Of a DNA stretch of 64,000 bases, positions 1 to 64,000 are shown piece after piece. Below the pieces are notes generated by a model. It made no database searches. It was not told the origin of the DNA and saw nothing but the letters and a program-made list of their open reading frames with translations. Within the stretch, counting starts at the first letter, position 1. Every line of letters starts with the position of its first letter. The translations under genes were made by a program, and so were the position numbers. Location of the stretch: NCBI GenBank assembly GCA_963840855.1, contig CAWJBB010000072.1, positions 1-64,000 of the forward strand. The letters are read 5' to 3'. This DNA is from an uncultured delta proteobacterium (GTDB lineage: Bacteria; Desulfobacterota; Binatia; UBA9968).

Positions 1-43
1 AGCGGGCAGGATCGGAGTAAGCCGTAAACCGGGAGGTTTTCCT

Positions 44-1096
44 ATGAAAAAGCTCGCCGTCACGGTCTTCTTTGGCATGCTGTTTACTTCAGGGTTGATC
101 GAGCACGGATTTTCGCAGTCTCCGTTTTATGAAGGCAAAACCATTACGGTTGTACTTGGAACGGCCGCCGGCGCTCTGGGAGATCTGCGGACAAAGGCGC
201 TTGTTGCCGTGCTCCGCAAGCACATTCCGGGAAATCCCACCATCGTCATTGAGTACATGCCCGGCGGCGGCGGCCGAAAGGCCGCCAACCACATGTACAA
301 GAGCGCGCGCCCTGACGGATTGACGATCGGCGCCATGCTCGCCGCTTTCGTGCCGACTGCCTTTCTCGACGTTGGGGTGCTTTATGATCTCGACAAGTTG
401 ATTTATCTAGGAGCGATCCAGAGCGGCGTCTCGCATGTTTTTTATACGCGCAAAGGGGCAGGGCTTGATACTTTGGCTAAGTTGCGCGCAGCCTCGGGCG
501 TGCGCATCCCAGCCCCCTCGGTGGGGCACATCACCTACTCCGGCGGGCGCATCTTCGCTTACGTTCTTGGTTTGAAACAGCCAAGATTCGTCACCGGATA
601 CAGCGGTCCGGAGCTCGATATTGCATTTTTGCAGGGAGAGACGGATGGCCGGGCGCAATCCGCCGACGCGTTTGTAGAGCAAAATGACGACTGGGTCGCC
701 AAGGGAATTATCGATCTACACACGATCATCGAGGTTCCCAAGGGAAAAAAACATACTCATCCACAGCTTGCTCGACTGCCCGACCTGGAGAACTTTGCTA
801 CATCGGACCGGGAGCGGAAACTTATAGCGCTATACCGGGCCTTCCGGATGGCGGGGCCACCACTCATCCTTCCTCCGGGGACACCCAAACAGCAGGTGCA
901 GATCCTGCAAGCTGCCGTGCGGAAGACTTTCGAAGACCCGGAGTATTCTAAAGAACAAAAGAAGCTAACCGGGGAGGATTCAATGCCCCTGATGCCAGAA
1001 GCATTTGAAAAGGTCGTCCGGGAATTGCCCCGCGAGCCCGAGACCATAGACCTGTTCAAGAAACTGTCCGGCGCAGACCCCTTTCCGCCCCGGTGA
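44..1096 (+). CDS. Tripartite tricarboxylate transporter (TctC/Bug family) substrate-binding protein
   Basis: Signal peptide; FYEGKTITVV, HIPGNPTIVIEYMPGGGG and PDGLTIG motifs; GGAGG RBS upstream. Confidence 0.85.
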   Translation: MKKLAVTVFFGMLFTSGLIEHGFSQSPFYEGKTITVVLGTAAGALGDLRTKALVAVLRKHIPGNPTIVIEYMPGGGGRKAANHMYKSARPDGLTIGAMLAAFVPTAFLDVGVLYDLDKLIYLGAIQSGVSHVFYTRKGAGLDTLAKLRAASGVRIPAPSVGHITYSGGRIFAYVLGLKQPRFVTGYSGPELDIAFLQGETDGRAQSADAFVEQNDDWVAKGIIDLHTIIEVPKGKKHTHPQLARLPDLENFATSDRERKLIALYRAFRMAGPPLILPPGTPKQQVQILQAAVRKTFEDPEYSKEQKKLTGEDSMPLMPEAFEKVVRELPREPETIDLFKKLSGADPFPPR

Positions 1097-1168
1097 AAAA
1101 GTAGGATCTGCTTTTCTCTAACTTAACCGTATTCAGTGCCTCTTGTGCGTAAAGGCATAAGGCCCTTC

Positions 1169-3316
1169 TTAGTGCGCCAGTGGATCGGGACGCAGTTGAA
1201 AGTGCACGGCGAGCGGTTTGGAGCCCTTGCCGTTCTCCATTAGCCACGACGCGCGATCGCCACTCGAGCTCCACAAGCCGCGGCCCTTCCAACCAGCCTT
1301 CGGGTCGTCGATGCGACCGTCGAAGCCTTTCGCATAGAAACCGAGCGGATAGGGCACGGTCAACAGAATCATTTTGCCATCTTTCATTGCGACCAGGCCA
1401 TGGTGCAAGTTGGCAGTGGACATCGGCACGTCCTCGCCGAGGCCAAACGTGTTGTGCTGATCGACCCAGGAATAGTAACTCGACTCCGCGCTGTTCTGTC
1501 CGATCCCCTGAAAACCGGGACCTGGATACTGGAAAAAAGACCAGCCCTCGGGGCAGTGATCGCCGGTCGCCTTGGGTCCGTTAAGTGGACCCTTGCACTT
1601 TCTCCGGTCGAAGCTCGCGAGGTGGCCGCTCGAAAGCGATGCCCACACGACACCCTGCTTGTCGATGTCGGCGCCGCGGATACCGAAGCCGGGCAGCGGG
1701 ATGTTGTAGATTTCAGCGAGCGACGTCTCCGAGGGATTCGGTCCCGGGACGAGGCGGACAACAGCCCCCGGAAACTCGCGGTTGGAACCCCAGACCGAGC
1801 CGTCGGCCGGGCTCGGCATCACGGCGTAGAAGCCGGCCGCGATGCGCTTGTCCTTGGTCGGATCCACCGGCTGGTTGGGCTCGACGTAAGCGTCGCGCTT
1901 GCCATTGCCGTTGGTGTCAAGAATCGCCGGCGTCCAGCCCTGCGCCTTCGCTGCGTCGCCGGTCTCGTCGAATATCTTCATGTCGAGCCAGCCGACGACC
2001 TGCCCGCCACCGCTGGTCCACAGTCTGTCGTTGGCGTCGAACTGCAAGTGATGCGTCCCGAAGCAGGTGTCAACGAAGGTGTACTTCATGGTCTTGGGAT
2101 CGAGCATCGATAGCTGGCGGTTGTTGCGCTCGGTGGGAAAAACTTTGGCCGAGGGATGATCCGAGCCTTTCTTGCAAAACGCAGGGCTGTCGGGACCGCG
2201 CACCGCCGCTGCGAACCACACGCGCCCCTTCCGGTCGAACATGCCATTGTGGTTGTTGGCCTTGCTCTTCCAGACGTGTTCGTCGCCCCAGTAAGGCGAC
2301 GGCTGCATCGGTTTTTCTCGCATCGAGACCGGCGTATCCGCATCGCGCACGGGAGCCGGAAAATTCTGAACCGTGTGGGTTTTCGGATCGAGGATGGGAA
2401 TGATGTCGACGCTGAGCTCGGTGGACCCGTAAACCGGCCCGTAGGCATTCACAGTGGGAAAACGGCGGTCCGAGGCGATCAAGTCGTGGAGATAATGCTT
2501 GTCGTCGAGCCAGTCCCAGGTGGTGACAACGATGTTACGCTCGACGCCCTGGGGCCGCGGCGGCTTCGCATGGGGCAGCTCGCCCTTGGCGATACGGTCG
2601 GTCCAGTCCGCGAGATAACGGATATTCACGCCACCCAGCTGTTTCATCGAGTTTGCGAACATGTTGACGCCCCCCTGGCCCGACTGGATGCGGCGAAACC
2701 ACGCTTCCTCGGAATTGGCGAACTTACCCAGCGGGAAAGGCACGTTCTGGGGAAACGTGCGCATGGCGCGCACTCCTATGGAATGGCAGTTAGCGCAACC
2801 GTTGGACTTCATCAGGTTCAGATAGTCATTCTGCGTCAACTTCGCCGGAAGTTTTCCTGTGCCGCCGAACTCGCTCTTGTCTGGAATCTTCATCATCGAA
2901 TACCAATAGATTGCCGGATAATATTCCGCCGCGGCGGCATCGTTAGGCGCGAGCGCGGCGGTTAGATTTACTATCTTGCCCGGCGCGGCCTTAACTTTCG
3001 GCGAATCGACCAGTCCGTAGCCGCGCACCCAAACACTGTAGTTTGCCTTCGGTAGATCGGGGAGCACGTAGCGGCCTTGATCGTCGGTGACGACGCTCCT
3101 CGAGAATCTCGTCGGCAGCTCGGTCGTCTCCGCGATCACCCAAACGCCGGCCTCCGGCCCCTTGGCGCTGGCGACCACGCCGCCGATGTCGTCGGCGTCG
3201 ATGCGGACCGCCGCTCCGCCGCCTGGTTCATCGCCCGACTGCATTGAGCAAGCCGCGATAAGTGCGGCGACGCCGAGCGCGAGAACAGCAAGGTAAAACC
3301 CTTTATTGGTTTTCAT
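1169..3316 (-). CDS. Lipoprotein with carboxypeptidase-regulatory-like domain, one c-type heme motif and a Vgb-like beta-propeller
   Basis: Lipobox LIAAC; VVTDDQGRYVLPDLP; CANCH at 2783-2797; propeller repeats (DRKGRVWF, DANDRLW, DKQGVVW). Confidence 0.7.
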   Translation of the reverse strand: MKTNKGFYLAVLALGVAALIAACSMQSGDEPGGGAAVRIDADDIGGVVASAKGPEAGVWVIAETTELPTRFSRSVVTDDQGRYVLPDLPKANYSVWVRGYGLVDSPKVKAAPGKIVNLTAALAPNDAAAAEYYPAIYWYSMMKIPDKSEFGGTGKLPAKLTQNDYLNLMKSNGCANCHSIGVRAMRTFPQNVPFPLGKFANSEEAWFRRIQSGQGGVNMFANSMKQLGGVNIRYLADWTDRIAKGELPHAKPPRPQGVERNIVVTTWDWLDDKHYLHDLIASDRRFPTVNAYGPVYGSTELSVDIIPILDPKTHTVQNFPAPVRDADTPVSMREKPMQPSPYWGDEHVWKSKANNHNGMFDRKGRVWFAAAVRGPDSPAFCKKGSDHPSAKVFPTERNNRQLSMLDPKTMKYTFVDTCFGTHHLQFDANDRLWTSGGGQVVGWLDMKIFDETGDAAKAQGWTPAILDTNGNGKRDAYVEPNQPVDPTKDKRIAAGFYAVMPSPADGSVWGSNREFPGAVVRLVPGPNPSETSLAEIYNIPLPGFGIRGADIDKQGVVWASLSSGHLASFDRRKCKGPLNGPKATGDHCPEGWSFFQYPGPGFQGIGQNSAESSYYSWVDQHNTFGLGEDVPMSTANLHHGLVAMKDGKMILLTVPYPLGFYAKGFDGRIDDPKAGWKGRGLWSSSGDRASWLMENGKGSKPLAVHFQLRPDPLAH

Positions 3317-3628
3317 ATTCGGCTCCTTTGATGACTGCTGGTTACGCCTGTCGACTAAGAAAATTATCCGACAAGAACGGGCTATGTCAACGAATAAGGG
3401 CGCGAAATCAAGCGGTCGGGCGTCTTTTTGATCTGATGTCGCTCACCTTTCGCCGCTCGTCGCATTTTCCTTCTCAATAAGTATCCAAGAACTCGCAAAC
3501 GAACCAGCACGCGATTGATGTATGTATAGTGTTGGCCGACCGGATAAAACGTGCTCGCGTCAGCCAGCGATTGTCTTTTCTTCTTCAATCCAATAGCCTG
3601 CGGTTCAATGCCGGGCGTTGTGACTGCT

Positions 3629-4450
3629 ATGAAGCGTTTTTTACAAAGTAAAACTCTGCGGTTCATCCTTAGTTCGGCGGTTTTCATCAGCTCACTGCTT
3701 ACCTTTACCTCTTCCGCCCAATCTTCGTGCCGGGATTTGGATGTCGCGCGGCGCGGCTTCGGATCTGTCGCCTACGCGGCGAACGTCGATGCGACGATTC
3801 AATACTTCGGCCACAATTTCTTTCTCATCACGACCACCAAGGGAACCCGCATCGTCACCGACCCATTGGGGCCGGGATGGTATCCGAAACCGAACATCGT
3901 CAGCGATATCGTCACCGTGGGCAAAGAGCAGTTCAACCACAATGCGGTCCACATCGTCCTGGGCAATCCGCTGATCCTGCGCGGGCTCAAGAACTACGGC
4001 GCCAGCTGGAACACCGTAAGCATGAGTTTCAAAGATACGTTCATTTATAATGTTCCCATTCATCAAAATGCCGACTTCATCGAGGGCATTCATGGCTCGG
4101 CATTCGTTTTCGATCTCGGGCCTCTGTGCATCGCACACCTCGGCGACTTGAGCCAAAAATTGAATGAGCAGCAGATCAAATCGTTCGGCAAGGTGGACGT
4201 TGCCCTCACGCCCATCGGCGGCCGGCGCACCATGGACCCAATCCTGGCCAGAGAAGTGCTGGCCCAGCTCAAGCCGAAAATCGCTATCCCGATGCATTAT
4301 CGCGACAGCGCCTACCTGGTGAGACAATTTACCGCAGGAATGAGAACGCAGCACTTAAAAAGCGACACCTTGGCGGTAAGCAAGGACGGCTTGCCTGCAA
4401 CGCTAGAGATCCGAGTACTGCAACACCACGGCATCGGTGTGATGGAATAG
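3629..4450 (+). CDS. Secreted MBL-fold metallo-hydrolase-like protein with altered metal motif
   Basis: YFGHNFFLI, IVTDP, HLGD and IPMHY motifs; signal peptide from ATG 3629. Confidence 0.8.
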   Translation: MKRFLQSKTLRFILSSAVFISSLLTFTSSAQSSCRDLDVARRGFGSVAYAANVDATIQYFGHNFFLITTTKGTRIVTDPLGPGWYPKPNIVSDIVTVGKEQFNHNAVHIVLGNPLILRGLKNYGASWNTVSMSFKDTFIYNVPIHQNADFIEGIHGSAFVFDLGPLCIAHLGDLSQKLNEQQIKSFGKVDVALTPIGGRRTMDPILAREVLAQLKPKIAIPMHYRDSAYLVRQFTAGMRTQHLKSDTLAVSKDGLPATLEIRVLQHHGIGVME

Positions 4451-4457
4451 GTTCTAT

Positions 4458-6002
4458 TCAGCGATTCCGCTTCATCGATTTCCCCAGCGCAATCAGAAAC
4501 ATCACGCTCTTGCCGGCGCCATGGGGCGAGAAAAATTCCGTGACGTCGTCATCGAAGAAGGTGAGCCCAGAGGCGCCGAGGCGCTGGGCATAGGCGGCAA
4601 GATAGAGTTTTCCGCCCATGATGCTCGCCTCGAGCTGTGCGGCGCGATAGCCGCGGTTGCCGAAGCGATCAAAAGCGCGATGGAGGTCCGCGAGAAAGTA
4701 AACGTTGACGCTGCAATCCGCCGGGATCGCCTGGCCCAAGCCGAGATGTCCCGCTTCACGGCGAAAGTCGCCTTCTTTAAGAAGCTCGAGCGCGCGGGTA
4801 TCGCGCCGGTAGACATATGTGCCTGGAGGAAGCCCATCGACCGCGTTGACGATCAAGTACAAATCATTCAGCGAGTCCTCCGGGTTTAAGAAATCCACTG
4901 GTATGCCGCGGGTGGCGCGGTCAAGCATCGTGGAGAGCTGCGCGAACGTGATCGCCTCGCGTGAAAACTCGCGGGTCGATCCGCGCCGGATAATAACTTC
5001 TTCAATTTTATCCTGCGGCATCGCTTCGTCATTGAATGGCTGCAAAACGATGCTTCGCAGCTCATTTCCGCCTTCATCCTTCATCCCTCCGCCTGTGTTT
5101 TCGCCGCGCCAGGCAATGACTTCCTCAGCGCTCGCCAAAGAGGACGCTTGATGCATTTCGCGCATCGCTGGGTAATCTACTTCCCTCTTCGATAGTGGCT
5201 CGGTCTCAAGCGCGAGGGGCTCTATCGCCGGTGATGGCCCCGCCGTTTGCGTCGCGGTATGACCCAACGCGACGAGAGAGAGCGGCGCCTCGCGTTGGTT
5301 ATCAAGGTTCAAGAGCTCGCTTACCGTGGAGTCGACGAATCCCAGAACGATTCTGGCTGGAAGTCTCCGCGCGGCCGCCGCCGCTAAAAGATTGGCGAGA
5401 ATCGTGCCACTGTCCCAGAAACAGTGACGATAGGCGCGGGCCTGGTATTTCCACGCATTACGCCAGAAAGTCGAAGCGCAAATCAGAATTGCCGGCGCGT
5501 TCACGACCGAAGGCTGTGTGCCGGCGGCGCTGACGAGCGCGCCCCGGTAGTCGCCTTGCCGCAGTCTTCGCAAGGAGAAGTCCTGAGGGCTGAAGTGATA
5601 GACCCCGGCTTCGAGGTCTTCGAGATCGCCGCAGACCAGATAGAGATCGATGTGATAAAGCGCGCCCGTGCAAGCGGCGGCGCGAAAGAGCATCTCTCCG
5701 CCCGGATAACTCCTGCGCTTGGTAACGCCCGCCGAGAGAAAAAACATTTCCGCTAGGGTTTGGCGCGTCGGGCTGACGACACCCTGCACATTAGCCGCAT
5801 TCACCGCAATCGCATCAAGTGCGGCCACTCCGGATGATGTCAAATGCTGATTTAAAGGAATAGGTTCAATATCACGGTAAATCTTGAACGAGATGGGTTG
5901 AATCTCCCAATCGAGATAGTGCGGGTTGGTCCGGATGCTCTGATAGGAATGCTTCGTGCCGTCATGGTAAGCCCACGCGGCCGCGATCTCACGGTTCTTC
6001 AT
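4458..6002 (-). CDS. SagB/ThcOx-family dehydrogenase (tandem nitroreductase domains), copy 1
   Basis: RAAACTGALY, WKYQARAYRH, RRGSTREF and GLTFFDD motifs; start MKNREI after GGAGG-like RBS. Confidence 0.85.
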   Translation of the reverse strand: MKNREIAAAWAYHDGTKHSYQSIRTNPHYLDWEIQPISFKIYRDIEPIPLNQHLTSSGVAALDAIAVNAANVQGVVSPTRQTLAEMFFLSAGVTKRRSYPGGEMLFRAAACTGALYHIDLYLVCGDLEDLEAGVYHFSPQDFSLRRLRQGDYRGALVSAAGTQPSVVNAPAILICASTFWRNAWKYQARAYRHCFWDSGTILANLLAAAAARRLPARIVLGFVDSTVSELLNLDNQREAPLSLVALGHTATQTAGPSPAIEPLALETEPLSKREVDYPAMREMHQASSLASAEEVIAWRGENTGGGMKDEGGNELRSIVLQPFNDEAMPQDKIEEVIIRRGSTREFSREAITFAQLSTMLDRATRGIPVDFLNPEDSLNDLYLIVNAVDGLPPGTYVYRRDTRALELLKEGDFRREAGHLGLGQAIPADCSVNVYFLADLHRAFDRFGNRGYRAAQLEASIMGGKLYLAAYAQRLGASGLTFFDDDVTEFFSPHGAGKSVMFLIALGKSMKRNR

Positions 6003-6287
6003 ATCGACCCTCCCGCCTGCTGATGTGATTTCTATCACTCGACGGCAGTGTGCACTAGCAGGCTACGCCTTGCAGTTTCATTCCCTACTCGACACAAATA
6101 ACGATGGTATTCGCAATTCAGCCTTGCCTGGCCACCCTGCGATATGTCACAATTTGATCACATGCGCGATCTAAAGTCCGGATTCGTTGATTGTCCGGGC
6201 ACACCGCTCGTCCTGATCCATGCGAAACATGCCATCATAACATCCGCCCAACGTGAAATCTGTCTCGCGAAGAATTAAAGGAGAACG

Positions 6288-7283
6288 ATGAACCGATTTG
6301 CTCTTTCTCTCGTCAACGGCCTGCTGGCACTTACGCTACTGCTTACCCACCCCTGTTGGGCTAACTCCGAGAAGCCGCTCATGGTAGGAGTCGCCGGACC
6401 GGCGATCAATATGGTCTACTCCTTTGTCACCCGGGATACCGGGTTCTGGCAAAAGTACGGGCTTGATGTGCGTGTAGTCGCCTTTGAATCCGGCTCCATT
6501 TTGGCTCAAGCCGCACTTGCCGGGGAAGTCAAGTTCTCGATCTCCTCGGGACCGGCGACCATCGCTTCGCGCACCCAGGGCGCGGATTCCATAATCATCG
6601 CTGCCGCGGTTAACACTCTGCCTTACAGCGTCGTTGCCGCCAAACAGATTACCAAGTGGGACCAGCTCAAGGGTAAAAAAGTCGCCATAAGCCGTTTTGG
6701 CTCGGGAACGGACACGGCCATGCGCATGGTGCTCAAGAGATTCGGCATGGACCCGGCTAAAGATGTAACCATTTTGCAGGTCGGCACGCAGCCCGCTCGA
6801 GTCCAAGCACTGGCCGCGGGTGCCATCGCTGCCACGCTCATTTCTCCACCCTTGGATCTCGCCGCGAAGAAGCAAGGCTATAATATTCTCGTCAACATCG
6901 CTGATCTCGGTATTCCCTATCCTCAAACGGTGATCGAAACCACCGATCGTTTCATCAAGGAAAACCCCCAGACCGTAAAACACTTTCTGAAAGGTTTCCT
7001 CGAAGGCGTTCGCTATGCCGCCACCCACCGGGACCATACCAAGAAAGTTATTACCAAGTATCTGATGACGGCCGACCCTGAAGTAGTCGAAGCGACCTAC
7101 GAGAGCTACCTGCAGGTCACCGATTACAGCGGTTACCCGAATCTGGAAGGTATTCGCAATGCCATCGACGAAGTGGCGCAACGCGTACCGGCGGCCAAGC
7201 ACAAACGGCCCGAAGAGTTTGTCAACACGCGCTTTTTGAAGGAACTCGAAAAAGACGGTTTCTTCAAAGAGCTGCACCCATAA
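6288..7283 (+). CDS. ABC substrate-binding protein (SsuA/NMT1-like), copy 1
   Basis: Signal peptide; GFWQKYGLDV and LKGKKVAISRFGSGTD; AAGGAG RBS. Confidence 0.88.
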   Translation: MNRFALSLVNGLLALTLLLTHPCWANSEKPLMVGVAGPAINMVYSFVTRDTGFWQKYGLDVRVVAFESGSILAQAALAGEVKFSISSGPATIASRTQGADSIIIAAAVNTLPYSVVAAKQITKWDQLKGKKVAISRFGSGTDTAMRMVLKRFGMDPAKDVTILQVGTQPARVQALAAGAIAATLISPPLDLAAKKQGYNILVNIADLGIPYPQTVIETTDRFIKENPQTVKHFLKGFLEGVRYAATHRDHTKKVITKYLMTADPEVVEATYESYLQVTDYSGYPNLEGIRNAIDEVAQRVPAAKHKRPEEFVNTRFLKELEKDGFFKELHP

Positions 7284-7360
7284 TGTAGCTCCGGAGTTAT
7301 TATCCCACCGTCAAAACCGCGAGCTTGTCGGCGACGCGACAAGCTCCTATTATATTAACC

Positions 7361-7969
7361 ATGTTGGATCGGACGGTCCGCGCTTGGGTCGCGTTTGCGT
7401 TCCTTGCGTATTTTTATGGCTGCGCCAGCGTTGAACCCGTTAAAGTGACTACCGAGCCGCGCGACCGGCTCGAGGATAAAATCGACAGGCTCATTGAGAA
7501 CGGCGCAAAATCCCCGGTGTCCGCGCTGACCACCGCTTTTACTGAAGATGAAGTGAATCATATTTTGGCCGTCCGCATGAAAGAAATGATGCCCAACGGC
7601 TTGAGCGACCCGCACGTCACTCTAGTCGGAAACGGCGCGCTGGTGGCGCGGGTTTTCGTCGATATGGATGAATATAAGCGCCGGCGCAAAGGGCGGGGCG
7701 GCCTGGGTCCGCTGACGCTAATGTCCGGCAAGCTCCCCGTCACTGCGCAGGGAACATTGCAAACTCAAGAAGGTCAGGGCCGGTTCAAACTTCACGGGGC
7801 GGAGGTCAACGGCATACCCTTGCCCGCGCCGCTGGTGCGGGAAATGATCACCTCGTTATCGCGCAGCCGGCGCAACCCCGAAGGGTACGACATCGAGAAA
7901 CCGTTCGCTTTGCCTGCCAACATCCGCGATGTGATTATCAATCCCAACGAGGCCGTGGTGACGCAGTAA
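7361..7969 (+). CDS. Hypothetical lipoprotein (FTEDEVN motif, possibly LmeA/YpmS-like), copy 1
   Basis: Lipobox-like FYGC after a hydrophobic stretch; conserved in all three copies. Confidence 0.65.
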   Translation: MLDRTVRAWVAFAFLAYFYGCASVEPVKVTTEPRDRLEDKIDRLIENGAKSPVSALTTAFTEDEVNHILAVRMKEMMPNGLSDPHVTLVGNGALVARVFVDMDEYKRRRKGRGGLGPLTLMSGKLPVTAQGTLQTQEGQGRFKLHGAEVNGIPLPAPLVREMITSLSRSRRNPEGYDIEKPFALPANIRDVIINPNEAVVTQ

Positions 7970-7974
7970 CGATC

Positions 7975-8221
7975 TCTCACGCCCATCGGCGGCAATCGCA
8001 CCATGGGGCCCGACCTGGCTAGAGAAGTCTTGGCTCAACTCAAACCCAAAATCGCGATTCCCATGCATCACCGTGACAATCCCTACCTGATCAAACAGTT
8101 TACCGCCGGTCTCAAGACGCAGATTCTGGAAACCGACACGCTGGCGCTCAGCAAGGATGCTTTGCCACCGCCGACGGAGATCAGAGTCCTGCAACCCCGC
8201 GGCGCGATGAATTATCGTTGA
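7975..8221 (+). pseudogene. 3' fragment of the MBL-fold gene
   Basis: LTPIGGNRTMGPDLAREVLAQLKPKIAIPMH matches the C-terminus of 3629-4450; no 5' part. Confidence 0.85.
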
Positions 8222-8288
8222 CGGCGTCAACGAAGAGCGTGATCGTGTTCGCGGGAAACCGGACATTAGGGAAATTGGAGTAAGAGAA

Positions 8289-9858
8289 CTATTTTTTGGA
8301 ATATCTCACGATTAACGCTTCTGTCTTCACCGACTTTCCCAATGCAATCAGAAACATCACGCTCTTGCCGGCGGCATGCGGCGAGAAGAATTCAGTAACG
8401 TCGTCATCGAAGAAGGTGAGCCCGGAGGCGCCGAGGCGCTGGGCATAGGCGGCAAGGTAGAGTTTTCCGCCCATGATGCTCGCCTCGAGCTGTGCGGCGC
8501 GATAGCCGCGGTTGCCGAAGCGTTCAAAAGCGCGATGGAGATCCGCAAGAAAATAAACGTTGACGCTGCAATCCGCCGGAATCGCCTGGCCCAAGCCGAG
8601 ATGTCCCGCTTCACGGCGAAAGTCGCCTTCTTTAAGAAGCTCAAGCGCGCGGGTATCGCGCCGGTAGACATATGCGCCCGGGGGAAGCCCATCGACCGCG
8701 TTGACGATCAAGTACAAGTCATTCAGCGAGTCCTCTGGATTTAAGAAATCCACTGGTATACCGCGGGTGGCGCGGTCAAGCATCGTGGAGAGCTGCGCGA
8801 ACGTGATCGCCTCGCGTGAAAACTCGCGGGTCGATCCGCGCCGGATAATAACTTCTTCAATTTTATCCTGCGGCATAGCTTCCTCATTGAATGGCTGCAA
8901 AACGATGCTTCGCAGCTCATTTCCGCCTTCATCCTTCATCCCTCCGCCTGTGTTTAAGCCGCGCCAGGCAATGACTTCCTCAGCGCTCGCCAAAGAGGAC
9001 GCTTGATGCATTTCGCGCATCGCCGGGTAATCTACTTCCCTCTTCGATAACGGCTCGATCTCAAGGGTCAAGTGGCTCGATGTCGGGGAATGGTCGGGCG
9101 CTTTCAGCCACGGTGTGGCCCAACGCGACGAGAGACAGCGGCGCCTCGCGTCGGTTATCAAGGCTCAAGAGCTCGCTTACCGTAGAGTCAACGAATCCGA
9201 GAACGACTTTGGCTGGAAGTCTCCGCGCGGCCGCCGCTGCTAAAAGATTGGCGAGAATCGTGCCACTGTCCCAGAAACAGTGACGATAGGCGCGGGCCTG
9301 GTACTTCCACGCATTACGCCAGAAAGTCGAAGCGCAAATCAGAATTGCCGGCGCGTTCACGATCGAAGGCTGTGCGCCGGCGGCGCTGACGAGCGCGCCC
9401 CGGTAGTCTCCTTGCCGGAGTCTTCGCAAAGAGAAGTCCTGAGGGCTGAAGTGATAGACCCCGGCTTCGAGGTCTTCGAGGTCGCCGCAGACCAGATAGA
9501 GATCGATGTGATAGAGCGCGCCCGTGCAAGCGGCGGCGCGAAAGAGCATCTCTCCGCCCGGATAACTCCTGCGCTTGGTAACGCCCGCTGAGAGAAAAAA
9601 CATTTCCGCCAGAGTTTGGCGCGTCGGGCTGACGACACCCTGCACATCGGCCGCATTCACCGCAATCGCATCCAGCGCGGCCATCCCGGATGACGTCAAA
9701 TGCTGATTTAAAGGAATAGGTTCAATATCGCGGTAAATCTTGAACGGGATCGGCTGGATCTCCCAATCGAGATAGTGCGGGTTGGTCCGGATACTCTGAT
9801 AGGAATGTTTCGTGCCATCATGGTAGGCCCATCCGGCGGCGATTTCACGGTTTTTCAT
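8289..9858 (-). CDS. SagB/ThcOx-family dehydrogenase, copy 2 (frameshift near 9065)
   Basis: ORFs 9061-9858 and 8289-9161 together align with copy 1. Confidence 0.82.
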
Positions 9859-10228
9859 ATCAGACCCTCCCGCCTTCTTGAATACAGAACTCTATCACTG
9901 GAAGGCTACCGTCCACTAGCAGTTTGCTGACAAGTCCGTTGAAGTCTTCGACATTCCCGTAGCATCTGACACCGTTGAATGTTATCACGCTGAGTATCTC
10001 GCAGGGGTCAATTCAGCACTTGCCGTGTCGCCACTCAGCGAGATTTGCTACTTCCCATAGTTTCGGCGACCGGTTATACTTATGCGCTGATCTTTAAAAG
10101 ACTTTTAGTCTTTCATCGATTCGTCATGAGAGCTAGGCACCGCTCGTCCTTGATTGCCATGGGAAAAATGCCACCATGACACTCCGCCAAAGCGTAAAAT
10201 TTGTCTCGCGAAGAATTAAAGGAGAACG

Positions 10229-11225
10229 ATGAACCGATTTGCTCTTTCTCTCGTCAACGGCCTGCTGGCGCTTACGCTGCTGACTTGCCTACCCCTGTTG
10301 GGCAAATTCCGAAAAGCCACTGATGGTAGGCGTCGCGGGCCCGGCGATCAATATGGTCTACTCTTTCGTCACCCGGGATGCCGGGTTCTGGCAAAAGTAC
10401 GGGCTTGATGCGCGTGTAGTCGTCTTTGAATCCGGCTCCATTTTGGCTCAAGCCGCACTTGCCGGAGAGGTCAAGTTCTCGATCTCGTCGGGACCGGCGA
10501 CGATCGCTTCGCGCACCCAGGGCGCGGATTCCATCATCATCGCTGCCGTGGTTAACACTCTGCCTTACAGCGTCGTTGCCGCCAAACAGATTACCAGGTG
10601 GGACCAACTCAAAGGCAAGAAAGTTGCCATCAGCCGTTTGGGCTCGGGAACGGACACCGCCATGCGCATGGTGCTCAAGAAATTCGGCATGGACCCGGCT
10701 AAAGATGTAACCATTTTGCAGGTCGGCACGCAGCCCGCTCGGGTCCAGGCATTGGCCGCCGGTGCCATCGATGCCACGCTCATTTCTCCACCCTTGGATC
10801 TCGCCGCGAAAAAGCAAGGCTATAATATTCTCGTCAACATCGCTGATCTCGGTATTCCCTATCCTCAAACGGTGATCGAAACCACCGATCGTTTTATCAA
10901 GGAAAACCCCCAGACCGTAAAACATTTTCTGAAAGGTTTCCTCGAAGGCGTGCGCTATGCCGCCACCCACCGGGACCATACCAAGAAAGTTATTACCAAG
11001 TATTTGATGACCGCCGACCCTGAAGTAGTCGAAGCGACCTACGAGAGCTACCTGCAGGTCACCGATTACAGCGGCTACCCGAATCTGGAAGGTATTCGCA
11101 ACGCCATCGACGAAGTGGCGCAACGCGTGCCGGCGGCCAAGTACAAAAAGCCCGAAGAGTTTGTCAACACGCGCTTTTTAAAGGAACTCGAAAAAGAAGG
11201 TTTCTTCAAAGAGCTGCGCCCATAA
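10229..11225 (+). CDS. ABC substrate-binding protein, copy 2 (frameshift near 10285)
   Basis: Same RBS and start as copy 1; ORF 10323-11225 nearly identical. Confidence 0.82.
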
Positions 11226-11302
11226 TGTAGCTTCGGAGTTATTACCCTACCGCCATAGCCGCACGCTTGTCGGCAACGCGACAAGCTCCTATTATATTAA
11301 CC

Positions 11303-11911
11303 ATGTTGGATCGGACGGTCCGCGCTTGGGTCGCGTTTGCGTTCCTTGCGTATTTTTATGGCTGCGCCAGCGTTGAACCCGTTAAAGTGACTACCGAGCC
11401 CCGCGACCGGCTCGAGGATAAAATCGACAGGCTCATTGAGAACGGCGCAAAATCGCCGGTGCCTCCGCTGACCACCGCTTTTACTGAAGATGAAGTGAAT
11501 CATATTTTGGCCGTCCGCATGAAAGAAATGATGCCCAACGGCTTGAGCGACCCGCGCGTCACTCTGGTCGGAAACGGCGCGCTGGTGGCGCGGGTTTTCG
11601 TCGATATGGATGAATATAAGCGCCGGCGCAAAGGGCGGGGCGGCCTGGGTCCGCTGACGCTAATGTCCGGCAAGCTCCCCGTCACTGCGCGGGGAACATT
11701 GCAAACTGAAGAAGGCCAGGGCCGGTTCAAACTTCACGGGGCGGAGATCAACGGCATACCCTTGCCCGCGCCGCTGGTGCGGGAAATGATCACCTCGTTA
11801 TCGCGCAGCCGGCGCAACCCCGAAGGGTACGACATCGAGAAACCGTTCGCTTTGCCTGCCAACATCCGCAATGTGATTATCAATCCCAACGAGGCCGTGG
11901 TGGCGCAGTAA
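11303..11911 (+). CDS. Hypothetical lipoprotein, copy 2
   Basis: Near-identical to 7361-7969. Confidence 0.65.
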   Translation: MLDRTVRAWVAFAFLAYFYGCASVEPVKVTTEPRDRLEDKIDRLIENGAKSPVPPLTTAFTEDEVNHILAVRMKEMMPNGLSDPRVTLVGNGALVARVFVDMDEYKRRRKGRGGLGPLTLMSGKLPVTARGTLQTEEGQGRFKLHGAEINGIPLPAPLVREMITSLSRSRRNPEGYDIEKPFALPANIRNVIINPNEAVVAQ

Positions 11912-11950
11912 CGGAGCCGCTCACGCCCTCACCATCGACGCAGTCGTGAC

Positions 11951-12078
11951 ATGATGACGCAACGTTTTTGCTGTCTCGTGGTTGCCGTGAGCTTTCTTGC
12001 CGGCGCCGCCGGCGCGCAAGTTCAACTCTTCGAGTCCAGGTCAAAACGCTTGGACGGCGACAAAATGGATATTGTTTT
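11951..12078 (+). pseudogene. 5' fragment of a secreted hypothetical protein
   Basis: Signal peptide MMTQRFCCLVVAVSFLAGAAGA-Q; breaks after MDIV at the repeat junction. Confidence 0.55.
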
Positions 12079-12333
12079 GACGTTGCCCTCACGCCCATCG
12101 GCGGCAATCGCACCATGGGGCCCGACCTGGCGAGAGAAGTCTTGGCTCAACTCAAACCCAAAATCGCGATTCCCATGCATCACCGTGACAATCCCTACCT
12201 GATCAAACAGTTTACCGCAGGTCTCAAGACGCAGATTCTGAAAACCGACACGCTGGCGCTCAGCAAGGATGCTTTGCCACCGCCGACGGAGATCAGAGTC
12301 CTGCAACCCCGCGGCGCCATGAATTATCGTTGA
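12079..12333 (+). pseudogene. 3' fragment of the MBL-fold gene
   Basis: DVALTPIGGNRTMGP...RGAMNYR; nearly identical to 7975-8221. Confidence 0.85.
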
Positions 12334-12412
12334 CGGCGTCAACGAAGCGCGTGATCGTGTTCGTGTTCGTGGAAATCGGGCGTAAGAGAACTATTTTTTG
12401 AATATCTCACGA

Positions 12413-13957
12413 TTAACGCTTCTGTCTCACCGACTTTCCCAATGCAATCAGAAACATCACGCTCTTGCCGGCGCCATGCGGCGAGAAAAACTCCGTGACA
12501 TCGTCGTCGAAGAAGGTGAGCCCAGAGGCGCCGAGGCGCTGGGCATAGGCGGCAAGATAGAGTTTTCCGCCCATGATGCTCGCCTCGAGCTGTGCCGCGC
12601 GATAGCCGCGGTTGCCGAAGCGATCAAAAGCGCGATGGAGGTCCGCGAGAAAGTAAACGTTGACGCTGCAATCCGCCGGGATCGCCTGGCCCAAGCCGAG
12701 ATGTCCCGCTTCACGGCGAAAGTCGCCTTCTTTAAGAAGCTCGAGCGCGCGGGTATCGCGCCGGTAAACATATGAGCCCGGCGGAAGCTCATCGACCGCG
12801 TTGACGATCAAGTACAAGTCATTCAGCGAGTCCTCCAGGTTTAAGAAATCCACTGGTATACCGCGGGTGGTGCGGTCAAGCATCGTGGAGAGTTGCGCGA
12901 ACGTGATCGCCTCGCGTGAAAACTCGCGGGTCGATCCGCGCCGGATAATAACTTCTTCAATTTTATCCTGCGGCATAGCTTCGTCATTGAATGGCTGCAA
13001 CACGATGCTTCGCAGCTCATTTCCGCCTTCATCCTTCGTCCCTCCACCTGTGTTTTCGCCGCGCCAGGCAATGACTTCCTCAGCGCTCGCCAAAGAGGAC
13101 GCTTGATGCATTTCGCGCATCGCTGGGTAATCTACTTCCCTCTTCGATAGTGGCTCGGTCTCAAGCGCGAGGGGCTCTATCGCCGGTGATAGCCCCGCCG
13201 TTTGGGTCGCGGTATGGCCCAACGCGACGAGAGAGAGCGGCGCCTCGCGTTGGTTATCAAGGTTCAACAGCTCGCTTACCGTGGAGTCGACGAATCCCAG
13301 AACGACTTTGGCTGGAAGTCTCCGCGCGGCCGCCGCCGCTAAAAGATTGGCGAGAATCGTGCCACTGTCCCAGAAACAGTGACGATAGGCGCGGGCCTGG
13401 TACTTCCACGCATTACGCCAGAAAGTCGAAGCGCAAATCAGAATTGCCGGCGCGTTCACGATCGAAGGCTGGGCCCCGGCGGCGCTGACGAGCGCGCCCC
13501 GGTAATCGCCTTGCCGGGGTCTTCGCAAGGAGAAGTCCTGAGGGCTGAAGTGATAGACCCCGGCTTCGAGGTCTTCGAGATCGCCGCAGACCAGATAGAG
13601 ATCGATGTGATAGAGCGCGCCCGTGCAAGCGGCGGCGCGAAAAAGCATCTCTCCGCCCGGATAACTCCTGCGCTTGGTAACGCCCGCCGAGAGAAAAAGC
13701 ATTTCCGCTAGAGTTTGGCGCGTCGGCCTGACGACGCCCTGCACATCGACCGCATTCACCGCAATCGCATCCAGTGCGGCCACTCCGGATGACGACAAAT
13801 GCTGATTTAAAGGAATAGGTTCAAGATTGCGGTAAATCTTGAACGGGATGGGTTGAATCTCCCAATCGAGATAGTGCGGGTTGGTCCGGATGCTCTGATA
13901 GGAATGTTTCGTGCCATCATGGTAGGCCCATCCGGCAGCGATTTCACGGTTTTTCAT
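12413..13957 (-). CDS. SagB/ThcOx-family dehydrogenase, copy 3
   Basis: Intact ORF homologous to copy 1. Confidence 0.85.
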   Translation of the reverse strand: MKNREIAAGWAYHDGTKHSYQSIRTNPHYLDWEIQPIPFKIYRNLEPIPLNQHLSSSGVAALDAIAVNAVDVQGVVRPTRQTLAEMLFLSAGVTKRRSYPGGEMLFRAAACTGALYHIDLYLVCGDLEDLEAGVYHFSPQDFSLRRPRQGDYRGALVSAAGAQPSIVNAPAILICASTFWRNAWKYQARAYRHCFWDSGTILANLLAAAAARRLPAKVVLGFVDSTVSELLNLDNQREAPLSLVALGHTATQTAGLSPAIEPLALETEPLSKREVDYPAMREMHQASSLASAEEVIAWRGENTGGGTKDEGGNELRSIVLQPFNDEAMPQDKIEEVIIRRGSTREFSREAITFAQLSTMLDRTTRGIPVDFLNLEDSLNDLYLIVNAVDELPPGSYVYRRDTRALELLKEGDFRREAGHLGLGQAIPADCSVNVYFLADLHRAFDRFGNRGYRAAQLEASIMGGKLYLAAYAQRLGASGLTFFDDDVTEFFSPHGAGKSVMFLIALGKSVRQKR

Positions 13958-14338
13958 ATCTTTCCTCCCGCTTCTTGAATCAGAACTTATCACTGCGAAG
14001 ACTACCGTCACTAGCAGTTTGTTGACAAATCCATTCATTCTTCGACACAGCAGGCGGAGCATCTTGAAACCATTGAAATTTTTTCATTCACGCTGAGATC
14101 GTCGAAGGGGTCAGTTTTTTGCAGCCGGCGCGTTGTCCGCCTGCGACCCTCAGCGAATTTGCTACTTCCCATCGTTCCAGCGACCGGTTATACTTATCGC
14201 TGATCTAAAAGACTTTTGGTCTTTCACCGTGTTCGGCATGAAGAGCTAGGCACCCCTCGCCGCTTGATACTCATGGGAAAAATGCCAGATAACACCTCGA
14301 AACGTAAAGTTTGTCTCGCGAAGAATTAAAGGAGAACG

Positions 14339-15334
14339 ATGAACCGATTTGCTCTTTCTCTCGTCAACGGCCTGCTGGCACTTACGCTACTGCTTACCCA
14401 CCCCTGTTGGGCTAACTCCGAGAAGCCGCTCATGGTAGGGGTCGCCGGACCGGCGATCAATATGGTCTACTCCTTTGTCACCCGGGATGCCGGGTTTTGG
14501 CAAAAGTACGGGCTTGATGCGCGTGTAATCGTCTTTGAATCCGGCTCCATTTTGGCTCAAGCCGCACTTGCCGGGGAGGTCAAGTTCTCGATTTCCTCAG
14601 GACCGGCGACCATCGCTTCGCGCACCCAGGGCGCGGATTCCATAATCATCGCTGCCGCGGTTAACACTCTGCCTTACAGCGTCGTTGCCGCCAAACAGAT
14701 TACCAAGTGGGACCAGCTCAAGGGTAAAAAAGTCGCCATCAGCCGTTTTGGCTCGGGAACGGACACGGCCATGCGCATGGTGCTCAAGAAATTCGGCATG
14801 GACCCGGCTAAAGATGTAACCATTTTGCAGGTCGGCACGCAGCCCGCTCGAGTCCAAGCACTGGCCGCGGGTGCCATCGATGCCACGCTCATTTCCCCAC
14901 CCTTGGATCTCGCCGCGAAAAAGCAAGGCTATAATATTCTCGTCAACATCGCTGATCTCGGTATTCCCTATCCTCAAACGGTGATCGAAACCACCGATCG
15001 TTTTATCAAAGAAAACCCCCAGAGCGTAAAACACTTTCTGAAAGGTTTCCTCGAAGGCGTGCGCTATGCCGCCACCCACCGGGACCATACCAAGAAAGTT
15101 ATTACCAAGTATTTGATGACGGCCGACCCTGAAGTAGTCGAAGCGACCTACGAGAGCTACCTGCAGGTCACCGATTACAGCGGTTACCCGAATCTGGAAG
15201 GTATTCGCAATGCCATCGACGAAGTGGCGCAACGCGTACCGGCGGCCAAGCACAAACGGCCCGAAGAGTTTGTCAACACGCGCTTTTTGAAGGAACTCGA
15301 AAAAGACGGTTTCTTCAAAGAGCTGCACCCATAA
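14339..15334 (+). CDS. ABC substrate-binding protein, copy 3
   Basis: 331 aa; near-identical to copy 1. Confidence 0.88.
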   Translation: MNRFALSLVNGLLALTLLLTHPCWANSEKPLMVGVAGPAINMVYSFVTRDAGFWQKYGLDARVIVFESGSILAQAALAGEVKFSISSGPATIASRTQGADSIIIAAAVNTLPYSVVAAKQITKWDQLKGKKVAISRFGSGTDTAMRMVLKKFGMDPAKDVTILQVGTQPARVQALAAGAIDATLISPPLDLAAKKQGYNILVNIADLGIPYPQTVIETTDRFIKENPQSVKHFLKGFLEGVRYAATHRDHTKKVITKYLMTADPEVVEATYESYLQVTDYSGYPNLEGIRNAIDEVAQRVPAAKHKRPEEFVNTRFLKELEKDGFFKELHP

Positions 15335-15411
15335 TGTAGCTCCGGAGTTATTATCCTACCGTCAAAACCGCGAGCTTGTCGGCAACGCGACAAGCTCCTA
15401 TTATATTAACC

Positions 15412-16019
15412 ATGTTGGATCGGACGGTCCGCGCTTGGCTCACGTTTGCGTTCCTTGCGCATTTTTCTGGCTGCGCCAGCGTTGAACCCGTTAAAGTGAC
15501 TACCAAGCCCCGCGCCGGGCTCGAGGATAGAATCCACGGGCTCATTGAGAACGGGGCAAAATCGCCGGTGCCCCGCTGACCACCACTTTTACTGAGGATG
15601 AAGTGAATCATATTTTGGCCGTCCGCATGAAAGAAATAATACCCAACGGCTTGAGCGACCCGCGCGTCACTCTGGTCGGAAACGGCGCGCTGGTGGCGCG
15701 GGTTTTCGTCGATATGGATGAATATAAGCGCCGGCGCAAAGGGCGGGGCGGCCTGGGTCCGTTGACGCTAATGTCCGGCAAGCTCCCCGTCACTGCGCGG
15801 GGAACATTGCAAACTGAAGAAGGCCAGGGCCGGTTCAAACTTCACGAGGCGGAGGTCAACGGCATACCCTTGCCCGCGCCGCTGGTGCGGGAAATGATCA
15901 CCTCGTTATCGCGCAGCCGGCGCAACCCCGAAGGGTACGACATCGAGAAACCGTTCGCTTTGCCTGCCAACATCCGCAATGTGATTATCAATCCCAACGA
16001 GGCCGTGGTGACGCAGTAA
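15412..16019 (+). CDS. Hypothetical lipoprotein, copy 3 (frameshift near 15572)
   Basis: ORFs 15376-15579 and 15603-16019 align with copies 1 and 2. Confidence 0.62.
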
Positions 16020-16058
16020 CGGAGCCGCTCGCGCCCTCACCATCGGCGCAGCCGTGAC

Positions 16059-16185
16059 ATGATGACGCAACGTTTTTGCTGTCTTGTGGTTGCCGTGAGC
16101 TTTCTTGCCGGCGCCGCCGGCGCGCAGGTTCAACACTTCGAGTCCAGGTCAAAACGCTTGGACGGCGACAAAATGGATATTGTTT
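16059..16185 (+). pseudogene. 5' fragment of the secreted hypothetical protein, second copy
   Basis: Matches 11951-12078; similarity ends at gatattgttt. Confidence 0.5.
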
Positions 16186-16199
16186 CCTGCATGGTGAAG

Positions 16200-16276
16200 C
16201 TGGCAGATATCTTCGGCATATCGAAATCTTCGATGGTCATCGGATCATGAACTTTGTGCAAGACCGCTGCTTTCAT
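16200..16276 (-). pseudogene. N-terminal remnant of a Zn-dependent (MDR) alcohol dehydrogenase
   Basis: GGAGG RBS followed by MKAAVLHKVHDPMTIEDFDMPKISA, a typical MDR start; similarity is then lost. Confidence 0.6.
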
Positions 16277-16362
16277 TGCGCTGGCCTCCTTTTGGTAGGA
16301 ACTGGCGCGATCCTACTACAACCGGAAGCAAAATTGTCAACCGAGGGGCGCCGGTGGAGTTG

Positions 16363-17610
16363 TTACCACGCTGGGCGTTTCGCGAGGAACATGAGCAGCA
16401 GCGACAACAAACTGACAATGGAGAAAATGGCAAAGGCAATCGCATAGCTGTGGGTGAGATCGTACAGGAAACCCGCAAGAATCGGTCCCATGAAAGTACC
16501 GATGGTCGTCACGGTCCGGCTGACGCCCTGAATCGTCGCGAACGCCTTCGTGCCGAAATAGTCGGCCCGAATCGGCTCCTGCAACGACGCGAGGCCGCCG
16601 TAAGCAAGCGAATAGATGATCATGCACGGCGTGAACACCAGCGCCACCGCGCTGTAACCCATCAGCAAGACGGAGAAGCTCAGCGCCAGCAGCAATCCCA
16701 TGATTAATTTTCGCTTGTCCGCAAGATCGCCCAACCAGCCCATGCCAATGCGCGCCGGCGCGCCGATCAGCGCGGACACTCCGAGCAGACTGCTCGCCGC
16801 TTCCGTGCTCCATCCCCGATCCACCAGTAAAATAACGAAGTGCACCGACACCCCTTCGGTGACCATATGGCGCAGCGCCATCGAGACGGAGAGAAACCAA
16901 AAAGCGTTGAGGTGCAACACTTCTTTTAAGGTAAACTGCGGGTCTAAAGATCTGCGGGCTGCCGGTGCTACTCCGGCTTTAGTTGCTGACGGGAACTCAG
17001 CGTCTGTTTCTTCCGCCCGTGCGATCTTATTGATCAGATAGGCAATCGGCAGGCTCGTCGCTAAGAGCATGCAGCCCGAGAGCACCGCGGCCGTGCGCCA
17101 GCCCCACCCAACGATCATCGCGCCGACCAACGGCACCAGCGCGCCGGACAATCCCGGGCCCATGCGAAAAATGCCGAACGCAAAGCTCCGTCGCTCGCGA
17201 AAAATCTTCGCAATCAGCAAGCTGATCGGCATGTGAAAACCGAGACTCGAACCGAGCACGATGCCCAATACGATGGCGCCGTAGAGCATCGGCAACGAAT
17301 TTACGAAACTGAGCGAGATAAAACCTAGAAAACAGATGACAATGCCGATGAACATAATCCGCCGAGGGCCGAAACGATCGACGAAATACCCTTCGATGGG
17401 ACCCAAGAGGCCGGACTCTATCCGCGCCAGCGAAAACGCCCCCGAGATCGCGGTCCGGCTCCAGCCAAACTCACGCTCGAAGGAAGGAAAGAACGCGCTC
17501 AGGCCGAAATAGGCGAAACCCGTATTCACGGCATGGGTGATGCAGCCGAGGATGACCAGCCACCATTTGCGGTCCATGAAGAAGGCGCTCCGATGTTGAA
17601 CCAGAATCAT
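16363..17610 (-). CDS. MFS transporter (OFA/monocarboxylate-like)
   Basis: About 12 TM segments; EFGWSRTAISGAFS and GYFVDRFGPRR; start may be ATG 17577. Confidence 0.88.
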   Translation of the reverse strand: MILVQHRSAFFMDRKWWLVILGCITHAVNTGFAYFGLSAFFPSFEREFGWSRTAISGAFSLARIESGLLGPIEGYFVDRFGPRRIMFIGIVICFLGFISLSFVNSLPMLYGAIVLGIVLGSSLGFHMPISLLIAKIFRERRSFAFGIFRMGPGLSGALVPLVGAMIVGWGWRTAAVLSGCMLLATSLPIAYLINKIARAEETDAEFPSATKAGVAPAARRSLDPQFTLKEVLHLNAFWFLSVSMALRHMVTEGVSVHFVILLVDRGWSTEAASSLLGVSALIGAPARIGMGWLGDLADKRKLIMGLLLALSFSVLLMGYSAVALVFTPCMIIYSLAYGGLASLQEPIRADYFGTKAFATIQGVSRTVTTIGTFMGPILAGFLYDLTHSYAIAFAIFSIVSLLSLLLMFLAKRPAW

Positions 17611-17951
17611 GTTACTCGAATTTGGAATCGATGCAGATTAGCGCAAACGCACCTGGTAAGAAAGCGTGTAGAGCGCAGACGAGCTTGCACGCGAGCTGAT
17701 CTTTTTCGGCTGACTTTCGCCGCAAAAGTTGCGACGGTTATGTTTTCAATGTAGCTTGGTGCGGGCGGTCGCGGCCGCCGCCAGTTCAATAATCTTTACT
17801 GACCGAGTAGTTGATAGAATCGTATTCCTATAAGGCAACCACGCCAGCATCGCAGCACTGCCCTGCGGCAGCGCTCGCAGTTTTTCTGGCTTGACGTGAA
17901 ATCTCGCGCATCCATCAGCTTACCGTAAACGAGTCGTTAGGAGCACAGAAC

Positions 17952-19670
17952 GTGCCGCATAGCATTAGCTTGATCACCACCATTGCCGCTGCGCTCGGGC
18001 TTGCTCTGGTCTTTGGCTTTATCGCTGCCCGCCTCAAGCTGCCGCCGCTGGTCGGTTACCTGATAGCCGGCATCATTCTTGGCCCCGCCACGCCCGGGTT
18101 CGTCGCCGATATCGAGCTATCGAGCCAGCTCGCCGAGATCGGCGTCATGCTGTTGATGTTCGGCGTCGGCTTGCATTTTTCCCTCGACGATTTGTTAGCG
18201 GTTCGCCATATCGCTTTGCCCGGCGCCATCGTCCAGATCGTCGTGGCCACTTTGCTCGGCATGGGTGTCACTGCTTTTTGGGGCTGGAGTGTTGCCGCTG
18301 GGGTCGTGTTCGGGCTCGCTCTTTCCGTTGCCAGCACGGTGGTGCTCCTCAAGGCGCTGGAAAGTCGCGGCGTTCTGGAAACCGTCAACGGCCGCATCGC
18401 CGTCGGTTGGCTGGTCGTCGAAGACCTCGTGACGGTGTTGGTGCTGGTGTTGCTCCCGCCGCTTTCGCTCTGGTTCGGCGGCGACGCACCGGATCACGCT
18501 CTGAAGACCGGCGATCGAAGCTTGCTGACTACGGTCGCGCTCACCCTCGGTCAGGTAGCGATTTTCATCGGCCTCATGTTGGTGGTCGGGCGGCGTCTCT
18601 TCCCAAAACTGCTCTGGCAGGTCGCGCGCACCGGTTCGCGGGAACTTTTCACTCTGTGCGTCATCGCCGCTGCCGTCGGCATCGCCTACGGTTCCGCCGC
18701 GCTGTTCGGCGTCTCCTTCGCTCTCGGCGCTTTTTTCGCCGGCGTGGTTATGAGCGAATCGCCTCTAAGCTATCGGGCGGCGGAAGAGTCTCTGCCGTTC
18801 AGGGACGCGTTCTCGGTTTTGTTTTTCGTTTCCGTCGGCATGCTCTTCGACCCCCAGGTCCTGGTTCGCGAGCCGTTTCATGTAGTCGTAGTGGTTGCGA
18901 TTATCATGGTGGGCAAATCACTGGCCGCCTTTTTTCTCGTTTTGCTTTTCCGCTATCCGCTCAACACGGCGCTTACGGTATCGGCGAGCCTCGCCCAGAT
19001 CGGCGAGTTTTCCTTCATCCTGGCCGGACTGGGACTTTCCTTGGGCCTATTGCCCGCCGAAGGCCAGAGCCTTGTTCTCGCCGGGGCAATTATCTCGATC
19101 GCGTTTAATCCGCTGGTATTCCACACCATCGAACCGGCGCAGGCCTGGATTCGTTCGCGCTCGAAGCTGGCCCAAGCTTTGGAACGTCCCGATGATCCGC
19201 TCGCGGCGCTGCCAATGAACGTCGACCTCAAGCGCCTTACCGGACAGGTCGTGTTGGTGGGCTATGGCCGGGTTGGCCGGCGCATCGGCGAGGCGCTTGC
19301 GGCAAAGGGCATCCCATTCACCGTGGCCGAAGAAAATCGTGAGATCGTCGAGCAGCTGCGCGCGCGCGATATCCCCGCGGTCTCCGGCGATGCCTCCGAT
19401 CCCGCCGTTCTCATTCAAGCCCATATCCACCGCGCGCGCATGCTGGTAATCGCCACCCCGGACACACTCAACGTGCGCCGCATGATCGAGATCGCGCGCA
19501 CCGTCAACCCGCGCATCGAGACGGTCGTCCGCACCCATAGCGAAGAAGAAGCCGAGCTCCTCGAAAAGGAAAAAGCCGGCAAAGTATTCCTCGGCGAACA
19601 CGAGCTCGCCGCCGCCATGACTCACCACGTGATGGAGCGATTCGCAACCGGAAACGAGCAGCACAAATGA
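17952..19670 (+). CDS. ybaL: CPA2 cation:proton antiporter with TrkA-N domain (YbaL/RosB-like)
   Basis: LAEIGVMLLMFGVGLHFS, SVASTVV and VGYGRVG; N-terminus resembles YbaL. Confidence 0.85.
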   Translation: MPHSISLITTIAAALGLALVFGFIAARLKLPPLVGYLIAGIILGPATPGFVADIELSSQLAEIGVMLLMFGVGLHFSLDDLLAVRHIALPGAIVQIVVATLLGMGVTAFWGWSVAAGVVFGLALSVASTVVLLKALESRGVLETVNGRIAVGWLVVEDLVTVLVLVLLPPLSLWFGGDAPDHALKTGDRSLLTTVALTLGQVAIFIGLMLVVGRRLFPKLLWQVARTGSRELFTLCVIAAAVGIAYGSAALFGVSFALGAFFAGVVMSESPLSYRAAEESLPFRDAFSVLFFVSVGMLFDPQVLVREPFHVVVVVAIIMVGKSLAAFFLVLLFRYPLNTALTVSASLAQIGEFSFILAGLGLSLGLLPAEGQSLVLAGAIISIAFNPLVFHTIEPAQAWIRSRSKLAQALERPDDPLAALPMNVDLKRLTGQVVLVGYGRVGRRIGEALAAKGIPFTVAEENREIVEQLRARDIPAVSGDASDPAVLIQAHIHRARMLVIATPDTLNVRRMIEIARTVNPRIETVVRTHSEEEAELLEKEKAGKVFLGEHELAAAMTHHVMERFATGNEQHK

Positions 19671-19835
19671 CCTCTAGGGCACTTGTCCATGAGCGTTTCT
19701 TCCTCGCTCGCTGCTCCACCACCCAGTTTGCAGGCTCCCTCAAGGTACCGGCTCATTTCCGCCAGAGGCGGATCAGCCTCCGGCTTAGCCTTCGCAACCG
19801 AAGAGGCTTGCTCCGTGGTCAATCTTCCATGAATA

Positions 19836-20849
19836 ATGCAGGATAGTATGTTGCATTTGTACAAGCCTTTGAGGTGGAGGGTAGTGTCGGCGCGGCTGCT
19901 AGTAGTCGTTGGCCTGAGCAGCGCTCTGTTAATTCTGAGCGTTGAGACGTTCCACAGATTCAAGGCATCCCATCGAGCTTTCGGCGGAGCCCAGGAACTT
20001 CCCCAGTTCCGGCGCGGCGCACGCGACAATCTCTCGACCTTTGTAATCGATCCTGACTTCGGTTTCCGGCCTATACTTCCCAGTGGTAGTTACACGCGCT
20101 TTGGAACGCTCGCCAACGGCTATGCTGAAGCCAAGCGCCCGGGGGTGACTCGGCTTTTGTTCATCGGCGACTCCGTCACGCGTCGTGGTCACATCGTCGA
20201 GGCCCTCAAAAGTCAGTACGGCTCGCAGGGGTATGAGTACTGGAATGCGGGAGTCGAGTCCTTCAATACCGTGCAGGAACTCGGGTATTACAGGCGATTC
20301 AATCGAGCTATTCAACCAGATCACGTCATCCTTACGTTCCACCTCAACGACTTCGAGACGACGCCAGTCGCGTTTCGGGAAGCCGACGGAACCTTGGTCG
20401 TCTACGCGCCCAACTGGCCGGTTCGGCGGCTGAATCCGTGGCTTTTCCAGCACAGTTATACGTATCGTTACTGGCTCGGACTCGTAACCCCAAGAAAGAC
20501 CGCGCGCTCTGAGATCATCGAAGAGGTGCGCGCAAGCCTCGCGGACTTGCAGCGCGTGGTTGCCGTTGATAATGCCCGTGTGACGGTGTTGGTTTTGCCG
20601 ATTTTGCGACCATTGGCCGACTGGAAGCCCGAGTACAAAGAGTACCGGCGCATGATTCTAGGGATGCTGGAGTCCCTACGCATCCGTCATTTCGATTTGC
20701 TAATGCCTCTGAACGAGGCTTTGGCAGATGGCGCCGTGGTGACCGAGACTGGCGACGACCTTTTCTGGCACCCAAGCCCTGATGTTGCCTCATACTTCGC
20801 CAAGTATCTCCGAAAAAAACAACTTCTTGAGGAAGTGGAGGCTCCTTGA
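19836..20849 (+). CDS. Membrane-anchored SGNH/GDSL hydrolase-like protein
   Basis: FIGDSVT, WNAGV, LND and WHPS blocks. Confidence 0.75.
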   Translation: MQDSMLHLYKPLRWRVVSARLLVVVGLSSALLILSVETFHRFKASHRAFGGAQELPQFRRGARDNLSTFVIDPDFGFRPILPSGSYTRFGTLANGYAEAKRPGVTRLLFIGDSVTRRGHIVEALKSQYGSQGYEYWNAGVESFNTVQELGYYRRFNRAIQPDHVILTFHLNDFETTPVAFREADGTLVVYAPNWPVRRLNPWLFQHSYTYRYWLGLVTPRKTARSEIIEEVRASLADLQRVVAVDNARVTVLVLPILRPLADWKPEYKEYRRMILGMLESLRIRHFDLLMPLNEALADGAVVTETGDDLFWHPSPDVASYFAKYLRKKQLLEEVEAP

Positions 20850-20968
20850 AATTGCTTCTGGGATACCGGGAAAATTGTTGGCCAAGGGTCGTTGACGTTA
20901 TGATGCGCAACGCTATGATGCTCACATGAGTCTACCCAAATGAGGGACTGGTCCATTCACGGTGCAAA

Positions 20969-22300
20969 ATGTCGCGTCATGCGCGACTCGGCTTGCTTGC
21001 CTTGCTGATCGCTATGGTTGCCGCCCGAACTGACTCATCGACACTCGCGCAAACGTCTTCCGCCGAATCGGCGCTTCTTGAACGTGCCCGCGCGATCCAC
21101 GAGAAAATCATCACCCTCGACACCCACATCGATTTCTCCCCAGGCGATCTAGCCGGTGAGCGAAATTACACGCAGCGCCTCGAAACCCAGTTCAATCTGC
21201 CAAAAATGAACGACGGCGGCCTTAATGCGCTGTTCTTTGTCGTTTACGTCGGCCAGACAAGGGAGACGCAGAATCCGGATGCGCTCAAGCCCGCAGGCTA
21301 CGAGCGCGCCTACAATGCGGCGATTGAAAAGTTCGACGCGGTGCGCCGTTTCGTTCTTGAGCTCGCTCCCGACTATATGGAACTGGCCGTGACCTCCAGC
21401 GACGTGCGTCGCATCCACGCGGCGGGCAAAAAGGCCGCTCTGGTGGGCGTCGAGAATGGCTATCCCATCGGCGAGTACATCAGCCGCGTCAAAGAATTCT
21501 ATGATCGTGGCGCGCGGTATCTGTCGCTGACGCACAACGGCCACAATCAGCTCTCGGATTCCCACACCGGCGAACGGGATGGTTGGAAATGGCATGGGCT
21601 CTCGCCCCTCGGCAAACTCATCATCGCCGAAATGAACCGGATCGGAATCATGATCGATGTTTCCCACGCGTCCAAGGAATCGATGATGCAAACGGCGGCC
21701 CTGTCGACAGCCCCGATCATCGCGTCCCACTCCGCGGCGCGCGCGCTCTGCGACGTGAGCCGCAATATGGACGACGAACAACTTCTCACCCTCAAGAAAA
21801 CCGGCGGCGTCATCCAGATCGTCGCCTATGGCGGCTTCGTCAAGACGCCGAAAGCTGAATCGCCGGAGCGCACGGCCGCCCTGAGCGCGCTCAGGAATGA
21901 GTACAATCTGCCGGAGCCGCGAGCGGCCGGCCCGCGTGTACGCTCAAGCGCGCAATCGGCGCTAAGAAAACTTTCCGCCGAGGACAGCGCGGAATACGAA
22001 CAGAAACTCGAAAGGATAGACAATCTCCATCCCGGCGACCCCCCGGCCTCGGTCAAGGAATTCGTCGATCACATCGACTATGCCGTGAAATTATTAGGAA
22101 TCGATCACGTCGGCATTGCCTCGGACTTCGACGGCGGCGGTGGAATCGCTGGCTGGAACGACGCCAGCGAAACGTTCAACGTGACCCTGGAGCTTGTCCG
22201 CCACGGCTACGAGGAAAAACAGATCGAAAAACTCTGGGGCGGCAATCTGCTCAGGGTGATGGACGAAGTCCAGCGCATTGCGCGGGAGATGCAGAAATAA
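20969..22300 (+). CDS. Membrane dipeptidase (peptidase M19)
   Basis: DTHID, GVENG, IDVSH, ASHS and GIASDFDGG; signal peptide. Confidence 0.9.
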   Translation: MSRHARLGLLALLIAMVAARTDSSTLAQTSSAESALLERARAIHEKIITLDTHIDFSPGDLAGERNYTQRLETQFNLPKMNDGGLNALFFVVYVGQTRETQNPDALKPAGYERAYNAAIEKFDAVRRFVLELAPDYMELAVTSSDVRRIHAAGKKAALVGVENGYPIGEYISRVKEFYDRGARYLSLTHNGHNQLSDSHTGERDGWKWHGLSPLGKLIIAEMNRIGIMIDVSHASKESMMQTAALSTAPIIASHSAARALCDVSRNMDDEQLLTLKKTGGVIQIVAYGGFVKTPKAESPERTAALSALRNEYNLPEPRAAGPRVRSSAQSALRKLSAEDSAEYEQKLERIDNLHPGDPPASVKEFVDHIDYAVKLLGIDHVGIASDFDGGGGIAGWNDASETFNVTLELVRHGYEEKQIEKLWGGNLLRVMDEVQRIAREMQK

Positions 22301-22335
22301 TCCGAGAAGTGAATGTAGGATAAGGAGAATTAATA

Positions 22336-23499
22336 ATGAAACACAGCGCTGAGCGGATTCTCACTACCCACTGTGGCAGTTTGGCGCGGCCCAAGGATCT
22401 GCTCGACTTGATGAAGGCAAAAGTCAACGGCGAGCCGTACGACGAGAGCGCCTACACCCAGCGGGTTCGAAGCGCGGTGGCGGAGGTTGTGAGCCAGCAA
22501 GTTGAGTGCGGAATTGATATTGTCACCGACGGCGAGCAAGGAAAACCCGGGTTTTTTGCCTACGTGCGCGAGCGTCTCGCCGGTTTTGAAGCGAAGACGC
22601 CGCCACCCGGAGCTTGGAAGCAGTGGGCGGCGGAAGTGGCGTCCTTCCCGGAGTACTACGAACAATACTTCAGCCGGCGCATGATGGGAGGGAGCATCGC
22701 TCCGCGCACGCCCATGGTATGCACCGGGCCGGTCACATACCGCGGGCAAGAAGCGATCCGGAAAGACATTGAGAATCTCAAGGCCGCGCTAACTGGATTG
22801 AACCACGAAGAAACGTTCATGCCGGCCGTGGCGCCGGGCGGCGTCGGCGCCAACGAGTACTACAAAAGCGACGAAGAATACCTGCAAGCGGTTGGCGAGG
22901 CTCTCAGGACCGAGTATCAGGCGATCGTTGACGCCGGCTTTATTCTTCAAGTCGACGACCCCTGGTTAACCGAGGTGCACAGCCAGGACCCATCGTTGAG
23001 TCTCGCAGAGCGACGGAAGATCGCCGAAAGATCGATAGACGCGCTCAATCACGCGCTGCGGGGCATCCCGGCAGAAAAAATCCGCTTTCACACCTGCTAT
23101 GGCATCAACGAAGGGCCGCGCGTCCACGACGCGCCGCTGAAAGAAATCGTCGACCTGATCCTGAAAGTGAATGCCGGCGCCTACGCCTTCGAGGCGGCCA
23201 ACCCGCGGCACGAGCATGAGTACCATGTTTGGGAAACAGTGAAGCTGCCCGAAGGCAAGGTATTGATACCGGGGGTGATCACACACGCGAGCAACATCGT
23301 CGAACATCCGGAGCTCATCGCCGAGCGCATCGCGCGCTACGCGAGATTGGTAGGCCGGGAAAACGTCATCGCGGGGGGCGACTGCGGCTTCTCGTCCCAG
23401 GCGACTTACAATCCTGAAGTCCATCCCAAGGTCGTCTGGGCAAAATTTCAAGCCATGGCCGAAGGCGCCCGCCTCGCCTCAAAGCAGCTCTGGCGGTGA
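22336..23499 (+). CDS. Cobalamin-independent methionine synthase II family protein
   Basis: ILTTHCGSLARP, TDGE, HTCYG, EAANPRHEHE and DCGF. Confidence 0.9.
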   Translation: MKHSAERILTTHCGSLARPKDLLDLMKAKVNGEPYDESAYTQRVRSAVAEVVSQQVECGIDIVTDGEQGKPGFFAYVRERLAGFEAKTPPPGAWKQWAAEVASFPEYYEQYFSRRMMGGSIAPRTPMVCTGPVTYRGQEAIRKDIENLKAALTGLNHEETFMPAVAPGGVGANEYYKSDEEYLQAVGEALRTEYQAIVDAGFILQVDDPWLTEVHSQDPSLSLAERRKIAERSIDALNHALRGIPAEKIRFHTCYGINEGPRVHDAPLKEIVDLILKVNAGAYAFEAANPRHEHEYHVWETVKLPEGKVLIPGVITHASNIVEHPELIAERIARYARLVGRENVIAGGDCGFSSQATYNPEVHPKVVWAKFQAMAEGARLASKQLWR

Positions 23500-23565
23500 C
23501 TCGCCCCCGGAAAGGTAACACTCGGTATTATGCAACTCACCGTTGAATCGGTCTTTAGCGTGGTC

Positions 23566-23637
23566 GGCTGGAACGACGCCAGTGACACTTTCAAACTGAT
23601 CTTGAAGATTCCCGGGTACGGCTACCGTGAGAAGGAT
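23566..23637 (+). pseudogene. Degenerate copy of the dipeptidase 3' region
   Basis: ggctggaacgacgccag identical to 22151-22167; GWNDASDTF...GYREK versus GWNDASETF...GYEEK. Confidence 0.6.
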
Positions 23638-23712
23638 GAGATGATTCATAGCATATCCGTACGCAAGTGCGGATCGTTCAGAGCGAAACGATTAGCGACT
23701 GAGACATTACGT

Positions 23713-24273
23713 ATGGACGATCTGATCAAAAAACTGACTGCGGAACAGGCTCTCGAAGTCGTCAAGCGGCTGAGCGAGAAAGGGGGCAAGATTCGCAGAA
23801 GCGGTGCTCGCCGAGGCGAGGAACCTTTTGACGGCGGTCGACGTGGATCAAACAGCCGATGAAGTTTTCGTCGTTCTCGATTCGATAGACGTACAGGATT
23901 GTTGGGACAGGTCAGGCAAATCGCGCTACGGTTACACCGAGCCTAGTGAAGCAGCTGTCGAACTCGTGGAGGAAGAACTTCGACCGTTTTACGACCAAGC
24001 CAAACGATACCGAGAGTTGGGTATGCCGGAGCAAGAAACAATTTACTGTATGGGAGTAATTTTAGGAATCTACCGCTATGAGCATGAGTCCAAGTCAGCG
24101 TTTAGGGAGTGGTGCGAGGACATTCCAATTGAATGCGCTGGCTACCTGCTAGACACCTGGCGAAAACGAAACCGAGGCAAGGCTGCGCCCAGGCGATGGA
24201 TGAATTCATTCAACGCCGTTGTCCGAAATGGGCGAAGTATTTAATTCCCAAACGAGACGCGGGTCGTCGTTAA
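23713..24273 (+). CDS. Hypothetical protein (frameshifts near 23800 and 24190)
   Basis: MDDLIKKLTAEQ..., ORF 23804-24244 and alternative-frame ...EFIQRRCPKWAKYL join into one plausible acidic protein. Confidence 0.55.
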
Positions 24274-24523
24274 CGGATCCAAAACAGCACCGATCTCAAC
24301 CGTAATCCACTGCCCATTCTATCTTTAACGAGGTGCCATCCCCGGGCGAGCTGCGCCATGATACAATCCCCATAGCCGAAGCTCTACAGCGGCTCCGCGG
24401 TTTAGTCCACCACGTTTTATCCCCGTCGGCGATACCCAGGTGCTGTCAAGCAACTTGATTGCCACCAAGCTTTAGGGATAAAACGCTATACGTTATGCGT
24501 GATTACTTTAGTCGTTCCCTACG

Positions 24524-24796
24524 ATGAAATTCGATTGGGACCCAAGGAAGGCCAAGGCCAATCTCCGCAAGCACGGTGTCTCGTTCGACGAGGGGGCTAC
24601 TGTGTTCCTTGACCCGATGGCCGTGTCAGGTCCAGATCCCGACCATTCTCTCGAAGAGGATCGCTATATTACATTTGGCTTCTCGCGCCTCGGTCGGCTG
24701 TTGGCCGTATGCCATACTTACCGGCCTGGCGCGATTCGAATCATTAATGCACGTCGCGTAACGCGCGGTGAAAGGAAACTGTATGAAGAAGGCTAA
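24524..24796 (+). CDS. brnT: BrnT family toxin
   Basis: MKFDWDPRKAKANLRKHGVSF, EDRY and IRIINAR. Confidence 0.9.
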   Translation: MKFDWDPRKAKANLRKHGVSFDEGATVFLDPMAVSGPDPDHSLEEDRYITFGFSRLGRLLAVCHTYRPGAIRIINARRVTRGERKLYEEG

Positions 24797-25040
24797 GGAT
24801 GAAATGCGACGGGAGTATAAGCGTTCGGACTTCGCAAGGCTTGAGCGTGGAAAATTCTACGCCGAAGTCGCTAAAGGAACAGCAGTCGCCCTGCTTGAGC
24901 CGCCCATCGCCAAGGCATTTCCGACGTCTAAGGCCGTAAACGAGGCCTTGCACGGTCTGTTGGCACTTACCGAGCAAACATCACGCATAACAATGCGGTC
25001 AACCGGACGCCGGGTAAAACGCGGCGGCGCTGCGCGGTAG
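24783..25040 (+). CDS. Cognate antitoxin (BrnA-like)
   Basis: Overlaps the toxin stop; DEMRREY, RGKFY and AFPTSKAVNEAL. Confidence 0.8.
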   Translation: MKKAKDEMRREYKRSDFARLERGKFYAEVAKGTAVALLEPPIAKAFPTSKAVNEALHGLLALTEQTSRITMRSTGRRVKRGGAAR

Positions 25041-25078
25041 TATCCGTGGCCGACGGCGGTTACCGCGAGCGTTTAGGC
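24985..25078 (+). mobile_element. Integron attC site closing the TA cassette
   Basis: GCATAAC (R''), gcggtcaaccg/cggttaccgc (L''/L' with one extra base), GTTTAGGC (R', one extra T); cassette opens with the complementary GTTATGC at 24492. Confidence 0.78.
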
Positions 25079-27108
25079 CCGCAGTCGAGGTCGGCGGAAC
25101 CTTGGTTCCTTGCGTTCAAACGCAAGCATTGAGATTCATCCGGTCATGGTACCCGACGATCCAGCCAGAGCCGGCAGCGCCATCGACAACGCGGTCAAGA
25201 AATACGCCTGAATCGCTCGAACGCTAATTAAGACACGGTTCGAACGGATCCGGGGGGGGGAAATGACGTACGGACAGGTCTTGCAACGTCACATTGTCGT
25301 AATGCAAGATCCGACTCCGTACACGACCCACCAGGTTGTGATTCAGTAAAGGCCGAAAATAGAGAATAGCACGAAAGCAAACCTAACCCGTGAATTTGAA
25401 TCTTTGATACGGAGACACAAGCCAGATGATCCAAGCGTTGTCACGTCGGTTGCGCGTCAGAGACGACGGTAGTGGCAAAGGCAGAGAGATCGATGGGACG
25501 TTTCCAGAATTCGAAACCGAGGACGCGATCATTCTCCTTGGCGATCCAGGAATGGGAAAGACAACCTTCTTTAAGGAGGCTGCCAATGCAAATTATAGTA
25601 CCGTCCGAAATTTCCTAATTGACCCTCATGCTGCAGCGGGGGAGGCGCTTTTCCTCGATGCCCTCGATGAATACAGAACTATCGCAAGCGGGCAGGATGC
25701 CAGCGCCGAAGTTGCCAAAGCACTGTGCGCTCTGAAGAAGCCCAAGTTTCGGTTGTCGTGCAGAGCGGCGGACTGGTTCGGATCACCAGATCAAGAAGTT
25801 CTCAGAGCCGGCAGCTCCTCCGGGCGCGTCGTTGTTCTCGAGCTCCGCCCACTCTCGCGTGATGAAATTCTTAATGCTGTCCAGGGAATAGTTACGCACC
25901 CGGTTGTATTTCTGGATGAAGCGGAATCAGCGGGGCTCGGAAATCTGTTGGGTAACCTCAAACTCTTGAGCTCGTGGCACGGGCTTGGGAAACAGACAAA
26001 AAGCCTCGCAACAAGTTCGAGGCATACGACATAGGAGTCTCTGAACTGCTTAAGGAGATGAATGTTCAACACGTTCGGCGTGGCGTTACCAGTGTTGATC
26101 CCAACGGTTTGCGAAAAGCTGCAAGCGCAGCAGCTTCTAATATATTGCTTTCCAACTCGGTTGGCATTTCGCGCGCAGAGCCAGCGGACGGCGCTGGTTA
26201 CGTTAGGCTTGCAGTTGTGCCGTATCCGGACAGAAGCGAACTTGATGCCGTATTGACGCGACGACTCTTTATTTCCCATGAGGTGGATCGGTTCGATCCT
26301 ATCCACCGAACCATTGCTGAGTTCTTGGCGGCAGAGGACTTATCTAATCGCGTCATGAACGGCCTTCCAATTGATCGAGTGATGGCGCTGATATGTGGGG
26401 TTGATGGAAGACCGGTTTCCTCACTCCGGGGCCTTTTCGCTTGGTTGATGTGCAAGGTTGGGCATCTCGCAGAGGGTTACGTCGAGCGCGACCCCTATGG
26501 AGTCGCGACGTACGGCGATGCCAGCGTGCTGCCACCGAACGCACAATGCGCAGTCTGGGCGGGACTTCGGACGCTTCGCGACCCATGGTTTCTCGCGAAC
26601 GAGGATGATCGCGGCTCGTTCCGTGGCCTCGCCAATCTCAATACAGCGAAAATCATCCGCGAAATTCTCCAAGACCCAGCGACGGGAGTTCATCTGAAAA
26701 TCGCCGCCCTCGAAGCGATCGCAAACAGCACGGAAAACATAGGACTGAACACAATTATACGCGCCATCGTGTCGGAGAAGAACGAGAACGCTTGGATTAG
26801 ATCAACTGCTTTGCGGGCCTTCGCGAAATCTGTCCAAAATGATTGGCCGCAGTTAAACTCTCTCGATGCTGAACTTGTCCAAGCAACTGATGATCTCGAC
26901 GCCATAGAAGTTCGAGCAGAACTTCTCCGAATGACACGAGCACACGGTAACCTGCCGCGGCGCTTACTCTCGATCATGGACAAGCTGGTTCTGCCAAGAG
27001 GAAATGGAGCGTTTTCGGCCGATTTCGTCGACTGCGTGCTCTGCCATCCGATACCGATTTGGACGAGATTCTCGACGGCGCGTCTGGTGTGTTGATGCGG
27101 ATACCTAA

Positions 27109-28414
27109 GGCGTTGTAAATAAATAAAGGTATCAATCGAAGGATAATTGGTGTATGATTTTCGAGCATGAACAGGCTGTCCGAATTGAAGCGGAAGTTGC
27201 GTACCGCATGGCCGCATTTGGACGAACGTACGCGGCGCATCATGGCTGCCAGTGAAGCATTGAGTCTGGGCTATGGAGGGGTTTCTGCGGTACGACGTGC
27301 GTGTGGCTTGTCGCGCAAGGCGATCCGCAAAGGGATGCGGGAAATCCAGGCAAGGGGTAAGCCGTTGGTGGGCCGTATTCGTCGGCCCGGAGCGGGCCGC
27401 AAACCCATCATCGAGTCCGATCCGGGGCTGGTGCAGACGATCGAGGGGTTGATTGATGAGCAAACGCGCGGAGACCCGCAGTCTGCGCTGCGTTGGATTT
27501 GCAAAAGTACGCGAGCCATCGCCCAGGAACTGGATCAGCAGCAACATCCTGCCAGCCACATGAAGGTCGCGCAGATTCTTCATCAACTGGGCTATAGCCT
27601 CCAGAGCAATCGCAAAACCGAGGAGGGAGCGGATCACCCCGATCGCGATGCCCAGTTTCGCCACATCAACCTCACGGTCAAAAGATGCCTGAGGCAAGGG
27701 ATCCCAGTCATTTCGGTGGACACGAAAAAGAAGGAACTGGTTGGGAACTACCACAATGGCGGCCAGCAATGGCGTGTGGCCAAAAAGCCCAGGCGGGTTC
27801 AAGGTCACGACTTTCCCAGTCCAGAAGTTGCCCGCGCCTATCCCTACGGCATTTACGACATTGGACGCAACGCCGGTTTTGTTAACGTGGGAACCGACCA
27901 CGATACCGGTGCCTTTGCGGTGGCATCGATTCGGGGTTGGTGGCGCACGGAGGGCCGGCGCATTTATCCGCATGCGAAAACGATCCTGATTACGGCCGAC
28001 GGCGGTGGCAGTAACGGGTGGCGGTTGCGGCTGTGGAAGTTGGAGCTGCAAAAATTCGCCAACCAGACCGCACTGGGCATTGAGGTCTGTCACTTTCCTC
28101 CCGGCACCAGCAAATGGAACAAAATCGAGCACCGACTGTTTTCCTTTATCTCATCGAATTGGCGCGGCGAGCCGTTGCGGGACTACGAAACCATCGTCCA
28201 TCTCATCGCCGCGACGACCACGGCAAAGGGATTGAAAGTCACCTGCCGACTCGATCGGCGCAAATACCCCACTGGGCGCGCAGTCAGCGATGAAGAGATG
28301 CAGCGCGTTAACCTCAAACCCAACAAGTTTCATGGCGAGTGGAACTACCTCATCAAGCCAAACCGGAAGACTAGTGGATGATACTAGTTGGTACCTTTAT
28401 TTATTTACAATTCC
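27109..28414 (+). mobile_element. ISAzo13-family insertion sequence
   Basis: IRs ggcgttgtaaataaataaaggtatcaa / ttggtacctttatttatttacaattcc; 3-bp TAA target duplication (27106-27108, 28415-28417). Confidence 0.92.
27167..28381 (+). CDS. ISAzo13-family transposase
   Basis: ISVDTKKKELVG, ITADGGGSNG and PPGTSKWNKIEHRLF. Confidence 0.95.
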   Translation: MNRLSELKRKLRTAWPHLDERTRRIMAASEALSLGYGGVSAVRRACGLSRKAIRKGMREIQARGKPLVGRIRRPGAGRKPIIESDPGLVQTIEGLIDEQTRGDPQSALRWICKSTRAIAQELDQQQHPASHMKVAQILHQLGYSLQSNRKTEEGADHPDRDAQFRHINLTVKRCLRQGIPVISVDTKKKELVGNYHNGGQQWRVAKKPRRVQGHDFPSPEVARAYPYGIYDIGRNAGFVNVGTDHDTGAFAVASIRGWWRTEGRRIYPHAKTILITADGGGSNGWRLRLWKLELQKFANQTALGIEVCHFPPGTSKWNKIEHRLFSFISSNWRGEPLRDYETIVHLIAATTTAKGLKVTCRLDRRKYPTGRAVSDEEMQRVNLKPNKFHGEWNYLIKPNRKTSG

Positions 28415-29261
28415 TAAGAACGAAGATCGATTCGAGCTCCAGTCAATTTTCGATGAGTGGTTGAAACGGCGTCTTGATACCCCTACGCCAATCACTCCCG
28501 CGTCGCTGGCCAGTTGGCTTCGAAGTATACGTGTTGGCCGTGATTATCATTCAGAGACAACTCTGGCGTCTCTGAAGGCACGTTTTGAACAGGAGCCATC
28601 GCTCTTTCAGGAGGTGTTCGAATTGCGCGCCAATGTCGTCCCAAACCAGGATCGGTCATTCTCGCTCTTTCTCGCTGTCGACCTTTGGAAACTATTGCCA
28701 CGACGGTGTGGCCCGTTTCCCAATGCGAGTTCTTCTTAGCGTCGGCAGAGAAAAACAATAATCCGGAACATGCGGCAGATTTTTTCCATATGTATCTATC
28801 ATGGTTTCCGAGCGACGGAGCACCTGTCGCGCTGTCTGAAGCAGGATTTGACCTATTGAACCGCCGAACTGATGTGGCAACAGTGCTTGGGAATTGGAAC
28901 ATATGCGAGATTGAAAATTGGAGAAATGAACAGTTCGAGCGGCGAGAGGAAAAGATCCACAAAAGTGCGGCGAACCGCACTCATAACGTTTCGTATTTAA
29001 CACCGCGGCTTACTACCATTCGAGAAGGAGACGAAGAAAACGCATTGGCGTGGGCGGCACAACTAGCTAGTTTATGTCGCGAAACTCGCAAAAAATCTTA
29101 CGGGTGCGACATGGGTCAAGTTTTTTCTGTGACATAGTTGTATCATTTTGAGCTGAAAGTGGACAGCAAAGAGTCGTGTGGGGTGTTCGATGGACCGCGC
29201 AGTGATGGCAGAAAAGACTACGCCCAGGGAGCGTCGAATGAACGTTTGAGAGCGACAGTGG

Positions 29262-30680
29262 CTACGCCGCTCGTCGTAGCCGTTTGTTCTTTTGGTTTAA
29301 CAGGTGAGCGATGTTCATGAGGTTGTTGGTAAGCACAGCGGCGCCGACCAACACCTCAAAGCGCTCAGGTCCCTCGGCCAGACAGCGCTTCATGCCGCGG
29401 CCACGAAAGAGCACGGATATGCGGCCCTCAATGCCTGCGCGGAAGCGTTGTCCTTTCTTGAACTCTGAGCTCTTTTCGAGCGCTTCGCGTTGGGAGGTTC
29501 TTTTGCCACCGCACTGCGGAATGCAGACGAGCTTCACAGTGCTATCCTGGCATGCTTTGATGTTCTCAGCGCTGAAAAAGCCGCGGTCACCACTGTACCA
29601 ATCGGGAGCCAAACCGAAAGTCTCCTGATGACGCTTCAGCGACGGTGTGACGTGGATGTGATCGGAGGGATTACCTTCAAGCACGCGGTACTGGGTGATC
29701 AAACCGCGGGCACTTTCAGCGAGAAAGATCTTGTGGCCGAACTCCATCGGTTTTTGTACTTTCCCCCGCTTGATCAGATCACTGTGGGGTTCAAAGATCG
29801 AGTAGATTTTCTCCTCGGTTGGAACCTGCTCTCCCTTGAGCACGCGTCGGCTGCTCTGATCGATGACGCGGGTGCCGAGTTGGCAGTAGTGATCGATCTT
29901 TCTTCGAAGCTCGTTAATGATAATGTCGTCCATCAGGTCAACAGCGCATTGATCTTTGGTCTTTTCGAGCACCCCTCGGGCATTTTGGACGACCTGCTGG
30001 GTGGTCCCGATGAGTTGGCGATATTTACCCTTTTGCTGGGTGTGGCGTTGCCTCGCTGTCATGCGTTGGATCTCTTGCATGCGACGCCGTGCACAGCGTG
30101 TGTGGTTAGTAAAGTTATCGATCCCATTGGGAAGAAGTTTTCCGAGACGATCGATGAGCCGCGTCAGGACGCGCACTACATCCCAGAGCAAAGTATTATC
30201 GGTTGGATGATGGATATCGGTTTCGGTGACCGTCGTATCGACGCGCAGTCTCTTGCCGTCCTCCAGTCCCAGATCGACGGCAGCTTTAAGGACCAAGTCA
30301 TTGATGGCTTGTATGGTTTTGGGGTGAAGTTTATTAAAGGCCCGATTGAAAGCGTCATGCTTGGGTACGCGCCGGCTGTAAAAACCCGTGAATCGGCGCA
30401 GCGTGTATCCGTCAGCGATTCGTTCGCTGAGTTCCCGATAGTCCCAGTTCTTCACTCGCATCAGGATCAGCGACCGAAGCACCTGCGCCGGGGTCATGGC
30501 TGTGCGGCCGGTGGCAGGCTTTTTCAGACCCAGCTGAAGATCTTGGCGCACCGGCTCGATGATCTGTGGCCGATAATCGAGGAAGTCGGACATCCTCTTG
30601 AGAATCGGGTCGAGATCGATCCCCTGAGTGAGAAATTCCAGATCAGCGAAGCTGACTTGCGGCTCGACGACTCTTGTCAT
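29262..30680 (-). CDS. ISNCY-family DDE transposase
   Basis: RVDTTVTETDIHHPTD, KIYSIFEPH, EFGHK, GDRGF and FRAGIEGRIS. Confidence 0.92.
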   Translation of the reverse strand: MTRVVEPQVSFADLEFLTQGIDLDPILKRMSDFLDYRPQIIEPVRQDLQLGLKKPATGRTAMTPAQVLRSLILMRVKNWDYRELSERIADGYTLRRFTGFYSRRVPKHDAFNRAFNKLHPKTIQAINDLVLKAAVDLGLEDGKRLRVDTTVTETDIHHPTDNTLLWDVVRVLTRLIDRLGKLLPNGIDNFTNHTRCARRRMQEIQRMTARQRHTQQKGKYRQLIGTTQQVVQNARGVLEKTKDQCAVDLMDDIIINELRRKIDHYCQLGTRVIDQSSRRVLKGEQVPTEEKIYSIFEPHSDLIKRGKVQKPMEFGHKIFLAESARGLITQYRVLEGNPSDHIHVTPSLKRHQETFGLAPDWYSGDRGFFSAENIKACQDSTVKLVCIPQCGGKRTSQREALEKSSEFKKGQRFRAGIEGRISVLFRGRGMKRCLAEGPERFEVLVGAAVLTNNLMNIAHLLNQKNKRLRRAA

Positions 30681-31024
30681 GGTTTGATCTTTTGAATCTT
30701 TGTGGTCCTTTGATGCTTGAGGGCTTTGGTATATCGAAGAGCGGTTTGATGCAGCAGCTCCTGAAGAACACGGCCGTTGTCGAGGCTAAGCCGTATCTCT
30801 GGGACCAATGGCTCTGGGATGTAAATCGCAAAGCGGCGTCCTTTAATGCGCACGTATAGGATATGACTGGGGTGCTGTTCGCCCGAACGGCAGGCTGCGC
30901 AGTGTTCGCGCACGCAGGGACTTCGCCGCAGGCTCAACGACCCCAGCGCAGCCGGCCACAGCCCTGCGGCTTGTTTTTGGAACCATTGCTCGACATCGGC
31001 GGCAGTTTCAGTTTTGCGCGACAT
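30677..31024 (-). CDS. Cys/His-rich IS accessory protein (DUF6788-like)
   Basis: GSLSLRRSPCVREHCAACRSGEQH; 4-nt overlap with the transposase start; lies inside the IRs. Confidence 0.7.
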   Translation of the reverse strand: MSRKTETAADVEQWFQKQAAGLWPAALGSLSLRRSPCVREHCAACRSGEQHPSHILYVRIKGRRFAIYIPEPLVPEIRLSLDNGRVLQELLHQTALRYTKALKHQRTTKIQKIKP

Positions 31025-32952
31025 GTTCTATGTGTGCCATAAGGCATACATGCTTGTCAAGTAAAAAATGAAACTAAGAAGTAAAAAATTCTTGATTTAG
31101 CAGTGAGTTGCGAGTTTTGCGACAGAAACTATCTAGGATTTTTTTATGATAGTGAGGACGTTCCCGGTGCGCGCGAACGACTGGTCAAGGTGACGAATGA
31201 AGAAATCGCAGATGCTCTTATTGAAGGATTCATCCGTTACGCGGAGAAGCCGACCATCCCGAAAAAAGAAGAAGTAATTGAGAGCTGGCGAGCAAACAGC
31301 ATACCTTACACCCACACTTTATTGAGTTTATCGGTGTTCTTGCGACTTAACGCAGGCCGGACCGTGCCTAAGGAAGCGCTTCCGCATTGCATCGTAGCAG
31401 CGGTTACTGCCAGTAATGCGGATGACAGAGTGCCTGGTTATAATGAGAGGCTGTCAGCATGGGTGCTTCAGGAAGCAAGTCAAAGTCCAGCACTCGTGAG
31501 ATCGGTTCTAAAGGAAGTATGGTATTCTACCGCGACGACGAAAATGGGATTTCTACCGGGATACTATGAGTTGAGGGACAACCCTGGCTCGCAACAATTT
31601 CTTGCTTCTCTGTCAGCCGATGTTCTCAAGGCGGGAATTAATGACGATCACGATACAGTTGGCAGCCTCGTGTCCGTTCTCCTATTCAATGATCGCCAGG
31701 CAGCCCTGGAAATAGGAGAAGCTGAACTTACGCGAAATGAGTTGTCAGCACTGGTACGTGCAATCTGGATCACCGCCCTTTTCGTGATTGACCCGAGCAA
31801 GTATTTGGTGTCTTGGAAAACCCTCATATTAGGACCGGATGAGGTCCTTTGGGAATCCATTGATTTGATTGGAGATGGCCGGCCGGAAAAAGGGGAAGCT
31901 GTTATTCTCGCGGCGGTACAACGCGCAGAAATCGTCATGTTAGTGGGACAGCGATTTGCAAATATAGCGCATCCGATCGGCAGCTCAGACGGTAGCCGAA
32001 ATCCTTGGGACGCGGCGGAATTTGTCGCCAATCAGATCAAGCTGTTAGCCACTGATAGTTCACCGGACACTGATGCCCAGCTTGAACGGTTGGAGAACGA
32101 CAACGGCTTGGCAAGCTACCGCGACTTAATCAGACATCTACGGGCGCAACACCAAAAGCAGCAGCGTGAATCTAGCTTTACCTTTGCGTCGCCTGAGCAA
32201 GTAGCAGAAGCCATTTTAAATCGCGCTCCTTCCACCCCAAATGACCTGTTGGCGTACATTGTTGATCACCTTAGTGCTCTGTCACGCGAAGTGGCGGGAA
32301 CACAAACAGAAAGATACCGTGCTTACTGGAATGAGAGTGGGCGCGATCTCGACCACCCGAAACATGAAGAAGTTTGCTCGGGATTATTAGCAGACGATTT
32401 GCAGAACCGAGTGAAGGCTCAAAACCTTATCGTAACGGTTGAACATCACATGGTTGCAGACAAGGAATGCGATCTGGTGGTGTTACAGGGAACCCAGCGA
32501 CTTTTGCCGATAGAGGTCAAGCACCACTACCATGCCGAGCTTTGGACCGCGTGGCGTACCCAACTTGACCGATTATACACACGAGATGCGAAGGCAGGTG
32601 GACTCGGTATCTATCTCGTTTTATGGTCGGGTGAGGCAAAGGACCGTATGATGCCGAAGCTTCCAGACGGCTTCCAACGTCCAACTAGTGCTGCAGAGGT
32701 TAAGAGCGCACTTGAGTCGGTCATACCGGGAACAGAGCGGCACCGGATTCGCGTCATTGTCGTGGATCTTTCGGCGCCTTGATACCTGCCACCTTCGTTC
32801 GAGCTGGCAAGTGGAAAAAACAGCGACTGGCAGTCAGCGTGAATTTCCGCGAAGGGCCATCGACGATAGCTCGACGAACGACCCGCTTGAGCGATAGTAT
32901 CGGGGCCGCAATCGGCATCGCGTCTTGAATTTCGATGTTCCATACAGGAGTC

Positions 32953-33230
32953 AAAAAAGAGGTCAAGTCCGCTATTAGCTCTTAACCCTGTCGTGCAGGG
33001 GCGACAAGGCGGTTTTTTGTGGCGCATTCATTGCGCATCGAATTCCCGGTGGGTTACTATCATTTCATGAACCATAGCCATTCCCGCAGGAATATTTTCT
33101 TTGACAAAAAAAGTCGCTACGGTTTTTCGACTCGCGTTCCGACAATTCGCGGCTACGGAAGATGGAGATTTACGCTCCGGAAAGACGACGAAGAGCCTAA
33201 TAAGCTAACAGCGGACTTGACCCTTTTTTC
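32953..33230 (+). mobile_element. Deleted RAYT (Y1 HUH transposase) relic between ~28-bp inverted repeats
   Basis: aaaaaagaggtcaagtccgctattagct / agctaacagcggacttgacccttttttc; internal MAHSLRIEFPVGYYHFMN...RRNIF resembles RAYT N-termini. Confidence 0.65.
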
Positions 33231-33238
33231 AGCCATCA

Positions 33239-34429
33239 CTAGATCCTCATGATACGCGGTAGGTGATCGAACATTTCACCTCTATTCACCAGCCGGCCAG
33301 AGCCAACGACGTCGAAATGAACCATCTCGTTGTCCCGGAAGTCACGCAGAATTCCCGGCGGATCTTCACTGCGCAACACGGCTTGGATTGCCGATAACCA
33401 GAGCTTGCGCACCTGAATGACGCCGCGGTCCGAGAAGCCAAGATGTTCTGCCGTTCGATCCGCGATGCGGCCTTGGCTTATCTGCGCCGCAGCGTCTTGA
33501 CCGTTGACCGTCGTCATGTCGAATTTCACGCGCGTGCCGCGCATCAGCGGTGGAGGTTTCGGCGAGTTCCGCGCTGACCGAATCGTCGATTTGCCGTTTT
33601 TGAACGGATAGAACTTCAAAATAAACGAGTAGGTATTGTAGTCATCCACCGGCATACGCCAGGCAACGTCGGCAAAATAAGCGTTCGAGTCGCCCGGCAG
33701 CGAACCACCGTCATGGATGACCAGTATCGGCGGTGTGTAGGAAACTTCCCGATGCCATTCTTTGCCCGGTTCCGGTCCTTGGCGGCGCGCAACATAACTA
33801 GCGAATAGATCGTCGGCCAGCACTTCAAACTCGGGGCTCTCGGCACGTTCCGGATTCTGCCGTACGCCGTTGACGTCGCGGCCGTGTAGGATGGTCGCGT
33901 GCACCGGATCGAGACAGTTGTCGAGCTGGTTCATGAAATTGCATTCGCGCAGGTAACCATTCAGCGTGCGCTCGCCATCTTGGCGGACGAGAAAGTCGTA
34001 GCGCGGAAAGAGCGGCGCTTCGCCGGGGCCCATATAAGCCCAGACAATGCCGCCTTGCTCCCGGGTGGGGTAGGCTTTGAGCTTGATCTTATCGTTGAAA
34101 TTACTTCCCGCGGGCTCGCCCGGCTGTTCGATGCAGCGGCCATTCACGTCGAAAACCCAGCCATGATAGCAGCAGCGGATACCGCCGGCTTCGATCCAGC
34201 CGTATTCGAGCGACGTGCCGCGGTGCGGGCAGCTCGGTTCGGTCAAGCCGACGCGGCCAAACTGGTCGCGAAATAGCAGGAAGTCTTCCGCTAGCCGACG
34301 GACAATTTTGGGTTCAGCCGCTTTGATCTCATCAGAAAAACTCACCGGTAGCCAATATCTACGCAACGTTTCGCCCGCCGGCGTCCCGGGGCCGACGCGG
34401 GTCATCATGTCGTTTTCTCGTTGGTCCAT
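33239..34429 (-). CDS. Rieske non-heme iron oxygenase (phthalate 4,5-dioxygenase/VanA-like group)
   Basis: CPHRG...CCYHGW, DPVHATILH and EHLGFSDRGV. Confidence 0.9.
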   Translation of the reverse strand: MDQRENDMMTRVGPGTPAGETLRRYWLPVSFSDEIKAAEPKIVRRLAEDFLLFRDQFGRVGLTEPSCPHRGTSLEYGWIEAGGIRCCYHGWVFDVNGRCIEQPGEPAGSNFNDKIKLKAYPTREQGGIVWAYMGPGEAPLFPRYDFLVRQDGERTLNGYLRECNFMNQLDNCLDPVHATILHGRDVNGVRQNPERAESPEFEVLADDLFASYVARRQGPEPGKEWHREVSYTPPILVIHDGGSLPGDSNAYFADVAWRMPVDDYNTYSFILKFYPFKNGKSTIRSARNSPKPPPLMRGTRVKFDMTTVNGQDAAAQISQGRIADRTAEHLGFSDRGVIQVRKLWLSAIQAVLRSEDPPGILRDFRDNEMVHFDVVGSGRLVNRGEMFDHLPRIMRI

Positions 34430-34579
34430 CCATTGCCTCTCTAAGATTATACTTCCGCCTAGCCACGACCACTCAACTTGGGCCGCGCGCGTCTTCGCGC
34501 CGCCTAACTCAAAAGTTATTTTTCATTGTCGCCGATTCCCTGGCCAAGTATTTGTTGATTCGATTGGCAAATATTGCTG

Positions 34580-35995
34580 CTATTCCTCATTCTCCACAAG
34601 CTCAGATTTTAATATTTTTCCCGTGGGACCTTTGGGGAGCTCGGGTAAGATATGCACCCGCCGCGGATATTTGTAACGGGCGAGATGGTCTCGGCAGTAA
34701 TCGAGCAAATCCTCAGATGTGAGCTTCTCCATGCGCTTCAAACTTACAAAGGCTGCAACCTCTTCGCCGAGATCTACGTCTACAACGCCGACAACCGCAG
34801 CCTCAGCGACCGCCGGATGAGAAAGGAGAATGGCCTCGATCTCCTGTGGAAAGACCGAATAACCTCCGCGCAGGATACGCTCCCGCTTGCGGCCGACAAT
34901 CTGAACGTAACCCTCCGGCGAGACAATCGCGAGATCGCCGGTCTTGAACCAACCATCGGAGATGACGGCATCGGTTTCAGCAACGGCATCCCAGTAGCAG
35001 TCCATCATCGCCGGCGATTTGATCCAGAGTTCGCCGATCCCGTCGCGGCTCATTTCTTCGTCAACGATCGTCCGGATTTCTACGCCCGGGACTGCTCTGC
35101 CGACGGCTTCGGGAATGTCGTTTGGATCATTTGAGCGAAAGGATAACGGTCGGAACAGTTCCGTCATGCCGTAACCGCGCACGATTCTGGTGGCGGTTTT
35201 TTCGCTCCATTCCAGCGCCAACTCCCATGGACAGGGAGCTGCGCCGGCAACCGCCAGACGCAGGCTAGAGAAGTCGGTCTGAGCCAAGGCCGTCGAATTC
35301 AGCAGACGACGGAAAATCGTCGCGACGGCGGGAAGCACCGTCACACGATGTTTCTTTATCGCATGGAAAACAGCTTCCGGCGTGAAGCGTTCAAGGAGAA
35401 AGACCGTCGCCCCGGTGAGAAGCGGCGCCAAAAGACCGCCGTTGAGCCCCAGCGAGTGTGCCAACGGAACGGCAACCAGCACCGTATCATCGGCGGTAAG
35501 ACCCATGACCGGCTCCGCCCAGGAATGGTTGGCGAAGGTCAAGGCGTCGTGACTGAATACGGCGCCTTTAGGGCGGCCCGTACTGCCGGAAGTATAGAGA
35601 ATCAACGATGGCGCACTGACATCGCTCATCGTCTGCCAGGCGCCTTGATTCATTAACACTCGATCGACGCTAAATTTCGGCTTGAGATCCGCTTTGAACG
35701 CGGCCAACTCTTCGCCTTTGACTAACGGATTAACCGGCGCGGGCGTTGCTCCCAATTTAAGAATTGCCAGGAACGCGATGACGAATTCGACTCCGTTCGG
35801 CAGTAAGAGCGCGACGCGATCGCCCGCCACAACGCCTTGGGTTGAGAGATATCGGCTAAATCCCGCCGCCAAAGCGCCAAGCTCCGACCAGGTGAGCTGG
35901 CCATCGTCCCACAGCAGCGCCGTTTTGGCGCCGAGGCGGCGCACGTTGGCTTCGATGGCGCAAACAAAATTTTGTTGCACGGGGGCGTTCTTCAT
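34580..35995 (-). CDS. AMP-dependent acyl/aryl-CoA ligase
   Basis: YTSGSTGRPKG, GYGMTE, WFKTGD and LPKGPTGKILK. Confidence 0.9.
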   Translation of the reverse strand: MKNAPVQQNFVCAIEANVRRLGAKTALLWDDGQLTWSELGALAAGFSRYLSTQGVVAGDRVALLLPNGVEFVIAFLAILKLGATPAPVNPLVKGEELAAFKADLKPKFSVDRVLMNQGAWQTMSDVSAPSLILYTSGSTGRPKGAVFSHDALTFANHSWAEPVMGLTADDTVLVAVPLAHSLGLNGGLLAPLLTGATVFLLERFTPEAVFHAIKKHRVTVLPAVATIFRRLLNSTALAQTDFSSLRLAVAGAAPCPWELALEWSEKTATRIVRGYGMTELFRPLSFRSNDPNDIPEAVGRAVPGVEIRTIVDEEMSRDGIGELWIKSPAMMDCYWDAVAETDAVISDGWFKTGDLAIVSPEGYVQIVGRKRERILRGGYSVFPQEIEAILLSHPAVAEAAVVGVVDVDLGEEVAAFVSLKRMEKLTSEDLLDYCRDHLARYKYPRRVHILPELPKGPTGKILKSELVENEE

Positions 35996-36054
35996 TCCAT
36001 TAGCTCGGGTTTATCTGGTACAAAGTTCAACGCTCTATGTAGTTCCCCTCCGTC

Positions 36055-36086
36055 AACCTTGAACCTTAAACCTTGAACGTTGAACC
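36055..36086. repeat. Heptamer tandem repeat (aaccttg)n
   Basis: aaccttgaaccttaaaccttgaacgttgaacc. Confidence 0.6.
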
Positions 36087-36099
36087 GCGTCTTTCATGC

Positions 36100-37458
36100 C
36101 TACTTGCCGGTAAAATCTTTGAGGTTAATCCGCCGCCAAACTTCCGGCGGAACACGATGGCGCGGCGTGTAATCGGCGAGTGAAGGCTTGGCCGTCGCGT
36201 CGACTCCCCATTTTCCCGTGTTGCCATCTTCCTTAGTCGACGGGTCCAGATCCGAACCGCGGGCATTCGTAACGATCGTGATGTCGCGATCAGGCTGGCA
36301 GCGGGTCGCGATTGCCCAGTTTACCTGCCGATCATTGAAAATATCCACGTCGTCGTCGACCACCACGACGCGTTTCATGTAGAGATCGGCGCCAAGCACG
36401 GCCAAGATAGCATTTTTCGCCTGGCCGGAGATCCGTTGCTCGATGGACACGTAGCATGTAAACGGCGCCGGCACGCGCACGGCCTTCACCGTCGGCACCA
36501 TCGCCCGCACCGCTCGGTAAAGATTCGCTTCAATGGGGGTGGTGGAAAGCATCAAATGATCGAGATGTCCCACCGTGATGTCCTGGAAGATCGCGTCGCG
36601 CCGGTAGGTGATTGCGCGCACTTTCAGCACTTCGCGTTGGCGCTCGCCGAGACTGTAGCCGGTGAACTCGCCGAAAGGGCCCTCCGCCGTGCGCTCGTTC
36701 GCTAAAATTTCTCCTTCGAGGATCATCTCCGCGTGTGCTGGAACGAGGACGTCTGAAATTTCACACTTCACGAGCTCCAGTGGTTCTCTCAAGAGGCCAC
36801 CCATGATGGCGCGCTCGTCTTCGTCGATGGAGCCGATGGCGAGACAGCCCAGCGCGATAGCCGGATGAACTCCAATGGCAAAAGCCACGGGCAGCGGTTT
36901 CCCCTGCGCTTCGGCGGCGCGTTGGAACTCCCACAGATGTTTCGCCAAGGTGAGATGAATCGAAGTAGTATCGCGGCCCTTGATCATGAGCCGGTTGTAG
37001 GCGCAGTTCCAGGTGTCAGAGTTGGGGTCTTTCGCGAAGGATATGGCGGCGGTGATGTACGCTCCGGCGTCCTCTTGATGATGGAGAATCTGGGGCAGGT
37101 CATAGAGGTTGATCTGATCGCCGGTTCGAATCACTTCCTTCACCGGCGCCTTGGAGACAAGCTTCGGTGCAATCGGTTTTTCCATCGCCCGAAGATACGC
37201 TTTTTGCATTTCTTCCGACTTGGCATTGATCGCCATTGCTAAGCGAGAGCGCCCGGCATGAAGATTGGTCAGCACGGGAAACTTTGTGCCTTTTACTTTC
37301 TCGAAAAATAAAATAGGCCGCCGCTTCGCTTCCTGCTCGAGCTTCACAGTAATCGCGGTGATTTCAAAAGCCGGGTCGACTTCGCGGGAGACAAGCAGGA
37401 AGTCCTCCGGGTGATTTTGTTTGATCAAATCCAGATAGCTACGAAGGTCTTGAGCCAT
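36100..37458 (-). CDS. UbiD-family (de)carboxylase
   Basis: DLRSYL, EDAGAYIT, EGPFGEFTGY, VVVDDDVDIF and LDPS. Confidence 0.92.
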   Translation of the reverse strand: MAQDLRSYLDLIKQNHPEDFLLVSREVDPAFEITAITVKLEQEAKRRPILFFEKVKGTKFPVLTNLHAGRSRLAMAINAKSEEMQKAYLRAMEKPIAPKLVSKAPVKEVIRTGDQINLYDLPQILHHQEDAGAYITAAISFAKDPNSDTWNCAYNRLMIKGRDTTSIHLTLAKHLWEFQRAAEAQGKPLPVAFAIGVHPAIALGCLAIGSIDEDERAIMGGLLREPLELVKCEISDVLVPAHAEMILEGEILANERTAEGPFGEFTGYSLGERQREVLKVRAITYRRDAIFQDITVGHLDHLMLSTTPIEANLYRAVRAMVPTVKAVRVPAPFTCYVSIEQRISGQAKNAILAVLGADLYMKRVVVVDDDVDIFNDRQVNWAIATRCQPDRDITIVTNARGSDLDPSTKEDGNTGKWGVDATAKPSLADYTPRHRVPPEVWRRINLKDFTGK

Positions 37459-37510
37459 AAAGTATACCTTTGGAAAAGCCGGAAGCTCGTTTGGTATCTT
37501 CCGGTTATGT

Positions 37511-37890
37511 TCATGGAAGTTGGAGCTTCGCCCGGACTACGGTTCGCACGCTCTCGGCTGTTTTCATCGAGTCTTCTGCAGCCCGCCGGTCCGCCTGCGC
37601 ACCGGGGTATCGAGTGGCAATACCAAAAGTGCTGAGATGGGCCAGAGATTGTTTTTGTGAATGGAGCTCTGGGAGTAGTCCTCCGGTTGAGTTAAGCAGA
37701 ACCACGAGGTCATGAATCCTTCCGAAAACGATGTTGTGTTCCTCCAGAAAGCCTTCAGGTACTTCTCAGCGCACTGCTGGGCGAGAAAGCTGACCACATT
37801 CCAAACCGGGTTAGCTGTGCGCATCTCTCGTTGAGCTACCGCCCAATCACCCTCCGCCTTATCAATCCACTCCGTCGTTTCAGGCTTCAT
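37511..37890 (-). CDS. HEPN-domain toxin (frameshift near 37750)
   Basis: EWIDKAEGD, FLAQQCAEKYLKA and TRYPG. Confidence 0.8.
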
Positions 37891-38209
37891 GCAGGACAAT
37901 CCCCTTCGCCATTACCTCTGTGGCGAAGACCCCTTTACGCTCCAAAGATGCCTTCAATTCAGACGGCTTGAATACTAGGATGTCCAATGGAAACGGATGG
38001 TCAATGGCAGCGGAGATACGGGCTGCGGCGTGCAGAACCTGTTCGCTCGTCTCCATAACTACCAGTAAATCTACATCGCTATCCGGGGTCGGCTTCCCCT
38101 GAGCGTATGAACCAAACAGAATCACCTTCTGCGGCCGGAAGCGCTCCACAATCTGCTGCACAATCTCTCGGATATCTTGCAAAGTTACAGTATTTTTAAT
38201 CTCAGTCAT
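37880..38209 (-). CDS. Minimal nucleotidyltransferase (MNT) antitoxin
   Basis: VILFGSYAQG...DSDVDLLV; overlaps the HEPN start. Confidence 0.88.
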   Translation of the reverse strand: MTEIKNTVTLQDIREIVQQIVERFRPQKVILFGSYAQGKPTPDSDVDLLVVMETSEQVLHAAARISAAIDHPFPLDILVFKPSELKASLERKGVFATEVMAKGIVLHEA

Positions 38210-38383
38210 CGCTGAAATTCTCCGGAGCGCCTCTCTAATCTTGGCTTTTCTTCTTGCGTGCCATAATGGTTTTTCTCAGAACCGCGGCAATTCTAAGGGA
38301 GACGAAGTAATCTGACAAGGATTGCCCTTCTTCCGTTCCTCTTTCTGCCTCTTGCCTCACGCCTTTTGCCTCACGGCTCATGC

Positions 38384-39451
38384 CTAACGAATCACCCGAT
38401 CCGCCCGCGCCAGCACATTCGGTGGAATCGTCACGCCGATCTGTTTCGCCGCCTTCAGATTGATGAAAAACTCAAACTTCATCGGTTGCTCCACCGGGAT
38501 ATCGGCGGGCTTTGCCCCCTTCAAAATCTTGTCCACAAAGATAGCCGCTCGCCGGTACAGGTCGACAATGTTCACCGCGTAGCCGATCAGGCCGCCGGCT
38601 TCCGCGAACACCTCGCGCCCGATTGAGGGGAGCCGATGCTTTGCTGCAAGCTCCACGATCAGCTTTTGGTTGGCGTTAAGAAAATCGTCCTCAGGGAGCG
38701 CGACGGCATCAACGCGTTGTTTGGTCATTTTTGAAAAGGCATTCTTGAACTCGTCAGGTTCGCGCACTTCGAATCGTTGAAGCCCTATCTTGAGTAACTT
38801 CGCTGTCTGCTCCATTGCCGGAAGGTTCCGGTCGTTTATAGAATTGTCCGGATTGAAGAGGACACCGAGTCGCTGTATCCGCGGCAAGGCTTCCTTAAGC
38901 AGCTCAAGCCGTTTAGCACTGAGTTCCGGGCTAAAGTTGCTCGATCCGGTGATATTCCCTCCCGGCCGCGCCAGGCTGGCGACAAAACCGAAGGCAACTG
39001 GGTCCCCGCTGGTTACCATGACGACAGGAATCGTCGTGGTGGCATTTTTGGCCGCACGGATCCCCGGTGTCCCAGCGGTCAGGATGACGTCAACGTTGAG
39101 GCGAACCAGTTCCGCTGCCAACTCGGGTAGGCGATCGAACTTTCCCTCGGCCCAACGAGACTCGATGACGAGATTCTTGCCTTCCAGATAACCCAAGTCA
39201 CGCAGGCCTGCCCGCAGCGCTTCCATCCGGCCTGCGTTGCTGGCAGCGGAGGTGGGACCTAGGAAACCGATCCGAACAACCTTCGCCGGTTGCGCCTGAG
39301 CTAGAGCTCCACACATCGAGAACGCGAAACCGATGGCGAAGATCCTATCCCATCTTAGATTTCGGATACTTCGACGCAGCTCATTACAGGTTTTCGATTT
39401 CCGATTGTCGGAATGAAATCCAAAGATCCGAGCCAAAAAAATCTTAGTCAT
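38384..39451 (-). CDS. ABC substrate-binding protein (ABC_sub_bind family)
   Basis: GLRDLGYLEGKNL, SLARPGGNITG and PADIPVEQP; GGAG RBS before ATG 39451. Confidence 0.88.
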   Translation of the reverse strand: MTKIFLARIFGFHSDNRKSKTCNELRRSIRNLRWDRIFAIGFAFSMCGALAQAQPAKVVRIGFLGPTSAASNAGRMEALRAGLRDLGYLEGKNLVIESRWAEGKFDRLPELAAELVRLNVDVILTAGTPGIRAAKNATTTIPVVMVTSGDPVAFGFVASLARPGGNITGSSNFSPELSAKRLELLKEALPRIQRLGVLFNPDNSINDRNLPAMEQTAKLLKIGLQRFEVREPDEFKNAFSKMTKQRVDAVALPEDDFLNANQKLIVELAAKHRLPSIGREVFAEAGGLIGYAVNIVDLYRRAAIFVDKILKGAKPADIPVEQPMKFEFFINLKAAKQIGVTIPPNVLARADRVIR

Positions 39452-39516
39452 GCGTTTTCTCCGCAATCCAAAATCAGCAATCAAAAATCCAAAATCATTT
39501 TAGGTGACTCTGCTAT

Positions 39517-39666
39517 TCACTCGACTATTTTAGAACTCTCCTCGTCCAAAAACTGGTGGCTGCAATAGGGGCAGAGAAGTTTGATCTTCTTGTGCCGGAG
39601 CTCCTGCCAGTGGCAATAGAACTCGCCGCTGCATTGAGGGCAGGTCACCCAAAAGATTTTCGTCAC
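39517..39666 (-). CDS. 49-aa zinc-ribbon protein (below the ORF-track cutoff)
   Basis: GGAGG RBS, GTG start; MTKIFWVTCPQCSGEFYCHWQELRHKKIKLLCPYCSHQFLDEESSKIVE. Confidence 0.75.
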   Translation of the reverse strand: MTKIFWVTCPQCSGEFYCHWQELRHKKIKLLCPYCSHQFLDEESSKIVE

Positions 39667-39688
39667 GATTCTCGTCCTCCGATTTTTA

Positions 39689-39835
39689 TCGCGCCAAGAC
39701 GCTAAGCACGCAAAGGTAATGGTTTATCTGATTCCCCCTAAAGAGACTTTACTTGACGTCCTTTGCGCCTTTGCGCGAAAATACTCTTGCCCGACTCGGA
39801 ATTTTCTCCCGCTAAGACGCCAAGCTCGCAAAGGC
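39689..39835. repeat. REP-like palindromic cluster (cgccaagacgc / ttgcgcct family)
   Basis: Imperfect inverted arms related to 48810-49055. Confidence 0.6.
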
Positions 39836-39888
39836 CCCGCCGCCGCCCGCGCTTCTTGGCATTCTTCGCGCGCGTCCTCTATTTTTAG

Positions 39889-41316
39889 CTAGGCCTTTGG
39901 CAGCCGGTCAAGGACCGAGCGTTGAATGAAATCCTCAAGCCGCGTTTTCTCCATCGCCGCTTTCGGGACCGCGACGCGGGCTTCGTATGGACGCTGCACC
40001 GGCTTGGTGGCGTCGATGATCATCTTGGCGGTCATGATGTTGTCGGTCTGCGACGGATCGAGAGTGTTGCCTTTGACATTTTTAATGATGTCCACGTCCT
40101 GGTCCGCTTGCACGCGGGTAGCCACCGCCCACATCACTTCCTCTTCGTTATAAATGTCGATATCGGCATCGACGACCACGACATGCTTGACGAAATCGCA
40201 TCCGCCGAGCGCCGCCAGCGCCGCCTGCTTGGTTTCGCCGTCGACCTTTTTGTCGATGGAGATATAGCAGTTGAAACGGCAACTGCCGGACATCGGGAAG
40301 TGCACGGCTTTGACCGTCGGTACGACGCCGCGTATCAGATTAAAGAGGCTCCCTTCTTTGGGAATCCCGCCGAGCACCCAGGTGTCTCGATGGCCGGTAA
40401 AGATATGCTGAAAGATCGCGTCGCTGCGATGCGTGATAGCGCTTACTTCGATGACGTTTCGGAGCCGCTGCGGGCCGTAGTAACCGGTGAATTCGCCGAA
40501 GGGTCCTTCCACCTCCTTCACGTTGGGAAGCACATGGCCTTCGATCACCATTTCGGCATCGGCCGGCACCATGAAGTCTTCTCCCAAAGTTTCCGATGGA
40601 GTGAGGCGAAGCGCCTCGCCCATAATGGCGCCGACCTTGGCGTAATCATCCACACCGAATGGAGAGACATTCAGCGATCCCAAATAAAATGCCGGATGAT
40701 GGCTAATGACGATGACTACAGGCGTCGGCCGGTTTTTCTCTTCGTTCTTGCGGTGGATTTGCCAGTTGTGCCTCGGCGACATGTGCAGACCAAGTTTCCT
40801 CGGACCTTTCACCATGTTGCGCTGAAAGGCAATATTGTAAAAGCCTCCATCCGGATCTTTCATTACCGGAGTCATGTCTATATATGGTGCCGGATCCATC
40901 GCATGATGGCGAACGACGGGCAGATCGTAAACAGTTGCCTCGTCGCCGCGCTTGATGACCTGTTTGACCGGCGCCTCGCTCCTAGGAATCCTTACCGGAG
41001 CAAGCAACATATCTTCTCGCCGCGCATACTCCAGGCTCAGCGGGAGGTCACCTTCGTTGGGCTTCATGCCGAGAGACAGCGCGCAGCGCTGGCGCGTTGC
41101 GAAAACATTGCTCAGCAGCGGGAAAGCGGATGGCTTGCCATTGAGATCGAGGGGCTTTTCAAATAATAGGACAGGAAAGTTTTTCTGATTCTCGAGGTGT
41201 TGCAACAGAGCCGTTACCTCGAACTGATGGGGAGCGACAGTTCGCTCGATGCGAACAAAATCGTAAGGTAACCGTTCTTGCAGATCGTCGAGGAAGGCTC
41301 TCAGGTCCATGTGCAT
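39889..41316 (-). CDS. UbiD-family (de)carboxylase, second paralog
   Basis: MDLRAFL, DPAPYID, EGPFGEFTGYY and TLDPS; exact start uncertain (41310-41328). Confidence 0.92.
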   Translation of the reverse strand: MHMDLRAFLDDLQERLPYDFVRIERTVAPHQFEVTALLQHLENQKNFPVLLFEKPLDLNGKPSAFPLLSNVFATRQRCALSLGMKPNEGDLPLSLEYARREDMLLAPVRIPRSEAPVKQVIKRGDEATVYDLPVVRHHAMDPAPYIDMTPVMKDPDGGFYNIAFQRNMVKGPRKLGLHMSPRHNWQIHRKNEEKNRPTPVVIVISHHPAFYLGSLNVSPFGVDDYAKVGAIMGEALRLTPSETLGEDFMVPADAEMVIEGHVLPNVKEVEGPFGEFTGYYGPQRLRNVIEVSAITHRSDAIFQHIFTGHRDTWVLGGIPKEGSLFNLIRGVVPTVKAVHFPMSGSCRFNCYISIDKKVDGETKQAALAALGGCDFVKHVVVVDADIDIYNEEEVMWAVATRVQADQDVDIIKNVKGNTLDPSQTDNIMTAKMIIDATKPVQRPYEARVAVPKAAMEKTRLEDFIQRSVLDRLPKA

Positions 41317-41371
41317 CGTTTCACCCACTCAGAACTTTGTGAGTAACGCCCCACAAAGCTCACTCCAGGAT

Positions 41372-41446
41372 CGTCATGCCCGCGCAGGCGGGCATCCAGA
41401 AACTGCACAGAAACAACCTGGATTCCCGCTTTTCGCGGGAATGACG
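41372..41446. repeat. REP-like palindrome pair (cgtcatgcccgcg...gcgggaatgacg)
   Basis: Related copies at 50793-50866 and 59676-59751. Confidence 0.8.
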
Positions 41447-41549
41447 TCGGCGGCCTGCGCCCGAACAGTTTATCCGGAAGGGAATTTCGCTCTCCCGGTT
41501 CGGACAACGATTGTCAAGACCAGAAAAATGGTAGCAATAAATTCTCATA

Positions 41550-42548
41550 CTATGCCGACGAATCTATTCCCGCCACCTGCGCCAAAGCCCTCTGTGTATA
41601 CACTTTCGCCATCCGCTTACGATACCAATAATCCATATCGGCGTTGTCCAGCGGATGAGAAATTTTTGCTGCGGCATCGGCAACAGCATTGATCAAATCA
41701 AGCGTGACTTTTTTGCCTTGCAGCAATGTCATCGCTTCGGCCACGACCTTGGGTGCCGAGGCAACGGCGGTTAGCACAACGGTCGTGTGCCGGCACTCGC
41801 CCTGTTCATCGACGTCCATGGTCGCAGCCACTCCCAGAATCGGAAAGTCAAACGACCCGCGTCGGCGCAGTTTCAAATAGACATTGCGCCGTCCCAACGC
41901 CGCCTTGGGAATGATCAATCCTTTCAGCACTTCATCGTTACCCTTAGTTGAATAATCAATTCCGTCGTCGCGATACAAATCTTCGAGCTTCAAACGCCGC
42001 TCGCCTTGTCTGCTTACCAGAATGGCTTCGGCGCCCAAGCTCACGAGCACCGGCGAGGTGTCCGACGACGCGATCGCCAGGCACTTCGCGCTGCCGGGAG
42101 CAACCAGACAGATGTCGCCGTCTTTTTTCATACAAAACCCCACCGCCTGGCGCCAGAAATGCGTTTGGTCGTAGTAGTTGCAGCGGGTATCGACGAGAAC
42201 GTTGCCGCCGATGGTTCCCATGTTCCTGAGCTGCGGGGTCGAGACCGATTCCGCGGCGTGCGCGAGCGCCGGAAAATGTTTTGCAATCAGACGATGATTT
42301 GAAACCGCAGTCAGACTTTCGCCGGCGCCGATCCACAGTCCCTCCTTGCTCTGGCGAATTTCCTTCAGCTCGCGCAGCGCTCTTAGTGAAATTAGATGGC
42401 GCGGCGTAAATTGCCCGCGCTTCATTTTCGGATACACGTCCGTGCCGCCGGCCACGGGCATCGCATCGGAGCCTAGATCGGCTAATGCCTTCGTTGCCTG
42501 TTTCAGCGAGCGCGGTTGGTAGTAATTGAATTCAGGTAGTCGAAGCAT
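41550..42548 (-). CDS. hcrB: 4-hydroxybenzoyl-CoA reductase beta subunit-like (FAD, 4Fe-4S)
   Basis: MLRLPEF, AGGTD, RNMGTIGGN; Cys-rich insert CNYYDQ...CMKKDGDIC...C. Confidence 0.82.
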   Translation of the reverse strand: MLRLPEFNYYQPRSLKQATKALADLGSDAMPVAGGTDVYPKMKRGQFTPRHLISLRALRELKEIRQSKEGLWIGAGESLTAVSNHRLIAKHFPALAHAAESVSTPQLRNMGTIGGNVLVDTRCNYYDQTHFWRQAVGFCMKKDGDICLVAPGSAKCLAIASSDTSPVLVSLGAEAILVSRQGERRLKLEDLYRDDGIDYSTKGNDEVLKGLIIPKAALGRRNVYLKLRRRGSFDFPILGVAATMDVDEQGECRHTTVVLTAVASAPKVVAEAMTLLQGKKVTLDLINAVADAAAKISHPLDNADMDYWYRKRMAKVYTQRALAQVAGIDSSA

Positions 42549-42655
42549 TTTCCTCTACCTCAGACGAACAATCCGTATATCTCAAGAAATTGATGTCGTT
42601 TAAAGTGGCTTACTATATCTCCGAGTAGAGTTTCTTCCCCCTTGACGGGGGAAGA

Positions 42656-43002
42656 TTAAGATGGGGGTGCCTCACTCAGACCGACTGCTTGTCCTATAAC
42701 CTGCTTAATCACCTCAATATCTCTTAGAACTTCATGATCCCAGAACCGCAAAACAGAAAATCCTTGCGCTTCGAGCCATCTGCTGCGTCGAGCATCGTAC
42801 GCAGAGTGTTCGCTATGCTGCCCACCATCTACTTCCACAACCAAGCGTTTCTCTAAACATGCAAAATCTGCAATGTACGGTCCAAGAGGTTGCTGTCTCC
42901 GAAACTTATATCCACCAATCTGACGCAATCGAAGATGCTGCCATAAGACGCGCTCTGCGTCTGTCGGTTTTTTCTCAGCGCTCTGGCGTTGTTCTTATTC
43001 AT
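42656..43002 (-). CDS. DUF559/Vsr-like endonuclease (frameshift near 42968), flanked by inverted palindromes
   Basis: ARALRK, KFRRQQPLGPYIADF, VEVDGGQH and VLRFW. Confidence 0.85.
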
Positions 43003-43089
43003 CCCCCCTATCCTAACCTTCCCCCGCGAGGGGGGAAGGTATTAAGCCCACAACAACTGTTGTCTCAGTGAGCACTCTCGCATCGAAGC

Positions 43090-45465
43090 TCAACTCTTCT
43101 GCTTCACTTCGATACCTTCGCCCGGCTGCCATTTAATCGGCGCGGGAAATTTAAATTCAGGAATGGACACTGGCTTCAAGCGGCCTTCGAGCGCTCGCAG
43201 AATTTTATCCGGCGTGATCGGAATTTCGTGGATGCGCACGCCGATGGCGTCATAGACGGCGTTGGCCACCGCGGGAACCACCGGCAGTAGCGGTCCCTGG
43301 CCGGCTTCTTTGGCGCCGTAGGGTCCTTCGGGATCGTTGGTCTCGACCAGAATAGTCTCGATCTCCGGTGTCTCCAAAGTCGTCGGGCTTTTGTACTCCA
43401 AGATGGACGGGATCTTATGCAAGCCGTTTTTGCGGAAGATCTGCTCCTCCATTAAAGCCTCGCCGAGAGCCATATAAACACTGCCTTCGGTTTGACCTTC
43501 GACGAGCAGCGGATTGAAGGCGCGCCCGCAATCGTGCGCGATCCAGACTTTGTCGATTTTAATTTCGCCCGTGACGCTGTCGCAATGAAGCTCGACAATG
43601 GAAGTCGTAAAACTATAGGCCGGCGTGGGACCGACGCCCGAGCCCTTGAAGTCGCGCGGGTTCTTGGGCGGCCAGTAGCTGCCGGTGGCGCCCAGAGTAC
43701 CGTGTTTCCCCTCGGCTTTGCGTACCGCATCCGCGAAGCTAATGCCGCGTTCGGGAAAGCTAGCGCTGCGAATGTTCCCTGCAGCGAACTCTAGATCGTC
43801 CGGCGGCACTTCCAGCGCTCGGCTCGCAGCTTCGAGCAGCATGGGTTTGAGCTTGCCGCAAGCCTGCACCGCAGCGTTGCCGGTCATCACGGTGACGCGA
43901 CTGGAGTAACTGCCGAGATCCACCGGCGTCAAATCCGTATCCGCGGTTAATACTCTGATGTCGGCCGGTTCGATGCCGAACTCCTCGGCAACGGTGTAGG
44001 CCAGGATCGAATCCGATCCTTGACCGATATCGATGGAACCGCAGAACACGGTGACACCGCCGCTGCGGTCGAGCTTTATCTGCACGCCGGAGTGCGGCAT
44101 GTCGTTCCAGTAGATCGGCAGTCCCGCGCCGCTGATATAAGAGCTCGCGGCGAAGCCTACGCCGTGGCCAAAGGGAAGCTTGCGGAATTTATTCTTCCAC
44201 TCGGCGCGCTCGGCGACGCGCGCCGTGCATTCGCGCAGGCCGGTAGTGCTGACGCGCAAGCCGTTCACCGTAATGCTATTGGGCTCTACCAGTTGCTTCA
44301 GGCGCAGATCGATGGGATCAATGCCGAGCTTTTCGGCGATTTCATCGAGTTGAATCTCCTGAGCAAAGCGCGGCTGCGGCGTACCGTGGCCGCGCTTCGG
44401 CCCGCACGCAGGCTTGTTCGTAAAGACGCGCACCCCTTCGAACTTATAAGCCGGCACTTTATAAGTCACCGTCTGCAGCGCGCCTGTGTAGTAGACCGAA
44501 GCCAAGCCGTAGCTGCTGTAGCCGCCGCCATCGAGATAAGTTTTAAACTGCATCGCTTGGATCGTGCCGTCGCTCTTTACCGCGGTTTTGGCAAACATCT
44601 TGACCGGATGTCTGCCGCGATGGACATAAAATGATTCCTCGCGCGTGAGCGTGATCTTGACCGGTCTTCTGGTGATCATCGAGAGTTTGGCGGCGCAGAT
44701 TTCGTGGGAAAACGGATCGCTCTTGCCGCCGAACCCGCCGCCCACCGGAGTGGCGACGACGCGGATGCGGCTCGCGGGCAAACCCAACACCTTGGCCAAC
44801 GTCCGATGGACATAATGCGGCGTCTGGGTCGAAGACCACAACGTGAGCTTATCGTCCGGACCGTAGAACGCCACCGCGGCGTATTGCTCCATCGGCAGAT
44901 GGGTATTGCCCTGGTAGAAAAATGTGCCCTCGAAAATATGATCCGAGTTTGCGAACCCGCCGTCGACATCGCCGAATTCGAACGAGACTGCTTTTTGAAT
45001 ATTTGCGTGGCGGTTCCAGGTATGAATTCTTTGGCTCTCATCGGTTGACGCAAGCGCTTCTTCGATGGAGAGAATCGGTTTCAGCACCTCGTACTCCACA
45101 TCGATATAGCTCAGCGCTTTTTCCGCCAGGCTCTCGCTCGCGGCGGCCACCGCGGCGACGGGATCGCCGGCGTAGCGCGCCTTTTCGGTGATCAGCGCCT
45201 CTTCATCTTCGGTTGAAGGCATGATGCCAAATTTTTGCGGCAGATCTCCTCCGGTGATCACCGCGAAGACGCCGTCGAGCTTGAGAGCCCGCGCGGCATT
45301 GATACTGAGCAGGCGCGCGTGAGGATGGGGACTGTGCAAGAGTTTGGCGTAAATCGTGCGCGGCAGATTGAGATCATCCGCAAAAACCGTCTCGCCGGCA
45401 CATTTTGCCATGGCGTCGATTTTGCGGAGCGGCTTGCCGATTACGGAGAGTTTCTTCTTTGTCAT
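43090..45465 (-). CDS. hcrA: 4-hydroxybenzoyl-CoA reductase alpha subunit-like molybdoprotein
   Basis: STQTPHY, GGGFGGK, KRGHGTPQ, DLGSYSSRVT and GAKEAGQG; hcrCAB gene order. Confidence 0.8.
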   Translation of the reverse strand: MTKKKLSVIGKPLRKIDAMAKCAGETVFADDLNLPRTIYAKLLHSPHPHARLLSINAARALKLDGVFAVITGGDLPQKFGIMPSTEDEEALITEKARYAGDPVAAVAAASESLAEKALSYIDVEYEVLKPILSIEEALASTDESQRIHTWNRHANIQKAVSFEFGDVDGGFANSDHIFEGTFFYQGNTHLPMEQYAAVAFYGPDDKLTLWSSTQTPHYVHRTLAKVLGLPASRIRVVATPVGGGFGGKSDPFSHEICAAKLSMITRRPVKITLTREESFYVHRGRHPVKMFAKTAVKSDGTIQAMQFKTYLDGGGYSSYGLASVYYTGALQTVTYKVPAYKFEGVRVFTNKPACGPKRGHGTPQPRFAQEIQLDEIAEKLGIDPIDLRLKQLVEPNSITVNGLRVSTTGLRECTARVAERAEWKNKFRKLPFGHGVGFAASSYISGAGLPIYWNDMPHSGVQIKLDRSGGVTVFCGSIDIGQGSDSILAYTVAEEFGIEPADIRVLTADTDLTPVDLGSYSSRVTVMTGNAAVQACGKLKPMLLEAASRALEVPPDDLEFAAGNIRSASFPERGISFADAVRKAEGKHGTLGATGSYWPPKNPRDFKGSGVGPTPAYSFTTSIVELHCDSVTGEIKIDKVWIAHDCGRAFNPLLVEGQTEGSVYMALGEALMEEQIFRKNGLHKIPSILEYKSPTTLETPEIETILVETNDPEGPYGAKEAGQGPLLPVVPAVANAVYDAIGVRIHEIPITPDKILRALEGRLKPVSIPEFKFPAPIKWQPGEGIEVKQKS

Positions 45466-45484
45466 CCAATCACTCTTGTCCAAA

Positions 45485-45573
45485 ATCTCCCCTGACCCTC
45501 TTTTTCAAAGAGGGGAAATTTCTCTTGCTGTGCAGTTTCGCCTTTTGACAAAGGGGGGACTAAGGGGGATTTT
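45485..45573. repeat. REP-like palindrome pair (cccc...aaagggg family)
   Basis: atctcccctgaccctctttttcaaagagggga / aaaggggggactaagggggattt; similar to 47669-47750. Confidence 0.65.
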
Positions 45574-45607
45574 CTAATCGCACTGGTAGTTAATCTGGTT
45601 AACGATG

Positions 45608-46117
45608 TCATGCCGCGATTTCCTTCGCGGCGAGCTCGACCGCTTGCAAGATTTTTGTGTACCCCGTGCAGCGGCAAAGATTTCCCGACAGGGCTTGCCG
45701 GATTTGGTCACGGCTCGGGTTCGGGTTCTCGTCCAACAGCGCCTGTGCCGTCAGTAGAATTCCGGGGATGCAATAACCGCATTGCGCTGCGCCGAGATCG
45801 GCAAAGGCTTTTTGCAGCGGATGGGGTTTGCCGTTTTGCATCATTCCTTCGACGGTGACGATCTCGGCATTCACCGCTTCGATGCCGAGCATCAGACACG
45901 ACAAGACCGGCTTGCCATCGACGAGGACGGAGCAGGTGCCGCATTCCCCAAGCTCGCATCCATGTTTTGTCCCGGTAAGAGCCATATCTTCACGCAAGAC
46001 CTCCAGTAAGGTCTTGTTGATTTCGGTGGCCACCTCGTGGGTCTCGCCGTTGACTCGAAGCCGTAAGAGCACTTTGGCCAACTCGCCGTCGGCTTCTTTT
46101 TTTCTGCTCTTCCTCAT
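45608..46117 (-). CDS. hcrC: 2x[2Fe-2S] subunit (4-hydroxybenzoyl-CoA reductase gamma-like)
   Basis: GTKHGCELGECGTC, QCGYC and CRCTGY. Confidence 0.82.
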   Translation of the reverse strand: MRKSRKKEADGELAKVLLRLRVNGETHEVATEINKTLLEVLREDMALTGTKHGCELGECGTCSVLVDGKPVLSCLMLGIEAVNAEIVTVEGMMQNGKPHPLQKAFADLGAAQCGYCIPGILLTAQALLDENPNPSRDQIRQALSGNLCRCTGYTKILQAVELAAKEIAA

Positions 46118-46234
46118 ACTCGTCCTAGCAAATTGCTAAACAATAATATTTGCAGGCTGCTGGAGCGAGGCGATTGAGCGCACCCTTCGACAAAGCTCAG
46201 GGCAATCGGCATATGAGTCTTTTTCAGCAGCCTG

Positions 46235-47509
46235 CTATAGCTTGAAGAACCTTTTCGCCTTCAACTCGAATCGGGGCAAGCTTCCGGGCGCAACCAACTC
46301 GACCTCGGGACGAAGGCCGATGCGCTCGCGCACGAGACTGGAAACTCTCTCTTGCAACCCCACGGCTGAACTTTGACTGGAACTTGGCTCGATTATGAGC
46401 TTGAGCGCGCGCATGGCTTGCCGCTCGCAAGTTTCGACGCGAAATTCTTCGACCTCAGGAAATTCTCTCATAACATTCTCGATGGCACTCGGAAAAACAT
46501 TCACGCCGCGGATCACGACCATATCATCCGCCCGGCCAAGCACTCCGCCTTCCAGCATGGTAAATGGCCGGCCGCAGGGGCAGGGTTGGGCTCGCAACTG
46601 TACCAGATCTCCAGTTTTGTAGCGAATCACGGGACTGCCGATCCGGCCGAGGTTCGTGATCACCAACTCGCCTTTTTCTCCTGTTCTCGTCGCTTCGCCG
46701 GAATTCGGATCGATGACTTCAGCGATGAATTCATTTTCGTTGACGTGGATGGCGCCGGGTTGGGTTTGACACTCAAATCCGAAAGCTCCCACTTCGGTGG
46801 CGCCCGCATGATCATAACATTTCGCGCCCCAGGATTCTTCGATCAATTTTTTTGTGCTTGGAATGCTCGCGCCGGGCTCACCAGCGTGGATGGTGATCCT
46901 TATGGCGGAATCTTTGGCGAGATCCATTCCGGCTTTTCTCGCTTCAGACGCCATATGGAGCGCGTACGTCGGGGTGCAAACAAGCACGGTGGCGCCGTAA
47001 TCGGCAATCGATTTCAGCCGCTGCGCCGTGGATTGCGCGCCGCCGGAAATCGCCAGTGCGCCGACCTTTCGCGCTCCCTCCCAACCGGCCCAAAAACCGA
47101 TAAATGGCCCGAACGAGAACGCAAAAAAAACGCGGTCCCCAGGGCCGACACCGGCCGCTTCAAAAATAACCTTCCAGCAGTCGGCCCACCAATTCCACGA
47201 CTCCTCGGTATCGAGCCAGTACATGGGTTTTCCGGTGGTGCCCGAGGTCTGATGGATGCGGACGTATTTTTCCAGGGGAAAGGTCAGGTCGGTCCCATAG
47301 GGAGGATATCGAAACTGATCTTCGATCAGCTCGCCCTTCGTAGTGAAAGGCAGTTGCGCCAGCTCGTCCAGCGATCCGGCATCCGTGAGGCCCTTCTGCA
47401 AAAGTTTTTTGCGGTAAAATTCGTTCGCCTGCAGGACCGCCTGAAGCATCCGTCGCAATCGTTTAGACTGCTCCCCCTCGATCTCTTCGCGGTTTCTTGT
47501 AGGTCCCAT
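46235..47509 (-). CDS. Phenylacetate-CoA ligase (PaaK)-family adenylating enzyme
   Basis: LPFTTK, QTSGTTGKP, HAGATE, RYKTGD and GRADDM. Confidence 0.88.
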   Translation of the reverse strand: MGPTRNREEIEGEQSKRLRRMLQAVLQANEFYRKKLLQKGLTDAGSLDELAQLPFTTKGELIEDQFRYPPYGTDLTFPLEKYVRIHQTSGTTGKPMYWLDTEESWNWWADCWKVIFEAAGVGPGDRVFFAFSFGPFIGFWAGWEGARKVGALAISGGAQSTAQRLKSIADYGATVLVCTPTYALHMASEARKAGMDLAKDSAIRITIHAGEPGASIPSTKKLIEESWGAKCYDHAGATEVGAFGFECQTQPGAIHVNENEFIAEVIDPNSGEATRTGEKGELVITNLGRIGSPVIRYKTGDLVQLRAQPCPCGRPFTMLEGGVLGRADDMVVIRGVNVFPSAIENVMREFPEVEEFRVETCERQAMRALKLIIEPSSSQSSAVGLQERVSSLVRERIGLRPEVELVAPGSLPRFELKAKRFFKL

Positions 47510-47668
47510 TAAGCCCTTCGTCCTGCCGTTGGCCACAATCAATCGTCAAGCGCTCATCGGAATCTATTCTCCATAGGAAAGAACTGCAAGACGAGCCTTT
47601 GCATACGCGGGGCAACGTCAAAGTCATTTGCACTTTGCTGGATTGAATTCACAACTCACGCTTGTCAA

Positions 47669-47750
47669 AAAATCCCCCTGCCCCCCCTTTTTTTTTCAAA
47701 AGGGTGGAATAGAAAGTCTCCCTTTGTAAAGGGAGATTTAGAGGGATTTT
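47669..47750. repeat. REP-like palindrome pair in the divergent intergenic region
   Basis: aaatccccctgccccccctttt / ccctttgtaaagggagatttagagggatttt. Confidence 0.6.
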
Positions 47751-47821
47751 CATCTGCTCAACACGACTTTGACAAGACCCTGGTTGCGTACGGGTCGCGG
47801 CCGCAAACATGCTGTTGAGCC

Positions 47822-47849
47822 TTGTCCCAGTCGATCGCCATGTTATAAT
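47822..47849 (+). promoter_or_regulatory. Putative sigma70 promoter for the ABC operon
   Basis: TTGTCC-N16-TATAAT with extended TG, 31 nt before ATG 47881. Confidence 0.5.
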
Positions 47850-47880
47850 CCGCGCCTCTTTAGCGGCAGCCGGCAAGCCC

Positions 47881-48678
47881 ATGACGGACTCAACGAAGAT
47901 CGAAATTCGCGATGTCGAGCATGTATACAAGAGCGATTTCTCAACCGTCACGGCATTAGCGAGCGTGAGCCTCACGGTCGCCGATGGCGAGTTTGTCGCG
48001 CTTTTGGGACCGAGCGGCTGCGGCAAGTCTTCGCTTCTGCGCATCGTCGCAGAGCTCTTGCGCCCCACGGCAGGGTCCGTACAAATTTATTCCACAAGCG
48101 ATAAAGGCAATGGCCGGCCAAAGACGGCGCTGGTGTTTCAGGAATACGCGCTTTTTCCGTGGCGCACCGTGCTCGACAACGTTGTCTTCTCTCTGGAAAT
48201 GCGCGGCATACTCAAAGCCGAACGCCTGGATCGAGCGCGGAACGTGCTTGCCCGGGTCGGACTGCAATCCTTCGCCGGAGCTTACCCGCACCAGCTTTCC
48301 GGCGGCATGCGCCAGCGGGTGGGAATCGCCCGCGCCCTGGCGGCGGAGCCCGAGGTCCTGTTGATGGATGAGCCGTTCGGCGCGCTGGACGCGCAGACGC
48401 GCACGATTCTGCAAGAGGAACTGCTGCGGGTATGGGAAAGCGAACGCAAAACCGTTCTGTACGTTACGCACAGCATCGACGAGGCCGTCTATATGTCCGA
48501 CCGAGTCGTGCTGCTCAGCGCCAGGCCGGGGCGCATCAAATCTGAGTACACTGTCGAGCTGCCGCGTCCGCGCAACATGGAAATGCGCGGCTGGAGCTCT
48601 TACACGAAGCTTTCGTTGGATATCTGGACTTCGCTCAAAGACGAAGTAGATATGGCGATGGTTTCGGAAAAACCATGA
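47881..48678 (+). CDS. ABC ATP-binding protein (SsuB/TauB-like)
   Basis: [16 protein letters not shown] and [11 protein letters not shown]. Confidence 0.92.
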
Positions 48679-48679
48679 C

Positions 48680-49055
48680 TCGCGCAAAGCATGGTCTGAG
48701 CAAGGTCGCAGGGACGCAAAGGTGACGGGCTGAGGGCCCGTCATCCCGAGCGAATGCGAGGGATCTGAAAGATTTCTCCCTTCGGTCGAAATGACAACAA
48801 TTCTAAACTTTGCGCCTTGGCGACTTGGCGGAATAAAATCCGAATCGGAAAAGAAATCTATCGCGCAAAGACGCAAAAGCGCCAAGGTGACGGACAGAAG
48901 CCCGTCATCCCGAGCGAATGCGAGGGATCTAAGAAAGATTTCTCCCGTTGGTCGAAATGACAACAATTCCAAACTTTGCGCCTTGGCGTCTTGGCGGGAG
49001 TAAAATCCGAATCCGGAAAGAATATTTTCCCGCAAAGGCGCAAAGTACGCCAAGT
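48680..49055. repeat. Tandem composite REP array (two ~165-bp units)
   Basis: cgtcatcccgagcgaatgcgagggatct...gtcgaaatgac at ~48739 and ~48903; third copy at ~58914. Confidence 0.85.
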
Positions 49056-49097
49056 TCGGAGAGTTCGTTAATGGCCTTCGGAGGATAAACGCCCAAC

Positions 49098-49889
49098 ATG
49101 ACTTCTTCCCGCCTTTTATCTCGAGAGGTCGCGATTCCGCTGGCGACTTTGCTGGTCATGTTCGCCGCTTGGGAAACCCTGGTCCACATCGGCATGCTGC
49201 GCGCCGCCTTCTTTCCAGCGCCGACGAACATCGCCCGCAGTCTTTTGAGCTTGGCTCTTGGCGGCGAGTTGTGGCTCCATGTAGCGACGACGTTGGGACG
49301 ATTGTTCGCGTCCTTCCTCTTGGCAGTGATACCAGGCACGGCGCTCGGGCTCGCGATGGGCTGGTGGATCGAGATGCGCATGGCAGCCGATCCCCTCGTT
49401 CGGCTTTTGTTTCCCATCCCAAGCATCGCTTTTTTTCCCTTGGTCATTTTCTATCTCGGTCTCAGCGAATGGGGATTGCTTTTGACGGCGGCGATCACGC
49501 CGTTTCTCTTGATCGTGGTGCAGGCTGCCGCCGCAGTTGAAGGGCTGGAGCGAACGCTTCTGGAGGCTGGCCGGAATTATGGCGCCACCGGCCGGCGGCT
49601 GTTCATGCGGGTGATACTCCCCGCGGCGCTGCCGCATCTCTTTATCGGTTACCGCCTCGCCCTGGGAGTCGGATTCATCGTCACTGTGGCCGTTGAAATG
49701 GTCGCCGCCAAACATGGTCTGGGCGGTTTCCTCTGGCACTCGTGGCAGATCCTGCGCATCGAGGAAATGTACGTCGGGCTCGTCCTGATTGGGCTGCTCG
49801 GAACCTTGGTGACTTACGGACTGGAAGCGCTCGCGGGTCGCTTGATGCCGTGGCAAGCAGATCTGTTGCGATTGAAGGGACAGCGATAA
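49098..49889 (+). CDS. ABC permease (SsuC/TauC-like)
   Basis: TM segments; EAA loop LLEAGRNYGA. Confidence 0.9.
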   Translation: MTSSRLLSREVAIPLATLLVMFAAWETLVHIGMLRAAFFPAPTNIARSLLSLALGGELWLHVATTLGRLFASFLLAVIPGTALGLAMGWWIEMRMAADPLVRLLFPIPSIAFFPLVIFYLGLSEWGLLLTAAITPFLLIVVQAAAAVEGLERTLLEAGRNYGATGRRLFMRVILPAALPHLFIGYRLALGVGFIVTVAVEMVAAKHGLGGFLWHSWQILRIEEMYVGLVLIGLLGTLVTYGLEALAGRLMPWQADLLRLKGQR

Positions 49890-50665
49890 TGGCGCGACAG
49901 CATAGATCTTCGCTAGCTTTTGTTTCTCCGGTGATTGCCGTCGTCGTGTGGGAGCTGTTGGCGCTGGCGGGAGTCCTTCGAGCCAACTACGTCCCTCCAC
50001 CAAGCCAACTGGGACCTCACCTCGTCGGGCTTCTGGCCGGCGGTGAGCTGTGGCGCCATCTCGGCGTGACCTTATACAGACTTTCACTGAGCTTTTTATT
50101 TGCACTCATACCAGCCGTGCTCCTCGGCTTGAGCCTGGGAATGTCCCGTAGCCTGAGGTTGGCTCTTGAACCGATCCTCAATTCGCTCTATGCGATTCCG
50201 AAAATCGCGCTGCTGCCACTGGTGATGTTGGTATTAGGTGTCAACGAGCGCACGCTGATTTTCACATCCACGCTGACAAGCTTCGTGCAGATGACCGTGA
50301 GCACGACGGGCGGCGTGTTGGCGGTGGATCGCAGCATCTTAGAAGCGGGCAAAAACTACGGCGCCACAGGCTGGCGGTTATTCCGCTACGTTCTATTTCC
50401 CTCAGCCTTGCCTGATATTTTCACGGGCATGCGAATTGGATTGGGTCTTACTCTGGTGCTCGTGATCGCCGTTGAGCTGACAGCGGCGCAAGAAGGACTC
50501 GGCGCCTTCCTTTGGACGGCAGGCCAGACCTTTTCCGCGAAGGATATGTTCTCGGCCTTTGTCGTGATCGGCGCCCTCGGTTGGACTCTCACCTATGGCC
50601 TGGAACGAATCGGCCGGCGGCTCATGCCTTGGCAGCAGCGGTCGAGCGCTGCTATGTTCTTGTGA
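49889..50665 (+). CDS. ABC permease, second
   Basis: TAATG coupling; IPKIALLPL and ILEAGKNYGA. Confidence 0.9.
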   Translation: MARQHRSSLAFVSPVIAVVVWELLALAGVLRANYVPPPSQLGPHLVGLLAGGELWRHLGVTLYRLSLSFLFALIPAVLLGLSLGMSRSLRLALEPILNSLYAIPKIALLPLVMLVLGVNERTLIFTSTLTSFVQMTVSTTGGVLAVDRSILEAGKNYGATGWRLFRYVLFPSALPDIFTGMRIGLGLTLVLVIAVELTAAQEGLGAFLWTAGQTFSAKDMFSAFVVIGALGWTLTYGLERIGRRLMPWQQRSSAAMFL

Positions 50666-50698
50666 CGTGATGTTAATCTCTCTGCAGGAGGAAAATAC

Positions 50699-51877
50699 AT
50701 GAACCGGAACAAATCGTGCTGGGATCGGATAATAACCCCCTTACTAAGACAACTGTTAACAAAAACTCATCACAGGGTATTTCAATTGATGGCGTCATTC
50801 CCGCGGAAGCGGGAATCTAGGCTATTTCCCAAAAACGTCTGGATGCCCGCTTGCGCGGGCATGACGATCCCGTGGTCGGAGGCGAGGCTATTCCTCGGGA
50901 CGTTTTTAGCGACCGCGATCTGGCTCGGGATCGTCGGGTCGGTTTCGGCGCAATCCGTCGTGAAAATTGGTTTTGTTCCGTCCGAATCGTTTGCGCCGCT
51001 TTTCGTGGCGCACGAGCGCGGTCATTTCAAGGCGCAAGGTTTGACCACCGAGCTTGTGCGCTTGCCCAGCGGCGCGGCGATTCTCACCCAGGTTTCCACC
51101 GGAGATCTGCAAGTGGGCGGCGGCGCCTTCGGCGCGGCAGCATTCAACGCGGCGAATCAGAAGCTCCCGGTGGCGTTTGTCGCGCCTATGCATTTTGCCT
51201 ATGTCGAGGACTACCTCGTGGTTCGCAAAGCAGAGATAGACGCGGGCCGTTTCAAGATCGTGGCTGACTTGCGCGGCAAAGCCTGCGCCATCAATGCCAA
51301 AGGCGTGGCGACGGAATGGGTGCTAGACGAGGTGTTGAAACCGGGTGGACTCAGGATCGACAACGTCGACGTCAAGACCTTGCCATTCCCTGAAATGTTG
51401 CCTGCCCTGGACAATGGCGCCATCCACTGCGGCATCATCACGGAGCCATTCGCGACGCAGGCAGAGGAAAAAAACATAGGCGTGCGGCCGCTCAAGGCCA
51501 AGCCCGGAGCGAAGCCGGTTCCGATAACGGTGGCATTCTGGAATAGCGACTGGGCGAAAAAGAGTGATGCTGCTGCCAAAGCATTCATGAACGGTTATCT
51601 GCGCGCGGTAAGAGATCTGTCCGAGCTCAACGCTTGGAAAGCTCCCGTGCATACCGAGATCATCAGCAAACATACTGGCGTTGCCGCTGCCGTCTTGCTC
51701 AAGACGCGCGCGCCTGTCTTCAGTCCCAACCTGGAGCTTGAAGAGAAAGAAATGATGTCGCAGCAGGAGTTCAATCTGCGTCTTGGCTACTTGAAATATA
51801 AAGAGATGAAACCGATCAAAGAATTGGTTGACCTCTCCTATGCCGAAGCCGCGGTCAAGCAGGCGGGACGGAAATAA
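50699..51877 (+). CDS. ABC substrate-binding protein with in-frame palindromic insert
   Basis: AGGAGG RBS; APLFVAHERGHFKAQGL and ADLRGK; REP at 50793-50866. Confidence 0.85.
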   Translation: MNRNKSCWDRIITPLLRQLLTKTHHRVFQLMASFPRKRESRLFPKNVWMPACAGMTIPWSEARLFLGTFLATAIWLGIVGSVSAQSVVKIGFVPSESFAPLFVAHERGHFKAQGLTTELVRLPSGAAILTQVSTGDLQVGGGAFGAAAFNAANQKLPVAFVAPMHFAYVEDYLVVRKAEIDAGRFKIVADLRGKACAINAKGVATEWVLDEVLKPGGLRIDNVDVKTLPFPEMLPALDNGAIHCGIITEPFATQAEEKNIGVRPLKAKPGAKPVPITVAFWNSDWAKKSDAAAKAFMNGYLRAVRDLSELNAWKAPVHTEIISKHTGVAAAVLLKTRAPVFSPNLELEEKEMMSQQEFNLRLGYLKYKEMKPIKELVDLSYAEAAVKQAGRK

Positions 51878-51891
51878 AGCGATTAACCGCC

Positions 51892-52149
51892 ATGAGCCTT
51901 TACGAAGTCCAGAAGCTTCTGTTCCACGTTAATCGTGACCCGAAGACGTGGAATCGCTTCCTCGACGAGCGCGACAGACTGGTCGCTGAGTACCGGTTGA
52001 CGGATGACGAGCAGCACGCGGTCATGGAAATCGATTTCCGACGGCTTTACGAGATGGGAGTTCATTCGTTGCTGCTGGGTCCGCTGGCCGCGGCGCTTGG
52101 CATGAGCTTTCCCGATTATCTTGCAATCCTGCGGGGGAAACAGCCATGA
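51892..52149 (+). CDS. LigA-like small subunit of an extradiol dioxygenase
   Basis: MSLYEVQKLLF, YRLTDDE and LYEMGVH; ATGA overlap with the LigB-like gene. Confidence 0.78.
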   Translation: MSLYEVQKLLFHVNRDPKTWNRFLDERDRLVAEYRLTDDEQHAVMEIDFRRLYEMGVHSLLLGPLAAALGMSFPDYLAILRGKQP

Positions 52150-52985
52150 GCCTCGTCGGCGCCTTCGCGGCGAGCCATGCGCCTGGCATAACTGCGCGGC
52201 CCTCCCTGCCGCTCGCGGCCGAGTCGGATCCCATCTACCGCGCCTACGATGAACTACGCGCCCAGGTCGCGGCTGCTCAACCGGATGTATGGGTCATCGT
52301 CTCGTCCGAACACTGGGCGAATTTCTTTCTCGATAATATGCCCTCGTTTTGTGTCGGCATCTCCGACGAGTTCTTCGGACCGACGGACGAAAAGTTCGTC
52401 AATATTCCGCGCCGGGGCGTGCGCGGAGACGCGCGGCTGGCTCGCGCGCTCGCGGAGAGCGTTGCGGAAGAGGTGGACCTTTCAACTTCTCAGGAGTTGG
52501 CACTCGATCACGGCGTAATGCTCCCGCTCCACATGCTGCGAACCGAGCTGCCGGTGATTCCTATCATCGTTAATTGTCTTGCGGGCATCCCCGCGCCACT
52601 GCATCGTTGCCACGCGCTGGGAGCGGCAATCCGGCGCACGGTGGATCGCTGGCCGGAGCGCGTCGCGCTGCTGGGCAGCGGCGGGCTCTCGCACTGGCCG
52701 GCGATGCCGGAGTCGGGACGAATCGGAATCGACTTTGACCGGCGTTTTCTCGACGCGTTTATCGGTGGCCGGATCGAGGGCTTCTTGCGCTATCCCAAAG
52801 AGAAGCTTGAAGCAGAAGCCGGCCCAGGAGGGCATGAAATTCGCGCGTGGGTCACTGTCGCTGGGGCGGCGAACGGCGCCCGCGGATCATTGCTCGCCTA
52901 CCAACCCGTGCCCGCATGGTCGACCGGCTGCGCCGTCGCGGCGCTGCAGGTCGAAGCGGTGGTCAAACAGGCCGAACGGAAATAA
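52146..52985 (+). CDS. LigB/MhpB-like class III extradiol ring-cleavage dioxygenase
   Basis: ASHAP, EHWANFFLDNMPSF, LDHG, GGLSHW and EIRAW. Confidence 0.88.
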   Translation: MSLVGAFAASHAPGITARPSLPLAAESDPIYRAYDELRAQVAAAQPDVWVIVSSEHWANFFLDNMPSFCVGISDEFFGPTDEKFVNIPRRGVRGDARLARALAESVAEEVDLSTSQELALDHGVMLPLHMLRTELPVIPIIVNCLAGIPAPLHRCHALGAAIRRTVDRWPERVALLGSGGLSHWPAMPESGRIGIDFDRRFLDAFIGGRIEGFLRYPKEKLEAEAGPGGHEIRAWVTVAGAANGARGSLLAYQPVPAWSTGCAVAALQVEAVVKQAERK

Positions 52986-53013
52986 CAAACGGGACTTCAT
53001 GCTTCCGGGAGAC

Positions 53014-53102
53014 TCACCGCGGAGGCGCTGAGGACGCTGAGGAAAGAATTTTATCCTTAGGAAATATTCCGAACTCTGCGAACTCGGCGTCTCTGTGGTG
53101 AA
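53014..53102. repeat. Intergenic imperfect palindrome
   Basis: tcaccgcggaggcgctgagg...ctcggcgtctctgtggtga. Confidence 0.6.
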
Positions 53103-53132
53103 TTACGATCCGGAGAATTAAGAGGAGCGGCA

Positions 53133-54804
53133 ATGCGCGTCTACGAAGCCATCGGTGAAACGTTAAAGAAACTCGAAGTGCAGGCGACGTTTGGCCTGAT
53201 GGGTGACGGCAATCTGCGCTTTATGACTCACCTGGCGCACGATTTGGATATGCCATACTACGCTGCCCGGCACGAAGGAGGAGCGGTGGCGATGGCCGAC
53301 GGCTACGCGCGCGTGACCGGTCGGGTGGGCGTATGCAGCGTCACGCAAGGGCCGGGAGTGACCAACACGCTGACGGCGCTGACCGAGGCGCGCAAAGCCG
53401 GCTCGCCTCTTCTGCTGCTCGCCGGCGACTCGCCGATCCGATTCGTGCGCCACAATCAGGATGTCGATCAGACGGCGATCTTTAATTCGGTGGGAGTGGC
53501 AGTTGAGCGAGTGCGCACAGCCCGATACCGTCATCGCCGATGTCGCCCGCGCGTTCAATCGAGCGTGGGCGTCGCAGCGCCCGGTCGCCATGCAATTTCC
53601 CACCGACATGCAAGATCTGCCGTGCGATGAAACTGCGCTCCAGGCGGTGTCCGCGCAGCGTCCGCCCGCCAGCCTCCCGCCACCGGAAGCCATCAAGTTG
53701 GCCGCCGATCTCGTTGCCGCTGCCAAGCGGCCGGCGATCATCGCCGGGCGCGGCGCGGTCCGCGCTGGCGCGAGACAGGCGCTCGAACAGTTGGCGGAAC
53801 AGATCGGCGCGATCCTGGCAACGACGGCTCAGGCCAAGGGCTTGTTTGCCGGCAATCCTTTCTACGTCGGCAGCTCCGGCGGCTTCGCTTCGTCACTCGG
53901 TGAAAGGCTGATACCCGAAGCGGATCTGATTTTGGCGTTCGGCGCGAGCCTCAATCACTGGACGACTCGGAACCGCGAACTGTATGCCGCGTCCGCGCGC
54001 ATCATCCACTGTGACGTGGAGCGCGCGGCCATCGGCGCCCTTACGCCGGTTGACCTTGGTTTGGCGGGCGACGCTGCCGCCAGCGCCGAAGCGCTGAGCG
54101 AGGAACTGGCCCGCCGCGGACACAACGCGATTGGTTTTCGCACGGCCGAAATCAGGCGCGAGATTAAGGAGTTTCGTCTCGACGACTTCGAGGATCAAAG
54201 CAACGGCCACACCATCGACCCGCGCGCGCTGATGCTGAAGCTCGATCAGATGCTGCCCCGCGAGCGTACGGTGGTGCTCGACAGCGGCCATTGCATGGGT
54301 TGGGCCGCCGTCTACCTCTCGGCGCCCGACGCCGCGGGCTTCATTTTTTCCAACGACTACCAAGCCGTCGGCCTGGGGTTGGGAACCGCCTTTGGCGCCG
54401 CCATCGCCCGCCCCGACCGTCTAACCGTTTTAACACCGGGAGACGGCGGACTCATGATGACTCTCGGCGAGCTGGAGACCTTCGTGCGCTACAACGTCCC
54501 TTTACTTGCGATCGTCATCAACGATGCAGCATACGGCGCCGAGGTCCATCTGCTGCAAAATGTCGGACTGTCATCGGACGGCGCTCTGTTTCGCGATAAT
54601 GACTTTGCTGCCATCGCAACTGCGATGGGCGCGCAGGGGATTACTGTCCGCGATATTACGGATCTCGACCGGCTTCGGCCGTGGCTCGATCATCCGCACG
54701 GCGCAATGGTCGTCGATTGCAAGGTGGACCCGCAACTGCGCGGCGAATGGTTCGGCAAAGTCTTCGCGCCCGGCGGTTGGTATCAGCGCATGTGCGGCCA
54801 TTAG
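53133..54804 (+). CDS. ThDP-dependent enzyme, acetolactate synthase-like (frameshift near 53520)
   Basis: ARHEGGAVAMADGYAR, GPGVTN and GDGG...ND motif. Confidence 0.88.
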
Positions 54805-54903
54805 TCGATTTTGGATCGACGATCCTTCGGCTTCGCTCAGGACAGGTTTTGGATTTTCGATTGAAGACGGCTGTTCAAACCGTCAAATCGCCTGATAACC
54901 GGC

Positions 54904-55353
54904 TCAACACTGCCGCAGGTAGCCAGTGGGAGTGAGAACAGCCAGCCGGGTACGACGAGAAAAGTCCTTCGTATTCCAAGTAACAATGGCCTCGGCGTTA
55001 TAATTTTCGGCATCCCTTAAGAGTAAGGCGTCGCCAAAGCTCATCTTCTTCGCGATAGCGACTGTGACTTCTTTAACAAAATCGTGCCACCACGCCTCAG
55101 CATCTTTCTGACTGAGGCCGTGCACATTGATGACGTGAACAGGGTAAATTGTGTCAAACCGAAAGAGCCAATCGTCCAACTCGCCGGCAGAGAGCCTGTG
55201 AGAAGCACCCCCGCAGACTTCCAACAGAGTCAGTATGGAAATGGCAGCGTCGAGAAAAGGAAGCTTTTCGATAAAGCTCCGGTTCTGTGAGTAGAGAGCG
55301 TCCCGTGGATAAAATCGATCGATGATGAAGACATTGCTATCGACGAAGACCAA
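54904..55353 (-). CDS. PIN-domain (VapC-like) toxin
   Basis: FVDSNVFI, TLLEV, GDALL and TWNTKDF. Confidence 0.82.
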   Translation of the reverse strand: MVFVDSNVFIIDRFYPRDALYSQNRSFIEKLPFLDAAISILTLLEVCGGASHRLSAGELDDWLFRFDTIYPVHVINVHGLSQKDAEAWWHDFVKEVTVAIAKKMSFGDALLLRDAENYNAEAIVTWNTKDFSRRTRLAVLTPTGYLRQC

Positions 55354-55687
55354 AGCGGTCCCCTTTCACGAACCGATCCATTTCCTGCCAAGTCTTAAAT
55401 GGAAGGGCTCTTCTAATTTTCTCGCTAATCCGTTCGAATCTTCGTCGGGCAACCTCCGGGCTCTCCGATTTGAGCTCCGGATGCTTAGCGAGAATACTTT
55501 CCTTGAGGCTATCGTAGAGACTGGTCGGATACCGTTCATCAGCCTCGACATCCCGTCGCTCATACCGTTTGAGCGTGGCCACAGGCTTTCCCCGGCGCGT
55601 TACGACCACAGCCTTTCCCTTTTCGGCTTCACGAATCAACGCAGTTGTCTGGTTCTTAAGATCCCGTACGGTGGCGAACTTGGCCAT
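55337..55687 (-). CDS. Phd/YefM-family antitoxin
   Basis: TVRDLKNQT and VVVTRRGKPVA; overlaps the PIN start. Confidence 0.85.
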   Translation of the reverse strand: MAKFATVRDLKNQTTALIREAEKGKAVVVTRRGKPVATLKRYERRDVEADERYPTSLYDSLKESILAKHPELKSESPEVARRRFERISEKIRRALPFKTWQEMDRFVKGDRFGLRR

Positions 55688-55854
55688 GATTCCTCCTCAA
55701 TGTAGCAACCAAGATAGCAACACTAAATGAGGGGGTCAATGAACCCGACGACCTCGTGGGCATTTTTCCCTTTTAAAATCAGAGAATCATATTCGCCTTG
55801 ACCGCCGTAATCACCTGACGTAAAAGTCAGCTCAGCACGGTCCGATCGTATTTT

Positions 55855-58803
55855 ATGGCTGCCACCACCAAGAAAGGTTCCCGAAAAACCAAGCCAAAAC
55901 CACGCTGCACCGGTGGTGAAAAAGTCTCAGCCAAAACAAGCAGAAAATATTCAGTCATTGCGGCGCGAGCGTGACGAGTCACTCGCGCGGGAGGCGGCGA
56001 CGGGCGATATCCTGCGGATGATCGCCCGCGCGCCAGCAGATCTTCAATCTGTGCTCGATGCGATTGCCGAGCGAGCGGCGAGACTCTGTGACGCGGCAGA
56101 TGCTGCCATCTTTCGCGTCGATGGCAATTTTAACGTTTAGTTGCGCACTTTGGACCGATCCCCTTGGTAGTCACTCTGGGTGAGGGCCGCGTCATCGATC
56201 GTGACACGCCCCCTGGCCGAGCGATTGTCGATCGCCAGACGATCCATGTACCCGACCTCGTGGCGGCGGAGACTGAATTCCCGAGTGCGGGAGGCTTAAG
56301 GACGGCCGTTCGCACTTTACTAGCTACGCCATTGCTCCGCGAAGGCGTCCCGATCGGAGTAATTCATATCCGCCGCACCGAAGTTCGGCCATTCTCGGAA
56401 AAGCAAATCGCTCTCCTTCAGACTTTCGCCGATCAAGCGGTGATTGCGATTGAGAATTCGCGATTGTTTCAGGAACTCACGCATAAAAGCGCAGATCTCG
56501 AAACCACCAACTCAGAACTTCGCGAGGCTCTGGAGCAGCAGACCGCAACGAGCGAGATCCTGCGCGTGATCGCTAGCTCGCCAACGGATTTGCAGCCAGT
56601 GCTGGATGCCGTTGCGGAGAATGCCGCGCGGGTCTGTGGTGCGAACGATTCCTTGATCCGCCTCGTGGATGGCGATGCTCTGCGACATGTGTCGCAGTAC
56701 GGGTATCTGCCGACCTTTCCGCGGGGTGAGTCCAGGCCCCTTGTGCGAGGGTGGATATCCGGGCGGGCGGTAATCGACCGCCAAACTATCCACATCCATG
56801 ACGTCGCGGCGGAGTCTGAGGGCGAGTTCCCCGACTCCATGGCCCTCCAGCAACGTTACGACTTTCGCACCGTCCTCGCCACGCCGTTGTTGCGTGAGGG
56901 TGTCCCGATTGGGGCCATTACGATTCGGCGCGCCGAGGTCAACCCCTTCTCAGAAAAGCAGATCGCACTTCTCAAAACCTTCGCCGACCAAGCGGTGATC
57001 GCGATTGAGAACGTGCGGCTGTTCAAGGAGATCCAGGAGCGCAACGCAGAATTGCGCGAGGCGCTGGAGCATCAGACGGCAACGGCCGAGGTGCTCGGCA
57101 TCATCAGCCGCTCGCCAACGGATGTACAGCCGGTCCTCGACTCCATCGTCGAGAGCGCCGCCCGGGTTTGTGGGATCGACGACGTCCTGCTGCGACTTCG
57201 CGAGGGGAGCGCTATGGTTGCACGGGCTCATTTTGGTCCCGTACCAAGCCAGCGCTTTGAGATCGGTATTGATGAGCCAGAGTATCTCTGGGTGCGCGAA
57301 CACGGCACGCTCCACGTTCCCGATGTTCGCGCGCAAAATGATTTTCCGCGATTGGGTGCCACCGGCAGCTGGCGCACTTTCTTGGCCGTCCCCTTACGTC
57401 AGCAGGGAGAACTCATTGGAGGACTGATCGCGCGTCGGACCGAGGTACGCCCCTTCACCCCGGCGCAGATCAAGCTCCTCGAAACCTTTGCTGATCAGGC
57501 GGTCATCGCGATCGAGAACGTGCGACTCTTCCAAGAACTCGAAGCACGAACGCGCGAGCTAGTGCAATCGGTTGGGGAACTGAAAGCGCTGGGCGAGGTT
57601 GGCCAAGCCGTCAGCTCTACTCTCGATCTTCAGACCGTGCTTAGCGCCATCGTTGGCCACTGCGGTTCAGCTCTCCGGAACCAGTGGCGGTGTTATCTAC
57701 GAGTTCGACGAAGCTGCGCAAGAGTTTCACCTCAGGGCGAGTTTTCGCATGGAGGGGGAGATAGTTCAGGCGCTTCAGGTGACACCGGTCCGTCCGGGGC
57801 AAGGCGCGACGGGGCAAATGGCGACGGTTCGTGCGCCAGTTCAAGTGCCGGACATTTTAGAGGAGCGAGAATATACGGGTACTCGCGTGCGGCCCATGCT
57901 TGCACGTCTCGGCTATCGATCTGTTCTGGCGGTTCCGCTGCTGCGCGAGGATCGGATCATGGGCGCCTTGACGGTCTGGCGCAAGGAAGCTGGCAACTTC
58001 TCAACCGAAGTGGTGAATCTCCTCCAAACCTTCGCCACCCAATCCGCCTTGGCGATCCAAAACGCCCGGCTGTTCCGTGAGATCGAGGATAAGAGCCGGC
58101 AGATCGAAGCGGCTAATCGCCACAAGTCGGAGTTCCTCGCCAACATGTCCCATGAGCTGCGCACGCCGCTCAACGCCATCATCGGCTTCTCTGAAGTCTT
58201 GGGCGAGAGATTGTTCGGCGAGCTAAACGAGAAACAAGCCGAGTACACCGACGACATCCTCTCTTCCGGCCGCCATCTGTTATCCCTGATCAATGAGATT
58301 CTCGATCTCTCCAAGGTCGAGGCCGGCCGCATGGAGCTGGAACTGGCTGCGTTCGATCTCCCCTTGGCTATAGACAACGCGCGCACCTTTGTGCGCGAGC
58401 GCGCCACCAGGCATGGCATCACGCTCGACGTTGCGGTTGACGACCGTCTTGGCGAGTTCGTCGGCGACGAGCGCAAGATCAAGCAGATTCTTCTCAATCT
58501 GCTTTCCAACGCAGTGAAGTTCACACCGGAGGGAGGGCGGATCGGGATTGAAGCCAGGCAGGCCGACGGTGTCTGTGGAGATATCAGTCAGTGACACCGG
58601 CATCGGCATCGCGCCGGAGGACCAGCCAAAGATCTTCGAGGAATTTCGCCAGGTGGGAGCGGACTATGCGCACAAGAGCGAGGGGACGGGACTGGGGTTA
58701 ACGTTGGCCAAGAAGTTCGTCGAACTGCATGGCGGGAAGGATCTGGGTGGAAAGCGAAGTTGGCAAGGGCAGTAAGTTCACGTTCACGCTGCCACTCCAG
58801 TGA
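55855..58803 (+). CDS. Cytoplasmic histidine kinase with four GAF domains (several frameshifts)
   Basis: Repeated [12 protein letters not shown]; [29 protein letters not shown] and GTGLGL; start uncertain. Confidence 0.85.
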
Positions 58804-59030
58804 TTTTGGATTTTAGATTGCCGATTTTGGATTGGGGAACCGGAAAAATCATTGCTCGCGCAAAGCATGTCCTGAGCCTGGTCGAAGGGGTGCCAACGTG
58901 AGGGGCAGAAGCCCGTCATCCCGAGCGAATGCGAGGGATCTAAGAAAGATTTCTCCCGTTGGTCGAAATGACAACGGTTTTTCATTGCGAGCTTGGCGTC
59001 CCTCGACTCGGCTCTGGAATGCTTGGGGCG
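58804..59030. repeat. Composite REP cluster (heptamer gattttg run plus palindromes)
   Basis: ttttggattttagattgccgattttggattg, cctgagcctggtcgaagg and a cgtcatcccgagcgaatgcgag copy. Confidence 0.75.
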
Positions 59031-59057
59031 ATAAACTTTCTTGAGAGGGAGAAAAAA

Positions 59058-59535
59058 ATGTCTCTACAGGTGAAGCGCGAGAATGTGCCGGAGAAAAAGG
59101 TGGTGCTCAAGACCGGAGAGGGCGAAGGCTCTATGATCATTCGGCAGGCCTTCGGTAACGAGAGCAGTCTCCTGGTCGTGTCGAGACCGCCGGGCTATCA
59201 TACCAGGCCGCACATGCACGCTTCGGAGCAGATTAATCATGTGCTCGAAGGCGAAATCTGGTTCTTCGTGGAAGACAGAGGTTACCACTGTAAAAAGGGG
59301 ACTTTCACGCATCCCGGCGAATCGCGTCCACTGGGCGTGGAATCGTTCCAACGCCGTCACCACGGTAGTCGAATCTCATTCGCCGCCGCTGGTCGGCGGT
59401 GATCTCCGAGAAGGGGCAGCAGCGCTTTTCGATGAAAATGAAAGGCCGCAACTGAGAGCGGAAGGTGAAAACAAGTTTGTCGCTTACGATTCGGAGAAAG
59501 TGGAACGGCAATATTTTTCCGATAAGAAAGAATAA
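59058..59535 (+). CDS. Cupin-domain protein (frameshift near 59303)
   Basis: YHTRPHMHASEQ...LEGE; RIPANRVHW in the second frame. Confidence 0.82.
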
Positions 59536-59639
59536 GCAACGAATTTGCGAGCGGTGACTTTTAAAGTCCTCATTGGGAATGTTTGAAATCCCTCTTCATC
59601 AGGCGAAACAATTTTCAGCGAAATGTTTGCGAGGCGAAC

Positions 59640-60797
59640 ATGAGCAGTGTTTGCGGCAATAGGGTTAACCCAAATCGTCATGCCCCCGCGGAAGGCGGGC
59701 ATCCAGGTGGTTCTGGGAGAGAACTGGATTTCCGCTTTCGCGGGAATGACGGCAGGGGCATTTTTCGGTCGGTTTCAAGCCCGCATCTCTTAAATTCCTC
59801 GGCTTACAGTCTGAGGTGGTTTAAATTGCTTTTGCTTGCCTCCTTCGTCGGTGGCTTTTGGTGGGACGTTGGCACCGCTCAAGAGCTGAAGCGCCTTCGC
59901 TACGGCACGACGATCAGCACCGTCAATTTACCGGTCTGGGTTGCCAAAGAAAGCCGTCTGTTCGCCAAGTACGGGCTCGACCCTGAAGTGATTATGATTC
60001 AGGCCGGCGCTTTGACGACCTTGGCGATTATCAGCGGGGAGTTGCAGTTCTCCGGCGCCGGCGCCGCGTCGGTTCTGGCGGCGCGGATCAAAGGCGGTGA
60101 TATTGCCCTCGTGGCATGTCCGGCGGATTCGGATCTTGTTTATCTCGTGGCTCGGCCGGAGATAAAAAGCGCCGCCGAGCTCAAAGGAAAATCGAGCGCG
60201 GTGACCCGTCTGGGTTCGACGACTCATTTCTATCTGCGCTCGGCGCTCAAGTACGCGGGGCTTAATGCCGAAAAAGATGTCACGATCCTCCAGCTCGGCA
60301 CTGAATACGCTGCGGCGTTGGAAACGGGAAGGATTGCCGCCGCGGCGTTGCCCTTCGATCTCGCGTTGCCCTATTTGCAGAAAGGCTGGCCGGTGCTGCT
60401 GGATTTATCCAAGACCGATTTCGTCTATCCCGCCTCTTGCGTGGTGAGCAGCCGGGCCTTTGTGAAGGAGAATCCTGATATCGTGGAACGATTTCTCAAA
60501 GCGTACGTCGAAGCGATCCATCTAATGAAAAAGGATCACAGCGCCGGCGAAAGAGCCTATATCAAGTGGCTCAAACCGAAAGACCCGCTGCTTGCCAAGA
60601 AGGCGGTGGAAGCCTACGCGAACTTATTCAAGCCGATTCCGCGCGTCACCGATCGAGGCATCAAGGCGGTCCTGGAGGAGCTCGCGTCATCGACGCCCGT
60701 GCCGAAAGAGATGATCGACCGTCCGGATTACTTCCGAGACAGCGGACCGTTGGAAAAACTCGTCGCGAGCGGCTGGATCGAGCAACTCAGGAAATAG
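59640..60797 (+). CDS. ABC substrate-binding protein (SsuA/NMT1-like) with in-frame palindromic insert
   Basis: LPVWVAKESRLFAKYGLD and ELKGK...TRLGSTT; GAGG RBS; REP at 59676-59751. Confidence 0.85.
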   Translation: MSSVCGNRVNPNRHAPAEGGHPGGSGRELDFRFRGNDGRGIFRSVSSPHLLNSSAYSLRWFKLLLLASFVGGFWWDVGTAQELKRLRYGTTISTVNLPVWVAKESRLFAKYGLDPEVIMIQAGALTTLAIISGELQFSGAGAASVLAARIKGGDIALVACPADSDLVYLVARPEIKSAAELKGKSSAVTRLGSTTHFYLRSALKYAGLNAEKDVTILQLGTEYAAALETGRIAAAALPFDLALPYLQKGWPVLLDLSKTDFVYPASCVVSSRAFVKENPDIVERFLKAYVEAIHLMKKDHSAGERAYIKWLKPKDPLLAKKAVEAYANLFKPIPRVTDRGIKAVLEELASSTPVPKEMIDRPDYFRDSGPLEKLVASGWIEQLRK

Positions 60798-60811
60798 TGC
60801 TGTAATTCCTA

Positions 60812-60993
60812 TTCACCACGAAGGCACGAAGTGCACGAAGGGAAGAAGATTTAACCGCAAAGAGCGCAAAGTACACAAAAAGGAATCGGACTTGTAGGGG
60901 CAACCCCCTGTGGTTGCCCGTTCGAATGCGCAGAACGTGATTTCTTTAACAACCTATCTCGGAAACCTTCGTGCTCTTCGTGCTCGTGGTGAA
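60812..60993. repeat. Palindrome (ttcaccacgaag family) enclosing a GTAG-type REP
   Basis: Inverted arms; gtaggggcaaccccctgtggttgccc at 60894; related element at 62893-62976. Confidence 0.7.
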
Positions 60994-61041
60994 GATGGTC
61001 CTTTCTTCTTTGGCTGTGGCTCTACCCCGATGGCATAGATG

Positions 61042-61964
61042 TTAATTTTTCGCGCGACGAGAAACTAACCGGCGCGCGCGATTCCACGCTTCAACCAACC
61101 CGCCGGGTAGAAACAGCACGACTAGTATGAAAAGAACCCCGAAGATTATCAGATGGAACTCGACCCATCGTATCGCCAGCACTTCTTTTAAGATCACATA
61201 AAAGAGCGCGCCCAGCACCGGCCCGTGGACCGTTCCGACGCCGCCGATGAATGACATGAGCACGGCGTCGAAAGTCCAGGCTGGGGAAAAAGTATGCTGC
61301 GGGTAGTAACTGACATGATAGTAAGCAAAGGCGCCGCCGGCGAGTCCGGCCAGCGCCGTGGAGAGCGCTAAGCGCGAGCAGCTTGTGACGCAGCGCGCTC
61401 ACGCCCGGTGGCTTCCGCGGCGGCTTCGTCTTCGCGCACGGCGCGGATACCGAGACCGAGGCGCGAGGGGACCAACCATGCAACCACTCCTACACTCACC
61501 ATCGCCATGGTTAGAGTCAGATAATAGCGTGGTAAAATATTATACGAAGTAAGTTCCGCGGCGGGGATGGTGGAAATCTGCGGCAATAAATTCCCGATCG
61601 TGATGCGCAGTATCTCAGCCAATCCCAGAGTACCGATGGCGAAATAGGCGCCGCGCAGACGGAATGCCGGGACTCCGATAATCAATCCGAATAACATGGC
61701 CACGAGGGCGCCAGGAAAAAGCGCCAAGATCAGCGGCGTCCCGCCGACCCAAAGCGTGCGCGTGACCAGAGCGCCGAGTCCGAAAAATGCCGCGTGGCCG
61801 AGATTGATCTGGCCGGCGTATCCGCCGAGCAGATTCCAGCTCTGCGCCAGGACGACGGCGAGGAAAATTTGCACGCCGAGATTGAGCAGATCGCTGCGCA
61901 TCGTAAAGAGCGGCAGCGCGGCGAACGCCGCGGCGAGCAGGAGTCCCGCGCCAAGCAATTTCAT
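61042..61964 (-). CDS. livM: Branched-chain amino acid ABC permease (frameshift near 61400)
   Basis: WNLLGGYAGQINLGHAAFFG, RLRGAYFAI and AVREDE. Confidence 0.82.
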
Positions 61965-62833
61965 GCGCGTGCTCCGAAGAGCCCCTGGGGCCGCACCACC
62001 AAGACGATAAGGAAAAGAATCAGTCCGACGACTTCGCGATAGGGACCGCCGAGAAACACCACGCTCATCGCTTCAGCGAGGCCGAGGATGATGCCACCGG
62101 CGAAACTGCCGAAGAGCGAGCCGAGGCCGGCGAGAACTATGACGACCAGAGCTTTCAACGTCCACTCGATACCGATGGATGGACTGATCGAATAGGAAAT
62201 GCTGACGAGTCCTCCCGCGATTCCGGCGAGCGCGGTGCCGAGGGCGAAAGCGAGCAGGTAGGTTTTTCCGACCGGGATTCCCATCAGAGCCGCAGCTTCC
62301 CAATCTTCGGCGGTGGCGCGGATCGCGCGACCCCAACGCGCCTTGGCGAGAAACAGATGGAGCGCGGTGAGGATCGCGAACGCGAACACGAGGCTGCTCA
62401 AGCGCAACCACGGAATTGCCAAACCGCCTAGCCTTATCACCGCGCCGGCGTAAGCCGTGGTCACCGCGCGCTCATCCGCAGTCCATAGTCGAATGGCGAG
62501 GGCGTGCAAAACCAGCGTTAGGCCGAAACCGATGAGCAGCGAATTTTTGATGCGCGTTTCTTCGTGGGCTTTGACGACGAATTGAAACAGCGCCCAATAG
62601 AGCAGCATTCCAAGCACGAACATCGCCGGGGCGACAACGAGCAGCGAGACAAACGGATCGATCTGCCAAAGGGTGAAGAGCCAAAAAGTGCCGTAGCCGC
62701 CGAGCATGAGCAGCTCGCCGTGGGCGACGTTCAATACTCTGAGAACGCCGAACGTCAGCGAAAGCCCGGCGGCGGCTAAACCGTACAGACCGCCGACGAG
62801 CAGTCCGAGAATGAGTTGTTGGGTGAGCATCAT
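61961..62833 (-). CDS. livH: Branched-chain amino acid ABC permease
   Basis: GLSLTFGVLRVLNVAHGE and GRAIRA. Confidence 0.87.
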   Translation of the reverse strand: MMLTQQLILGLLVGGLYGLAAAGLSLTFGVLRVLNVAHGELLMLGGYGTFWLFTLWQIDPFVSLLVVAPAMFVLGMLLYWALFQFVVKAHEETRIKNSLLIGFGLTLVLHALAIRLWTADERAVTTAYAGAVIRLGGLAIPWLRLSSLVFAFAILTALHLFLAKARWGRAIRATAEDWEAAALMGIPVGKTYLLAFALGTALAGIAGGLVSISYSISPSIGIEWTLKALVVIVLAGLGSLFGSFAGGIILGLAEAMSVVFLGGPYREVVGLILFLIVLVVRPQGLFGARA

Positions 62834-62892
62834 CGAAATTTGTCGCTCAAAGGATTTTTAGCTGCAAAGACTCAAAGAACTCAAAGTAAAGA

Positions 62893-62976
62893 TTCACCAC
62901 GAAGGACACGAAGATCACGAAGTTTTAAGTAAATAATTTCCGAAACCTTCGTGTCCTTCGCGCGCTTCGTGGTGAA
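62893..62976. repeat. Intergenic palindrome (ttcaccacgaag family)
   Basis: ttcaccacgaaggacacgaag...cttcgtgtccttcg...cttcgtggtgaa. Confidence 0.7.
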
Positions 62977-63041
62977 AAAGTTTTTCGTCATACAGTACAA
63001 ACGTCAGGAACCGCCACCGGCAAATTTGTGCATCCTGCGAC

Positions 63042-63755
63042 TCATCGCGCCAACGGGCCCAGGTACGCGGCCCGAATATGGTCGTCGTCGAGCAGTTTCT
63101 TGCCGTCACCCTCGCCGACGATTCTGCCGCCTTCGAGGATGTAGGCGCGTTGGACCAGGGCCAGGACGGCGTGCACGTTTTGCTCGACGATCAACAGGCT
63201 CATGCCGTCGCGATGCAGCTCGGCGAGAATGGCAAAAATGGATTCGACGATCTTCGGCGCCAGGCCGAGCGATGGCTCGTCGAGCAGGAGCAGGCGGGGG
63301 AGCCCCATGAGCGCGCGGCCGAGAGCGAGCATCTGCTGCTCGCCGCCGGAAAGTAATCCCGCGGTTTGACGCTGGCGCTCGAAAAGGCGCGGGAAGAGCG
63401 AGAAGACTCGCTCCATCTGAGCGAGTTTTTCTTTTTGCGCACGGGCGGTGAAAGCGCCGAGCTCGAGATTTTCGCGCACGGACATCGCCGCGAAAAGTCT
63501 TCGCCCCTCCGGGACGAGAGCGATGCCATGCTCGACAATCCGTTGCGGTGACACGCCGCTGATCGTTTCATCGCGCCATCGGACCACGCCGTCGCGCGGT
63601 GCGAGCAGACCGGAAATCGTTTTCAATAGGGTCGACTTGCCGGCGCCGTTAGGGCCGACCAGGGCGACCATTTCGCCGGGGCGAATGATCAAGTCGACGC
63701 CGTGCAGCGCGAGAAGCGGGCCGTAGGCGACTTGCAAGTGTTCTACTTCGAGCAT
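63042..63755 (-). CDS. livF: Branched-chain amino acid ABC ATP-binding protein
   Basis: GPNGAGKST, VPEGRRLF, LSGGEQQM and DEPSLGLAP. Confidence 0.9.
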   Translation of the reverse strand: MLEVEHLQVAYGPLLALHGVDLIIRPGEMVALVGPNGAGKSTLLKTISGLLAPRDGVVRWRDETISGVSPQRIVEHGIALVPEGRRLFAAMSVRENLELGAFTARAQKEKLAQMERVFSLFPRLFERQRQTAGLLSGGEQQMLALGRALMGLPRLLLLDEPSLGLAPKIVESIFAILAELHRDGMSLLIVEQNVHAVLALVQRAYILEGGRIVGEGDGKKLLDDDHIRAAYLGPLAR

Positions 63756-63770
63756 CTTTTAATTAACAGC

Positions 63771-63805
63771 CGTTCCAATCGTTCCAACAGTTCCAAACGT
63801 TCCAA
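63771..63805. repeat. Nonamer tandem repeat (gttccaa)
   Basis: cgttccaatcgttccaacagttccaaacgttccaa. Confidence 0.6.
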
Positions 63806-63854
63806 ATGTCTATTCCGGAAGATTCTTCGAACGACTGGAACATTGCCTCACTCT

Positions 63855-64000
63855 TCAGATCGTTCCACCGAGATAGACTTCGACGACACATGGATCTTTC
63901 GCTACGTTGGCCGGCGCGCCTTCGGCGATTTTTTCGCCGGCGCTCAAGACCACGATACGATGCGAGAGATCGAGCAGTGCCCAGACGATATGCTCCACCA
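63855..64000 (-). CDS. livG: C-terminus of a LivG-like ATP-binding protein (cut by the window edge)
   Basis: VEHIVWALLDLSHRIVVLSAGEKIAEGAP...VVEVYLG. Confidence 0.8.
   Translation of the reverse strand, partial: VEHIVWALLDLSHRIVVLSAGEKIAEGAPANVAKDPCVVEVYLGGTI

Follow-up and report, generated by a model that had tools for sequence, protein, structure and literature searches.

An IS-disrupted EruA-like pseudogene and its assignment to the Erebus/Avs10 family of antiphage NLR-like proteins

Erebus, Hypnos and bNACHT64 have been grouped as Avs10, a sensor of the phage major capsid protein (Nature 2026, PMC13581612), and the reference list of that article gives van den Berg 2024 as the paper cited for Erebus and Hypnos. 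According to the article, the trigger of EhAvs10 is an HK97-fold major capsid protein, and mutation or deletion of the effector abolished cell death in all cases; its source data include the E1263A-K1265A mutant of EhAvs10. Here we describe a locus in a 64,000-nucleotide stretch of DNA from an uncultured delta proteobacterium (hereafter the window), in which a sequence-only reading had proposed a candidate new antiphage architecture. We conclude, with a probability of about 90%, that the locus is a dead member of the Erebus (EruA)/Avs10 family, in which a single gene encodes an NLR-like antiphage protein. The proposed novelty gave way to a match with a described system, namely the NCBIfam model NF058535 (EruA) and the published Avs10: the system is not new, as it received its name in 2024 and was dissected in 2026, and the layout is the standard one for it.

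As listed in Table 1, positions 25426-32782 of the forward strand hold a single gene of ~1,325 aa, present in pieces. An intact homolog, P0001 (1,327 aa), aligned by tblastn to six collinear segments within this interval, with an overall identity of ~73% (~978 of 1,333 aligned positions). The earlier proposal that five ORF pieces form one gene was therefore right about the single gene, although the segments number six, and the pieces do not join upon removal of the two IS elements, because three 1-nt deletions still switch the frame. Further, the four motifs named at that stage (Walker A GDPGMGKT, the Walker B-like LFLDALDE, HRTIAEFLAA and E..CDL..IEVK) were all found in the gene and are conserved in an alignment of 54 sequences, and the order of predicted NTPase first, then a helical region and a C-terminal E..D..ExK domain proved correct. 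The gene was indeed invisible to ordinary gene calling, which missed it because it is broken. A search of the assembly for a second copy of the EruA-like gene returned the broken copy alone.

Table 1. Features of the EruA-like locus, with positions in the window
Feature	Position	Strand	Details
BrnT toxin gene	24524-24796	+	PF04365, E 1e-26; upstream, not part of the EruA-like gene
Antitoxin-sized ORF overlapping BrnT	24768-25040	+	no significant Pfam match
Segment 1, EruA-like pseudogene	25426..25956	+	aa 1 to ~177; ATG at 25426; ends at deletion 1; P0001 aa 1-170 at 25426-25932, frame 1, 83% identity; NF058535 positions 17-181, E 4e-34
Walker A GDPGMGKT	25540-25563	+	aa 39-46; segment 1
Walker B-like LFLDALDE	25648-25671	+	segment 1
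Deletion 1	near 25956	+	relatives AAC CCT/CCC, window AACCT; extra base in relatives' contigs X1 record 1, X2 record 8, X3 record 16, X4 record 24
Segment 2, EruA-like pseudogene	25956..26981	+	aa ~178-520; remaining NTPase module; ends at deletion 2; P0001 aa 170-521 at 25929-26984, frame 3, 77% identity; NF058535 positions 181-499, E 2.4e-67
HRTIAEFLAA motif	26304-26333	+	segment 2; nearly invariant in homologs
Deletion 2	near 26981	+	relatives ATG GAA CAG, window ATGGACAAG; extra base in relatives' contigs X1 record 3, X4 record 25
Segment 3, EruA-like pseudogene	26981..27109	+	aa ~521-561; C-terminal ..LMRIPK; P0001 aa 521-559 at 26981-27097, frame 2, 56% identity
IS-A target-site duplication CTAAG (5 bp)	27105-27109 and 28414-28418		left copy is the last 5 nt of segment 3
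IS-A, ISAzo13 family	27110..28413	+	1,304 bp; transposase NF033519, 580.6 bits (cut-off 200 bits)
IS-A transposase	27167-28381	+	intact, 404 aa
Segment 4, EruA-like pseudogene	28419..28700	+	aa ~562-655; NEDRFELQ..; ends at deletion 3; P0001 aa 559-655 at 28410-28700, frame 3, 63% identity
Deletion 3	near 28700	+	relatives CCA GCx ACG, window CCACGACG; non-homopolymer site; extra base in relatives' contigs X3 record 19, X3 record 20, X4 record 25
Segment 5, EruA-like pseudogene	28700..29065	+	aa ~656-777; C-terminal ..AWAAQL; P0001 aa 652-777 at 28688-29065, frame 2, 60% identity; NF058535 positions 661-773, E 7.9e-8
IS-B, ISNCY family	29067..31131	-	~2,065 bp; transposase NF033593, 412.7 bits (cut-off 325 bits)
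IS-B transposase	29262-30680	-	intact, 472 aa
IS-B second ORF	30677-31024	-	115 aa; weak DUF6788 match
Segment 6, EruA-like pseudogene	31130..32782	+	aa ~778-1326; stop at 32780-32782; helical region, then C-terminal domain; P0001 aa 778-1326 at 31130-32776, frame 2, 74% identity; NF058535 positions 776-1318, E 2.4e-112
C-terminal effector domain, DUF8371	32036..32779	+	Pfam 38.1 PF28130; Atlas score 0.96 to DUF8371 clusters
Invariant residues of the C-terminal domain	E 32441-32443; D 32471-32473; E-x-K (IEVK) 32513-32521	+	followed by a QL..LY helix

Both interruptions were, as had been proposed, IS elements, given their matches to NF033519 and NF033593. The first, IS-A, is placed in the ISAzo13 family by a transposase score above the cut-off, imperfect terminal inverted repeats (31 nt, 87% complementary) and a CTAAG duplication. 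Contig C61 carries a second copy, which shows 2 mismatches over 1,045 nt and has CTTAG on its flanks; a 404-aa ORF at 59583-60797 was considered as a further copy of the transposase and rejected on comparison. The contig of a relative (X4 record 25) carries the empty IS-A site, with window position 27104 continuing directly at 28414, and the predicted junction LMRIP-KNEDRF was exact. The second element, IS-B, is assigned to the ISNCY family by its transposase score above the cut-off, inverted repeats of 29 nt (90% complementary) and multiple copies; the genome has four further copies of 98.6-99.7% identity, among which two stand in tandem on contig C41. Its exact border and duplication are ambiguous because both ends lie within CTAG repeats (CTAGCTAG at 29063-29070 and CTATCTAG at 31129-31136), and the length of the duplication was likewise ambiguous when four copies were compared. 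The junction AWAAQ-LGFFYD is merely one among three possible excisions (2,064, 2,066 or 2,070 nt), and the spacing in the relatives' contigs that bridge the IS-B site fits AWAAQL-YLGFFYD. Both elements have near-identical copies elsewhere in the same genome, and relatives' contigs bridge both empty sites. The two elements appear to have been recently active in this genome.

The three 1-nt deletions differ in their setting: the first lies within a C run, the second within an AA pair, and the third is the loss of a single G outside any run. Every listed relative record that spans a frameshift site has one extra letter there, the compared contigs coming from environmental relatives only (the best of 22 sequencing runs contained 0.28 of the sampled words). 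Because deletions 1 and 2 fall within short C and A runs, an assembly error is possible for both. Some or all of the three could be errors of the assembly consensus, with the IS insertions real and the two elements the recent and sole cause of inactivation. Such errors would fit an assembly from long reads, as is suggested by contigs that resolve identical repeats of 2 kb (two of them in tandem), and also the presence of the extra base at site 1 in X3 record 16, which is 99% identical over 315 nt. We regard this as unlikely, however, since deletion 3 is outside any run, an alignment of three near-identical copies of IS-B over ~5.7 kb shows 0-1 gaps, and nearby ORFs of 387-471 aa are unbroken and have Pfam matches over their full length; moreover, the pseudogene verdict is unchanged under either reading. 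The gene was inactivated by the ISAzo13-family element at a CTAAG site, and was also hit by the ISNCY-family element at a CTAG-rich site and by three 1-nt deletions. Because of these lesions, no full-length protein is possible, and the window copy cannot carry out the antiphage action once ascribed to it.

The family assignment was provided by NF058535 ("NACHT domain-containing antiphage protein EruA"), which matched P0001 over model positions 17-1318 of 1,318 (E 1.2e-266). The whole model was spanned in five intact homologs (E 1e-237 to 1e-266), and four window pieces matched it collinearly (Table 1), with a summed score of ~754 bits. PADLOC-DB v2 (2023) gave weak, P-loop-level matches alone for the window pieces and the same five homologs (best E 0.0015); NCBIfam recognises the family. 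In the predicted N-terminal NTPase, GDPGMGKT and LFLDALDE are nearly invariant among homologs, and Pfam matches were weak and below cut-offs (AAA_22, E 1.3e-4; NACHT, E 0.019). Because the five homologs scored 791-888 bits, below the equivalog cut-off of 1,000 bits, we filed the window gene as a divergent member and not as an equivalog.

The same shortfall could indicate that the window clade, despite its resemblance to Erebus, constitutes an unnamed STAND defence family of its own, with a separate trigger and possibly another effector chemistry. P0001 is just 28% identical (residues 21-1325, E 1e-124) to P0141, a protein that passes the EruA cut-off, and conservation in the window gene is lowest in its middle region, the presumed sensor (56-63% identity to P0001 vs 74-83% elsewhere). 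We nevertheless consider a separate family quite improbable: the EruA profile matches end to end, the length and domain order are the same, and the invariant catalytic residues are identical. Further, 7 of 12 more distant relatives reached via the C-terminal domain pass the cut-off (1,027-1,107 bits), and the scores of these relatives (795, 816, 831, 877, 984 and 1,027-1,107 bits) form a continuum and not two groups. As a divergent member of the Erebus/Avs10 family, the window clade may still have a trigger that differs from that of EhAvs10.

The C-terminal domain is a predicted nuclease: its E, D and ExK residues, a signature of PD-(D/E)xK nucleases, do not vary in either of two alignments (54 of 54 and 21 of 21 sequences). 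From its position near the C terminus, we infer that the ExK of the window clade occupies the same column as E1263/K1265 of EhAvs10. A search with the domain returned 1,712 representatives at E<=1e-3 and, among the 150 matches listed, it mostly ends proteins of ~1,330-1,370 aa or sits in shorter fragments. An hhalign comparison with three DpnII-MboI REase sequences, a thin profile from a family that only 3 of the 151 genomes in the phylum contained, lined up the motifs but fell short of significance, at a probability of 0.94 (under 1% if the scale is percent) and E 0.058. The nearest Atlas clusters other than DUF8371 are REase families (0.79), which serves as a lead only. PDB profile searches with two alignments returned no nuclease, giving P-loop matches or AscE at E 0.16 alone, and the last 199 aa and the preceding 350 aa had no match at E up to 10 in a Pfam set without PF28130.

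We also examined the surroundings of the gene and of its relatives. In the window, an ORF at 33019-33252 had been taken for a RAYT relic, a label that we could not confirm, as Pfam gave nothing for it at E up to 1. Of the proposed integron TA cassette upstream, BrnT alone was confirmed (Table 1). The flanks are metabolic (an M19 dipeptidase, a MetE-like protein, a Rieske oxygenase and an acyl-CoA ligase), and flanking ORFs matched PADLOC in 6 of 11 related loci, a count with no baseline. These metabolic flanks, together with the 5 of 11 loci that have no PADLOC neighbour, would fit a protein family that is a housekeeping or regulatory STAND NTPase and not an immune one. This is highly improbable in view of the curation of NF058535, by name and model, as antiphage and of the toxicity and defence data reported for Avs10 (PMC13581612). 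Moreover, defence-type genes directly adjoin the EruA-like gene in three related loci: PDC-S13 (385 bits) in L011, SIR2 and a type IV restriction enzyme in L014, and PDC-S20/PifA-like in L015. The distribution of the family is patchy across phyla, and of 11 related loci of full length, 4 are interrupted by frameshifts or a stop; patchiness and frequent decay are typical of defence genes.

Taken as an antiphage family, the intact relatives (~1,326 aa) are predicted to begin with a NACHT-type P-loop NTPase (Walker A at aa 39-46) and to have no N-terminal effector; a long helical region would follow the NTPase and lead to the ~250-aa C-terminal DUF8371 with its invariant E..D..ExK. By analogy with Avs10, the helical sensor would most likely bind a phage protein, the NTPase would then probably drive oligomerisation, and the putative C-terminal nuclease would most likely become active, so that the infected cell is killed or DNA is degraded. 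The homologs include more than 120 intact members of ~1,326 aa from soil and sediment bacteria, with 39-74% identity over the last 549 aa. It is a tentative and rather doubtful thought that they form a distinct Avs10-like lineage, in which the fast-evolving middle might sense a protein other than an HK97-fold capsid protein and the decay might reflect the cost of a nuclease-armed sensor.

The finding matters little beyond annotation. A reconstructed "hidden" giant gene can mimic a new architecture though its layout is known, and the proper annotation of this locus is an IS-disrupted EruA-like pseudogene; DUF8371 could be given the label of effector domain in proteins of the Erebus/Avs10 type.

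In conclusion, the locus is best compared with Erebus/EruA/Avs10, and the analysis supported the proposal of an NLR-like antiphage protein of the STAND/NACHT kind that begins with the NTPase and finishes with an ExK-type effector. Like the window clade, these are single genes of ~1,320-1,350 aa in which an NTPase (predicted in the window clade) at the extreme N terminus is followed by a long helical sensor and a C-terminal ExK effector, and the effector-dead mutant listed for EhAvs10 (in the source data of PMC13581612) hits an ExK that is likewise C-terminal. The window clade departs from Erebus in its sub-cut-off scores and low identity, and the window copy is a pseudogene, in contrast to intact Erebus/Avs10. 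Hypnos (HyoA; NF058534) has the predicted NTPase core and the C-terminal domain in common with the window gene, whose last 246 aa match HyoA model positions 1187-1428 (E 8.5e-11), but the match of the HyoA model to the window family is partial and much weaker (87-124 bits vs a cut-off of 1,200 bits), and the model is ~110 positions longer. The bNACHTs, as presented by Kibby et al. (bioRxiv 2022), are also NACHT-type STAND antiphage proteins; their effectors sometimes lie at the extreme C terminus, but in most the effector is N-terminal, unlike that of the window gene. The name bNACHT64 has 0 occurrences in the text of that 2022 preprint. Finally, Avs1-4/AVAST (Gao et al., as cited in PMC13581612) likewise combine a STAND NTPase with a helical sensor of a conserved phage protein, and oligomerisation activates a nuclease; they carry the effector (Cap4, Mrr and others) at the N terminus, whereas in the window gene no effector domain precedes the predicted NTPase, whose Walker A begins at residue 39, and the effector comes last.

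The gene hidden behind the two insertion sequences is real and its architecture had been read rightly, but it belongs to a known antiphage system and is present in the window as a dead copy. The ORF list and a three-frame read of the window gave plus-strand coding pieces across 25426–32782 with two transposase genes between them, and a search for longer proteins with the last 549 aa returned 134 relatives at E ≤ 1e-3, most of them 1,320–1,335 aa long and the best 74% identical to this query. That the gene is real follows from a tblastn comparison of the window with the best of these relatives, an intact homolog of 1,327 aa (P0001), in which six collinear segments covered residues 1–1326; these segments also bore out the start and stop codons proposed earlier. 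The sequence-only reading had joined five pieces into one gene after removal of both elements. The single gene stands; the joining does not, because three 1-nt deletions persist among the six segments, whose frames run 1, 0, 2 / 0, 2 / 2 (slashes mark the insertion sites).

Features of the window and of related contigs; coordinates are those of the window unless a contig or locus is named
Feature	Coordinates	Strand	Remarks
M19 dipeptidase gene	20969-22300		
Dipeptidase-like stretch, 25 aa	23560-23634	+	inside ORF 23530-23862
BrnT toxin gene and overlapping 90-aa partner ORF	24524-25040	+	BrnT: PF04365, E 1e-26
EruA-like pseudogene	25426-32782	+	ATG 25426; stop 32780-32782
IS-A	27110-28413		5-bp duplication CTAAG on both sides
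IS-A transposase	27167-28381	+	ISAzo13 family; Pfam PF07592, E 5e-135; NF033519, 580.6 bits
IS-B	about 29067-31131		both termini within CTAG repeats
IS-B transposase	29262-30680	-	ISNCY family; NF033593, 412.7 bits (cut-off 325 bits)
Second IS-B ORF, 115 aa	30677-31024	-	downstream of the transposase gene, 4-nt overlap
77-aa ORF	33019-33252	+	
Tandem IS-B pair	C41:133078-137206 (L006)		head to tail
DrmC-like protein gene	L010:10732-12009		
DrmC-like protein gene	L022:11055-12305		

In uninterrupted DNA the frame switches three times, each time at a 1-nt deletion as judged against the relatives, which read AAC CCT or AAC CCC, ATG GAA CAG and CCA GCx ACG where the window has AACCT, ATGGACAAG and CCACGACG, respectively. 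Contigs from related organisms, taken from four public metagenome runs, were aligned to this stretch. All of the records listed that span a deletion site had exactly one extra letter compared with the window, and X3 record 16, which is among these records, differed from the window by just 3 letters in 315. Sites 1 and 2 lie within short C or A runs and may reflect assembly error instead of real deletion. However, generic assembly noise is argued against by site 3, which lies outside any run, by near-identical IS-B copies that align over ∼5.7 kb with 0–1 gaps, and by the intact genes neighboring the pseudogene.

The empty IS-A site is preserved in a relative's contig (X4 record 25), which passes directly from 27104 to 28414 and thereby gives the proposed junction LMRIP-KNEDRF. 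At the IS-B site, the relatives have two residues more (..AWAAxVYxG..) than the proposed junction AWAAQ-LGFFYD, which would require a 2,070-nt excision; the extra residues fit AWAAQL-YLGFFYD and an excision of 2,064 nt. The 8-mers flanking the element, CTAGCTAG and CTATCTAG, are spaced by 2,066 nt, which is no multiple of three, and the other IS-B copies compared did not settle the exact excision border at the pseudogene. Across the genome's own 7.1 Mb (93 contigs), IS-A has one further copy (2 mismatches in 1,045 nt; on contig C61, with flanks CTTAG) and IS-B has four at 98.6–99.7% identity, and from these copies both elements look recently active. Among the IS-B copies is a tandem pair with a CTAG-rich junction common to both, one member of which is more diverged (28 mismatches, 2 gaps). 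For the second IS-B ORF, the match to DUF6788 is weak (E 6.4e-4, under the cut-off); the near identity of the entire element accounts for this ORF's conservation in the other copies.

The pseudogene is flanked in the window by metabolic genes, and upstream of it lie two unassigned ORFs and a BrnT toxin gene, whose partner ORF had no significant Pfam match. None of the ORFs scanned with Pfam on the two sides of the pseudogene matched the DUF4143 ATPase family. The GC content is reduced over about 23.5–33.5 kb, as would be expected of an inserted islet. At the islet's left border, 25 residues (VVGWNDASDTFKLILKIPGYGYREK) are similar to the C-terminal portion of the M19 dipeptidase (13/25 identical, E 6e-8 for the pair) and may be what remains of a second dipeptidase gene. 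The 77-aa ORF taken for a RAYT relic matched no Pfam family at E up to 1.

At 11 related loci from species-representative genomes, 108 flanking ORFs were compared with PADLOC at E ≤ 1e-8 after removal of ten ORFs overlapping the EruA-like gene itself. As a purely descriptive count, at least one match was found at six loci and none at five. Strong matches directly adjoin the EruA-like gene at L011 (PDC-S13), L014 (SIR2 and a type IV restriction enzyme), and L015 (PDC-S20/PifA-like). The EruA-like gene is broken too in 4 of the 11 full-length loci, by an in-frame stop (L010), two frame changes (L014), one frame change (L018, titled Leptospira interrogans), or heavy degradation (L022); these breaks may stem from assembly error, since all but one of the four loci come from MAGs that share a naming series. 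L010 and L022 each encode, 1–1.5 kb downstream of the EruA-like gene, a protein of ∼420 aa whose C-terminal region gives a DrmC-like (PLD-type) match (E about 1e-15).

Alignments of the relatives confirmed the motifs described earlier: Walker A (GDPGMGKT) near the start, the Walker B-like LFLDALDE and HRTIAEFLAA, both nearly invariant, and the terminal E..D..ExK. Because Walker A occupies residues 39–46, there is no space for an N-terminal effector. The last ∼250 aa correspond to DUF8371 (Pfam 38.1 PF28130; precomputed labels, Atlas score 0.96), a domain for which a search at E ≤ 1e-3 gave 1,712 representatives; in the 150 that were listed, it mostly ends proteins of 1,330–1,370 aa or occurs in shorter fragments. 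A Q-containing helix comes after its invariant residues (E, D, and E-x-K), a pattern that is the PD-(D/E)xK signature, and the nuclease fold is putative. PDB profile searches gave no nuclease match, and the nearest named Atlas clusters other than DUF8371 are restriction-enzyme families, at a score of only 0.79. In hhalign comparisons with three DpnII-MboI sequences, the motifs lined up, but the alignment was not significant (probability 0.94, under 1% if on a percent scale; E 0.058).

Pfam and PADLOC gave weak P-loop matches and nothing stronger for the window pieces and intact homologs. The NCBIfam profile NF058535 ("NACHT domain-containing antiphage protein EruA"), in contrast, matched five intact homologs over practically all of its 1,318 positions (E 1e-237 to 1e-266), and its matches to the window fall on four pieces that keep the order of the model. 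The five homologs, at 791–888 bits, fall short of the NCBI equivalog cut-off of 1,000 bits, whereas 7 of 12 more distant relatives found via the C-terminal domain exceed it (1,027–1,107 bits), and one such relative (P0141) aligns with P0001 over residues 21–1325 (28% identity, E 1e-124). Judged from these profile scores and alignments, the window gene is a member of a divergent branch within the EruA family.

The names Erebus and Hypnos presumably originate with van den Berg et al. in 2024. A 2026 Nature paper (PMC13581612) names Avs10 as Erebus/Hypnos/bNACHT64 and refers for these systems to Kibby et al. (2023) and van den Berg et al. (2024). An entry "EhAvs10 E1263A-K1265A" appears in the paper's source data (Supplementary Fig. 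13), placing an ExK close to the C-terminus of the Enterobacter hormaechei protein, as in the window gene. The 2022 preprint of Kibby et al. already states that bacterial NACHT effectors at the extreme C-terminus exist but are less common. Thus, the effector-last layout is the published standard of the Erebus/Avs10 family, and what had been proposed as a candidate new antiphage architecture is a known system, its intact homologs being covered by the EruA profile.
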